DNA of 64,000 bases, from contig OZ024740.1 in NCBI GenBank assembly GCA_964016885.1, positions 315,704,001 to 315,768,000 of the forward strand, read 5' to 3'. A program made the translations under genes and the position numbers. Source of the DNA: Eledone cirrhosa. Its lineage: Eukaryota. Position 1 is the stretch's first letter. Each line of letters begins with the position of its first letter. The notes below the pieces were generated by a model. It ran no database searches and was not told the origin of the DNA. It saw nothing but the letters and a program-made list of their open reading frames with translations. Positions 1-64,000 of the stretch are shown here, piece by piece.

Positions 1-2
1 TA

Positions 3-257
3 GGGAGATCACAGCTCTGATACTACAGACATGTAGTCAGAATGTCTAAAGAAAGAATCCTTGGACGGATTTTACAAGCAAAACCAGCTGGCAGGAGACC
101 CAGGGGTAGATCAGGAGCTAGATAGTTGGATAACATCTATGAGCTTGGTTGGTCTCATTTGGAGACCCAGCTAGATCAATTGGAGATGATTACTTCTGAC
201 AAGACCTGGTGGAAGGCATGCTTGACGATACTGCTCCTACAATCAACCTCGGCATAA
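3..257 (+). mobile_element. Degenerate 3' end of an RTE-clade LINE (Expander/Rex3-like)
   Basis: Manual translation gives RSQL*YYRHVVRMSKERILGRILQAKPAGRRPRGRSGAR*LDNI...LLLQSTSA*, matching the RTE C-terminal 'LRW.GH..RM...GRRPRGRP..RW' pattern, with in-frame stops. Confidence 0.75.
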
Positions 258-465
258 GTGGGCAAAGAAAAGGTATCATAATTTCCATTTCATTCACTGT
301 GATAATTCATAGAAAGTTCAGATCATTAATAAACAAATTTATGGTATTTGACGGGCAATAATTTTGAATGTCAAAATACTAAAGAAACTACCACAAAATA
401 ATAATTCAGAGTCCCGAAACTAATACAAAATAATTGTTTTCACCCCAGGCACAAGGCCAGCATAA

Positions 466-929
<464 letters not shown>

Positions 930-930
<1 letters not shown>

Positions 931-2707
931 GTCATTATGAGAGACTGATGAATGTGGAGAACGAATGGGAGAGAGAGAAATTACCCCAGTAGATCCGACA
1001 GAGGGACCAGCTATTGAGATTGACGAATATAGGGTCCAAGAGGCGATTAGGGAAATGAAAAATGGTAAGGCTGCCGGACCATCGGGAATAGTTGCTGAGA
1101 TGCTGAAGGCATCAGGGGACGTAAGCACTAAACTGGTTGCACGCATCATCAATCAGGCTATATATGGCGGTGTCATACCCAAAGACTGGTGCAGCAGTAT
1201 TCTAATAAATTGCTACAAGGGTAAAGGGGATGCTTTGGAGAGGAGCAATTATAGGGGTATAAAAGTGATAGATCAGGTTATGAAAGTGGCAGAAAGGATT
1301 TTAGCACAACTAATTAGAGAAAGGGTCAAACTAGATGAGCTGCAGTTTGGTTTTGTGCCTGGGAAGAGTACAACAGATGCCCTCTTCTTGGTGAGACAAT
1401 TGCAAAAGAGGTTCTTAGAGAAGAATAAGCCACTATGCTTAGCCTTTGTTGACCTAGAGAAGGCCTTTGATAGGGTACCCCGATCTGTCATCTGGTGGTC
1501 CCTAAGGAAGCTAGGTGTTAAGGAATGGCTTGTGAGGACAGTACAAACTTTGTACAGAGGTACTCTCAGTAAAGTCAGGGTAGGAATGGAGTTTAGTGAG
1601 GAATTCCAGATACAAGTAGGAGTACATCAGGGTTCGGTCCTCAGCCCGCTCTTGTTCATTATAGTCCTCCAAGCCATAACAGAGGAGTTTAAGACTGGCT
1701 GTCCATGGGAACTTCTCTATGCTGACGATCTGGTTCTTATAGCAGAATCAGTAGAGGAGCTAGAGAATAAATTCTGGCTATGGAAACAGTAGTTGGAAGC
1801 AAGAGGACTGAGAGTGAATCTAGCTAAGACAAAAGTGTTGATGAGTAGAAAAGAGGACAAAACCCTGATTCCGTCAGGGAAATGGCCATGTTCGATATGC
1901 AGAAAAGGAACTGGTATAAATTCTATAAAATGCATACAATGCAGATCCTGGGTACACAAGAGATGTAGCGGGATAGCAGACAAACTAACAGGTAGGGAGA
2001 AATATGTATGCAGTAGATGTACAGGGAAATTAGACAGTAGAAGTTGCATTGATAGACACATTTTTCAAATGCAGGAGGGCGCTATAGAAGTGGTGGATAG
2101 CTTCCGGTACCTAGGAGATCAGATTAGCATGGGAGGAGGGTGTTCCGAGGCCATAGTATCTAGAATAAGGACGGGTTGGAAAAAGTTTAGGGAGCTGCTT
2201 CCTCTGTTGACGAAGAAGGGTTTCTCCCTGCGCACGAAAGGCCGGTTGTATGATGCCTGTGTGAGGAGCGCGATGCTGCATGGTAGTGAGACATGGGCAG
2301 CAACTGCAGAGGATATGCGACGGCTGGAGAGAAATGAAGCAAGCATGCTCCGTTGGATGTGCAGTGTAAATGTGCGTGAACGACCCAGCATAAATGTGTT
2401 GAGAGAGAAACTGTGTCTGAGAGGGATAGAATGTAGTGTACGGGAGAGAAGACTGAGGTGGTATGGACATGTGATGCGCATGGAGGATGACCGATGGGTG
2501 AAGAAGTGCCAGGAATTGCCAGTTGAAGGAAGACGTGGTAGAGGTAGACCACGAAAAACATGGGCGGAGGTGGTGAGAACAGACCTCAGATCATTGAAGC
2601 TCACGGTGGAGATGACGAGGGACCGTGACGAGTGGAGAGATGTTGTGCTGAATAAGACCCGTCCCACCCTTGCAAGCAGGGAAAAGCGGACGTAAAATGA
2701 TGATGAT
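930..2707 (+). mobile_element. 5'-truncated RTE-clade LINE (family A), inserted in a TA array
   Basis: RT motifs NYRGIK, QFGFVPG, FVDLEKAFDRV, GVHQGSVLSPLLF, LLYADD; RTE C-terminus [10 protein letters not shown]...GRGRPRKTW; ends ...gcaagcagggaaaagcggacgtaaaatgatgatgat; TA runs on both sides. Confidence 0.95.
965..2695 (+). pseudogene. RTE reverse transcriptase ORF with internal PHD-like Zn finger, split by one in-frame TAG at 1790-1792
   Basis: ORFs 965..1792 and 1793..2695 are in the same frame and abut; the sister family reads WKHGLESKG where this copy reads WKQ*LEARG. Confidence 0.9.
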
Positions 2708-3885
<1,178 letters not shown>

Positions 3886-3886
<1 letters not shown>

Positions 3887-6040
3887 CTTTGAATAACTTT
3901 GAAATGTTTTGGCCAGTATTGGCCCAGGCCATGTCTAACTTAATAGCACCACCTGGCGAAGTCTTTCAATTCAGGATTTGGGCACCATGGCCCATTCGAG
4001 AAGAGAATTACTGTTTGCGGAGACATATCCGGGTGTGGGTGGTTTGTCCGGGATTACTTGGAGGAATTTGTCCAAAGACTTCTTGAATTTTGTGTGGTCA
4101 GTTTCTGTTTTGACGTGTCCTGGTGTGATGTTGAAGAGAGCAGGGCCGATTGAGGTGAAATAATTGTGCCGTATTGTTGTTATGAGTTGCGATTTAGATT
4201 TTTGAATGGGACGGATAGCACGGGGCCCAAGCCTTGGGTGTATCTTGAAGGCGATGCCAACATCATTTGGGCAGTGATGATGGAACATTTTCCACATCAT
4301 GCAGATAATATAACGCTCACGGCGACGTTGGAGTGAGTAAAGTTTCAGGTTTTCTAATCGACCCCAGTAGTCAAGGTCTGACATGCCATCTATCTTTTTC
4401 GTGATTGCCCTTTGAGGAGCTTCAAGTTTCATGATACTTTGTTTCGTGTGGGGAGACCACAGTGGACAACAGTATTCAAGGTGTGGTCGGGCAAAAGTAG
4501 AGAAGAGAAGGATAATGGTGCGGGAATCTCTCGACTGGAAGGTTCTGAGGATCCAGGAACACATTCTGCGGGCCATGTCAACTTTGCTGCTTATATGCGT
4601 GGTCCAGCTTATGTTGCTGTCCACGGTTACTCCCAAGTCTCTGATGTTGTTAGATGCCACGAGAGTTTCCCCGGAGGGAAGGGAGTACGGGAGTTTCAGA
4701 GCATCCTCTTTTCCAAAGTGGATCAGTTCGAATTTGTCTTCGTTCAGTAACATGTTGTTCTTTTCTGCCCATTGGGTAACAGCCAGTAGGTCTGACTGAA
4801 GGCTTATCCGGTCATCCACGCCATTGATGACCTTTTGGAGCTTGGAATCATCAGCGAAAATTTTAATGTTGCTGTGTTTGATGATGTCAGTGATGTCATT
4901 AATATAGATGATGAAGAGAAGTGGGCCCAACACAGTGCCTTGTGGGACCCCACTACTGACTTTGGCTGGGCTTGATTTGACTCCCTCAACTACAACATGT
5001 TGGGTTCTGTTTGACAGGAAGCTCTTGATCCACTGCAGCAGCTTTCCAGTGACACCAATATTGGACAGCTTTCTCAGTAGAATGTTATGATCAACCCTGT
5101 CAAAGGCCTTGCTGAAATCAAGGTAGATAACATCAGTGTTGGAACCCTCTCCCAAGGCTCTCAAAATGTCATCAAAGTGATGCAGTAGCTGCGTCAGGCA
5201 ATCCCTTCCATTACGGAATCCATGCTGGTTGGAGTTCAGCATATTGTTACTCTCAAGGAAGTGGATCATTCGCGATCTCACCACTCTCTCAAATACCTTA
5301 ATGATATGAGAGGTGAGTGAGATTGGACGGTAATTCACGGCAAGGGATTTGTTTCCCTTTTTGAAAACTGGGACAACAGACTGGGATAGAAGGTTTTCTG
5401 GCACATATCCAGCATCCAGTGAGTTCCGCCACAGATTGGCAAGAGGAGATGCAAGTTGGTGTTGACACGCCTTCAAGACACAAGCAGGGAACCTATCGGG
5501 ACCTACTGCTGAATTATGCTTGATTTCCTTTATTGCCGCCAAGACATCAGGGGCGCCAAACGTTATGTCCGATAAGGTGTAATGGGGAGTAACATCGCCG
5601 ATACAGCCCAGATCGGCCATATCAGGATTGCTGAAAACAGAGCAGTATTGTTTCTGCAGTATCTCACCCATGGTTTTAGCATTGTCTTGAAGAGTGCCAT
5701 TTTCATCAATTAGAGGGCCAACAGTAGAGCCAGTGATTTTGTGTTTTTTTGCAAATGAAAAGAACACTTTGGGATTGAGTTTGATCTTCTCAATGGCCCA
5801 GGCCTCTTCAGCTCTTCTCTGATTGTTGATGAGGGACATTATGTTGTTTTGGAGGTTATGTTTTTTAATCTCTAGTGATGAAATGGCAGTCAAGTTGATG
5901 TGTTGCTGCTGACAGTATTTCAGCTTGTTGATTTTTTTGTTCGTTCTCTTAATTTTTCTGATGAGCGTTTTTCTATTTCTAGGGATTCTGCTCTTAGATT
6001 TGTTTTTAGTTCTTAATGGGGTGTGTTTAGCACATATGTT
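3886..6040 (-). mobile_element. 5'-truncated CR1-type non-LTR retrotransposon, inserted in a TA array
   Basis: Minus-strand ORF with [63 protein letters not shown]; short 3' UTR ending in a repeated ttcaaagtta unit; no endonuclease domain retained. Confidence 0.92.
3971..6040 (-). CDS. CR1-type reverse transcriptase, uninterrupted but N-terminally truncated
   Basis: Part of the 745-aa ORF 3971..6208; its N-terminal YI repeat is microsatellite, and element sequence begins near NICAKHTP. Confidence 0.85.
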
Positions 6041-6247
6041 ATATATATATATATATACATATATATACATGTATATATATATATACATATATATGTATGT
6101 ATATATATATATATATATATACATACATATATATACATGTATATATATATATATACATATATATGTATGTATATATATATATACATATATACATACATAT
6201 ATATACATGTATATATATATATATACATATATATGTATGTATATATA
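6041..6247. repeat. (TA)n compound microsatellite
   Basis: Direct reading. Confidence 0.95.
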
Positions 6248-6860
6248 TGGTGGTGGCTGCCAACTCGTTTTCGAGTACGGCCACTACTTTATATCCATGT
6301 AGGAGAACCCCTACCGATGCGCTGAACGAATGTGACTTTTTAGTCCAGCCAGCGACTTGAAAACTCTGGTACAAAGACTACACTTGTGACCATTATTGAC
6401 ACATAGTGCAGGGCCCATGGTACCATGTGATGACAAGTGCAGAGAGATCTCCAGATATAAAGCAATGCCTGTGCTGTGAAGCTTTTATAGTGAGCAAAGG
6501 CACTGCACAAAGCCAGTCCCACTCTCTTAACCAAGATGATATTTACCAAAAAGAAGAACAAGTCAACATCATTGGATACCATCAGGGTTGCAGGTGTTAT
6601 ATCAGAGTTTTCCTTCTCCTAGAATTCTGCCTTGACAAAGGCTAAGGGGTCATCTCTCCCAGTGATTTTGGATGGCCATTGACTCCCAAGAGCTCCCTCG
6701 CCCTTTGACAGGTTTTGTTTTTAGTCCTGCAGGATGTCCAAAGTCACCCTCCTCACCAAGAAACCTTGGTGGGGTTGCCAGTTTAGTCGCCAACGACCCG
6801 ACCATGAGACAGGTTGTACTGGGATACATGTTACCAGTAGCACCAACTGGTGACCTGACA
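6248..6860. repeat. Unclassified interspersed repeat between TA tracts; 6666-6860 recurs at 13273-13467
   Basis: ttttggatggcc...tcaccctcctcaccaag...ggttgtactgg...catgttaccagta...tgaca is present twice in the window with scattered substitutions. Confidence 0.7.
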
Positions 6861-7080
6861 TATATACATATATACATACATATATATACATGTATATATA
6901 TACATGTATATATATGTATATATATACATGTATATATATGTATATATATATATACATGTATATATATGTATATATATATATACATATATATATATGTATA
7001 TATATACATGTATATATATGTATATATATATATACATATATATACATGTATATATATATATATATACATACATACATATA

Positions 7081-7122
<42 letters not shown>

Positions 7123-7222
7123 CATGTATATATATATATAGATATATATATATATATATACATATATACATATATATACATGTATATATTTATATATACA
7201 TACATGTATATATATATATAAA
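6861..7222. repeat. (TA)n compound microsatellite
   Basis: Direct reading. Confidence 0.95.
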
Positions 7223-7265
7223 TATAATAAAGATGAAATAAGGCTGGTTATAAGAGTTCCATATA

Positions 7266-7328
7266 TTTTATTATACATATTTTGAATACAAAATCGTCCT
7301 GGGACAGATGTGTTCTCTTCAGATAAAA
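7266..7328 (-). ncRNA. Decayed type I hammerhead ribozyme motif (GAAA mutated to AAAA)
   Basis: Minus strand: ttttat-CTGAAGA-gaacac..gtattc-AAAA-t-atgt-a-TA-ataaaa; same layout as the intact motif at 40277. Confidence 0.65.
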
Positions 7329-7742
7329 AAATAAGGTACAATGATATGAGACATAATAGCACTTGTTTATAGGAAAGTGCTAGGTCTACATATGTAGACT
7401 TAGCACTTTGGGGTTGTATTATTCAACTTTCCCCCACCACACAAAATTGTTGACTTTTTGCCTAAATTCTAAACCATTATATTTATATGTAGGACTTAAA
7501 GGTTGGATTACAACACTTGTAGAGAATGTTGTCTCAATCAGTTTATTTAGTGGGTTGAGAGTAATGTTCCTTATTGTTTAGATTACATGTAAACACAGCT
7601 TGGTTGTCCACATCTGGTAGTGGATGTGTATTTATAAACAAGACGACGCTCCAGACACAGAAAGTGATCATGAGATAGTCTAAGATTATGAGGACTTACT
7701 CTATAAAATCACAAGAAAGTCAGTGAAAAACAATGTCAAAAA

Positions 7743-8091
7743 CTACTTTTGGGTCCCAAATAATAGGGGGAGGGGGCGTTGAAATAAGTAGCAGAGGGGG
7801 TTGGAAAATTGGTAATTTTTCTAAGTTGTCACCGTTGATTTTTTTTAAAAACCAGAATTAATCATTTAGTTTACATATTGAGACCCCTGCCAGCCCAACC
7901 TATTTATTCTATAGCATATGGGATTTCTAGTAATGTACTGTTTTTGTCATGTATAATATTTTTTTTAATGTATAAAGAAAATTTATTGTTACAGGAATGC
8001 TACCACATAAAATAAAATTTTGCTGGAGATAGATTAGCAAAATGTAATACGCATGGGAGATGGGGGTATGATTATTCGAGACCCGGTAGTA
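7743..8091. mobile_element. Degenerate Tc1/mariner-type MITE
   Basis: Imperfect terminal inverted repeats tact..gggtcccaaataat / attattcgagacccggtagta, with TA ends. Confidence 0.55.
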
Positions 8092-8188
8092 AGTGTATTT
8101 CTAATTATGAGACTAGTAACAACCAATTAGAAATATTAGAATGAAGAAATTGCTTTTATTGAACTAAGTGGTGTTTTAATCATATTTT

Positions 8189-8385
8189 AAATAATTGTTT
8201 CTACTATTGGCACAAGGCCAGCAATTACCCAGTACATTACTGGTACTTTATTTTATCGACCCAGTAAGGATGAAAGGCAAAGTTAACCTCGGCGGGATTT
8301 GAACTCAGAATGGTAAAGGTCGTAACTCTATGCGTCAAAGCATGGCGTCCGACCCTCTACCGATACTGCCAATTCACCGTCCTAA
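8189..8385 (-). mobile_element. tRNA-derived SINE, the most abundant family in the window
   Basis: Sense reads tggcagtatcgg (A-box-like)...gagttcaaatccc (B box)...gcctttcatcctt...gtcgataaaataaagtaccag (Meta-like central domain)...ggccttgtgcc...gaaacaattatt; roughly 30 related copies in the window. Confidence 0.9.
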
Positions 8386-8609
8386 TAATGTTTTATAAAT
8401 GTAATGTTCCTATATGTTTTATTGCATGAATTTTTTAATCATTTAATTATTTTTCTGAATGGAAAGCAACTCAACAATGAAGGGTAAAAATCATGTTAGA
8501 GTGATGATTACTGAACCAAAGTATACCACACAATGGATATGGCAATGTTAGAACATGCTAGAATGGAAGGAATGGAATGGACCATTGTTGGTTTCAATGA
8601 TGAGTGTTC

Positions 8610-8870
8610 CACTTGTTTAATTGGTGGAACAGCAGGCTCATGGAATTAACATGTATGTGGCTGAGCAATCTACAGACATGTATACCCTTAATGTAATTCT
8701 CAGGGAGATTCAGCATGACGCAGTGTGGGACAAGGCTGGCCCTTTGAATTACAGGTATTAACATGTAAATAGCTGAGCATCCCACAGCCACGTGTACCCA
8801 TAACATAATTCTCAGGGAGATTCAGCATGACACAATGTGACAAGGCTGACCCTTTGAATTACAGGTACAG
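8610..8870. repeat. Tandem ~118-bp duplication within a SINE-like repeat
   Basis: aattctcagggagattcagcatgac...gacaaggctg.ccctttgaattacaggta occurs twice in tandem. Confidence 0.75.
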
Positions 8871-9136
8871 TCTACCTGATGGGCTTCCAAACAGTTCCAT
8901 CCACCCAATTTTACTCTCAAGTCTTAGGCTAATCTGTGGCCATGGTAAATGACACTTGCCCAAGATGCCACACAGTGGTATTGAACCTGGAACCTAATGA
9001 TTGTGAAGTGAACTTCCAGCATGGTATGTCCACTCACACATACATACATACATACATCATGCATGCATACATGTGTACTCACACACACTTCCATCATAGA
9101 AGAAAAGGCATTAAATGATGATGATGACATATATAT

Positions 9137-9205
9137 TTATTCATTCTGACGACTGAAGACAGATATAAATATCTGCCTTCAAGAAACCACTGGTAAATGG
9201 AATAA
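9137..9205 (+). ncRNA. Type I hammerhead ribozyme motif
   Basis: ttattcatt-CTGACGA-ctgaagacagatat/aa/atatctgccttcaa-GAAA-cc-act-gg-TA-aatggaataa: stems I, II and III all pair; GUA cleavage triplet. Confidence 0.8.
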
Positions 9206-9248
9206 TTATCTTATATTGTTTATTACATATATATATATACAGAGAGAA

Positions 9249-9320
9249 AGAGATGTAAAATTCTGACTGCCGTTAAGCGGTCTTGGCTTGTGTCAGCGGT
9301 CGGGACTTTACATATCTCTA
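9249..9320. repeat. Short imperfect fold-back; a partial sister copy lies at 30958-31006
   Basis: agagatgtaaaattctgactgc...gcggtcgggactttacatatctct. Confidence 0.55.
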
Positions 9321-9387
9321 TACCCACTCTGCATCTCCTCATACAGTGAGTACTCCCATAATTAGTGGTCTCCTGGTCCCAGCACTG

Positions 9388-9460
<73 letters not shown>

Positions 9461-9461
9461 A

Positions 9462-10281
9462 AAATGAAAGGCAGGTTGTACGATGCCTGCATACGAACAG
9501 CAATGTTGCATGGCAGTGAGACCTGGGCATTGTGTGCAGAAGATATACGCAGACTAGAGAGGAACGAAGCTTGCATGCTCCGCTGGATGTGTAACAGTAA
9601 TATACGTGAACGGCAAAGCATAAACGAACTAAGGAAAAAATTAGAGATAAGAGGGATCAGATGTTTACTCGAGAGAAGGCTACGTTGGTATGGACACGTG
9701 ATGCGCATGAAAGACGATAGCTGTATAACAAAGTGCAGGGCAATAAAGATAGACGGTAGCCACGGAGTAGGCAGACCCAGAAAAACCTGGGACGAGCTGA
9801 TAAACTCCGACATCACACACTTACACCTCTCCAAGACAATGTCACTGGACCGAGACCTTTGGCGGTACTCAGTAACAGAGAAGACCCACCTTACCTAAAT
9901 ATATAGTAAAACCTACTCCAGCCAGTAGGCATCTCTAACAAAATACACCCCGTCCCACCACCACCACCCCATCCACACCACCCCGTTCTATGTAAAGTTA
10001 TGTTGGTGCCGCGCCATCCAGGCCGAAACAAATGAGATCGTGTAGGTGTCACGACAAAAAAACACACAGTCCACGCTGTAATGTGGCCGTGTAGGCAACA
10101 CGGTAAAAACCTCCCAGTCCCACACTGTAAATGTGGTTGGTGTTAGGAAGGGCATCCAACTGTAGAAAACCTGCCAGACAGTCCTATGCGAGCAAGACAA
10201 TCACTCTTGCCTCAAGTGGGACTACCCCCGTCCAAACCCATGCAAGCATGGAACACGGACGTTAAACGTTGATGATGATGA

Positions 10282-10285
<4 letters not shown>
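9462..10285 (+). mobile_element. 3' fragment of RTE family B LINE including its 3' UTR and (ATG)n tail
   Basis: ORF 9464..9898 ([21 protein letters not shown]...) is nearly identical to 16034..16612; bounded by (TC)n(TA)n and (TA)n. Confidence 0.93.
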
Positions 10286-10317
<32 letters not shown>

Positions 10318-10423
10318 GTAGAACACTGGAAGCTAATATCCGTAGTGGTAGAGCACTCAGTCCATGGGACGAGTTAGGTAGAAGTGGTTACACAACAGTT
10401 AGTTCACCATACCAAGAACAATT

Positions 10424-10481
<58 letters not shown>

Positions 10482-10560
10482 CCTTTTGATCAATGTTGGC
10501 TCAATGAAGAGTTGATGCATATCATAACATTCTGAAAACTGGGAAGTCATAGAAAATAGT

Positions 10561-10732
10561 TACCGTATTTCCCAGTGCCGAAGACGCTTCATCCTTGAGG
10601 ACGCACCCTAATTTTGACAACCAAAAATTTGAAAAAAAAAAAAAACAACCTTCGACCTCCAGGACGCATGGTAGATTGTTTTAGACTTATTTTAGGAAAA
10701 AAGTAGCATCTTCCACACCTGGAAATATGGTA
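10561..10732. mobile_element. Tc1/mariner-type MITE
   Basis: TIRs taccgtatttcccagtgccgaagacgct / agcatcttccacacctggaaatatggta, with TA ends. Confidence 0.75.
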
Positions 10733-10994
10733 ACTGATTTACCTTATTGAGTCATTTCAGCTGGACACCTTCTTTACTATGATGACAAATGTCACAACTT
10801 CTGTATATTGTCAGCAAGCTGATTTGTTTGTGAGGCACCAAAACTATTGATCTGAGAGCAAATACTTTATTATATAAAATATGGATTCATAATAATGATA
10901 ATATGAATATTGCATTATTTTTTTGTAATATTGCTCCAATCTGGTGGCTGTTTAACTGTGGGTCAAGGCAACTTCTCTTTGTCCAGACTCTCTC

Positions 10995-11285
10995 TAGTCT
11001 AAAGTCTGTCTCAAGCCAGGAGGCTCATCAGGCCTGTACTTATCCTGGTTTTGTGGCGTGATGCAACAGAGAGTACAAGACTCTCCACTGGACAGGATGC
11101 CAGACCATTGCACGATTAAACCCCCAGCTATTTCTGGTACTCATTTTAAGTTGAGTATACTGGAGCAACGTGAAATGAAGTGTTTTGCTCAAGAACACAA
11201 CACACATCCCAGCCCAGGAATTGAACCCATGACATTATGATCATAAGTCCAACACCCTTACCACTAGGTCATGCACCTCCACTCT
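10995..11285 (-). mobile_element. Second tRNA-derived SINE family (CORE/V-like centre); other copies near 27665-27915(-), 30360-30500(-), 36075-36350(+)
   Basis: Sense has ctagtggtaagggtg...ggttcaattcctgg then tgttgtgttcttgagcaaaacacttcatttcacgttgctccag. Confidence 0.75.
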
Positions 11286-12414
11286 TTGTTTAGACTATCT
11301 AACTACAAATAGATGCCATAAGGTAGATAGAGATGTAAGCAATAAAAGATGGTGGTTACTCAATAGTTGTTCTGCAAGAGAGGAATATACTTGAGTGGAT
11401 CAAAATCTGTAATAAATTGCTGTTATGAACCAAAGAGGAAATCTCTAAGCAGTCAGTCAACATGCTAGAAATAGCAGCCTAATTTCACTTGTATCAGTGT
11501 GCACCCAGGTTGGGTTGAACTGGCTTTGAACAGTACATTCATGGCATCACAAACAGAGGTTGCCCATGCATGGTTATCACTGAATTGTGATTAGCTGACA
11601 ATATCTGCATCAAACAGTGGAGACTCTATATGCAATGACTAGATATTAACTCAAAATCAGATTTGATCATGCCAATCCATGTTTTTAACTGTTGATCTCA
11701 CCGTTTTCAACATCACAGGCAGGGCTCAGGTGTAGTTGCAGCATGGACGAGTTCACCTCATAGGTGACAGCGTGTGTAGCCAAATCATCAGACACATCTC
11801 TTTTGAGTAGGAAATGTTGAATGGAATTAATTTGACAGCCATGACAAATTTTGGAGTTTGCCACAAAATCTAATACTCAAACCTGTAAGATTCAACAAAG
11901 GTAAAAAGTAGTCAGAAATTCCAGCTTGCATAAATCTATTGCTTTTACTGGCCACGTCCCACAAACATAGAAGAGGATGGTGCCAACAAATGCTCAATAA
12001 GTACAGATTATTGTGGCCAGATGTTTATCTGACCTAGACCAAAACCAACCCTAAAGAGAACAGAATACAGCATGATCATGGTTGATATGGACGCATGATC
12101 ATGGTTGATATGGACACCTGACTCAACTACCTATGACTGTGGCAATGAAGAGGGCACCGAGATACTTTACAATAATGCCACATCCTATTTTCTTAAAAAA
12201 GAGAAAACACTGAATAACATAGAACTAGATACACTAAACCTGGAAAAAAGAGGGCATGATCATGGTCATAGGTCTTTGATCACGGATCTGTTTGATTAGA
12301 GCTGACCTGGAGCTAAACAATAACTGGTAATTATTTGATCAACCTCTGAGGGATGTGAATAAATACTTCTATCCAGCCATTTTCAATCCATTAATGGATA
12401 AAGTATCAGCAGCC

Positions 12415-13645
12415 ATGCTGGTTATACTAAATACTATATTACTAGTTATATTAAACACTATACTACTGGTAATACTAAATACTATACTACTGGTAATACT
12501 AAATATGACATTCTTGGTTGTCCATAAATGATGATGACATCCTCTTTATTGTTGTTCCTGTCTGCCATGGGCACGAAGGTGGCTGTGGAGGCCAATCCTT
12601 GACTTGCAGGTCCGGGGACAGTGGGAGCAGGGGTAGAGACCGGAGTCAGACTGGCAACTCCCAGAGGTTACCTCCACCTCTCACCCATCGCTGCAGGGCT
12701 TTGGGAGTGCAGGCTAAAGAAGAAACCTGTACGGGAAAGGTTTATAGTGGGAGGGCCAGTGCATATTGACGGTCCCACTCACTCGGCCGCAGAAGCCAGA
12801 ATCCGGTGGTATGGAGGACCGTCATGACTAGGGACTTCCTTGGCTGCAGTGGATGGCCATGACGTCTGTATTGTCTTGCCGTGCCCTAGCACTCCACACC
12901 GCTTGCTGTCGCCGTCTTTGTGACCGTTGGGACAATGTTGTCCTCCTCCACTCACTCTGCCGGGTTCAGTCTTCGCATGCAAGGGCAGGAATCCCCTATC
13001 TAACTCGCTGGGGGATTTCAGACCCGTCCGGCTACCCTCAACCTGGTTCGGCCCACCAGCAAAGGTGGTTTACTGGGATGTGGCAGCTGTCGCATGCTAC
13101 AGCTTCTTGGGGCCACAGGTGAGAGCTGAGTGTCAGGTGGGACCCAATGCAGGACGAGCTGTCCTGAAAAGGGCATGGCTAGCCCTCCCTACAGAGGTAC
13201 ATGCCCCTCCCTGACACCTCAGGCATATACATATACATACATATGTACATGTGTATATACATATTTACACATTTTTGGATGGCCGTTGACTCTTATGAGT
13301 TCTTCCGCTCTTTGTCAGATTTTGTTTTTTGTCCTGCAGGGTATCCGAAATCACCCTCCTCACCAAGTAAACTTGGTGGGGTTGCCAGTCTATTCGCCGA
13401 CGACCTGACTATGCGACAGGTTGTACTGGTTTACATGTTACCAGTAACACTCAAGAGTGACTTGACATTACTAGTTATACTAAATACCATATTACTAGTT
13501 ATACTAAATACCATATTACTGGTTTTACTAAATACCATATTACTAGTTATACAAAATACTATTTATTCTAAATACCATATTGCTAGTTATACTAAAAACC
13601 ATATTACTGGTTATGCTAAACTGGTAATACTAAATACTATACTAT
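12415..13645. repeat. 24-bp minisatellite (ctggttatactaaatactatatta) at 12415-12505 and 13468-13645, split by inserted elements
   Basis: Same unit on both sides of the insert; it translates as repeated LLVILNTI. Confidence 0.85.
12527..13225. mobile_element. GC-rich non-coding insertion, unclassified (possibly a non-autonomous retroelement or LINE 5' region)
   Basis: Abrupt compositional shift inside an AT-rich minisatellite; many self-complementary segments; no credible ORF. Confidence 0.5.
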
Positions 13646-14129
13646 AATCACTCCATCTCTTGTTCTCAGTGTATTTAATTAATTAATGAGCTTCCAGTAC
13701 TGAGGTAAAGACTTCTTCTGAGCTTGGAGAAGCTAATGGAATTTAACAGTGTCAAATCGGAAATTCCAACAGCACTACCAAATACCACTAACAACCAAAT
13801 AGATTCATTAATTTAAGATATTGTCAAATATTCTAGATATTTAGTTATATAAACAAGACTATTTTATTATAAACTTCTTTCCTAAAACATATATGTTAAT
13901 ACAAACATTGGAGACCCCTAAAATAAAACCAAAATAACAAAAATAATTATTATATATGTCTAGTGGGGTAACATGACGTGATTTTAAGTTCCTCGGAAAT
14001 GAAATCTATAAACCAGTTTTGATCTTTCTTTTTTTCACATAACATAACTAATACTATTTAGAAAAGCATAAATCCCCTAATTTCCCATTTCCTCAACCCA
14101 TATAAATTTTATATTATATGTTATTATAA

Positions 14130-14735
14130 TCATCACTTAACATTTATTTTCCAAGCTTGAATGGGTTTGATGACTGTCTTGCTCATATGTTCTGTTTAAG
14201 CTTGGTTTCTACAGCTGAATGTCGTTACTAATGCCAACCATTTTACAGTATGCACTGGTAGCATTTTATCATGAACATAGCACTACCACCTTAGCACAAG
14301 ATGGACTGGGTGTTTTTCTTCGTGGCACCAGTACTACCATCTTACAGGGTGGATTGGGTGTTTTTCTTCGTGGCACCAGTACTACCATCTTACAGGGTGG
14401 ATTGGGTGTTTTTCGTCATGGCACCAGCACTACCATCTTACAGGATGGACTGGATGTTTTTCATCATGGCACCAGCACTACCACCTTACAGGGTGGACTG
14501 AGTGTTTTTTGTCATGGCACCACCACCCTATAAGATGGACAGGGTGTTTTTCATTATGGTATGAACACTATCACCTTACAGGATGGACTGGATGTTTTTC
14601 ATCATGGCACCAGCACTATCATCTTACAAGATGTACTGGGTGTTTTTTGTCAAGGCACCAGCACTACCACCTTACAGGGTAGACTGGGTGCTTTTTTTTT
14701 GTCTTGGCACCAGCACTACCACTTTACAGGGTGAA
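14130..14735 (-). repeat. RTE-tail-type short element with an internally amplified 48-bp minisatellite (~10 units)
   Basis: Unit ggcaccagtactaccatcttacagggtggattgggtgtttttcttcgt (16-aa period in the ORF track), preceded by catcacttaacatttattttccaagcttgaatgggtt. Confidence 0.8.
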
Positions 14736-15447
14736 CATAAATATAGAAATATGAACCCTGTCAGTCATTTGAAATCCCCCATATAGATAGAGAAACCTGA
14801 AGAAAAAGATTGCGATTGATATTACTCTTTCTCTTCAGACTGATTAATAATAGAAAAAAGAAATTGTCTGAAAAATCAGGTCACAGCCTCAATTCTTCAA
14901 AAGGTTGCCTCTACTTGGTGGTGTGATGTTGCCACACCATAGCTTGACTGAATTGTTTAGAAATATGTCTGATATGAAGATATAAACGTTTGTTGTGTCA
15001 AGTAAAATTATATATCAAAATACTAAATGAAAGAAGTAGAGAAGGAGGAGAAGGATGAAAAAGAGGGTAGCAATGTTGTGGGGGGGGGGAAGGTGGAAAG
15101 GAAAGAAGGAAGGAAGAAAGGGATGTGAGTAAAAGGAAGAGGAGATATTATATAAGAAATTGCTTGAATCATCATTTTTACATCTGTTCCCATTCACTTA
15201 GGTGAATTTACTTGACAGCCTTTTACTTCACAATACCAACTCTTTAAACCAGTCTGACTGACTGCCTGCCTGCTTCTGTCTATTTTATTATATAAACATT
15301 ACAATAATATTAAAACATAGCAATAACATGACATAAATATTATAATAATATGTACATTATATATATTACATTATTATTGTTATATAGCCTGTGCCATCAT
15401 ATCCAATGGAACAAACCATTTGTCATAACAAGCCTGTATATATGTAT

Positions 15448-15502
<55 letters not shown>

Positions 15503-15650
15503 ATAAAGTATGGGAGAGTATGTAAGCAGGATATTGGTCTCTGAACCATCAGTGAGGTCAATAACTTCAATTCAGTTCTGACTTGGTCTGACCAACCCTT
15601 GCTAGCAGGGATAACGGATGTTAAATGATATATATATATATATATATATA

Positions 15651-18600
15651 CATCAGCATCAACGTTTAGCGTCCGTGTTCCACGCTTGCATGGGTTTGGA
15701 CGGGGGTTTTCCCACTTGAGGCAAGAGTGATTATCTTGCTCGCATAGGACTGTCTGGCAGGTTTTCTACAGCTGGATGCCCTTCCTAACACCAACCACAT
15801 TTACAGTGTGGGACTGGGAGGTTTTTACTGTGTTGCCTACACGGCCACATTACAGCGTGAACTGTGTGTTTTTTTGACGTGACACCTACACGATCTCATT
15901 TGTTTCGGCCTGGATGTTGTGGCACCAACATAACTTTACATTGAAAGGGGCGGTGTGGATGGGGTGGGGGTGGTGGGACGGGGGTGTATTTTGTTAGAGA
16001 TGCCTACTGACTGTAGTAGGTTTTACTTTGTATTTAGGTAAGGCGGGTCTTCTCTATTACTGAGTACCGCCAAAGGTCTCGGTCCAGTGACATTGTCTTG
16101 GTGAGGTGTAAGTGTGTGAGGTCGGAATTTATCAGCTCGTCCCAGGTTTTTCTGGGTCTGCCTATTCCGTGGCTACCGTCTATCTTTATTGCCCTGCACT
16201 TTGTTATACAGCTATCGTCCTTCATGCGCATCACGTGACCATACCAACGTAGCCTTCTCTCGAGTAAACAACATCTGATCCCTCTTATTTCTAATTTTTT
16301 CCTTAGTTCGTTTATGCTTTGCCATTCACGTATATTACTATTACACATCCAGCGGAGCATGCAAGCTTCGTTTCTCTCTAGTCTGCGTATATCCTCTGCA
16401 CACAATGCCCAGGTCTCACTGCCATGCAACATTGCTGTTCGTATGCAGGCATCGTACAACCTGCCTTTCATTTTTAGGGAGAACCCTTTAGCGGCTAATA
16501 GTGGTATAAGCTCTCTGAACTTTTTCCACCCAGTTCTGACTCTAGCTACTGTACTTTCAGAGCACCCTCCCCCACTGCTGATTTTGTCACCCAGGTAACG
16601 GAAGCTGTCCACTATTTCTATAGAACCCTCTGCGCAGTTGAAAGAGCTAGTATTTTGTGGGCACTTGCTGCTACTTATTGCACCAGAGCACCGGCCACAT
16701 ATAAAATCTGTTCTTAGTTAGCTTAACTGTGATCCCACTACATCTTTTATGCACCCATACTTTGCATTTGGGACACAAAATGGAGTTTCTACCTACGCCT
16801 TTCCTAAACACTGAGCATGGCCATTTCCCGGAAGGGACCGCCGCCTTATTTTCTTTCCTACAAACTAGAACTTTAGTCTTAGCCAGGTTAATTTTAAGGC
16901 CTTTTGATTCTAGGCCGTGCTTCCATGTTTGGAATTTCTTCTCTAGCTCGGCCATTGATTCAGCTATGAGTGTTAGGTCATCTGCGTATAGGAGTTCCCA
17001 TGGGCAACCGGTCTTGAACTCCTCTGTTATAGCCTGAAGGGCAATAATAAATAGTAGGGGGCTGAGAACAGAGCCCTGATGGACGCCAACTTTTATGCTA
17101 AACTCTTCACTATATTCGTTGTTAATTCTAACCTTGTCAATACCTAGTTTTCTAAGAGCCCACCAGATAATGGAACAGGGGACTCTGTCGAAGGCTTTCT
17201 CCAAGTCGACAAAAGCTAAGTATAGGGGTTTACTTTTAGCTAGGTACTTCTCCTGTAGTTGTCGTACAATGAAAAGAGCGTCTGTGGTACTTTTGCCTGA
17301 CACAAACCCGAACTGCATTTCATCTAGATCAATTCTCTCTCTGATTAGTTGCGCTATTACTTTTTCGCGACCTTCATGACCTGGTTGATTAATTTAATGC
17401 CTCTATAGTTACTCCTATCTAGGGCATCTCCTTTACCCTTATAACAGTTAACGATGATGCTGCTACGCCAGTCCTTCGGAACAACCCCATTCTGTACGAC
17501 TTGGTTAACTATCCGGGTGACCATGGTGTGTCCCACCGTACCAGATGCCTTCAGCATCTCGGCAACTATTTCCGAAGGCCCAGCCGCCTTACCCGTCTTC
17601 ATATCTTTGATTGCCTTACTTATTATACTACCCTCGACTAACACTGTTGGTCCCTCTATTGGGTTGATGTGGTGGAGACTGTCTTTCTCCCATTTATTCT
17701 CCTCATTTAGTAGCCTTTCATAGTGACACTTCCAAGCTACCTTCTTATCAGCGTCGGTGATGGCAAGTACGCCGTCATCATTAAGTACACACTTCTCCCC
17801 GACAATATCACGGTTTTCCTTGACACATTGCCTAGCAATCCTGAACACCTCACGTTTTTGGTCCTCGCGTTGTAGAACATGCTTGAACTTTCTTTCCTCT
17901 GCTTCCCTTCTTGCGAAGTACACTTGTCTCCTAGCTTCCCTCCTGGCCACTTGATAGTCTTCTCTGCTTCCCCCATCCCGCCATACTTTCCAAGCCTGCT
18001 TTTTGGCCTTAATTGATCCCTCCACCTTACTGTTCCACCACCATGTTACTCTCCTCCTGCCTACAGGCCTGCTCCAGCCACAGACTTCGTCTGCCGCCAT
18101 CAGCAGGTTTGCTTTCAGGAATTCCCACTGCTCCTCTATATTGTACGACTCTAATTGCTCTTCCTTACTGTCGAAAGCATCAAGTAGTATACTTTTGAAT
18201 TTATTTCTGGCTGTGGGGTCCTTTAGCTTCCATATTTTTCTCCTGAGGATAGTCCTCTTCTGTTGTCTAGTACGTCTCGTCCTGACTATTAGGTCGCTAA
18301 TTATCAGTCTATGTTGGGAGGTGCATTCTTCATGGGGGAGAGATTTAGTGTTTACAACAGACACTCTGTCACGTCTTCTGGTAAGGATATAATCTACCTG
18401 GCTTGTGTGTTCCCCCGATCTATAGGTGATCAGGTGATTGTCACGTTTTTTTAAGTTAGTGTTACAGATAGTTAGGTTATTTGCGTCACAGAATTCCAGG
18501 ATTCTGGAGCCTTCCTCATTTCTAGTACCAAACCCATAGCCTCCATGGATTTCGTCGTAGCCGTCACAATGTTGTCCAATGTGACCATTTAGGTCACCTG

Positions 18601-19018
18601 CAATAATTATATAGTCACTGTCGGTTATTTGGGAGGTAGTGAGCATCAGTGTCTCATAGAATCTGTCTTTTATAGTGCCGGGCAGACCGGATTGGGGTGC
18701 GTACGCAGATATTACTGTCACCGTAGTTCTATTGAGGACAAGTCTTATTTTAATTATTCTGTCGTTCACTCTATTTACGTCTATTATCTTATCTGCCCAC
18801 TTTTCTGCTACCATGATTCCTACTCCACCCAGCCCATTGTCATTTCCCAGCCAGAAAAACTTATAGCATCGTTTTTTACCCACAATGAATCTAGCAGACC
18901 CACCCCTCCACCTGGTCTCTTGAATACAACAAACATCGACCTCTTTACGTTCAAGCATTTCTACAACCTCGTTAGAGCGACCCTTTAAGGTGCCTACATT
19001 CATGGTACCAACTCTGAA
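15651..19018 (-). mobile_element. Near full-ORF RTE family B LINE (APE endonuclease + RT), with frameshifts
   Basis: APE motifs GTMNVGTL, VCCIQETRW, AYAPQ, AGDLNGHIG, SQVDYIL, SQHRLI; RT motifs continue in ORFs 16671..17318 and 16034..16612; internal deletion after KLGID; TA runs on both sides. Confidence 0.95.
17357..19018 (-). pseudogene. APE endonuclease and RT N-terminal part of RTE ORF
   Basis: 561-aa ORF ends by frameshift shortly after NYRGIKLINQVMKV. Confidence 0.9.
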
Positions 19019-19103
19019 TATATATATATATATATATATCATTTAACATCCGTTATCCCTGCTAGCAAGGGTTGGTCAGACCAAGTCAGAACTGAATTGA
19101 AGT

Positions 19104-19138
<35 letters not shown>

Positions 19139-19142
<4 letters not shown>

Positions 19143-19470
19143 AATACACAGAGAGAAGTGTGTAAAAAATAATTACACGAGAGTTTAACCGATACTCTAT
19201 GGAGAACGAGACCTACAGGTTAGCAATTAAATGCACTGTTATACCGCACATTTCTGTGGTGAAACGAACTAAATTCGTATCAGCAAGCTTATAGTTATAA
19301 GGTCAGTAATTTAAAACTCTACTTCAGAGATTTGATTCCAACTTAGTTTTTTTCTATTTAATTGCTAACCTGTAGGTATTTTTCTCCATACAGTAACGGT
19401 TAAACTCACATGTAATAATTTTTTACACACTTCTCACTGTGTAATACACTTCTGTGTGTGTATTTGTATT
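19139..19470. repeat. Imperfect fold-back with ~90-bp arms next to a TA run
   Basis: gagaagtgtgtaaaaaataattaca...acctacaggttagcaattaaat is mirrored by atttaattgctaacctgtaggt...tgtaataattttttacacacttctc. Confidence 0.8.
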
Positions 19471-19560
19471 TGAGCTCAGATGGAAATTTTCTGTTCTTCT
19501 TCGAGTTAATATTATTATTACTGTGAACTGCGGAATATTTTAATTCCAATCCTTGTATAT

Positions 19561-21940
19561 ATCATCATCATCATCATCATCGTTTAACATCCATTTTCCA
19601 CGCTAGCATGGGTCTGGACGGGAATTGTCCCACTTGAGGCAAGATTGGTTGTCTTGCTCAGGACTGTCTGGCAGGTTTTCTACGGCTGGATGCCCTTCCT
19701 AACACCAACCACGTTTACAGTGTGGACTGGGAGGTTTTTACCGTGTTACCTACATGGCCACATTACAGCGTGGACTGTGTGTTTTTTTGTTGTGACACCT
19801 ACACGACCTCATTTATTTAGGACTGGATGTTGTGGTACCAACATAGCTTTACATCGAAAGGGGTGGTGTAGATGGCGGTGGGGGTAGGGTTGGGACGGGG
19901 GGTGTATTTTGGTTAAGAGGTGCCTACTGACTGTAGGTTTCACTTTGTACTTAGGCAAGGCAAGTCTTCTTTATTACTACCTAGCGCCAAAGATCTTGGT
20001 CCAGTGACATTGTCTTGGAGAGGTGTAAGTGTGTGAGGTCGGATTTTATCAAGTCGTCCCAGGTTTTTCTCGGTCTGCCTACTCCGTAGCTACCGTCTAT
20101 TTTGATCGCCCTGCACTTTTTTATACAGCTGTCATCTTTCATGCGCATCACGTGACCATACCAACGTAGTCTTCTCTCGAGTAAACAGCATCTGATCCCT
20201 CTTATTCCTAATTTCTCACTTAGTTCATTTATGCTTTGCCGTTCACGTATATTACTATTACACATCCAATGGAACATGCAAGCTTCGTTCCTCTCCAGTC
20301 TGCGTAGATCCTCTGCACACAAGGCTCATGTCTCACTGCCATATAACATCACTGTTCGTATGCAGGCATCATACAGCCTGCCTTTTATTTTTAGAGAGAA
20401 ACCTTTAGCGGCCAATAGTGGTATAAGCTCTCTGAACTTTCTCCATCCCGTTCTGACTCTAGCTACAGTACTTTCAGAGCACCCTCCACCACTGCTGATT
20501 TTGTCACCCAGGTAGCGGAAGGTGTCTACTATTTCTATAGACCCATCTGGGCAATGGAATGAGCTAGTATTCTGTGGGCATTTGCTGCTACTTATTGCAC
20601 CAGAGCACCGGCCACATATAAAATCTATATTCTTAGTTAGCTTACCTGTGATCCCACTACATCTTTTATGCACCCATACTTTGCATTTGGGACATAAAAT
20701 GGAGTTTCTGCCTACTCCTTTCCTACACACTGAGCATGGCCATTTCCCAGATGGGACCAGTGCCCTATTCTCCTTCCTACGTATTAGGACTTTAGTCTTA
20801 GACAAGTTAATTTTAAGGCCTTTTGATTCTAGGCCATGCTTCCATGTTTGGAATTTCTTCTCTAGTTCAGCCATTGATTCGGCTATGCGCGTTAGATCAT
20901 CTGCGTATAGAAGTTCCCATGGGCAGCCGGTCTTGAACTCCTCCGTTATAGCTTGGAGGGCGATAATAAATAGGAGGGGGCTAAGGACGGAGCCCTGATG
21001 GACACCAACTTTTACACTAAACTCTTCACTATATTCGTTGTTAATTCTAACCTTGCTAACTGTTTCTTTATACATGGCTTGTATAGCTCTCACAAGCCAT
21101 TCATCTACACCTAGTTTTCTAAGAGCCCACCAGATAATGGAGCGGGGGACTCTGTCAAAGGCTTTCTCCAGGTCTACAAAAGCCAAGTAGAAGGGTTTAC
21201 TCCTGTAGTTGTCGTACAATGAAAAGAGCGTCTGTGGTACTTTTACCTGACACAAACCCGAACTGCATTTCATCTAGATTAATTCACTCTCTGATTAGTT
21301 GCACTATTACTTTTTCTGTGACCTTCATGACCTGGTCAATTAATTTAATGCCTCTATAGTTTCCCCTATCTAGGGCGTCTCCTTTACCCTTGTAGCAGTT
21401 AATGATGATGCTGCTACGCCAGTCCTTTGGTATGACCCCATTCTGTATAACTTGGTTTACTATCCGGGTGACCATAGTGTGTCCCACCGTTCCAGATGCT
21501 TTCAGCATTTCAGCAACTATTTCCGAAGGCCCAGCCGCCTTGCCCGTCTTCATATCTTTGATTGCCTTACTTATTATACTACCTTCAACTTGCACTGCTG
21601 GTCCCTCTATTGGATCGATGTGGGGGGAGGCTGTCTTTCTCCCATTTATTCTCCTCATTTAGTAGCCTTTCGTAGTGACATTTCCAAGCTACCTTTTTAT
21701 CAGCGTCAGTGATGGCCAGTACACCATCATCATTACGGACACACTTCTCCCAACAATATCACGGTTCTCCTTGACACATTGTCTAGCAATTCTGAACATC
21801 ATGTTTTTGGTCCTCGCGTTGTAGAACATGCTTGAACTTTCTTTCCTCTGCTTCCCTTCTTGCGAAGTACACTTGTCTCCTAGCTTCCCTCCTGGCCACT
21901 TGATAGTCTTCACTACTTTCCCCATCCCGCCATACTTTCC
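19561..21940 (-). mobile_element. Second, 5'-truncated RTE family B LINE with frameshifts and deletions
   Basis: ORFs 19981..20322, 20326..21273 and 21284..21658 align by eye with the 15651-19018 copy; (CAT)n tail at 19561. Confidence 0.93.
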
Positions 21941-21965
21941 ATATATTTCAGGAAATTATAAGGCA

Positions 21966-23246
21966 ATAATTGTTTCTACTTTTGGCACAAGGTCAGCAAT
22001 TACCCAATACATTATTTTATCGACCCCGTAAGGATGAAAGGCAAAGTTAACCTCGGTGGGATTTGAACTCAGACTGTAAAGGGACGTAACTCTTTGCTGC
22101 AAAGCATGGCGTCAGACCCTCTACCGATACTGCCAATCCACCGCCCTATTATAATGCAATAATATAAGATAACATTTGAACATGATATATAATTAAAAAA
22201 ACATTATTATTATCATTATTTGCCTTTCATCCTTACGGGGTCGATAAAATAAAGTACCAGTAATGTACTGGGTAATTGCTGGCCTTGTGCCAAAAGTAGA
22301 AAATTATTATTATCATTATTAGGGCAGTGGATTGGCAGTATCGGTAGAACATCAGACAACATGCTTTATGGCATATAGTTACGTCCTTTTACCATGTAAG
22401 TTCAAATCCTGCCAAGGTTAGCTTTGCTTTTTATCCTTACGGTGTCAATAAAATAAAGTACCAGTAATGCACTGGATCAATTTAATCAACTTTCCCCTCC
22501 CTTAAAAAAATTGTTAGCCTTGTACCTAAATCAGAAACCATTATTATTAGGGCAGTATTGGTAGAGTGTCGGGCACCATGCTTTGCAGCAGAATTACAAC
22601 CCTTTAGAATCTGAGTTCAAATCCTGTTGAGGTTAGCTTAACCTTATGGGGTCAATAAAATAAAGTACCAGTAAGCACTGGGTCAATTTAATCAACCCCC
22701 TCCCCCCCCACACACACACACACACTTCCCTTCAAATTGCTGTCCTTGTGTCTAAAGTAGAAACAATTATTAATATGGATGTTGTTTGCAGTGAATGGAC
22801 ATGTAACCCAGCTTCAGAGAAGAATTGAATTTACCACAGTTTATTTGATGCAAATGAATGGGGTTTTCTTTTTTGTTTTTTGTTTTTCTGTCTTCCAACA
22901 AACTACTTTTAAATGATTGAGTTTCCACCTCATTAGCAAAGTTTCTCCTTGGACCATTATTTAATAAGGCTTACTCTGGAGGAGCAATGATTAGGCTCCA
23001 AAATTTTCAAAAAATTAATTTTGAAAATTTTGTAAACAAAAACACAATTTAAAAAAACAAAAAAAAAAAGAAAAGAAAAAAAATGATGACAATTGAACAA
23101 ACGGAAATTTACACTTTAACAAAGACAATTGTAAAAGTAGTGATAGCTTTAATAACTGTTTCTACTTTTGGCACAAGGCCAGCAATTATCCCAGTGTATT
23201 ACTGGTACTTTATTTTATCGACCCCGTAAGGATGAAAGGCAAAGTT
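21966..23246. mobile_element. Cluster of five tRNA-SINE copies or fragments, both orientations
   Basis: gagttcaaatcc / ggatttgaactc B boxes and the shared central domain. Confidence 0.85.
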
Positions 23247-23480
23247 TAATAACGAAAGCAAAAACTACAGCTTTGTTCGCATTAGAAATAAAAGAGAAAG
23301 AACACAAAGGTTAGCTGTAGAAAAAGAAGAAAAAGTGAGACATGTAAAGAAAGAACAAAAAGGAAAGTGACATATTTCTGCTTTCAAAAAACAGAGGGAC
23401 TTCCATATGACTTGAAAGAACAATAAGCAAAAGCCATAGCTCAAGAGAAACATGAGCTAGTGCATATGAAAGTCTAGTGT

Positions 23481-23708
23481 TTAACCCTTTAGTGTTCAAA
23501 CCGGCCAAAACCGGCCAGAATTCTCTACCATTCTCTGTTGAAACTGGCTGTAACTGGTCGTTCAAACTGATGTTAAGGTATTGTTCTCAAAATAAATACT
23601 TTCAAAATCTCATAGATTCGATATTATGAGAGATAATTATGTGAGGTAAAGCCTTTACCATGAAAATATAATAGTATATATAAAATAATGTGAATGCTAA
23701 AGGGTTAA
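23481..23708. mobile_element. TTAA-flanked ~220-bp MITE (piggyBac-like)
   Basis: ttaa-ccctttag...gctaaaggg-ttaa; eight related copies in the window. Confidence 0.85.
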
Positions 23709-24239
23709 CACTTTAGTTACCAACCCAGCCAAAACTAGCTCTGATGGTTTAGTAAATTATGTCAATCCATAGTATTGAACTGGTAGTTATCTTCAATATC
23801 CTGAGAAAGAAGAAAACCAAAGCCAAAGTAGCAGGATTTGAACTCAGAACATAAAAGGGATGTAACTAAATACAGCAACAATGATGGTAAAGGTTGCATA
23901 GAGAAAAAGAAATATAGACTTTTAAATGGATTTTTTTAAGGAAAAAGATATAAATAACACAGATGGAAGAAAATAGAAAAAAAAAAGGAAAAATATTTGT
24001 TACAATGTTACTTTAAAGTGTTGTGTAATTCTTCTGGCTATGGCTTGAGGTTTATAAAATAGTGACCTCAACAACAATACCACCTACATAACTACTGTTG
24101 ATGGTCTAGCTGTCACTGACAAAACCCATACAATTACTATACACCTCCCTCCACTCTGCTGTTGCTACTACTACTACTACTACTACTAATAATAATAATA
24201 ATAATAATTATAATAATGCTAATACTACTGTTAATGCTA

Positions 24240-25636
24240 CTAAAACAACCCCCTGCCACAACCACCATTACTACTACTACTACTACTACTACTAGTAAAG
24301 TTATTAAAAATTACAAGTAGTATTACCACCACCACCACTACTATTACCACAGCCGCCACCACCACTACCACCATCATTACTACTACCATTACCACTACTA
24401 CTAGTAAAGTTATTAAAAATTACAAGTAGTATTACCACCACCACCACTACTATTACCACAGCCGCCACCATCATTACCACTACCACCATCATTACTACTA
24501 CCATTACCACTACTACAACCACCACCACCACCACCATTACTACCATCATCACCACTACCACCATCATTACCACTACTACAACCACCACCACCATCATCCC
24601 TATCACCACCATCATTACCACTACTACAACCACCACCACCACCACTACCACCATCATCCCTATCACCACCATCATTACTACTACCATTACCACTACTACA
24701 ACCACCACCACCACCATTACTACCACCATCATTACCACTATTACAACCACCACCACCACCACCACAATTACTACCATCATCACCACTACCACCACCACCA
24801 CCATCATTACCACTACTACAACCACCACCACCACCATTACTACCATCATCACCACTACCACCATTATCCCTATCACCGCCATCATTACCACTATTACAAC
24901 CACCACCACCACCATTACTACCATCATCACCACTACCACCACCACCACCATCATTACCACTACTACAACCACCACCACCACCACCATTACTACCATCATC
25001 ACCACTACCACCACCACCACCATCATTACCACTACTACAACCACCACCACCACCATTACTACCACCATTATCCCTATCACCGCCATCATTACCACTATTA
25101 CAACCACCACCACCATTACTACCATCATCACCACTACCACCACCACCACCATCATTACCACTACTACAACCACCACCACCACCATTACTACCATCATCAC
25201 CACTACCACCATTATCCCTATCACCGCCATCATTACCACTATTACAACCACCACCACCACCATTACTACCATCATCACCACTACCACCACCACCACCATC
25301 ATTACCACTACTACAACCACCACCACCACCACCATTACTACCATCATCACCACTACCACCACCACCACCATCATTACCACTACTACAACCACCACCACCA
25401 CCATTACTACCACCATCATCCCTATCACCACCATCATTACCACTACTACAACCACCACCACCACCATTACTACCATCATCACCACTACCACCATCATCCC
25501 CATCACCACCATCATTACCACTACTACAACCACCACCACCACCACCATTACTACCATCATCACCACTACCACCATCATCCCTATCACCACCATCATTACC
25601 ACTACTACAACCACCACCACCACCACCATCATCACT
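24240..25636. repeat. Complex (ACC/ACT/ATC/ATT) trinucleotide-derived satellite with higher-order units
   Basis: Recurring blocks such as ccatcattaccactactacaaccaccacc and ccattatccctatcaccgcc; 109-bp tandem duplication at its left end. Confidence 0.92.
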
Positions 25637-26574
25637 AAAAGTGTGCTGGAATTGTTCAGCAAGGTCATGTTGAAAGGACATTGTGGCAATGAAGTCAGAA
25701 AGTTGTTGAAAGAAACAAGGTCAAATTATCAATTATTTAAGATGTTAAAAAGGAAATGACAGAAAACTGAGTAAGTGTATAGTCATGTTTTCAAGCATTT
25801 CACATTTCTAATTAATATGGCTACAAGGATTTTGGTCAGAGAGAACAGAGAGAATGTTCTTCATTGTAACAAAGTGTTATTAAATAACCACATCATGACC
25901 AACATCATTATCATCACTGTCAGTGCTGTAGTAAGTCTCAATCTTATAAGGAATAGTAGTGGATTGGCAGAAATCAGTAGAAGAGTGAATAAAATGCCTT
26001 ATGGTATTTAATTAGGAATTTAAGTTCTTCATCATCATCATCATAATCACTATCATCATTCTCATCACCGCCATCATCATTATCTCTAGTGAAGCCTCCA
26101 GTTCACACTAAATTGGTCATGGTGGTGACATGGCAAAAAGCGCCCATTACACAATGTAAAGTGGTTATGATGGCAACATGATAAAAAGTACCCAGCACAC
26201 ACTGTAAAGTAGTCATGTAGTCCAGTAATCACTGTAAATGAGGTTGGCATTAGGATGGGCATCCAGCTGTAGAAACCAAACCAAAATCAGTTCTGTATGA
26301 ACAAGACATGGTCACCTGACCTGGCATTTCTCACAACAGGACAACTTGTTTAACCCATGCTAGCGTTGAAAAATGGACATTAAACAGTGATGATGATGAT
26401 GAACATCATTATCATCAACATCATTCGTTTTTTCACGCTTGATTGGGTTGGACAGTTCTAATGTTCAAATCCCACACAAGGGTCAACTTTACTATTTAAC
26501 TTTCTGGAATCAATAATATAAGTATCAGTCAAATACTGGATTTGATACAACAATCAACTGTTCTTTACCAGAAA

Positions 26575-26912
26575 TATTGGTTTCTGATTTAGGCACAAGG
26601 TCAACAATTTTGGGGAAAGGGAAACTCGATTAAATCAACCCCAATGCATTACTGGTACTTTATTTTATCAACCTCATAAGGATGAAAGGCAAGGTTAACC
26701 CTGACAGGATTTGAACTCACTTTACCAGAAATATTTGTGTCTACTTTAGGCACAAGGCCAGCAATTACCCAGTTCATTACTGGTACTTTATTTTATCGAC
26801 CCCGTAAGGATGAAAGGCAAAGTCAACCTCGGCGGGATTTGAACTCAGATCGTAAAGGGACGTAACTATGCTGGAAAGCATGGCGTCCGACCCTCTACCG
26901 ATACTGCCAATC
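26575..26912 (-). mobile_element. Two tandem tRNA-SINE copies
   Basis: Same family motifs as 8189-8385. Confidence 0.85.
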
Positions 26913-28114
26913 CATACCAGAAATATTAAAGACTATTTATTATAGTTAGTCATCATCATCATCTATCATCATTTTCCTGTGTTGACATAGGTCAGACAGA
27001 TTATCAGTCTGAGTCAGTTCATATTTGGTGTGACTGCCTTCCTCAATCTGTTAAGTTAGTAATCAAATAATTAGTAATTTTAGAAAATCTTCAAAATTCT
27101 TCATGTTCCTTTTTAATACTAACCCAGCCAAAACTGGCTTTGGTTCTATGAAACAAAACCACCTATTTCAAAGGGTTCCTATTTAATTGGAAATTTTCCA
27201 AAATAACATGTTTCTTATATAAAATTAGGTTACTATCTTAGTAATGAAATAAATAGTAATTTTAGTAAATCTTCCAAAATCTTTCATTAATTAACTGGAA
27301 TAGGGTGTATTTCATCAGAGATATGGTCACAAAGGGGTTAATTAGCTATAAGATGAATATTTTATTTATTTTTTATTTCCCTTTATCTCATAATTACCCA
27401 TTTGGCTATTATCTTATAGTTTATCTCCATTAACCCTCATTAAGCAAATCTAGGATCAAAGACGTTCCAGCTATGACCATCCCATAATTGTCCAGATATA
27501 GTATATCAAGCAGGATTACATTATCCAATATTCTTTCCCTTTTTAAAATAGTGGAGTGTGATTTGAGTGAAATTTGGCTGCTATTTCCTGCAGGTTGAAA
27601 GACTGCAAGTTGAAAGCCTAAGTTGGCTTGCTTGTGGTATTATCTAATTAAATAGGTTCAAGTTAAAATCTGTCTCAAGCCCAGAGGTGTATCTCAGTTT
27701 CATTGGCATTTAAGAAACTGGGAGTACAAGACTACTCCTGGACAAGATGTCAGTTCATTCACAGTTAACTTCCTAGCTCTTAGTCATACTAATTTTCAGC
27801 TGAGTTGACTGGAGCAATGTGAAACAAAGAACACAACATGTCATCCGAGCCAGGAATTGAACCCACAATATTATGATCCTCATCCCAAAACCCTAACAAC
27901 GAGGCTGCTCAATTTCATTATCGACTTGAATAGGGTACTAATTAGTCACTTAGTTAATTGACAACTCAGTTCAGTTAATTAGCTTTGGATACTTAATTTT
28001 ACAGATAAACTAAATTACTAGTATCATTGAACTTCACCAGTTAAATCGTTCCTCATGATTCTCTCATCATTAGTACCATAAATATTACAACTGTTCTATA
28101 TTAGTAGAGGTTGG

Positions 28115-28615
28115 ACATCATCATCATGGTTTAATGTCCATTTTCTATGCAAGCAAGGGTTAGACAGGTTGTCCCATTAGAGGCAAGTGGAGTCAGGTGA
28201 CTGTGTCTTGCTCATTTAGAACTGTTTCACTCTAGGTTTCTATGGCTGAATGACCTTCGTAATGCCAACCACATTTACAGTGTGTTCTGGGTGCTTTTTG
28301 TCATGACTCCTAACGACCATTTTACGGTGTGTGCTGGGTGCTTTTTGTCATGACTACACACCCTCACTGTAAAGTGGTCATATAGGTGTCATGACAAAAA
28401 GCATCCAGTACTCACTATAAAGTGGTCATGTAGGTGTCAAAACAAAAAGCACCCAGCACTCACTATAAATGTGGTTAGGAAGAGCATCCAGCCGTAGAAT
28501 CCAAGCCAAAATCAGTTCTGTGTGAGCAAAACATGGTCCTCCGACCTGGATCTCTTACAATGGGACAGCCCGTCCTACCCATGCTATCGTAGAACATGGA
28601 CGTTAAATAATGATA
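28115..28615. mobile_element. Head-to-head pair of RTE-tail-type short elements
   Basis: Left half is on the minus strand (catcatcat...tgccaaccacatttacagtg); right half is on the plus strand (aatgtggttaggaagagcatccagccgtaga...catggacgttaaataatgat). Confidence 0.7.
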
Positions 28616-28889
28616 ACTCATGGCACTTTTATCAATCAACATCTATCATTCAATTACATGACACATTCTTACCAAAATAAGCCTTTCTAAGTCAATGCAT
28701 CTTTATACTCATTATGTTACATTACACTTATGACATAAGCATCATATAATTTGTTATTCCTACAAAGAGAGAATCACATGTCACATAGCTTTTAAAATAC
28801 ACCCACAAATGTCAACCTGTTTTATTTACACCTGGAGTGGGGGAAGTACAAGAATGAAAATACGGGGTTTAAATATTTATATATATATA

Positions 28890-29226
28890 ACAATTGTTTC
28901 TACTTTAGGCACAAGGCCAGCAATTACCCAGTGCATTACTGGTACTTTATTTTATCGACCCTGTAAGGATGAAAGGCAAAGTCAACCTCGGCGGGATTTG
29001 AACTCAGATCGTAAAGGGACGTAACTATGTATATATATATATATATAATAATTGTTTCTATTTTAGGCACAAGGCCAGCAATTATCCAGTACATTACTGG
29101 TACTTTATTTTATCGACCCCGTAAGGATGAAAGGCAAAGTTAACCTCGGCAGGATTTGAACTCAGATCGTAAAGGGACGTAACTATGCTGGAAAGCATGT
29201 CCGACCCTCCACCGATACTGCCAATT
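28890..29226 (-). mobile_element. Two tandem tRNA-SINE copies separated by a TA run
   Basis: Same family motifs as 8189-8385. Confidence 0.88.
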
Positions 29227-29330
29227 ATATATATATAATAATAATAATAAATAGGGAACAAAGAATTAGTATTACATCATACAGATTATCTTGGGAATTT
29301 TACCTGCCCTAGGTAGGTATATATATATAT

Positions 29331-29569
29331 ATGACCTTCGTAATGCCAACCACATTTACAGTGTGTTCTGGGTGCTTTTTGTCATGACTCCTAACGACCA
29401 TTTTACGGTGTGTGCTGGGTGCTTTTTGTCATGACTACACACCCTCACTGTAAATTACTAGTATCATTGAACTTCACCAGTTAAATCGTTCCTCATGATT
29501 CTCTCATCATTAGTACCATAAATATTACAACTGTTCTATATTAGTAGAGGTTGGACATCATCATCATGG
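29331..29569 (+). repeat. Exact local duplication of 28250-28373 followed by 28011-28129
   Basis: Read base by base as identical; order swapped; joined through a shared taaa. Confidence 0.9.
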
Positions 29570-29809
29570 GATGCAAGCAGGGAAAAGCGGACGTAAAATG
29601 ATGATGATGATGATGATGATGTAGATAAATCTACCAAAATATACGGTAGTGTCCAATCCGTATGAAGAACTCAATGTAATCCAAATATCATGAAAAGATA
29701 AGATGTATTCAAAATGTTTTCGATGAAAAACACAGGAAAACAGAGTCAAGATAAATTAATAAAAATAATGAATAAAAACAAAGAAACAGTTCCTTATATT
29801 AAAAAATTC

Positions 29810-29943
29810 ATCATTTTACGATCGTTTCTAGGATATATATGTGTGTGTTGGTATGTATATCATATAGATCTATGTAAAAATTTTACAAACTATCAGAGGG
29901 AATATACATACCTACACATATATATGCTGTCTTCAGAAATAAT
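29810..29943 (-). ncRNA. Type I hammerhead ribozyme motif, left arm of palindrome
   Basis: Reverse complement of the motif at 29964-30097. Confidence 0.8.
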
Positions 29944-29963
29944 CCTTATTGTCAGAAATAATC

Positions 29964-30097
29964 ATTATTTCTGAAGACAGCATATATATGTGTAGGTATG
30001 TATATTCCCTCTGATAGTTTGTAAAATTTTTACATAGATCTATATGATATACATACCAACACACACATATATATCCTAGAAACGATCGTAAAATGAT
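29964..30097 (+). ncRNA. Type I hammerhead ribozyme motif with ~100-nt stem II
   Basis: attattt-CTGAAGA-[atatatatgtgt..ggtatgtatat / atatacatacc..acacatatatat]-GAAA-c-gatc-g-TA-aaatgat; palindromic loop III. Confidence 0.8.
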
Positions 30098-30732
30098 GAA
30101 TTTTTTAATATCAGGAACTGTTTCTTTGTTTTTATTCATTATTTTTATTAATTTATATCATCATCATCATTTCATTTTACGTCCGGTTTTTCCCTGCTTG
30201 CAAGGGTGGGACGGGAACTGATTCTGGCTTGATTTCTACAGCTGGATGCCCTTCATAACACCAACCTCATTTACAGTGAGTGCTGGCTGCTTTTTTGCTG
30301 TGGCACCTCCACGACCACTTTGCAGTGGAATGATAGGGACCCCAGTCCCTATCATCTCATTTCTACAGCTGAGTAAACTGGAGCAATGTGAAATAAAGTG
30401 TCTTGCTCAAGGAAACAACACATCACCTGGTCTGAGAATTGAACTCACAACCTTTCAATTGCAAGGCCAATGCTCTAACCACTAAGCCATGTGCCTCCAT
30501 ATATATATATATATGGGGTAGCAAGTTATCATTATAGGTAATCCAGTTAGAGGTTGTGAGTACTCTGCGTCGTGGATAGTTTTAACGTACGGCTTTGTTT
30601 AACTCAACAAGATGTTTCCATAGTTAGGCAGTGAGTTCACGGTAATTCCTATGCAGGTTATACTTGGAGTAATAATAGTGAAAGAGTGAAGAATAACATG
30701 GTTGGCTGTAGAATAAGGGGCTTTATTTCAGG

Positions 30733-30840
30733 TATTGACAATTGTTTCATTATCAGGTGAGTCTAGAGGTCGCTAATCGCTTGAAGTTGCGTCACCCGAT
30801 CTCCATTACATTGTTTACCTCTGACCAACTCATCAGAATA
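30733..30840 (-). ncRNA. Type I hammerhead ribozyme motif with ~80-nt stem II
   Basis: Minus strand: tatt-CTGATGA-gttggtcagaggt...acctctagac..taat-GAAA-c-aatt-g-TC-aata, followed by aataaa; lies in a TA-bounded segment ~30515-30865. Confidence 0.78.
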
Positions 30841-30929
30841 TAAAAATAATTCGCTTGAGGCAAGATATATATATATAGAGGAATAGCATATAATCAAAAC
30901 AATAACATCAATAATAAAATATATATTCT

Positions 30930-30960
<31 letters not shown>

Positions 30961-31002
30961 TGTAAAATCCTGACTGTGGTGCCAAGCGGTTTTGGTTTGT
31001 GT

Positions 31003-31056
<54 letters not shown>

Positions 31057-31062
<6 letters not shown>

Positions 31063-31328
31063 GTGGAGAGTGTTATATGTAAGAAGGCCAAACAATACAA
31101 AATGGATGGTAAGATGAAGGCAGTGAAAAAGTTAGTTACCTAGTAATCTTTGTTTTGTTTTTTTGTTGTTTCTTTCATCCTATTCCAGGATTTTGCTTTG
31201 AAAGAAACAAGAAAACAACAAAAAATTACAAAAAGATTACCAGGTAACTAACTTCTTTGTCACCTTCATCTTACCGTCCATTTTGCATTGTTTTAGCCTT
31301 CTTACATATAACACTTTCCACATTATAT
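31057..31328. repeat. Imperfect fold-back with ~120-bp arms directly after a (TA)n run
   Basis: aatgtggagagtgttatatgtaagaagg...agttagttacctagtaatcttt is mirrored by aaagattaccaggtaactaact...ccttcttacatataacactttccacatt. Confidence 0.85.
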
Positions 31329-31467
31329 ACAATGCTTCAAGTAAACTACATCTTATATATATAGTATTTATCGTGCTGAATCCAAATAAGTTTGTAACAT
31401 TTCCCTATCAAGTCAGGTTTGTCTGTGACAAATAAAAATTTTAATAGCGAAAGTAAGGAAAGATCTA

Positions 31468-33908
31468 GCAAGGGAGTACCAGATTTTACACCTACCGTAT
31501 ATATTTGGATATAAACTGAGGAATATGTGACCAAAAAATTGATGGTAAAATAGGGTTGGATTATATTTGGGGTCTTGGCAGTATCAGTAGAGCATCTGCC
31601 ATGTTTTGTGGCATAAAGTTATGGTCCTTTTCATTCTGAGTTCAAATCCCACCAAGCTTAGCTTTGCATTCATCCTTACAGAGTTGATAAAATAAAGTAC
31701 CAGTAATGCACTGGGGTCGATTTAATCAACTTCCCCCTTCCCCCCAAATTGTTGACCTTGTGCCTAAATCAGAAACCATTATTATTATTGCTCTTATCTG
31801 TTTCAAGCATGTTATTGCTTTGGCTGCTGTTTCTTGTTTTTACTTGCTTTCAAGACATATTGTGTTAAAATTTTGTTAAATTTATGTAAATAAGCCCCCC
31901 CCCCCCCCCCCCCCACTTCTTTACTGACAAAAGGGTGACCTTCAACATATTTTCCTTAAGGACAAAATCTGTATTTTAAATACAAACATGGCTCTAATTT
32001 TTAGCAAAAAAAATAAATAAATAAATAAAATGGAGGGTAAAGTAACCCCCCCCCCTCCTCCTCCCACTTGCATTGGAAGAAACATCCAAAATTGTAGACT
32101 TGGTGAAAACAACAACCAAACAGCAGTTCCCATTGACAAAAAATATGTAATTAGCAGCAGTCGCAACAAAAAAACTGTAGGGATGTAAGGAAAAGTATGG
32201 CATCATTGGTAAGGGGCAATGTGGGGTGAGGGAATGGTGCTGACATGTGTAATGTTGGGGTGTATGACAGGTGAGAGTGTGGGGAAGACAAGGGGTGTGG
32301 AGCAGAGAAAGGATGTCATGGGCGTATAACAGGTGGGGGTGGAAGCAGAGAAGAGTTGAGAAAGTATGTCATGAGTGTATAACAAGTGATGGAGTTTGAC
32401 ATAATGGTGGGAAGGAATGGAGGGGTGGGGGCCTCGGGTAAACTGCACGAGTGGAGAAGGGGCAGTCTAACTAACCATGAACAATCTGTAGAATATATAA
32501 AAACTAAAATCTAATTTCAAATATATTTTAGCTAAATACCAGGACTTGACTGATTGCTTTCATTTCATGCTAGTCACTCTCAATATTTCAGGTGTCTTCA
32601 GTCTCTGAATTGTTGTTCTCTGCAAAATTGGGACCAGTTCATCCCACCTGAGGAAGGAGCCTCATGAGAAACTGATGGAGTGGGTGTTGCTGGTTGTTTT
32701 CTATGGCAATGCCTTTGCCATTTTGTCTGTGGGGGTACAGTTAAGATATACCACCTAGACTTACCATATATACGCGAATATAAACCAATCCAAATATAAG
32801 CCAGCACCCCCTCTCCCCCCATTTCATGCCTGAGAAACGTGCAAAACTCCAAACCTTGTTTATAAGCTGAGGTAGCTTATCAACACATTATGGCATAGTT
32901 TTGAAATTCTCATGAGTGGAGAAAATATTTACAAAGTTTTGATATTTTGATATTTAAAATGTTTTAAGTGTTTAGAGTATAGTTTTTGTTTCACAAATCC
33001 ACTCTGTACAAACTCCCGAGTGAAAATAAAACAACCTACTCAAACATTTTTTAGAAATTTTATTTCTTTATGATTAGAAAATAAGAAGCAAGAGAAAATT
33101 CTAATTATAATATAAAGAAATGGAGATATATTTTTTGGTTAAAGGTATTATTTAAAAAAAAAAAGATTTTCTTTAATAAGGGTGGAGAGATTGAAATGAA
33201 TAGGGAATAATTGAAAGAGATCAACTAAAAAAACAGTGTATAAGGACTCAGAAGGGAGAGGAAGAGACTAAGCGAGAGAGGGCAGAGGCAGAGTGAGGGA
33301 AAGAGAAGGCAAGAATGAAAGGAGAGAGAGAGAGAGAGAGAGACAAAACAAGATTGAAAGAAAAAGTTTAATTAAGTCACAAAGAAAAACAATTGGTGCA
33401 CATGTATTTATGTGTGTATATATGTGTGGGCGATGTATTAAAAAGTTCAAATAATACAAATTTATTGGGAATGCTCTTAAGGCAATGTATAAATAAAACT
33501 CACGACGATATAGTAGATGTGAAATAATCACTCCAGATTTTTAGCATTTTATTTACGTAGAATTTGAAGTTGGTGAAAATCCTCAAAATATTGGTTTCTG
33601 ATTTAGTCAAAATGCCCCAAAAAAAAATTTGGGGGGGGGGGGGGGTCGATTAAATGAAACCCAGTGCATTACTGGTACTATATTTTATCAACCTTGTAAG
33701 GATGAAAGGCAAAGCTAACCTCGGCAGGATTTGAACTCAGAATGTAAAGGACTGTAACTTTATGCCACAAAACATGTTGTCAGATGCTCTATTGATACTG
33801 CCAAGACCCTAAATATAATCCGACCCCATTTTACTATCAATTTTTTGGTCACACATTCTTCAGTTTATATTCAAATATACGGTAGGTGTAGAATCTGTTA
33901 CTCCCTTG
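31468..33908. repeat. Inverted pair of ~320-bp composite units (5' extension + SINE) at 31468-31785 and 33590-33908
   Basis: caagggagta.cagatt.tacacctaccgtatat...gaccaaaaaattgat...ggattatattt.gggtcttggcagtatc occurs in both orientations. Confidence 0.85.
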
Positions 33909-35229
33909 TTCGACCTTGAAAGGATAATAATAATTATTATTATTTCTACTTTTGGCACAAGGCTGGCAATTATCCCAGGACATTACTGGTACTTTATTTT
34001 ATAGACCCCATAAGGATGAAAGGCAAAGTTAACCTCGGCAGGATTTGAACTCAGACCATAAAGGGCCGTAACTCTTTGCTGCAAAGCATGGTGTCTGACC
34101 CTCTACCGATACTGCCAATCCACCACCCTCAAAGATAATAATGATAACTGAAATCATTATCATCTTTTAATGTCCATTTTTCACGTTAAATGATGATGAT
34201 GATTTCAGTAATTATTATTATTATCTTTTCATACACATTTCTTTTGCTGTGACTTGTGATACCATCTTTTGGGTCAACTCCTTAAATACTACAGTGAATA
34301 TGATGCATGAGTGAAAATGTTATTGTTCTAACAATACACAAGAGGTTAGTTGACACATGAAGCTAGTTTATGACCTAGAAATGTGAAAATATTTGTCTTT
34401 AATTGATAAATCAACCCATATAGATATCACAAAATTAATATGTGTGTAAGTCCAGTATGTTTCTTTGAAGCAACAAAAAGAGCAAACATTCTTTTAGGAA
34501 AAAAACCATTTCATGAATATTTTTAACAATGAATACATCATTATTATCCATATCATCATCATTTAATGTCTATTTTCCCTGCTAGCAAGAGTGGGATTGT
34601 CATCACAGACCAAATCACTAGTTACTTGCACCTACTAACACCTCCAATGAATCAGGGGCTAGCTTCTTGCTTAGGTACATTCCCACTCTACAGACTGCAC
34701 TGGGAACATTTTATCATGACACCAGCACTAGGAAGGTTGTCATGACTGACACAGATTAATAGTCCTTCTGGCCATTTCTTTGGCAGGTTTTCGATGGTTA
34801 GATGCCCTTCATATAATCAACTATTTTACAGAGTGAACTGTGCGCATTTATCCTATAGATCTTTAACATAGGTTGTCTGTCCTTGTCAAGACTGAAGAGT
34901 GGGTGGGGTGGGGTGAGAAGTATAATCTAATGTGATCCTGGTTTCCCTTCATGTAGCAAAAATACTGGATAATGTAATGAGTATATGACAGGTGTTGTGG
35001 GAGAGGGGGTGAAAAAGTATGTCGTGTGTATAGTAGATGTGATTAGAATTGACAAGGTCACAAAAGGGAGGAAAGGGGTGATCTCAGCTAGAGTGATAAT
35101 ATGAACAGTTGCTAAGGAGTTATGACTGGTGCTTTAGGACTTAGGATGTAGATGGTCCAGGATAGCATGATAGAGAGAATAGTTACTATAGAGGGTGAGG
35201 AACACATAGATGGGTCAGGTCACATCCAT

Positions 35230-37200
35230 GAATAACAGGCGATTGATATTCCCATTACATGGATCAAGAAGTTATAAAGATTTTGCATTGTGCAGTACCA
35301 GTGAAAACAATCATTGTAAGGACAAATGTTAAAGGTGACAAGCTATCAATCTGAAAGCCAGTGTCTAAACCTAATATTTCCACGACAAAAATCACCCAGC
35401 CCACACTGTAAAGTGATTGTGAAGGTGTCACGACAAAAAGCACTCAGCACTAACTGTAAATGCAGTTGGCATTAGGAAGGGCATCCAGCCATAGAAACCA
35501 AGCCAGAAACAATTCTGTGTGAGCAAGACACAGTCACTTGATCAAACTTACCTCAAATGGGACGATCTGTCTAACCCATGCTAGTGTGGAAAATGAATGT
35601 TAAACGATGATGATGATAACTAACTTGCTATTCCATTACTTTGTACTTTCTTTCACAAAATTTCCATTGTTTTCGCTATCCATCTATGTGATATCATATA
35701 GTACACCTTCTTGTAATCTAAGTAACACTCAGCCTTATCAGTCTCCTCTTGTAGTTCCTTATAACCATTTTGCCCATCAGTAACTGGTCCCTCGTACCTC
35801 TATCTTCCTTTCCTTCATCTCTTCTACTCTGAAGGCAGTAACTTCTGACATTCAAAATATTTATACAGCTCCTTAGTCATTATTTCAGTCAACAACTTCC
35901 ACATAAATAGTAAATATGTCAGACACTCTGGCACCTGATCCAAGGTTTCTCACACACAGAACTCTTCCTGTTGTCACCTACTTAGGAAATTGTATTTTAA
36001 CAAACAAGTATTCAGTGGTGCAGCTAGTTTTTCATGCAACAAACTGATGTTTTTCAACCACCATACTTGTATATGTGGTGGTGTGTGATCTAGTAGTAAT
36101 GGTGTTGGACTTATGATCATGTCTTGAGTTTGATTCCTGGACTGGCTTGTATGTTGTGGTCTTGAGCAAAAGCACTTCATTTCACGTTGCTCCAGTATAC
36201 TCAGCTGAAAATGAATATCAGCAAATGCTGGGGGTTTAAACCTTAGATACTATCCAGGGGAAGTTTTGTACTCTCAGTCACTTTACACCATGGAAACTCA
36301 GATAAGCACCTGCCTGATGACCCTCTGGGCTCAAGACAAACTTTAGACTTTTAGATACTTGTATATATAACTGTATAGGGGGCAGTGGTTAACTCTTTAA
36401 GGGGTAAAGTTAGTGGTTCTATTGGTTAACAGAGATGATGGCAATGAGGATGGCTGCCCTTGAGGATGAAGGGGGATATACTGGTAACAGTGGTTATAGT
36501 TAGCTGTGGTGGTATAGGTGATGGTACTAGTGTATTTGGTAGTAATGGTAGAAGGAGCAGTAATAGTGTTTGGTAAAAGTAGCAGTTGTTTTTGTTGTTA
36601 TTTCACCCATCAAAACCTGGTCCTTTCCAATTCATTACCTTCTTTACATGACACTTTCCAGATCTTTCCTAATATTGGTTTCTGATTTAGGCACAAGGCC
36701 AACAATTTTGGGGAGGGGAAAGTCAATTAAATCGACACCAGTGCATTACTGGTAGTTTATTTTATCGATCCCGTAAGGATGAAAGGCAAAGCTAAGATTG
36801 GCGGGATTTGAACTCAGAATGTAAAGAGACGTAACTCTATGTCGCAAAGCATGTTGTCCGACACTCTACCGATACTGCCAATCCACCACACTATTGCCCT
36901 GTTAACACACATGACTCAAATAGCTTTCAACTGCACCAAGCCATTTCACTCCTTCCTGTCTATCACATATACCACTCAAAAACTGTTTGCTCTCTTCTGC
37001 ATCTTGTCTAACTTTCTCCCCTATTTTTCTAACAATTTTGTCAAACAACCCTTTTTGGTTGATCTGAAATAGTTGATTGTGTCTCAACTGTTTATTCCCA
37101 GTATCAAATCTTTTTAGTTTACCAGACAGAGCAATCACTCTTTCAGTTACTCAGAAACAGTTTTAATTTCTTTTTCTCTCAGACAATACTCTGTCGCCAA
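35230..37200 (-). mobile_element. Old fragmented R4/Dong-like non-LTR retrotransposon interrupted by SINEs
   Basis: Manual minus-strand translation, in colinear order: IALSGKLKRF..NQLFQINQK..DAEESKQF (36902-37138), LFMWKLLTEI, RGTRDQLLMGKMVIRN, DYKKVYYMISHRWI (35650-35910), GFQIDSLSPLTFVLTMI (~35310-35360). Confidence 0.75.
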
Positions 37201-39105
37201 CTTATTATCATTATCCTCATCACTATAATAATGATAGTAATAATTGTTTCTACTTACGGCACAAGACCAGAAATTACCCAGTGTATTACTGGTACTTTAT
37301 ATTATTGACCCCGTAAGGATGAAAGGCAAAGTCAAATCCCGCTGAGGTTAATTTTGCCTTTCATCCTTATGGGGTCGATAAAATAAAGTACCAGTCACAC
37401 ACTGGGGTTGATTTAATCGACTTTCCCCTCCCCCAAAATTGCAGGCCTTGTGCCTATATAAGAAACCATTATTACTAGTAGAAGGCGGTGGAATGGCAGT
37501 ATCGGTAGAGGGTCGGACGCCATGCTTTGACGCAAAGAGTTACGGCCTTTTCCATTATGAGTTCAAATCCCGCCGAGGTTAACTTTGCCTTTCATCCTTA
37601 CGGGGTCGATAAAATAAAGTACCAGTAATACACTGGGTAATTGCTGGCCTTGTGCCAAAAGTAGAAACAATTATTACTAGTAGTAGTAGTAGTAGTAGTA
37701 GTGTTGATGATGAGGAGGAGAAGGAGGGGCGAGGAGGTATATCAGGACCAAAAAGTCAAAAAGAGTGAAAAGCTTCAGAATTACAACATATAAAGAGGAG
37801 GAACTAAAAAGAAAAAGCAGTAGTCTAAATAGAGAGAGAAAAAGGGTTGAGGAGAAATAAATTGTAGAGAAGGATTACAGAAAAGAAACAATATAAACAT
37901 TTGGGTGTAAACAGGAACAGTTAATAATTATATACATTATATACATTATATACATCCACTTCAGTTTCTATACTCACCACCACTTTATTATAAGCTTATT
38001 ATTATAACTGTTGATAATTATATACCCACTCAATTCTGGACTGCCACTATTATTATTAGGAACAACCAGGGCGGTGGTCGGTAGTATTGGTAGATTGTTG
38101 GACACCATGATTTGCAACATAGAGTTCAGGCCCTTTTGCGTTCTGAGTTTAAATCCCGCCGAGGTTAGCTTTGTCTTTCATCCTTACTGCATCAATAAAT
38201 AAAGTACCAGTAACACACTGGGGAAATTCAATCAACTTTACCTTTCCCAAAATTGCTGGCCTTGTGCCTAATGTAGAAACAATTATTAAGAACAACCAGG
38301 AGCCTCTATGTGAGTGCTTTGACTTGCTAGATAGATCAGCCAAATCTCCCTCAAATTACAATTCAGTGTCTATGAAATAAAAACAAAAACACATAAGATA
38401 ATGTGCTCCTGGTTTCACTTCACATAGCAAAAGTGACTGAATGGATGATTTCAGCTGGAAAGTCTTGGATTTTTGGTTTCTCAATCAAGTTTGACCTTGC
38501 GCTAAACAACAACGACTGCTACTTTTAACAATCATTGGATTGGCAGTATCGGTAGAGGGTTGGACGCCATGCTTTGGCACATAGAGTTACGGCCCTTGCC
38601 ATTCTGAGTTCAAATCCCGCCGAGGTTAACTTTGCCTTTCATCCTTACGGGGTTGATAAAATAAAATACCAGTAATGCACTGAGTAATTGCTGGCCTTGT
38701 GCCAAACGTATAAACAATTATTAGAGTGGATTGGTGGACTTGGTAGAGCATCTGACAAATTGCTTTGCGGCATATGGTTACACTCCTTACATTCTGAGTT
38801 CAAATCCTGACGAGGTTAGCTTTGTCTTTTATCCTTATGAGGTAGATAAAATAAAGTACCAGTTACACACTGGAGTCAATTTTATTGACTTTCACCTCAA
38901 ACAAAATTGTTGGCCTCATGTCAAAATCAGAAGGTGAATTGGTAGTATCGGGAGAGGGTCGGACGCCATGCTTTCCAACATAGTTACGTCCCTTTACGGT
39001 CTGAGTTCAAATCTCGCCGAGGTTAGCTTTGCTTTTCATCCTTACGGTATCAATAAAATAAAGTACCAGTAAGGCACTGGATCAATTTAATCAACTTGCC
39101 CCTCC
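36675..39105. mobile_element. Cluster of about eight tRNA-SINE copies
   Basis: Same family motifs as 8189-8385; includes a head-to-head fusion near 37333. Confidence 0.85.
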
Positions 39106-39187
39106 CCATTTGTCATAACAAGCGTGTATATATGTGCATATATTTATATCTGTGTGTGTGTGATTGCTAGCAAGGAAAACGGATGTT

Positions 39188-39234
<47 letters not shown>

Positions 39235-39240
<6 letters not shown>

Positions 39241-40146
39241 GGAAAAAATGAAACAAAATTTCATTTCCCACTCTTAGTACAGCTGTTACTTAAATATAAA
39301 TATGTATACGTACATACATATATGTATACAGACGTACAGTAGTATGTATATATATATATATACATGCACACATATATATATATGTATGTATGGATTCACC
39401 GAACATTTATTATAATGCTCGGTGTGTTTGTAAACAAACATCCCGTATTAAGCCGTAGTGTCTAGCAACCATCGTTGCTCGTTTGTTCAACACTGACAAA
39501 GGAACGCTATACTAGTTTCAAGCTTATTAGCTATCGTCAGCAACGTATACCTTCATGCCAGATGATTGAACGTCTGAAAGTATATACTTTCCTTATGCAT
39601 ATTAACAGCTGAGTAGCCCAATTTGCATATCGAGTGGGTTAATCGGCCGGGTGCACCGAAAATGATAAACGGAAAAAATGAAACGAAATTTCATTTCCCA
39701 CTCTTAGTACAGCTGTTACTTAAATATAAGTATGTATACGGACATACATATATGTATACAGACGTACAGTAGTATGTATATATATATACATACACACATA
39801 TATGTATACAGACGTACAGTAGTATGTATATATATATACATACACACATATATGTATACAGACGTACAGTAGTATGTATATATATATACATACACACATA
39901 TATGTATACAGACGTACAGTAGTATGTATATATATATACATACACACATATATATATGTACGTATGGATTTGTCAGTGTTGAACAAACGAGCAACGATGG
40001 TTGCTAGACACTATGGCTTAATACGGGATGTTTGTTTACAAACACACCGAGCATTATAATAAATGTTAGGTGAATCCATACGTACATATATATATATACA
40101 TACTACTGTATATATATATATGTATGTACGTATACATACTTATATA
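39235..40146. mobile_element. Penelope/retrozyme-like unit: 430-bp direct-repeat period, then an inverted segment
   Basis: 39235-39360 repeats at 39665-39790; four 50-bp tandem units at 39751-39950; 39388-39500 is inverted at 39969-40082; hammerhead at 39505-39545; TA runs at both ends. Confidence 0.75.
39505..39545 (-). ncRNA. Minimal type I hammerhead ribozyme motif
   Basis: Minus strand: cgttg-CTGACGA-tagct-aata-agctt-GAAA-ctag-TA-tagcg; palindromic actagt stem III. Confidence 0.72.
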
Positions 40147-40256
40147 TATATATATAAGTAGAAGTGGTATTTAATTTGTTGGAAGTCCGACAAACAAATG
40201 TTTATAACTGATTTAGAGCACTCAACGATAAGGTATGATTTTCATGGGTATGTCTC

Positions 40257-40359
40257 TATTTATAAAACAAACTTTGTATTTTATCTGATGAAAGTGTACC
40301 AATGTTGTCTTGGTTACCCTTGAAATATATATAATAAAATAAATATGGTTTTATAAATA
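40257..40359 (+). ncRNA. Type I hammerhead ribozyme motif (core 40277-40341)
   Basis: tattttat-CTGATGA-aagtgtaccaa/tgttgtc/ttggttaccctt-GAAA-t-atat-a-TA-ataaaata; stem I is extended by tatttataaaac/gttttataaata. Confidence 0.82.
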
Positions 40360-40424
40360 TAGTTTCCATTTATTTAATATCATAATATAAAATGACATAT
40401 TTGAACATGATATATAATTAAAAA

Positions 40425-40465
<41 letters not shown>

Positions 40466-40577
40466 GGGCAGTGATTGGCAGTATCGGTAGAGCATCAGAA
40501 ACATGCTTTATGGCATATAGTTACGTCCTTTTACCATGTAAGTTCAAATTCTGCCAAGGTTAGCTTTGCTTTTCACC

Positions 40578-41065
40578 TGTAGCAAGCTACTTTCCTTTGG
40601 CTATTCGTGCGTGATTTGGCTAAGTCAGGCCAATCGTGAGCCGCGCACGGATATATATTTCCAACTTCCACCTAAACAGAGATTTTCCCACTTTCTTTCG
40701 ATATACTGTCTCTTGTAGTTTTGACCATTTTTTCTTTTGCCGTTCGACCACTAGCCAATATGTAACAATAACAACATTACTACGGCCTGGCCAGCACCTC
40801 AGCCAGTCGACCGTACTTTCTAAACTCTTAATTTGTTCATTCCTTTGTTTGGCATGCCAGCTCAACCTTTGTAGTCGGTTTGTAAATAAATTATGTAAAA
40901 ACATTGTAAAGTCTTGTGATGCTATTACCACAGCCATAGATAGCCTTTAAATGTGATATGGAAAGATCCTTTCCAGAGTTATCATCACAGCAGAAACAGA
41001 ACCTGGGACTTACAGCCAAATCAACTAACATTGCCATATAACAAAACCATACCTTTCTTGCTACA
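40578..41065. mobile_element. LTR-like segment inside an insertion that splits a SINE
   Basis: Starts tgtagcaag, has tatata and aataaa, and a 9-bp inverted end cttgctaca; SINE halves lie at 40465-40573 and 41231-41345; no clean target-site duplication. Confidence 0.45.
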
Positions 41066-42023
41066 ACAAAATCCATCATTATTATTATTATTATTATTAT
41101 TATTGTCGTTGATATTATTATTACATGGCATAATATTATTTTTCTGCTAAACTGGTGACTATTAAATGTCTGCTATATTGGTGACCTCTGTTGATACCAA
41201 TACTATTATCATTATTAATCCTCTGCTAAACATCCTTATGGTGTCAATAAAATAAAGTACCAGTAATGCACTGGATCAGTTTAATCAACTTTCGCCTCGC
41301 CTAAAAAGTTGTTAGCCTTGTACCTAAATCAGAAACTATTATTATTAGGGCAGTATCGGTAGAGTGTCGGGCACCATGCTTTGCAGCAGAATTACGACCC
41401 TTTAGAATCTGAGTTCAAATCCTGTTGAGGTTAGCTTAACCTTTCTTCCTTATGAGGTCGATATAATAAAGTACCAGTATGCACTGGAGTCAATCTGATT
41501 GACTTTCACCTCCAATAAAATTGTTGGCCTTGTGCCTAAATCAGAAACCATTATTACTGTCCCTATGATCATTACCACCAACAACACTAACACCACCACC
41601 TTTAGAAAACATTACTATTACCAGTGTGCCCATCTTCACATCACCAAGGACAATCATTCTCATTGCCAACATCTCTGACACCATCAACACCACTGTTAAT
41701 CAATAGAATCGCTAATGTTGCCTCTTAAAGAGTTAATTATACCACCGCTACATTTATATGTAGTCAGTAGAGCTTCGGATTTTATTATGGCTTCCATAGG
41801 GAAGGAATCTGTGGGTCGCGTGTTCAAATCCCTCTGCGAGTGAATATACTGCCTTTTTCCTACATTGTAAATGTGGTTGGTGTTAGGAAAGGCAGCCAGC
41901 TGTAGAAAACCTGCCAGATACTGTCCTATATGAACGAGACAGCCACCCGATCAATCTTGCTTCATGTAGGAAAATTCCCGTCTAATCCATGCTAGCATGG
42001 AGGATAGAAGTTAAACGATGATT

Positions 42024-42253
<230 letters not shown>

Positions 42254-42959
42254 TTTTCCTAGTAACAAAATACCAAACATGGTGTCTCCACCACTGTTAT
42301 TCTATAGGCATCATTAACCTAACTTAAAGAGTTTATTAGAAACTTTTCCACACAAGTTATATATATCTACTTGTTTCTAGTAACCAAACACCAAATATGA
42401 GCACCAGCACAAAGCTAGCTTATCCCCAACCAGCTTTAACTGATAACGCTAATTTAATTACCAGGAATGACACCAATTGAGGTCATTAACTCATCAACTG
42501 CACCAAACTATACTAAAATTACAGTAAGAGTATGCTATAGTTTGGGTGGTTAAACGGAAGATAAAGTTATATATATATTATATATACAGACATTTATTAG
42601 GAGGATTGAAGGTGGTGGTGTAACTAGGGAAAATAGCACTATGGCAAGCAGGGAAATAGCACCCCCTACCCAGGATCTGTATTTTTACCTATGGGTCTTA
42701 TAATTTATATAAAAGATTTAAAGTTCCAGCCACCATAGTGCTTCTTACTCATGATAATCAGAGATAGAACATACATCTGAAAAAGTTTCTTTTTTCACTC
42801 TCTGACGATAGCTCATCTGACTTTATTAGAAAATGCTCCTAGTCCATGTGGTGTCTATGGCACATGCCCTCCAATGGTCACTTTCCCCACTCACATATTC
42901 TATTTTACTTAATACTGCCTACATAAAAAGGAATACCCTTAATCCTGCATATATCCACA

Positions 42960-43290
42960 CACATGCCTACAAAGTCAGAAAACAGCACAGTTCCCATGAC
43001 TTTCGGAAACATTTTTTCACGCTCAGAGTTGCTGAAGCATGGAACAAACTACCTGCATCAGTTGTTAGCTGTCGAGACACTGCATCCTTTAAAACCTCCA
43101 TGCTTCCCGAGATTCGCCAACACTACACCTAATGTTCCCCCTCCATACACATACACACATGTATATCATGACTCATACACTATTCACTTCCCTGACATTT
43201 GTTTATTATTCTATGTACTATACATGCACCTTTGACGAGTTGTAGTGCACCTGAGCACTGTACACAATAATTTCAATATTATTATTAACA
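42960..43290 (+). mobile_element. 3' end of a CR1-type LINE
   Basis: HAYKVRKQHSSHDFRKHFFTLRVAEAWNKLPASVV..FK matches the CR1 C-terminal 'RK.FF..RV...WN.LP..VV...FK' pattern. Confidence 0.82.
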
Positions 43291-43829
43291 TCCCGTCTAG
43301 CTCCCTCCAATATTATGATGTATTCCACAGCAACCTTCTGAGTGATCTGACAACACTTCAGCCTTCCAAGTCTTAACATCCTCCACTCTACACTAGCATC
43401 CACTCATGCTCCTCCTCCTGACTCTCTCTCTCTCTCAATAACAGATATGAAGCTCCCATTGCTCCCTCCACAGGGCCTCTTCTGACATACTCTTCCTCAC
43501 CCTACCAAGCTCATACTGACCTCTCTAGCGTTGCTACCATGATAAAATTCACCAGTACATTCTGTAAAGTGGATGGCACTAGGAAGGGCTACAGAAAATG
43601 GTACATAGGAACAAGATGGTTTTTCAACCTATCTCAGACAGTGACAACCCACCCCAACCCATACAAGCACAGACAACAGATGTAAAATAATAATGATGAT
43701 GAATATATATATGCTTTTTTTTTCTAAAAAGGCTGACTGAATAAATACATGCTTTTTCTCAAAAAAAAAAAGTTCCTTTCCTTCCTCTTCTCCCTGTTTA
43801 TTTTTCTATTTCATCTTTTATTTCTCATT

Positions 43830-43870
43830 CTATCTACTGATGAAGGACTAGTATCTGAAACATAAAGGCT
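43830..43870 (+). ncRNA. Strongly decayed hammerhead-like motif
   Basis: CTGATGA-aggactagtatct-GAAA-cata; stems I and III are poorly paired. Confidence 0.35.
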
Positions 43871-44040
43871 CTTTTCCTACTGTATCAAGTGTTAAACTAA
43901 TATATTTATTCATTGTGCTGTGTTGTTTGCTTAGTTGTTTCCATTTACTTTTTGCATATATATAACTATGGATTCAGTTTGAAACTAGTTAGACCATTAC
44001 TCAACAGAGTACTAAATACTTGAGGTAGTAGGGTATGGTT

Positions 44041-44153
44041 ATATTATATAGAGTCGGAAACCCAACGATTGAACTCTTGCTATTTCAGATGTCTGGAACT
44101 AACTGTTGAAACGGCAAGAGCTCAGCCGTCAGGGTCCCGACTCTTTATAATAT
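44041..44153. repeat. Imperfect fold-back ending in a TA run
   Basis: atattatatagagtcggaaaccc...ctcttgc / gcaagag...gggtcccgactctttataatat. Confidence 0.8.
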
Positions 44154-44805
44154 ATATATATATATCTGTGTGAGGTTGATGGATGCAGGAATGAGTACCC
44201 AGATGTGCTATATTATCTAGATGTGCCACCCAGATACTCTGTGATATGATAATACATATTACACAGATAAACCTAGGTTCAATTTACTCAGGCAGAAATA
44301 TTTCCCTATAGCCTGTTAATGGTGTTTTTACTAGTTTTAGGGACCCCCCCCCCCCTCAAACCTTATGTGATTCAAATGGAAATGTATATTGGAATAGTTT
44401 CCTGTTGTTTTTTCTAGACATATGGAAGGATTTCAGCTGAGCATTGAAAGTTAAACACTTGACAATTTATACAACAACCACAGCTCTTGTTATTCTTGGA
44501 TATACTTTCTATGTATGGATATATTTTCTAAAAGAGAAAAGATATCTTGTTAGTAGGACAGCTGAAAGTCTTTAGTAGGAGTAGTTAAAAACATGAACTA
44601 AATATAATATACTTTAGCGCTAAATACTCTTTCTTTCTCCCCTTGTAAGGTGTAGACTATATTTTTAGAATATTGAGATAAACACTTTCAATTCCAGAAT
44701 GATATATATCTTTACTCAACTGAAATGTTATGTAGCAGTATTTTAGTATTCACATTGCTTGCAGTACTTCATTTATTTGTGTCACTTTCATTTCATTTTT
44801 CTCCA

Positions 44806-45031
44806 TTAACCATTTAACATTTAATTTACTCTATATTTACTACTGTATTTTCACGGTAAACACTTTACCTCACAATTATCTCATATAATATTGAATTTAT
44901 GAGATTTTGGTATTATTTATTTGAGGACAATACCTTAACATAAGTAGGAGCAGCTGGTTATGGCCAGTTTGAACAGAAAGAGGTGAGAGAATTCTGGCTG
45001 GATACAGCCGGTTTAAATATTAAAGGGTTAA
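44806..45031. mobile_element. TTAA-flanked MITE copy
   Basis: Same family as 23481-23708, opposite orientation. Confidence 0.75.
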
Positions 45032-45087
45032 AAGTATTCTCTTAATTTTTAGAGACTGTTGGAAACTAGTATGTTATTTGCAATAAA

Positions 45088-45266
45088 AGGCAGTATCGGT
45101 AGAGGGTCGGACGCCATGCTTTCCAGCATAGTTACGTCCCTTTACGATCTGAGTTCAAATCCCGCCGAGGTTGACTTTGCCTTTCATCCTTACGGGGTCG
45201 ATAAAATAAAGTACCAGTAATGCACTGGATAATTGCTGGCCTTGTGCCTAAAGTAGAAACAATTAT
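45088..45266 (+). mobile_element. tRNA-SINE copy, close to family consensus
   Basis: ggcagtatcggtagagggtcggacgccatg...gagttcaaatcccgccgagg...gtagaaacaattatt. Confidence 0.9.
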
Positions 45267-46392
45267 TTGATTTCAGAACTGTAAATCATTAGATTAGTGA
45301 CGATATATTATCTAAGCTAATAATATGTGCAGGATAAGAGTTGAAGTTTTATATTCTGTCTCCATATCATGGCAAATTGGTAGAATCATTAGAACACCAG
45401 ATTGACTGCTTTGTGGCATTCAACCTGGCTCTCTGTGTTCTGAGTTCAAATCCCGCCAAAGTCATCTTTCCCTCTCATCCTTTAAAGGTTGATTAAAAAA
45501 GTACCAGTCTAGTACTGAAACCAATTCTTCCTCTGTATCTCTTTCTCAATTTTTCCCTATCGTTCTCTCTCCTCTGAAAGAAATCATCAGTGTTCAGACC
45601 TGGAGAGGGATGAGCTCTGCCAGGTTTAAAATGCCTAAAACATGCTGTATATTACTACAGCATCCCTATGACTCCATCAAAAGTTATGTGTCCATACATA
45701 CATATTCTGTCTTTATACTGGCAATGATATTAAAACTCTGGGTCTATCTACTATAGAGAGACACAACACATCCAAAAGATTTCCTAGCTTATAGTAATTC
45801 TCCCACAGGAAGAAGCTTGCAAAATGTGGTGTTCTTATTTAAAGATAAAACTCTCCCCATTTTATGTCAAAGTTGATAAACCTTGATTATAACATCATCC
45901 AGCTGCGGGATGAATGGTTTATATCCTGTGTATTATGTTCAAATCCCGCTGAAGTTAGCTTTACCTTTCATCCTCACAGGGTTGATAAAATAAAGTACCA
46001 GTAACACACTGGGGTCGATTTAATCAATGTTTCCCTCCTCCAAAATTGTTTGCCTTGTGCCTAAATCAGAAATCCTTATTTCTGTGACCAATATACTGAA
46101 CTCTCAAATGACCCAGTCCCTTGAGCTGTTATTAGGTACCACAGGACAGAAACAAGGCAATACCTTTGCCATTTTATCCACAGGGTGCAGCTGAAGCTGC
46201 TTAGACTGAGGTGTAGAGCCTGTCGCTCCCTCCCCTTCTTCCTTTCTTTCATTACTTAATTCCCCTTCTATTTTCTTACTCTCCTAGCTTATTTTTTGTT
46301 TCCTTATAACCATGTATATTATACCATATTTTTACTATTGGATATTTGTTATTGCAATAAACTTAAGCTTAAGTGGATAAAAATATAGATAC

Positions 46393-46426
<34 letters not shown>

Positions 46427-46551
46427 TCAGTAAATTGAATATTTGAATAAATTAATAATTAACAATTCAATATTATAGTGGTAGTAATATAACATTGACA
46501 AGAAGGTTTTTAGCTTATTGTTATGATTTCAACTGATATAGAATTGATCTT

Positions 46552-46776
46552 TTAACCTTTTAACATTTAAACTGGCCATATCCAGCCAGAATGCTCTCAC
46601 CTCTTTCTGTTCAAACCCGGCTGTAACCAGCTGTTTATACCAACGTAAAGGTATTGTTCTCAAAATAAATAATAACATCCTCAAAATTTCATAGATTTGA
46701 TATTATGTGAGATAATTATGTAAGATAAAGCCTTTACTGCAAAAATGCAATAGTAATGTAAATGCTAAAGAGTTAA
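46552..46776. mobile_element. TTAA-flanked MITE copy
   Basis: Same family as 23481-23708. Confidence 0.8.
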
Positions 46777-47279
46777 TATCTAGTAATGATTGAGCAGAAA
46801 ATATCTAAAAATGAGTTTATTCATTCAAATGTTTATCATATTTTTACTGGACAAATTGTTGTGGAAATTTGCAGTAAGCTAAAGTAAAGACTTCAATTTT
46901 TTATGTGATGCAGACAGTGTTCTTTTATATTTTTTTAGAATGTTTTGCTAATGCAGTTTCATATAGTACAGGATTTTAAGAAATAATGGTTTCTTATATA
47001 GGCACAAGGCCAGCAATTTTTTTTTTGGGGGGGGGGGGTTTAGATTTAATCGACCTCAGTGCGTGCCTGGTACTTTATTTTATTGACCCCATAAGGATGA
47101 AAGGCAAAGTTAACCTCGGCGGGATTTGAACTCAGATCATGAAGGGCCGTAACTCTATGCTGCTAAGTATGGTGTCTGACGCTCTACCGATACTGCTAAT
47201 CATAATGGTTAGTGGTAAGAAACTCTCAGGAGAGCTGGACAGCAGAAGTTCTTCAGAAAAGAAACATCCTCCTTCAAGC

Positions 47280-47461
47280 ATTTCAGCCCTTAACTTCTTA
47301 TACTCTAAACCAGCTGGGCCACATCCAGGTAATGACTCCTGGTGGACCTTCTGTTGACATCTAACCATTCAGATTGGAGACTCGTGTATTTAAACAGTAA
47401 GGAGATTTTGTTGACAGGATCTAGCTGAAATTCCTCTCTGTTACCTCTGCTTTCAAACTTA
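47280..47461. repeat. Unclassified ~180-bp repeat; second copy at 61282-61461
   Basis: tttcagcccttaacttct...gccacatccaggtaa.gactcctgg...gaaattcctctc...tctgctttcaaactta is present at both sites. Confidence 0.75.
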
Positions 47462-47726
47462 TATTTGAATGCTTTTCTTGTTCTCTATTATATTTTTCAA
47501 GAATGTTTTGCTAATGTGGTTTTATGTGGTACAGGATATTAAGAGTTAATGGCTATATCTGATAACAAAAATTAAAGTAATTAACTCTACCATCAGACAA
47601 CAGGAATAAATAATGACACCACACCTACTAGTTACACTTTGTACAGTGATGTAGATTGAGTGTGTGCCACCTGGGACAGCCCTTCAGTTTGCCACCCCCA
47701 GACCCCACACAAAATACATATTGCTC

Positions 47727-47758
<32 letters not shown>

Positions 47759-47835
47759 ACAAAGGAATTGTGGTAAGGAACCAGATGGACCATAACGCAC
47801 CAGAGTACTCAATACTTAGGGTAGTAGAGTGGGAA

Positions 47836-47964
47836 ATAGGAAAAAGTATGACCCGACGGCAGAGCTCAAGCCGTTTCGACGCCTATTTCTGGACTACAGA
47901 AATAGTCCAGAAATAGCCGTCGAAAAGGCTTGAGCTCTGCCGTCGGGGTCATACTTTTTCCTAT
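47836..47964. repeat. Near-perfect fold-back with ~60-bp arms ending in a TA run
   Basis: ataggaaaaagtatgacccgacggcagagctcaagcc...ggcttgagctctgccgtcggggtcatactttttcctat. Confidence 0.92.
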
Positions 47965-48005
47965 ATATATATTGGAAAATGTGTAAAATCCTTGGTACAG
48001 TTAGG

Positions 48006-49007
48006 TATATTTAAAAAAAGGAAAAGAATGACTTCACTTGTAGTTCTAAACAATTTGATTTATTTTTTTAAAATATTATATTATGAGTTGGTAGATCTAG
48101 TAAGTTCTTTGTTAACTTCGGTGGGAAGATTTTTAAAGATTCCTGGTTAACTTTCTCACATTCATCAGTGGCGATTGTCAAACTGAGATCAGGTTGTGTT
48201 GTGATGTGTGGCTCTATATAAGAGAGATTTGGATGTGTCTTATATATAGAGCCACACATCACAACACAGCCTGATCTCAGTTTGACAATCGCCACTGAAG
48301 AATGCGAGAAAGTTCTCCAGGTAAGTTAACCAGGAATCTTTAAAAATCTTCCCACCGAAGTTAACAAAGAACTTACTAGATCTACCAATAATATTACAAT
48401 ATTATAAAAATCAAATCAAATTGTTTAGAACACAGGTTCTCAACCCATTTAGGCCAAACGCCCCCCCCCCCCCCCTATTTTTTCACTTTTTCAATATACT
48501 ACTGATTTTTATATCAGTAGATTACTAAAAAATTGATTAACAATATTCCAAACATGTGTGTATTATCTGATTATGTGTTGTATGTGGTCCTAGATGTGTG
48601 TTCTACTCGCTTCTGTTTTTTTCTTTTCTTTTTTTTATTTCAAATATTATTTATACAATAGGGAATAAAATAGATCTACATAGTGTTAACTCGTTACGGT
48701 TGAGTCAATAATTTCAGACATGAAATACATTGTTATCGGTGAAGGAAAGATAAGATTCTAACTGGCTGCGCTCAAAGTGTCTTTGACTCAGTTGACTGTG
48801 GATTTTTCCATTTTTAACTGGTAATTGAGATCCTAAAAATGGAAAAACCCAGCGCCCCCCTAACCCCTCCTCCAGCTCCAAACGTGACCTTGCTCCCAAA
48901 CGCCCCCCTGGAGTTCCGAAACGCCCCCCGGGGGTGCATATGCTCCCCGTTGAGAACCTTTGGTTTAGAAGTATAAATGAAGTCATTCTTTTCCTTTTTT
49001 AAATATA
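48006..49007. repeat. Large palindrome (~215-bp arms) whose right arm is interrupted by a hAT MITE
   Basis: 48006-48220 is mirrored by 48243-48430 plus 48963-49007. Confidence 0.9.
48431..48962. mobile_element. Non-autonomous hAT (Charlie-like) element
   Basis: TIRs cacaggttctcaac / gttgagaacctttg; perfect 8-bp TSD gtttagaa at 48423-48430 and 48963-48970; subterminal cgccccc repeats. Confidence 0.9.
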
Positions 49008-49017
49008 TATATATGCA

Positions 49018-49144
49018 CCCACTGATGAATTATAGGAGCCCACTTGAATATATATCTATTGATGGTATACAAGCTCCTACATAAATTGGTATAATTTCAC
49101 CCAAATTGTAGGAATCCTATAATAAAACGAGACGTCCGTCTGGG
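49018..49144 (+). ncRNA. Decayed type I hammerhead motif with long branched stem II (GAAA mutated to AAAA)
   Basis: ccca-CTGATGA-attatagga...tcctataat-AAAA-cgagacgtccg-TC-tggg. Confidence 0.7.
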
Positions 49145-50786
49145 AAGAGATATATTAGATATGTCTCATTTGAAATAATACAGCCAATTTTCCACGCAAT
49201 ACTTTTAGTTAGCACCCCGAACACATAATTGGGAATATAATCACTTATTTCCTAATGTTTGTTGAGTGAGTTGGAATTTGGCCGGAGTATCGCTAAAAAG
49301 CTTTCTCCGATATTGTATTTATTTACTTACTCTTGGTGCAGCAGATTTGAAAAAAATTCCTGGTATAAGGTTAGCATTTCTTTGTTTATTTTTTATCATA
49401 AAACATGTCTATAGAATCACAAGATAAAATATATACTATTTCTTCTCCCAATTAGCATAATTAACTATATAAAAAATCGAATAGACCAGGCTATACGAAT
49501 GAGGCTTCTATGAAGGAATCTCCAACAAATAACCAAAACTAGCGCTTCGCGCCGGCCGTAGTGGAATATTTATCGAATATCTCGACAGCGTAATCGTCTA
49601 GATACAGTCAACTAAGCAGAATTAGGTTTAAAATAAACTAGGAGAAAAAAAATATATATATATATATATATCTAGTCTGTATACAATTATAATATACTGT
49701 GGCATTAAAAGAACACTTATAGCCTACAGCAGACCTAAATGTGCCACCCCCATAACAGTGTCACCCGAGGCAGACCCCCCCCCCCCCCCCCCGCCCGCGA
49801 TGCTAAATACTAAAATAATCTTTCATTACTATATTGCTAATGAAATACACTGCTTAGGATTTTCAAATAATCAAGAATTTGGAGGGATTTAGTAATGTAA
49901 TAATTAACTTTCTCATTATAAAGTTGGTGTAAGGGTTGTTGATTGGCTGCATTGGTAGAACACCAGACGCCATGTTTTACGGCATAGAGCTATGTCCCTT
50001 TACTTTCTGAGTTCAAATCCTGCAGAGGTTAACTTTGCTTTTCATCCTTGCGGAGTCAATAAAATAAAGTACCAGTAATGCTCTGGAGAAGATTTAATCG
50101 ACTTTCCCCTCCCCCCAAAATTGTTGCCCTTGTGACTAAATCAGAAACCGTTATTAAGCTGGTGTTTTGAACATAAAAAATGTTCTTACATGAAATGATT
50201 GGTGAAAGGTTTTTACATAACTATAAATACTATCAAATAAATAGTTTTATATCATAAAACCAGCAGCAATTTCAGGTGGTTTGTTATCAAAAGGTTTAAT
50301 ATTATACTCAGATAATTCAACACTATCAATTCACCAGACAGTCCTGCCTTAGCCATAAAATTATTGAACTACAAAGTTCTACTCTGTTGATGTGACATCC
50401 ATTTATATTGAATCCAATTTGGTGCAATGGTAATGATAAACCAGAGTCAGTTGTTCTGTCATGTATGTCACAAGGCCCATAGGAGATCTTTAAATCTGTC
50501 ATTCAGTCATTCAAGTCTGGGTATTTGTTATTTATATACCAATTACTGTGATCTGCTGCACCTACACATAGCTCCTACTTAAAAATAGTTAGTCATAACC
50601 AGAAATAATTAACATTACCATATTTCTAATAAAATACATTGTATCTGAAATAATAACTGGAGAATTTGACAGGATTTACTAAACTTATTTAAATGATTGT
50701 AAACATTTATAACTTCAATACATTGATGTCAGTGGTTGATGCCGCAGAATGATCATACAAAATGTGGTTGAACTCACAAAGTTGGC

Positions 50787-51001
50787 ATAACCCTTTAGCA
50801 TTTAAACCAGCCATATCCGACCAGAATTTTCTTGCCTCTTTCTGTTCAAACTGGCTGTAACCGGCTGCTCATAGTATGTTAAGGTATTGTTCTCAAAATA
50901 AATAATATCAAAATCTCATATATTCAATATTATGTGCAGTAAAGTCTTTACCATGAAAATATAATAGTAAATATAGAATAATGTAAATGCTAAAGGGTTA
51001 A
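50787..51001. mobile_element. TTAA-flanked MITE copy
   Basis: ccctttagcattta...taaatgctaaaggg-ttaa. Confidence 0.85.
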
Positions 51002-52721
51002 AATTCTATCATTACAAAAGGTTCTTATATAAAATTATATTGAAATTGTATATCAGAACCATTTAAAATAAAAGGCTTCATTCCATAAAAGCAGAGGTGG
51101 TTGTGGGGCAGTTTAGTATTGAAAGGATTATGTTATGAAGACTATTAACATGATGAAGCACTAGTCACAAGATTTATAAAAATGTATTAAATTTTTAGAA
51201 AATAATCTTAATCTAAACCTTTATCTTACATATCAGAAGAAGAAGGATAGCACCTATGACTCTTTTGCAGAGCCTATGAAACAGGTTAGAGGAGGAAAGA
51301 AAGTTATTTGCAGATTGGATGCCAAGCCTTAATGTTCACAATAGAGTATACTCTGTTAACACTTATTGTTTAGTGAAATAACTAACTTTCAACTTAATAA
51401 CAAAAGACAAATATTTAATTACTGAAATCTAATATTACCTTGTATATAATAATGAGATTTCAGTCCAAGGGTTAAATTTAAATTTAAACACTATAATAGA
51501 GGTGGTTTTAGGGTAGGCTAGTGTTTAACAGAACAGGTCAGCTCTTGAGGAATAAGCCTCAATAAAAATCTTACTTGTCTCATAGTAAGCAGTAGTTCTT
51601 GCAGCAGCCATCAGTTTAATTAGATGACCTCAGTATGGTGAACATCAGTGGCTTCACAGATGATCAACAATTAATTTGACAATGGGTTGGCACAATGCTC
51701 TAGTGAGCAGAGAAATCTACGAGTATGCAAGTGTGGTGAGTCACATATATTCTAGCCATTAAAAAAAGAAAAAAATGCTTCACCTTCGAATGAGGGATAA
51801 CTCAAAACGAAAAGTGTTTAAAAGGTTAAGCATTGTTTAATGTTACCATTAAAATGGCACCTGTATCCTTTATAGTTTACCAGGATCATAAAACATTTCA
51901 GTCAAAAAAACTAACTCAACTGTAGATTGTAAGATTCACAAACTGTCACAAAAACTTATATGTAAAAGTTTAACTACTTAAAGCTGTCTAAACTTCTTTA
52001 TGTGTGCTTCGATCAATAAAATAAACAACTTTCTATTGAAATAAGTTGCTTGAATCATAGTAAGTAGGCCATATGTATTTGGTTTCTGCTACTCAGTTTT
52101 ATTTTACACTTATGTATTATACGTATTATTTTATAGCACAATCTGTAGACAATTGCGTTGTTGGTAACAGGTTTCTGATGGGCCAATCACTGGCTCCTAG
52201 TAATTTTGGTAAGAGTGACAAGGGATGGTTTCATAACTCAATGGGGAACAAATATTTCAAGGTTTGTAAAGTACTTTTTTTTTTTGTGTTAACATCCTTC
52301 ATTAATATACAACAGTTAAAAAAAAGCACACACAAAAAAAAAAAATTGGGGCTTCTGCATAGTTCCTGTCCACCAAATTATGTATACAAAGTATTGATCA
52401 ACAAGAGACTGTAGTAGAAGACACTCACTAAAAGTGCTACAAAGTGGGATCAAACTTGTAACTATATGGTTGCAAAGCAAACCTTTAAACCACCCAACCA
52501 TGCTATTCAACTTTACTTGCATCATCAATACCTTTGTGCATGGAATGGCAATCACAATCTCTATTACTTCACAAGATTCAATAGGATTTATCAACTGACC
52601 ATACCAAAATTAATGTTTACTTTACTCACACCTAAGTTTAGCCATCTAAAAATATCAATTATTGTAGAGAATAATACCAGAAGGTGGTCCTATTGACATA
52701 AATATGAACATATAAGTAACA

Positions 52722-53068
52722 AATAATTGTTTCTACTTTTGGCACAAGTCCAGCGATTATCCCAGTGTATTACTGGTACTTTATTTTATCAATCCCATAA
52801 GAATGAAAGGCAAAGTTAACCTCGGCGGGATTTTAACTCAGAACGTAAAGGGCTATAACTCTATGCTACAAAGCATAATTGTTTTTACTTTTGGCACAAG
52901 GCCAGAAATTATCCCAGTGCATTGCTGGTACTTTATTTTATTGACCTCATAAGGAGGAAAGGCAAAGTTAACCGTGGCAGGATTTGAACTCAGATCATAA
53001 AGGGTCGTAACTATGCTGCAAAGCATGGTGTCCGACCCTCTACCGATAATACCAATCCACCGCCCTAG
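52722..53068 (-). mobile_element. Two tandem tRNA-SINE copies
   Basis: Same family motifs as 8189-8385. Confidence 0.85.
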
Positions 53069-53130
53069 TAACAAATAATAATGGTTTAGATGAAGCTGTG
53101 GTAGTGAAGAAATATCATAAATATATTTGA

Positions 53131-53751
53131 CTAGCAGTGGTACCCGGCGTTGCACGGGATAAGGTGTTTTGGAACACGGGCTGCCAACAGACCTAATCGT
53201 AGAAAAACTGCATGCCTGGACAATAGGTAAAGAAAATAAACAGAATACTCTGATGGTTGGATAATCTTTAAGATTTTCCTCGATGAAGCAGGAAAAATGC
53301 AGGTTTTCACCTAATGCGGGCCCTAGGGAATCAAGAAAATGAATTTTTTTTATGTGCATAATATGCCTTGAAATTTCGGGAAAATTGGCTAGACGTAACG
53401 CCTCAAAAAAGCCCTAAAATGCTGAAAAAAATGAAGTTTTTCACCTAATGCGGACCCTAGGCCATAAAAAAAGTTGGATTCTCTTTGCTCACGGTATGAA
53501 GAAGAGACTGACTAATACATAGTTACAATTTCAAGGAAATCGGTCTGACGTAACGCCTCAAAAGACCCCTAAAAAGCTGAAAAGAACGCAGTTTTTCACC
53601 TAATGTGGGCCCTAGAGGATCAAAAAGTTGAAACATAAGTAATACACATGTAAAGTTTGAAAAGAATCGGTAGGGTACTTCTCGAGTTTTAGGGATTCAA
53701 ACTCACAGACACACACACACAGACAGACATCCTCAGTTTTATATATATAGA
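53131..53751 (-). mobile_element. Non-autonomous Helitron
   Basis: Minus strand begins TC(tatatatataaaa) after an A and ends with hairpin cccgtgcaacgccggg then CTAG before a T; three internal repeats containing ttttcacctaatgcgggccctagg; no TSD. Confidence 0.88.
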
Positions 53752-55002
53752 TAATGGATGGTAAATCGGAAAATATTTAGGATCAATTGCAAAGGTAACT
53801 TTCTATCATTCTCACTCTTATCTCAATTCTTTTGTTCTATTTTCTCAAATTCTTATTACCTTGGCACTTATATCTCACACACATTGTAGGGCTTCCAAAT
53901 AACCAAACTTATTTCTTAGTTGTATTTCATAAATATATTTGTTACATGGTGTTATGAAGGATATGTAGAAATCATGCTTAAAATGGAACATATGAGCAGG
54001 ACGTTGTCACTTGATCTTTCTGTCTAACCACAGAACATGAAAACCCATCTAACCCATGCAAGCATAGAAAACAGATGTGTAACAGTGACAACAATGACGA
54101 CTATGATATCAATCCCAAAGATCTACTCCTTATCTAGTAATGTCTTACATTAAGAGCTAACAAGATTCTTAGGTCAGCTTATAGTGGCTGACAACTGTGC
54201 ATGAGATTAGATGTTAAATATGATCATATTAAGGGGGGGGGGGTTAAGTTTTCAAAAGTCTGCTTCATAAATCTTCTTTAATTTTACTCTGATAAACAAA
54301 ACAACAGACTAATTCATTCATGAATCACAAAGATCATAGTGTTTGTGAAATGGTGAGTGAAAATGAAAGAAATGTTCTCCTGGAGAGTGACTAGTCACAC
54401 AAATAACTTTCCAAAGAAAGCTAAGGTCTTCAACAACATCAAAAGCTGAAACAAAGTAGAATTAAGTGATTTTCTCAAAAGCAGATGTGAACTCAGCAGT
54501 CCATTATTTTATTGACATACCCATTTCCCTCTACAACATATCTTCTATTTCTCTAAGACCTTTAAAATAAAGGAAAATATTTTCCAGATGTTTTTCTATC
54601 AACAGAAAGGACAGTACCAATGACCATATTCAGAGCCTTAAAGACTGGTAGGATGGAAGTAGAAAGATATCCTAAAACTAGAGACCTCGCTTGAGTGCTT
54701 GCAATGGAGTGAACTCTACTTAAAGCACCCAAAGGCCAGGTAGAGCCACTAAATTGGATGACAGTTTAATACTGCTACTCAAGTAGGCCACAACAGGATT
54801 TGAATTCAGAAAACAAAGAGTTGGAACAAATACCACAATTCTGCCAATCCATCACCTTGAACTGGTATTTTATTCTATTAACCCTGGAAGTATGAAAGGC
54901 AAAGCTGACTGTGATAGGATTTGAACTCAAAGTGCAAAGAGCCAGAAAAAAATATAGCAAATCATTTTGCATTATGCTGCAACAACTCTGCCAAGTAGAC
55001 CT

Positions 55003-55215
55003 TTAACCCTTTAGCATTTACATTAATCCATATTTACTATTATATTTTCATGGTAGAGGTTTTACCTCACTCAATTATCTTACATAATATTGAATCTATG
55101 AGATTTTGATATTTATTTTGAGAACAATACCTTAACATTAGTATGAGCAGCCAGTTTGAACAGAAAGAAGTGAGAATTCTGGCCGGATATGGCCGGTTAA
55201 ATGTTAAAGGGTTAA
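55003..55215. mobile_element. TTAA-flanked MITE copy
   Basis: Same family as 23481-23708, opposite orientation. Confidence 0.85.
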
Positions 55216-55919
55216 ACTAAGAAGAAATCCTTTCCAGTAGATTGAAAGAGATAACTTCTATGAAATTGTCAACAGCCTAAACATAACACTTTTTATACCA
55301 ACCAACTTGAAACCACTTCTTGTCCTACAATACAACTCTGCATATTTTAAAATGTTTATATTTATCTGAACATTTTCTGTCATAACTTAATAATAAAAAA
55401 GTTAGTTATTTTCATAAATCCCTCCAGATTCTTGATTATTTCAAAATTATTTGAAAATCATAAGCATTGTCTTTGGTTAGAAACATAATAATAGATGGGT
55501 TAATGACTTCATTTGTTTTAAGTATAATTGAATTTCTATACATATTACAAACTGTTAGTTTTTTTTATTCAACATATTAGAAATGACAATACTGAGAACT
55601 CTAGATATATAATAATATAATATAATTGTTTCTACTTTTGGCACAAAGCCATTATATAATATAATATAATGAAACTTATTCTGCTCGAGTGCACAACTCA
55701 TCAAAGGTACATGTATAGTACATAGAATAATTGTTTGTACTTTTGGCACAAGGTCAGTAATTACCCCAGTGCATTACTGGTGCTTTATTTTATCGACCCC
55801 GTAAGGATGAAAGGTAAAGTTAACCTCAGTGGTATTTGAATTCAGAACGTAAAGGACCATAACTATGCTACAAAGTATGGTGTCTGAGGCTCTTCTGATA
55901 CTGCCAATCCACTGCCTTT

Positions 55920-56215
55920 TTAGTACATAGAATAATGTACAAAAGTCAGGAAAGTGAGCAGTGTAAGAGTCATGATATATACACAGCCACACATACATGC
56001 ATGTGTGTGCATGGAAGGGGAATATCAGCTGTAGTGTTGGCAAATTTCGGGAAGCATGGAAGTTTAGAAGGATGCACTGTCCCAACAGCTAACAATTTAT
56101 TCAGGCAGTTTGTTCCATGCTTCAGCAACTCTGAGTGTGAAAAAATGTGTCCGAAAGTCATGGGAGCTGTACTGTTTTCTGATTTTGTAAGCGTGTCAGG
56201 TGTTAGATATATGGA
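55920..56215 (-). mobile_element. 3' end of CR1-type LINE, same family as 42960-43290
   Basis: Reverse complement matches 42960-43220. Confidence 0.8.
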
Positions 56216-57471
56216 ATACAAAAAGATGCTCAAGGTTGTGTTCCTAAAAAATGCAGAGCTAAATGAAATGACTATATGGGAGCATAAATAGGAGATTCTA
56301 GCTTGATAGAGAATTTGTAATAGTGATACAGACATAAATATCACCAAAGGGTTGAAAAGTCTAACATCTAATAATTATAGATAACCTCACACAATTTGAT
56401 GTCACACATTGTAATCTGCAGTTATGATACAATTAGAAAATAAGTTTAATTAATTAGGACTTAATATAATAAAACTATGAACCAAGTTAAATTAATCAAC
56501 TTTAATCACAGGCCTACTCACTATTAATTTAGTTGAAAAGCAAGCATGAGAAATAGGACAGAAGTAGCTGTAACTGGGGAAAGGGAACAATTAGTGAGGA
56601 ATTCAATAGGTATTACTGGTTCTACAATATGGTCCCAAGGCTCATGTGTATTTAGTGTTTATACTGCCAAATAGGCTCAAATTCAGCTATTAGAAATTCA
56701 GCCTATGTCATTGCTGTAGAAATGGAGAGCATCAAGTTTACATCATTATTAGGATTGGCAGTATTGATAGAGCATTGGACAACATGTTTCACAGCATAAA
56801 TTACGGCCCTTTACGTTCTGAGTTCAAATCCCGCTGAGGTTAGCTTTGCCTTTCTTCCTTATGGGGTCGATAAATAGAGCACCAGTAATGCATTGGGGAT
56901 CGATTTAGTCGATTTTCCCTTCTCCCAAAATTGCTGGCCTTGTGCCTAAAGAAGAAACCATTATTAATACTGTTACAACACCAAAGACTGGGACTTTAGA
57001 TTCACTTAGACTTCATTACAGGCAATGTCTATTGATTCCCATCCATGCCTTCTTTCAACAACAATTGGGTATCATAGGATAAAAGCAGTTTTTTGTTTAT
57101 TTTACACATGGAAAATGAAAACTTTACTGTTTCGACTGATCAAACGTTAATATTGCAAAAATGACATTTGGGAATGTTACCTTATTCCTAATGAAAGACA
57201 CTGCCAATAATTATCAAATAATCAAGAATTTGAAGAGATTTGGTAATGTAACTAATTTTCCCATCATTGTATTTATCATTAGATAAATACAAACACATTA
57301 AAATGGATAGCTTTGTATTATAGAACCAGGAGTAGTCTCAGGTGATGTGGTCTCAAAAGGGTTAAAGAACTGGTTAAAATGAAAGGCTGAGTAACAGAAT
57401 TCTTATGTTAAAATATATTTATCAGAAAGTAGAAACTGATCCACAATAAAAATGTTAATAGAAAAGTTACT

Positions 57472-57687
57472 TTAACCCTTTAGCATTTAAACTGTCCATA
57501 TCCAGCTAGAATTCTCTCACCTCTTTCTGTTCAAATCAACCATAATCGGCCACTCATAATAATGTTAAGGTATTGTTCTCAAAATAAATAACATCAAAAT
57601 CTCATAGCTTCAATATTATGTGAGATAAAGTGTTTAATGTGAAAATACAATAGTAAATATAGAGTAATGTAAATGCTAAAGGGTTAA
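57472..57687. mobile_element. TTAA-flanked MITE copy
   Basis: ttaa-ccctttagcattta...taaatgctaaaggg-ttaa. Confidence 0.88.
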
Positions 57688-58244
57688 AATAAAACAGGAA
57701 ATTTCTGATTTACTGATTTAACTATTAAGTTTAAAAAAGAAAAAGCTTGTTTAAAGATGGAACATTTTTTTTAGGTTATTTTGAAAATATCTAGCCATTA
57801 AGTAATTTGATACAACTGAAAATCATGGCATAGGATTACATGTTATGCTGTATATAGAAACAAGCAAAACTTAGTTTTTCACCATATTGACAATTTAAGA
57901 ACAAGCTGACCTATTTCAGCATAAACATAAGAATGATTTTAAATCTCTGGACATAATATGTGGATGTATTATAACTTATGTTAAATGTTATGTGGAAAAA
58001 AGACAATACTGATATGTTTAAACTGGATTACAGAAGAAAGTGTTTTTATTGTTGTTATTTAGCCCAAAGTCAACCATAATTCAACAGACCTATGAGAAAA
58101 AGCATCCAAACCATGACCTCTCTTGTGCATTACATAAATAGGATAACATTATCCAATACTCAGATATGTAACTAGGCTATGGCAAGCATGACACAAGCCA
58201 TAGGGCCACTTGGATTAGTAGCACTTTCTATTAAAGTCAGATAA

Positions 58245-58390
58245 GGGTGGTGGTGAGGTGGTAGTAATAATAGTGACGGTGGTGATGGTGGTGGTGATGG
58301 TGATGGTGATGGTGGTGGTGGTGATGGTGATGATGATGGTGATGATGATGGTGGTGGTGGTGGTGGTAATGATGGTGGTGGTTGTGGTGA
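58245..58390. repeat. (GGT/GAT)n microsatellite
   Basis: Direct reading. Confidence 0.9.
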
Positions 58391-58561
58391 CAGCTGACCT
58401 TGAAACCAACTACTGACCATGATATGGCTAACTAAATAGAAAACTCTACCCCAGAGGCAGAAGGCAACAAGAGAGGAGCAGATTAAATTGAACAATCTCT
58501 AGAAAAGTATAGACATCCAAGAAATGACTCAGAAAACTGTCCTAATTGAGAGACTGGAGCC

Positions 58562-58789
58562 TTAACCCTTTAGCATTTAAACTGGCCATATCTGATCAGA
58601 ATACTCTCACTTCTTTCTGCTCAAACCAGCCGTAACCGGCCACTCATACTGGCATTAAAGTATTGTTCTCAAAATAAATAATATCAAAATTTCTTAGATT
58701 CTATATTATGTGAGATATTATGAGAGATAAAGCCTTTAATGTGAAAATGCAATAGTAAATATAGAGTAATGTAAATGCTAAAGGGTTAA
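58562..58789. mobile_element. TTAA-flanked MITE copy
   Basis: ttaa-ccctttagcattta...taaatgctaaaggg-ttaa. Confidence 0.88.
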
Positions 58790-61700
58790 GACACCAATAA
58801 GATTATAGCAGATGAAACATGGTACATCTTTAGCGATAACCTTCATTGACAACTGGAACACATGCAAGATGAAGAAACCCAGAAGAGGACAGAAGAAAGC
58901 CACAATGGTGAAAAGACACTGTAAAGAATGTAATAAAAGAGAAATATGTATATAGGGAACTAGAAATCCTGATATAGTTATAGGGGCTGATGTATTGACA
59001 TATGGCATATCTTGGGTATTTTAAACCTGACCGAGACCATCCCCTCTCCAAGTCTGCACACAGTATTTTTGAGAGAGAGCGAGAGAGAGTCAATCCTGGT
59101 ACAGAACTGGTACTTTTTTATTGACTTTGACGTCATTTGAACTCAGAAGACAGCAAGCCAGAATGAATAGAGCAAAACATTCTATCTGACATTCTCGTGA
59201 CTGACAATCTGTTCATTACCTCAAAAGAAGAGAAGAGTCTCTATAAAATATGGGTAATAAATAACCGAGATTACAAACTTCTTATGTGTAGATTAGTGAC
59301 AAATTCCAACACAATGGATTGTTTGATCACGCTTGAAAGCATTTGCTTCCTTGTAGTGTGTATCAAAGGAAAGTTAACATATGAGAGACTATATCTCTCC
59401 AGGAGATATATAAAGCTTTCAATTATTTCAACCAACGGTAGTAATTTAGAATTTAAAAACTATAACATTTCAGATTTAATCGTTGCTGCTGTTCTGAGTT
59501 CAAATCCCAGTGAGGTCAACTTTAGATTTCATTCTTCTGAGGCTAATGAAATAAATTACCAGTCAAATACTGGGGGTTAATATATTCAATTCCCCCTCAC
59601 CTCCACCCTCCAATATTGCTAGCCTTATGTCAAAATTACAAACCATTATTATAATTAATTCTAATTAGTGAGTACTTTTTCTTTGTTGTATACGTGTGTT
59701 TAAAAAGATTTGCTATGCCACATTATGAAGCCAGCTATGTCAGCGCCCTAAGTGTCAATTATTAATTAGTTGATAGCTAATCATTAACACTACAAATTAA
59801 AATTATTTAGCCAAAAATTATTTGTTCGGTGTGGAAACTAGAATAAAATCATTGATGTTTATATGTAAAATTTGCAGAAGTTCAAACAAATTTTCCAATC
59901 CTCTGACAATATTTTACATTTTTTCTTGATTATATATTACCAGTGGTTTGGTACCATCAATACTGACAGCAATCATCGTCATCTTCTTCATCACCATTTA
60001 ATGTCCATTTTTCCAAGCTAGCATGGGTTAGATGAGTTGTCCTGTTGCGAGAAATTTCAGGTCAGGTGACCATGTCTTACTCATACAGAACTGATTTTGG
60101 CTGGATGCCTTTCCTAATACCAATTCCATTTACAGTGTGGGTTGGGTGCTTTTTGTCATGACACCTACACAACCACTTTACAGTGTGGACTGGACGGCTT
60201 TTGTAATATTGCCATCACGGCCACTTTACAGCGTGGGCTGGGAGCTTTTGGTTGTGTCACCATCATGACCATTTTGCAGTGTGGGATGGAGGCTTCACTA
60301 GATGTATGCTTCAGCCTGTCCTCATGGGAGATGTAGGGAATAGTGAGGTGGAGGTGGTGGGTGGTGCATACTATATATATATGCTTCAGCTTCAGCCAGT
60401 GCCCATGACAGGTCTTCTATATTACTGAATAATGCCAGAGGTCTCAGTCCTAACAGAAATAGTGTTGAATGTATTTAATTTTTGGAGTCCAGGATTGGTA
60501 TGTCATAAGATAGGATAAATATCCCATAACTCTTTATGGAGTTGTAGAGGCACCGTCAAACGACATGTCTAGGACACTTTTAAACCTGGTGGATCCCAAC
60601 CCTCTCCAGGTCTGAACACAGCTGATTTTTTCCTATAGAGGAAGAATCGACCCCCAGTACTGGGCTGGTCCATTTTTTATTGACCTTGAAAGGATGAAAG
60701 GCAAAGTTGACCCCGGCGGGATTTGAACTCAGAGCGTGCAATGAGGTGGGACAAATACCATAAAGCATTCTATCCGACGTCTTGACGACTCTGCCAATTC
60801 ACTTCCTATGTCATATATACCAGGATTATTAGACATAGGAATAATTATCAAAGTGAGAAATTTGTGTTTTGATAAATTTATGAGAAACCCTTTATGTTCA
60901 TTACTGATACGTGGAAGTAATTAAAGAAGAGAATAGTATTTTAATAATTTATTTCTAGGATATAATTATATAAATGTTCAGCATGTATGTACAAATGAAA
61001 TACAAGATTAAATGTATGAAAAACCTTTTTTACAAGGAAACTTATTTACAGAGACAAATGTAGGGCAAGGAGAACCCAGGACCTTAGGATTAGAAAGTGA
61101 AATTATTGTAGCAACATGACTGATATGGGAAATACAGTGTGTTTGTAAGACAGAGGTAGAGAGAGAGGGAGGGTGTGTGTGCGTGTGCATGTGTGTGTGT
61201 GATACTAAATATTTTTTCTTTGCTTTAAAGCTTGAATGTCTTCAACAGAATGTCTTCAGAGAAGTGTATTACAGAAGAGTGTTTCAGCCCTTAACTTCTG
61301 ACACTAAGGGGACCAAGCCACATCCAGGTAAAGACTCCTGGGTGCCCTTCTGCTGACAGCCATTTAGAAATCAGAGACTTGCTGTGTATTTAAACCTTAT
61401 TGAGATTTTGTTAACAGGGTCTAACTGAAATTCCTCTCCGTTGCATCTGCTTTCAAACTTAAAACAAATAAATTTAACAAAAAGGCAACAAACAGAATAA
61501 ATTAGGAAGTTTTATTCTGTTATAATTACAGAAGAGAAAAATATATTTTCTACTTGCTGGTAAATTTGACTGTAGTCAACAAGATAACATTATTGGTACA
61601 TATAAAAGGATTTTATTTTTGGCAATAAGAAATGTTGCTCAAACTACAGTGAAGTGTTACTAAAAACAGAAACGGACAACATTCTACAAAGAGTGTTCAT

Positions 61701-62530
61701 GGAGTATATATACATTTATGTGCATGTGACACTACAATAGTGACTTGGTATGTATGCATATGTGTGTGTGTGTCTACAATAAATATGTCTGACCATAAAA
61801 TGTACATACATACATCATCATCACTGTTATATGTCTATTTTTTTCTATGCTGACATGAATCAGATGATTTATCTAGTTCTGAGATTTGACATGTCAGATG
61901 ACCACACCTTGCTTATACATTCCATTTCGGCATGGTTTCTATGGTTGGATGCCCTTCCTAATTTCAACCATTTTACAGCATGTACTGGGTGCTTTTTATT
62001 GTGGCACCAACACTACCAGTTTACAAAGTGGTCTAGGTGCATTTTATCATAGTACCAGCACTATCAGTTTACAGAGTGGACTGAGTGCATTTTATCATAG
62101 TACCAGCATTACCACTTTACAGAGTGGACTGGGTGTACTAGCCTATTCTAATATAATGCATATTGTAGTGTTATATTTGACCTCTTCTAATTAACTCTTA
62201 TCATCCTGTAATGATTTAGCAGAACATGTCTAAAAAATGTTTTTCTTAATTCAATTATTTATAGTATCCTTGCTAGAGGATAGATCAGTGAAAATTTAAA
62301 GTATTAGAGTAAAAGATTTTAATTCTTATTGTGATGCAGTCATGATGCTGTATTGTATTTTCAAAAATGCCTAATTAATGCGGTTTCGTGTGGTACAGGA
62401 TGTTATCAGTTAAATCTTGTTTCAAAACAAGAATCATAATTCTTTATGAGAAATCACACTTACTCTCAGGTCTTGAATAATATCTTTAGCCACCCTACTG
62501 TGAAAGCTTTATTCATTACTGCAAGCATCA

Positions 62531-62870
62531 TTAACCCTTTTGATATCAACCAGCCCAAAACTGCCTCTGTTTCTATAAAACAAAACCTTCCATTTTACAA
62601 AAGTATTTATTTAATCTTTTTGATATTTTACAAAAGTATTTATTTAATCCTTTTGATATCAACTGGCCCAAAACTACTTGTGGTTCTATGAAACAAAACC
62701 AGCCATTTTAAAAGGTTTAAATTAAAACCTTCCAACATAATTTTATATGAGAGAATTTCATGTTACCAATATCATCTTAATGAAATTATCATTTCTGTAA
62801 ATACTTTCCAAATTCTTTATTAATTAAAATACAAAATATTTCATGAGAAATATAGTAATAAAATGGTTAA
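62531..62870. mobile_element. Second TTAA-flanked MITE family with internal duplication; related copy near 27107-27341
   Basis: ttaacccttttgatatcaac...aaaatggttaa; ccttttgatatcaac..cccaaaact..ttctat.aaacaaaacc occurs twice. Confidence 0.6.
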
Positions 62871-63033
62871 ATAATCTATCATAATTTAACATAAGAACCT
62901 TTTGTTAAATTATGCTACAAATACCATATTAATAAAGAAATAATAATTTTAGTAAATCCCTCCAAATTTTTTATTATTTCAAAAACAGTATTTATAAATA
63001 TTTTATTAAAAATACAACTGCAAAATGGTGAGG

Positions 63034-63237
63034 TTAATCTCTAACTTGCTGTATCCGGAAAGAACTCTCACCTCTTTCTGTTCAAACCGGCTGTAACTAT
63101 CCACTCATACTGATGTTAAGGTATTTTTCTCAAAATAAAAAATATCAAAATCTCATGTGAGATAATTATGTAAGGTAAAGCCTTTACTGTGAAAATATAA
63201 TAGTAAATATAGAGTAATGTAAATACTAAAGGATTAA
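63034..63237. mobile_element. Degenerate TTAA-flanked MITE copy
   Basis: Internal match to the 57472 copy. Confidence 0.7.
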
Positions 63238-63939
63238 AGTGTTTATATTCATTCCTAAACATCTCATCATATCATGTAAGAACTTTTTCCAAACACCAGC
63301 TTAATAATGGAAAAAGTTGATTACTATATATACTCGAATATAAGCCGTCACTATTTTATGTCTGACAAAAAATCCAAAACCACCCATTTATAAACTAAAG
63401 CAGCTCATCAACACATTGTTTAGATGGTGTATATAACCCCCCCCCCCGTTTTACCATCGGGGGGGGGGGGGGGGGGGCACATATTCTTTGGAAATCGATT
63501 CTGCATGAGCAAGACATCATCATCAGACCTCAACTTGCCTCAAATAGGACATTCTATCTAACCCATGCTAGTGTGGAAAATGGATGTTAAATGCTGATTA
63601 TGATGATACAGTATATGACTGAACCGCACCAAATTCTTGATTATTTTCAAATTTCTTTGAACATCAGAAACAATATATTTCATTGGAAATATGATAATAA
63701 AAGGGTCAATGGCTTTATGACATTTTTTTTTTTTTTGTGGGTGTGGTTCAAAATTCATATTAAGAAACATTTAAAGTTCTTTTACGGAACATAACATAAT
63801 TTTTTAAAAGCAGATACTATTTCTGTATATTGTAAGAGAAACTGAACGAATTCACATCAGAAAGAGGACCCAATCAAAACATTGTCTCAAAAAGTCCTGT
63901 CTAACTCATATGGAAAGTAGAGATGAGAACAACAACAAC

Positions 63940-63977
<38 letters not shown>

Positions 63978-64000
63978 CAGAGCATTCTCTGCAGTTAACT

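What the first reader, a model, noticed from the sequence alone, without database searches (positions are those of the whole stretch)
39235..40146. 430-bp repeat unit with a minimal hammerhead, then a partial second unit and an inversion: retrozyme/pLTR architecture
Seen: sequence starting ataaacggaaaaaatgaaac recurs exactly 430 bp later. The unit carries a minus-strand hammerhead (39505-39545). The second unit expands a 50-bp subrepeat four times, then flips at gtatggatt into an inverted copy of 39388-39500. Inference: this is what reverse transcription around a ~430-nt circular or multimeric RNA followed by a strand switch would leave.
Basis: partly seen in the sequence, partly recalled or inferred. 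Interest (0 to 1): 0.75.

Follow-up and report, generated by a model that had tools for sequence, protein, structure and literature searches.

The report
Penelope-pasted hammerhead retrozyme, U6-like promoter
This is one aged copy of a 428-base non-coding repeat found thousands of times in an animal genome; it carries a predicted self-cutting RNA and a likely built-in promoter, and its mirror-image insertions end at two fixed sites, likely the footprint of Penelope-type retrotransposon enzymes copying its RNA into DNA.

Summary
Observation confirmed. The 430-bp unit belongs to a dispersed non-coding family: 5,583 exact copies of its hammerhead motif, plus 10,464 of a sister family's. It occurs as monomers, head-to-tail multimers and inverted two-armed insertions in (TA)n. 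Outer ends fall at two fixed sites 59 nt apart; 36 of 37 two-armed insertions with both ends at those sites use one of each. That is the Penelope 'tail at one end' signature, so this is a non-LTR retrozyme likely mobilised by a Penelope-like element (partner not found).

The unit also carries a motif matching the upstream box of the host's U6, U6atac and RNase MRP genes, plus a TATA, though 4-6 nt closer than in those genes.

A circular template is unproven. No RNA run was available, 8 of 34 informative insertions mix subfamilies, and one tandem array is clearly a later DNA expansion. This copy has a single hammerhead, so it would not release a unit circle; its four 50-bp repeats look like later slippage. 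The inversion is better read as a second primed cDNA than as a strand switch. This scan has reported this kind of element, the two ends and the promoter before in this genome.

The parts
39192..39234 (.). (TA)n microsatellite, left part of the target site
   Evidence: TRF; most arms of other copies also abut (TA)n
39235..39664 (-). One full retrozyme unit (u1-u430); the left arm begins at fixed site u1
   Evidence: 10 substitutions from the family majority
39235..39293 (-). 59-nt tail between the two fixed end sites u1 and u60; contains a T6 run (39243-39248 on the minus strand)
   Evidence: 107 of 125 arms end at u1-14 or u52-67; T runs
39504..39546 (-). Minimal type I hammerhead: 6-bp stem I, 4-bp stem II closed by U.U, palindromic helix III; predicted cut 39510/39509; in this copy the stem I closing pair is G.U instead of the family's G-C
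39485..39571 (-). Extended helix that prolongs stem I, with two double-sided changes between the two families
   Evidence: RNAalifold on 24 sequences
39581..39586 (-). TATA-like box
   Evidence: 12 of 12 nt identical between the two families
39611..39629 (-). Motif matching the upstream box (-77 to -79) of host U6, U6atac and RNase MRP genes (PSE-like, contains an octamer)
39632..39703 (-). Predicted RNA helix (39632-39638 with 39697-39703) that spans the unit junction and encloses site u1
   Evidence: one pair is G-C in 14 and A-U in 12 of 28 sequences
39665..39970 (-). Partial second unit (u1-u160) of the left arm, inflated by the 50-bp expansion
39750..39949 (.). Four identical 50-bp copies, private to this locus; likely post-insertion slippage
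39969..40145 (+). Inverted arm (u264 to u60), ending at fixed site u60; it stops 9 nt short of the hammerhead cut site
40146..40157 (.). (AT)n, right part of the target microsatellite

Best explanation
This is one aged, two-armed insertion of an abundant ORF-less 428-nt hammerhead repeat (a non-LTR retrozyme) that was likely copied from RNA into a (TA)n site by a Penelope-like element's RT/GIY-YIG enzyme. Shown: the family, its tandem and inverted layout, the two fixed outer ends 59 nt apart and their one-of-each pairing. Inferred mechanism: an RNA longer than one unit (read-through multimer or circle) is bound at a structured tail; both target strands are nicked; one 3' end primes at u1 and the other at u60; the two cDNAs stop at scattered positions and are joined, giving back-to-back arms. 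Transcription likely starts from the U6-like box plus TATA just ahead of the hammerhead. The hammerhead is predicted to cut only as a dimer, so this copy, with one hammerhead, would not release a unit circle. Its 50-bp repeats likely arose afterwards by DNA slippage.
For: 5,583 exact motif copies, control 0. Among 89 insertion clusters in 81 non-redundant loci, 44 are two-armed; 37 of these have both ends at canonical sites, of which 36 pair u1 with u60 and 1 pairs u1 with u1 (binomial p 3e-10). The sister family shows the same in 7 of 7 such insertions among 17 loci. 107 of 125 arms end at the two sites, although longer TA tracts lie inside the unit. Pieces within an insertion differ by 3.3-3.5% against 5.5% between insertions. 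A>G exceeds T>C on the hammerhead strand, 66 vs 42 (p 0.012), and 11 vs 3 among variants shared within an insertion, as expected from RNA editing before copying. The genome holds RT+GIY-YIG elements (10,597 candidates); one Neptune-type family has a hammerhead with the same U.U closure and a palindromic loop. Tail at one end, inverted arms and microsatellite targets are published PLE traits (PMC8557442); two internal start sites and both-strand priming were shown in vitro (PMC11167929).
Against: No autonomous partner sharing the unit's sequence was found among the 50 GIY-YIG loci inspected (of 150 scored). Self-cleavage is untested, the usual G10.1-C11.1 pair is replaced by U.U, and Rfam finds nothing. 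0 of 125 arm 5' ends lie within u270-279, the cut site, so there is no sign of cut linear templates. The box-to-TATA spacing is 43 nt against 47-49 in host genes. A T6 run lies just inside site u1, so a normally terminated Pol III transcript would lack both u1 and the promoter and could not be the template. The published PLE tail is 30-40 nt, not 59.
Confidence: 0.8

Rival explanations
1. Rolling-circle version: the template is a monomeric ~430-nt circle made by hammerhead cleavage and ligation, and reverse transcription runs round it.
For: Arms pass seamlessly through the unit junction and the cut site; 25 of the 36 arms that start exactly at u1 exceed one unit. 26 of 34 informative insertions are uniform for strong subfamily markers, although the family is split about 25:23 at one of them. 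The unit folds well as a circle (z -6.5 for this copy, -8.4 for the family majority). Covarying helices include sequence upstream of the predicted start and across the junction. Circles are shown for coral, mussel and axolotl retrozymes (PMC7229834).
Against: 8 of 34 insertions (5 of 23 within one arm) mix markers, which one monomer circle cannot give; in L072 the switch lies between u73 and u210, not at the cut. In the 10-unit array L087 alternate inner units are identical to each other but differ from the opposite arm, so that array grew at DNA level. The opposite strand also folds well (z -6.7), so folding energy is weak evidence. A linear read-through multimer explains all the supporting points equally.
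Confidence: 0.4
2. The unit is the pLTR-plus-tail of an autonomous Penelope element, and these copies are simply its 5'-truncated insertions.
For: The architecture matches PLE partial tandems with an inverted arm (PMC8557442); Xenopus retrozymes are homologous to pLTRs (bioRxiv 10.64898/2026.07.22.740005).
Against: In the 81 loci the unit runs on into another unit, an inverted arm or unrelated flank; no shared ORF-bearing continuation was seen. None of 50 GIY-YIG loci uses this sequence as its end; the three that contain it (L125, L141, L144) hold separate insertions. The autonomous families inspected have CCAAT-type upstream regions and lack the U6-like box. Only a small share of the copies was sampled.
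Confidence: 0.1
3. A DNA-level mobile repeat or satellite (foldback, Helitron-like or recombination-driven) in which the hammerhead is incidental.
For: Long arrays (about 50 units at C1:51.77 Mb) and this locus's 50-bp repeats show DNA-level amplification.
Against: Fixed ends on one side with scattered ends on the other, strand-biased A>G, and changes between families confined to N7, loop II and a stem I wobble swap all fit an RNA intermediate.
Confidence: 0.05

Closest known systems
Metazoan non-LTR retrozymes (Cervera and de la Pena 2020, PMC7229834; Li, Clavereau and Pollet 2026, bioRxiv 10.64898/2026.07.22.740005)
   Same: ORF-less tandem unit of a few hundred bp, low GC, one type I hammerhead per unit, dimers to long multimers, thousands of copies, co-existing PLEs.
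   Different: The hammerhead is the minimal PLE type with U.U at 10.1/11.1. The parts of those papers that I read do not describe two-armed inverted insertions, two fixed ends or an internal promoter. Circles and cleavage are not shown here.
EN+ Penelope-like elements, Neptune/Naiad architecture (Craig et al. 2021, PMC8557442; Frangieh et al. 2024, PMC11167929; Cervera and de la Pena 2014, PMC4209133)
   Same: Partial tandem plus inverted truncated arm, tail at one end only, (TA)n target, minimal hammerhead with a palindromic helix III predicted to act as a dimer, two internal start sites.
   Different: No ORF; the tail is 59 nt rather than 30-40; a U6-like box replaces the CCAAT-type region seen in the autonomous families inspected here.
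Newt satellite 2 (Coats, Zhang and Epstein 1994; seen only as cited in PMC2220036, paper not held) and schistosome Sm-alpha (same citation)
   Same: Hammerhead tandem repeat with an internal small-RNA-type promoter.
   Different: Newt satellite 2 is described as Pol II snRNA-type and the schistosome repeat as Pol III. Here the box matches the host's Pol III genes U6, U6atac and MRP and not U2, with a TATA 4-6 nt closer than in those genes.

Membership tests
Non-LTR retrozyme | Short non-coding tandem unit (150-450 bp), low GC, dimers to multimers | tested here: met
   428/420-nt units, 1 to about 50 in tandem
Non-LTR retrozyme | Type I hammerhead in each unit | tested here: met
   core, stems and palindromic helix III present; changes between families avoid the core; not detected by Rfam
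Non-LTR retrozyme | No LTR, PBS, PPT or ORF; dispersed in many copies | tested here: met
   5,583 motif copies; no shared coding continuation in 81 loci; PBS/PPT judged from the architecture only, not scanned for
Non-LTR retrozyme | Self-cleavage of the transcript | not testable with these tools
   needs in vitro assay; U.U at 10.1/11.1 may lower activity
Non-LTR retrozyme | Accumulation as circular monomer RNA | not testable with these tools
   no RNA holder listed; DNA evidence is mixed
Non-LTR retrozyme ('active' by Li et al. 2026) | [quoted passage not shown] | tested here: not met
   this insertion has one hammerhead; other loci of the family meet it
Autonomous EN+ PLE | RT plus GIY-YIG ORF | tested here: not met
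   absent from the unit and not attached in 81 loci
PLE-mobilised sequence | Tail at one end, inverted truncated arm, microsatellite target | tested here: met
   36 of 37 and 7 of 7
PLE-mobilised sequence | Identified partner sharing pLTR or tail sequence | tested here: inconclusive
   none among 50 of 150 scored GIY-YIG loci; similar hammerhead build in a Neptune-type family
Type 3 (U6-like) Pol III promoter | Host upstream box (PSE-like) present | tested here: met
   score 13.8 (sister family 18.3) against 13.3 for held-out RNase MRP; 8 of 2000 shuffles reach it
Type 3 (U6-like) Pol III promoter | TATA at the host spacing from the box | tested here: not met
   43 nt in both families against 47-49 in U6, U6atac and MRP
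Type 3 (U6-like) Pol III promoter | Pol III-dependent start about 30 nt after the TATA | not testable with these tools
   needs 5' RACE and polymerase inhibitors

The most novel reading that the evidence does not exclude
A self-promoting RNA circle: the retrozyme carries the host's U6-type promoter inside its own hammerhead-processed RNA, so every inserted dimer can restart the cycle, and the strict u1/u60 pairing of its two arms records one Penelope enzyme dimer priming both ends of a DNA break on the same RNA. Thousands of such insertions would be an in vivo record of how Penelope inverted ends and tails arise and of which enzyme moves animal retrozymes.
Probability: 0.3. Interest if true: 0.7.

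Novelty: new variant of a known kind. Interest (0 to 1): 0.45.

Why it matters
The papers read propose, but do not show, that Penelope-like elements mobilise animal retrozymes, and they call the origin of PLE inverted ends and tails unresolved. This family gives a countable footprint (one-of-each use of two start sites in 36 of 37 insertions) and a small, defined RNA substrate for testing it in vitro. The U6-like box offers a testable answer to how such repeats are transcribed. The locus itself is an ordinary aged copy, and the scan has reported these features several times already.

Tried and rejected
Rfam found nothing at gathering score; at E<=10 it gave only hits far below their gathering scores, mostly TA-repeat matches to miRNA models, and no hammerhead family. 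The free fold of the 66-nt hammerhead region was not better than shuffles (z -0.77), and the explicit dimer energy calculation failed, so dimer cleavage rests on the 6-nt palindrome and PMC4209133. RNA evidence: no RNA holder listed; the four runs laid are contigs of unknown kind and say nothing on expression. Partner hunt: a recalled Pfam accession was not in the library. 50 GIY-YIG loci showed no shared pLTR; a tail-like match at L141:6216-6257 is the end of a separate insertion, and 19-nt matches inside ORFs had E about 1. No enrichment of arm 5' ends at the cut site (0 of 125) or at the predicted start (4 of 125 at u320-330, about 3 expected). Long arrays as rolling-circle products: rejected for L087. 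Coats et al. 1994 is not held. A search for PSE-TATA spacing tolerance gave nothing relevant, so that caveat rests on my own knowledge. Searches for a cephalopod description and for a retrozyme with a U6-type promoter listed none; subscription papers, Repbase and supplements were not seen.

Full report
OBSERVATION. The sequence at 39235 recurs at 39665, 430 bp on, with 94% identity over 148 nt. A (TA)n tract precedes it. A type I hammerhead layout lies on the minus strand at 39504-39546, with a predicted cut between 39510 and 39509; Rfam does not detect it. Four identical 50-bp copies fill 39750-39949. At 39969-39970 the sequence flips, with a 2-nt overlap, into an inverted arm that mirrors unit positions u264 to u60 and ends near 40145 in (AT)n.

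FAMILY. The window lies in a 3.0-Gb genome; that it is cephalopod-like is my recollection from its SINEs, not a result. The unit's unique part gave 1,632 candidates; 40 were scored, and the 41 matches are 95-100% identical. A 35-nt hammerhead motif occurs exactly 5,583 times, control 0. A sister family about 80% identical (465-540-nt units) has 10,464 exact motif matches. Related sequence is present in contigs of three other coded organisms. The majority unit is 428 nt, with a 420-nt subfamily. This copy's first unit differs from the majority at 10 positions, one of which turns the stem I closing pair into G.U. It has one hammerhead only.

ARCHITECTURE. I analysed loci L001-L100 and dropped 19 as overlapping, duplicate or inner parts of arrays, leaving 81 loci with 89 insertion clusters. 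L001-L030 were chosen by similarity to this copy; most of the rest by exact motif match in the first 52 Mb of C1. 44 clusters are two-armed and 45 one-armed. Of the 44, seven have one non-canonical end. Of the other 37, 36 pair an end at u1-14 with an end at u50-69, and one pairs u1 with u1 (p 3e-10 against 50%). Finer alignment puts 36 of 125 arm ends exactly at u1 and 33 exactly at u60, and 107 of 125 within u1-14 or u52-67. The longer TA tracts inside the unit are rarely used, so the sites are set by position rather than by homology to the target. The other ends of the arms are scattered; none of 125 falls at u270-279. The sister family shows the same pairing in 7 of 7 two-armed insertions with both ends canonical, among 17 loci. 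Craig et al. 2021 (PMC8557442; passages read) describe partial tandems, an inverted truncated copy, a 30-40-bp tail often at one end only, and microsatellite targets for PLEs. Frangieh et al. 2024 (PMC11167929; parts 1-2 of 4 read) show in vitro that a PLE protein cuts and extends both strands of AT-rich DNA and starts internally at two adjacent RNA sites that define the tail. The inversion here is therefore best read as a second cDNA primed from the other target strand (inference).

RNA INTERMEDIATE AND STRUCTURE. Pieces of one insertion differ by 3.3-3.5%, pieces of different insertions by 5.5%. Rare non-CpG changes on the hammerhead strand show A>G 66 against T>C 42 (p 0.012), and 11 against 3 among variants shared within an insertion. 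Between the two families the hammerhead changes at 4 of 43 positions: N7, loop II and a U.G to G.U swap in stem I. An extended helix prolongs stem I with a second double change. A 7-bp helix spans the unit junction and encloses site u1; one pair is G-C in 14 and A-U in 12 of 28 sequences. That may be a single inherited event, so it is weak evidence. Helix III is a 6-nt palindrome, the type that PMC4209133 (parts 1-2 of 4 read) predicts to work as a dimer with low activity; the G10.1-C11.1 pair that paper calls highly conserved is U.U here.

CIRCLE OR MULTIMER. Arms cross the junction and the cut site without a break, and 26 of 34 informative insertions are uniform for strong markers. But 8 of 34 are mixed, 5 of 23 within one arm, and the one clearly mappable switch (L072) is not at the cut site. 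In array L087 alternate inner units are identical while differing from the opposite arm by 6-11 substitutions, so that array expanded after insertion. The 50-bp expansion occurs only in this locus among L001-L100. No RNA run was available. I put the monomer circle at about 0.4 as the usual template; a read-through multimer explains the data as well.

PROMOTER. Upstream of three kinds of U6 gene and one U6atac gene, a shared box starts at -77 to -79 with a TATA at -30. These four were chosen because they have the box. Most other U6 and U6atac hits inspected lack it and look like retrocopies (8 of 9 U6atac hits lack it). The held-out RNase MRP gene has the box at -78; the U2 genes inspected do not. 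A matrix from the four scores the retrozyme 13.8, the sister family 18.3 and MRP 13.3. 8 of 2000 shuffles of the unit reach 13.8, none with a TATA in a downstream window that I chose after seeing the data; this site is the best in the 64-kb window. Against a plain U6-type promoter: the spacing is 43 nt rather than 47-49. A T6 run just inside u1 would also end a Pol III transcript before u1 and before the next promoter, so the mobilised RNA must read through it. The function is untested.

PARTNER. GIY-YIG search gave 10,597 candidates, 150 scored; 50 loci were inspected. Several are RT+GIY-YIG ORFs with the C-x-C-xx-C linker of Neptune-type elements (clade assigned from the motif description in PMC8557442, no tree built). 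They end in (TA)n, one family at two sites about 64 nt apart, and one has a hammerhead with the same U.U closure. None shares the unit's sequence, so the partner is unidentified.

COMPARISON. It works like, and by the testable features belongs to, the metazoan non-LTR retrozymes (PMC7229834: passages, section 14 and Discussion read; bioRxiv 10.64898/2026.07.22.740005: parts 1-3 of 5 read; its supplements are closed). Those texts propose PLE mobilisation; the parts I read do not describe two-armed insertions, fixed ends or an internal promoter. An snRNA-type promoter is cited for newt satellite 2 (seen only in PMC2220036). Searches listed no cephalopod description. Earlier notes of this scan report the same two ends 59 nt apart and the U6-like promoter in this genome; I had reached both before reading them, and they are not independent support.

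VERDICT. Real; an ordinary aged copy of a new variant of a known kind. PLE-mobilised retrozyme 0.8; monomer-circle template 0.4; functional internal promoter about 0.55. Interest 0.45.

Noticed in passing
window 37226-41570: At least eight copies of a different SINE-like repeat surround the finding; at 37226-37676 it forms its own inverted two-armed insertion (110-nt arms, 90% complementary) between short AAT- and TAG-type repeats.
   Followed up: no
L164 (G000:C10:48072680-48072786): A U6 copy is joined directly to the inverted end of another hammerhead-bearing repeat family and a (TA)n tract; several other U6 and U6atac copies also sit behind (TA)n, suggesting retrocopies made by the same machinery.
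   Followed up: no
L131, L132, L139, L140, L142, L144: Autonomous RT+GIY-YIG families carry hammerheads with the U3-A8 core variant in their long 3' regions, and one family ends at two sites about 64 nt apart.
   Followed up: partly
L136, L140, L142: A short second hammerhead family with a non-palindromic helix III loop; the L142 copy is two-armed with one long and one short end, the same asymmetry.
   Followed up: no
G000:C1:51772400-51793800 and C5:83324000-83335400: Long arrays of the unit (about 50 and about 27 units) with higher-order duplications, that is, incipient satellites.
   Followed up: partly
L153-L163 (G000:C19:31.78-31.84 Mb): Tandem U6 gene array with about 1.8-kb spacing; in some units a SINE-like insertion has displaced the upstream box just before the TATA.
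   Followed up: no
L172, L174, L195, L202: U2 genes have a TATA-like stretch near -30 but lack the box found in front of U6, U6atac and MRP, which suggests distinct Pol II and Pol III snRNA promoter boxes in this animal.
   Followed up: no
window 42794-42850: A 12-nt match to the hammerhead's 5' core without a stem I partner; judged chance.
   Followed up: yes
L018, L031, L036, L092, L208, L214: Retrozyme copies often lie beside fragments of other PLE-like RT frames; probably nested insertions into shared (TA)n targets.
   Followed up: no
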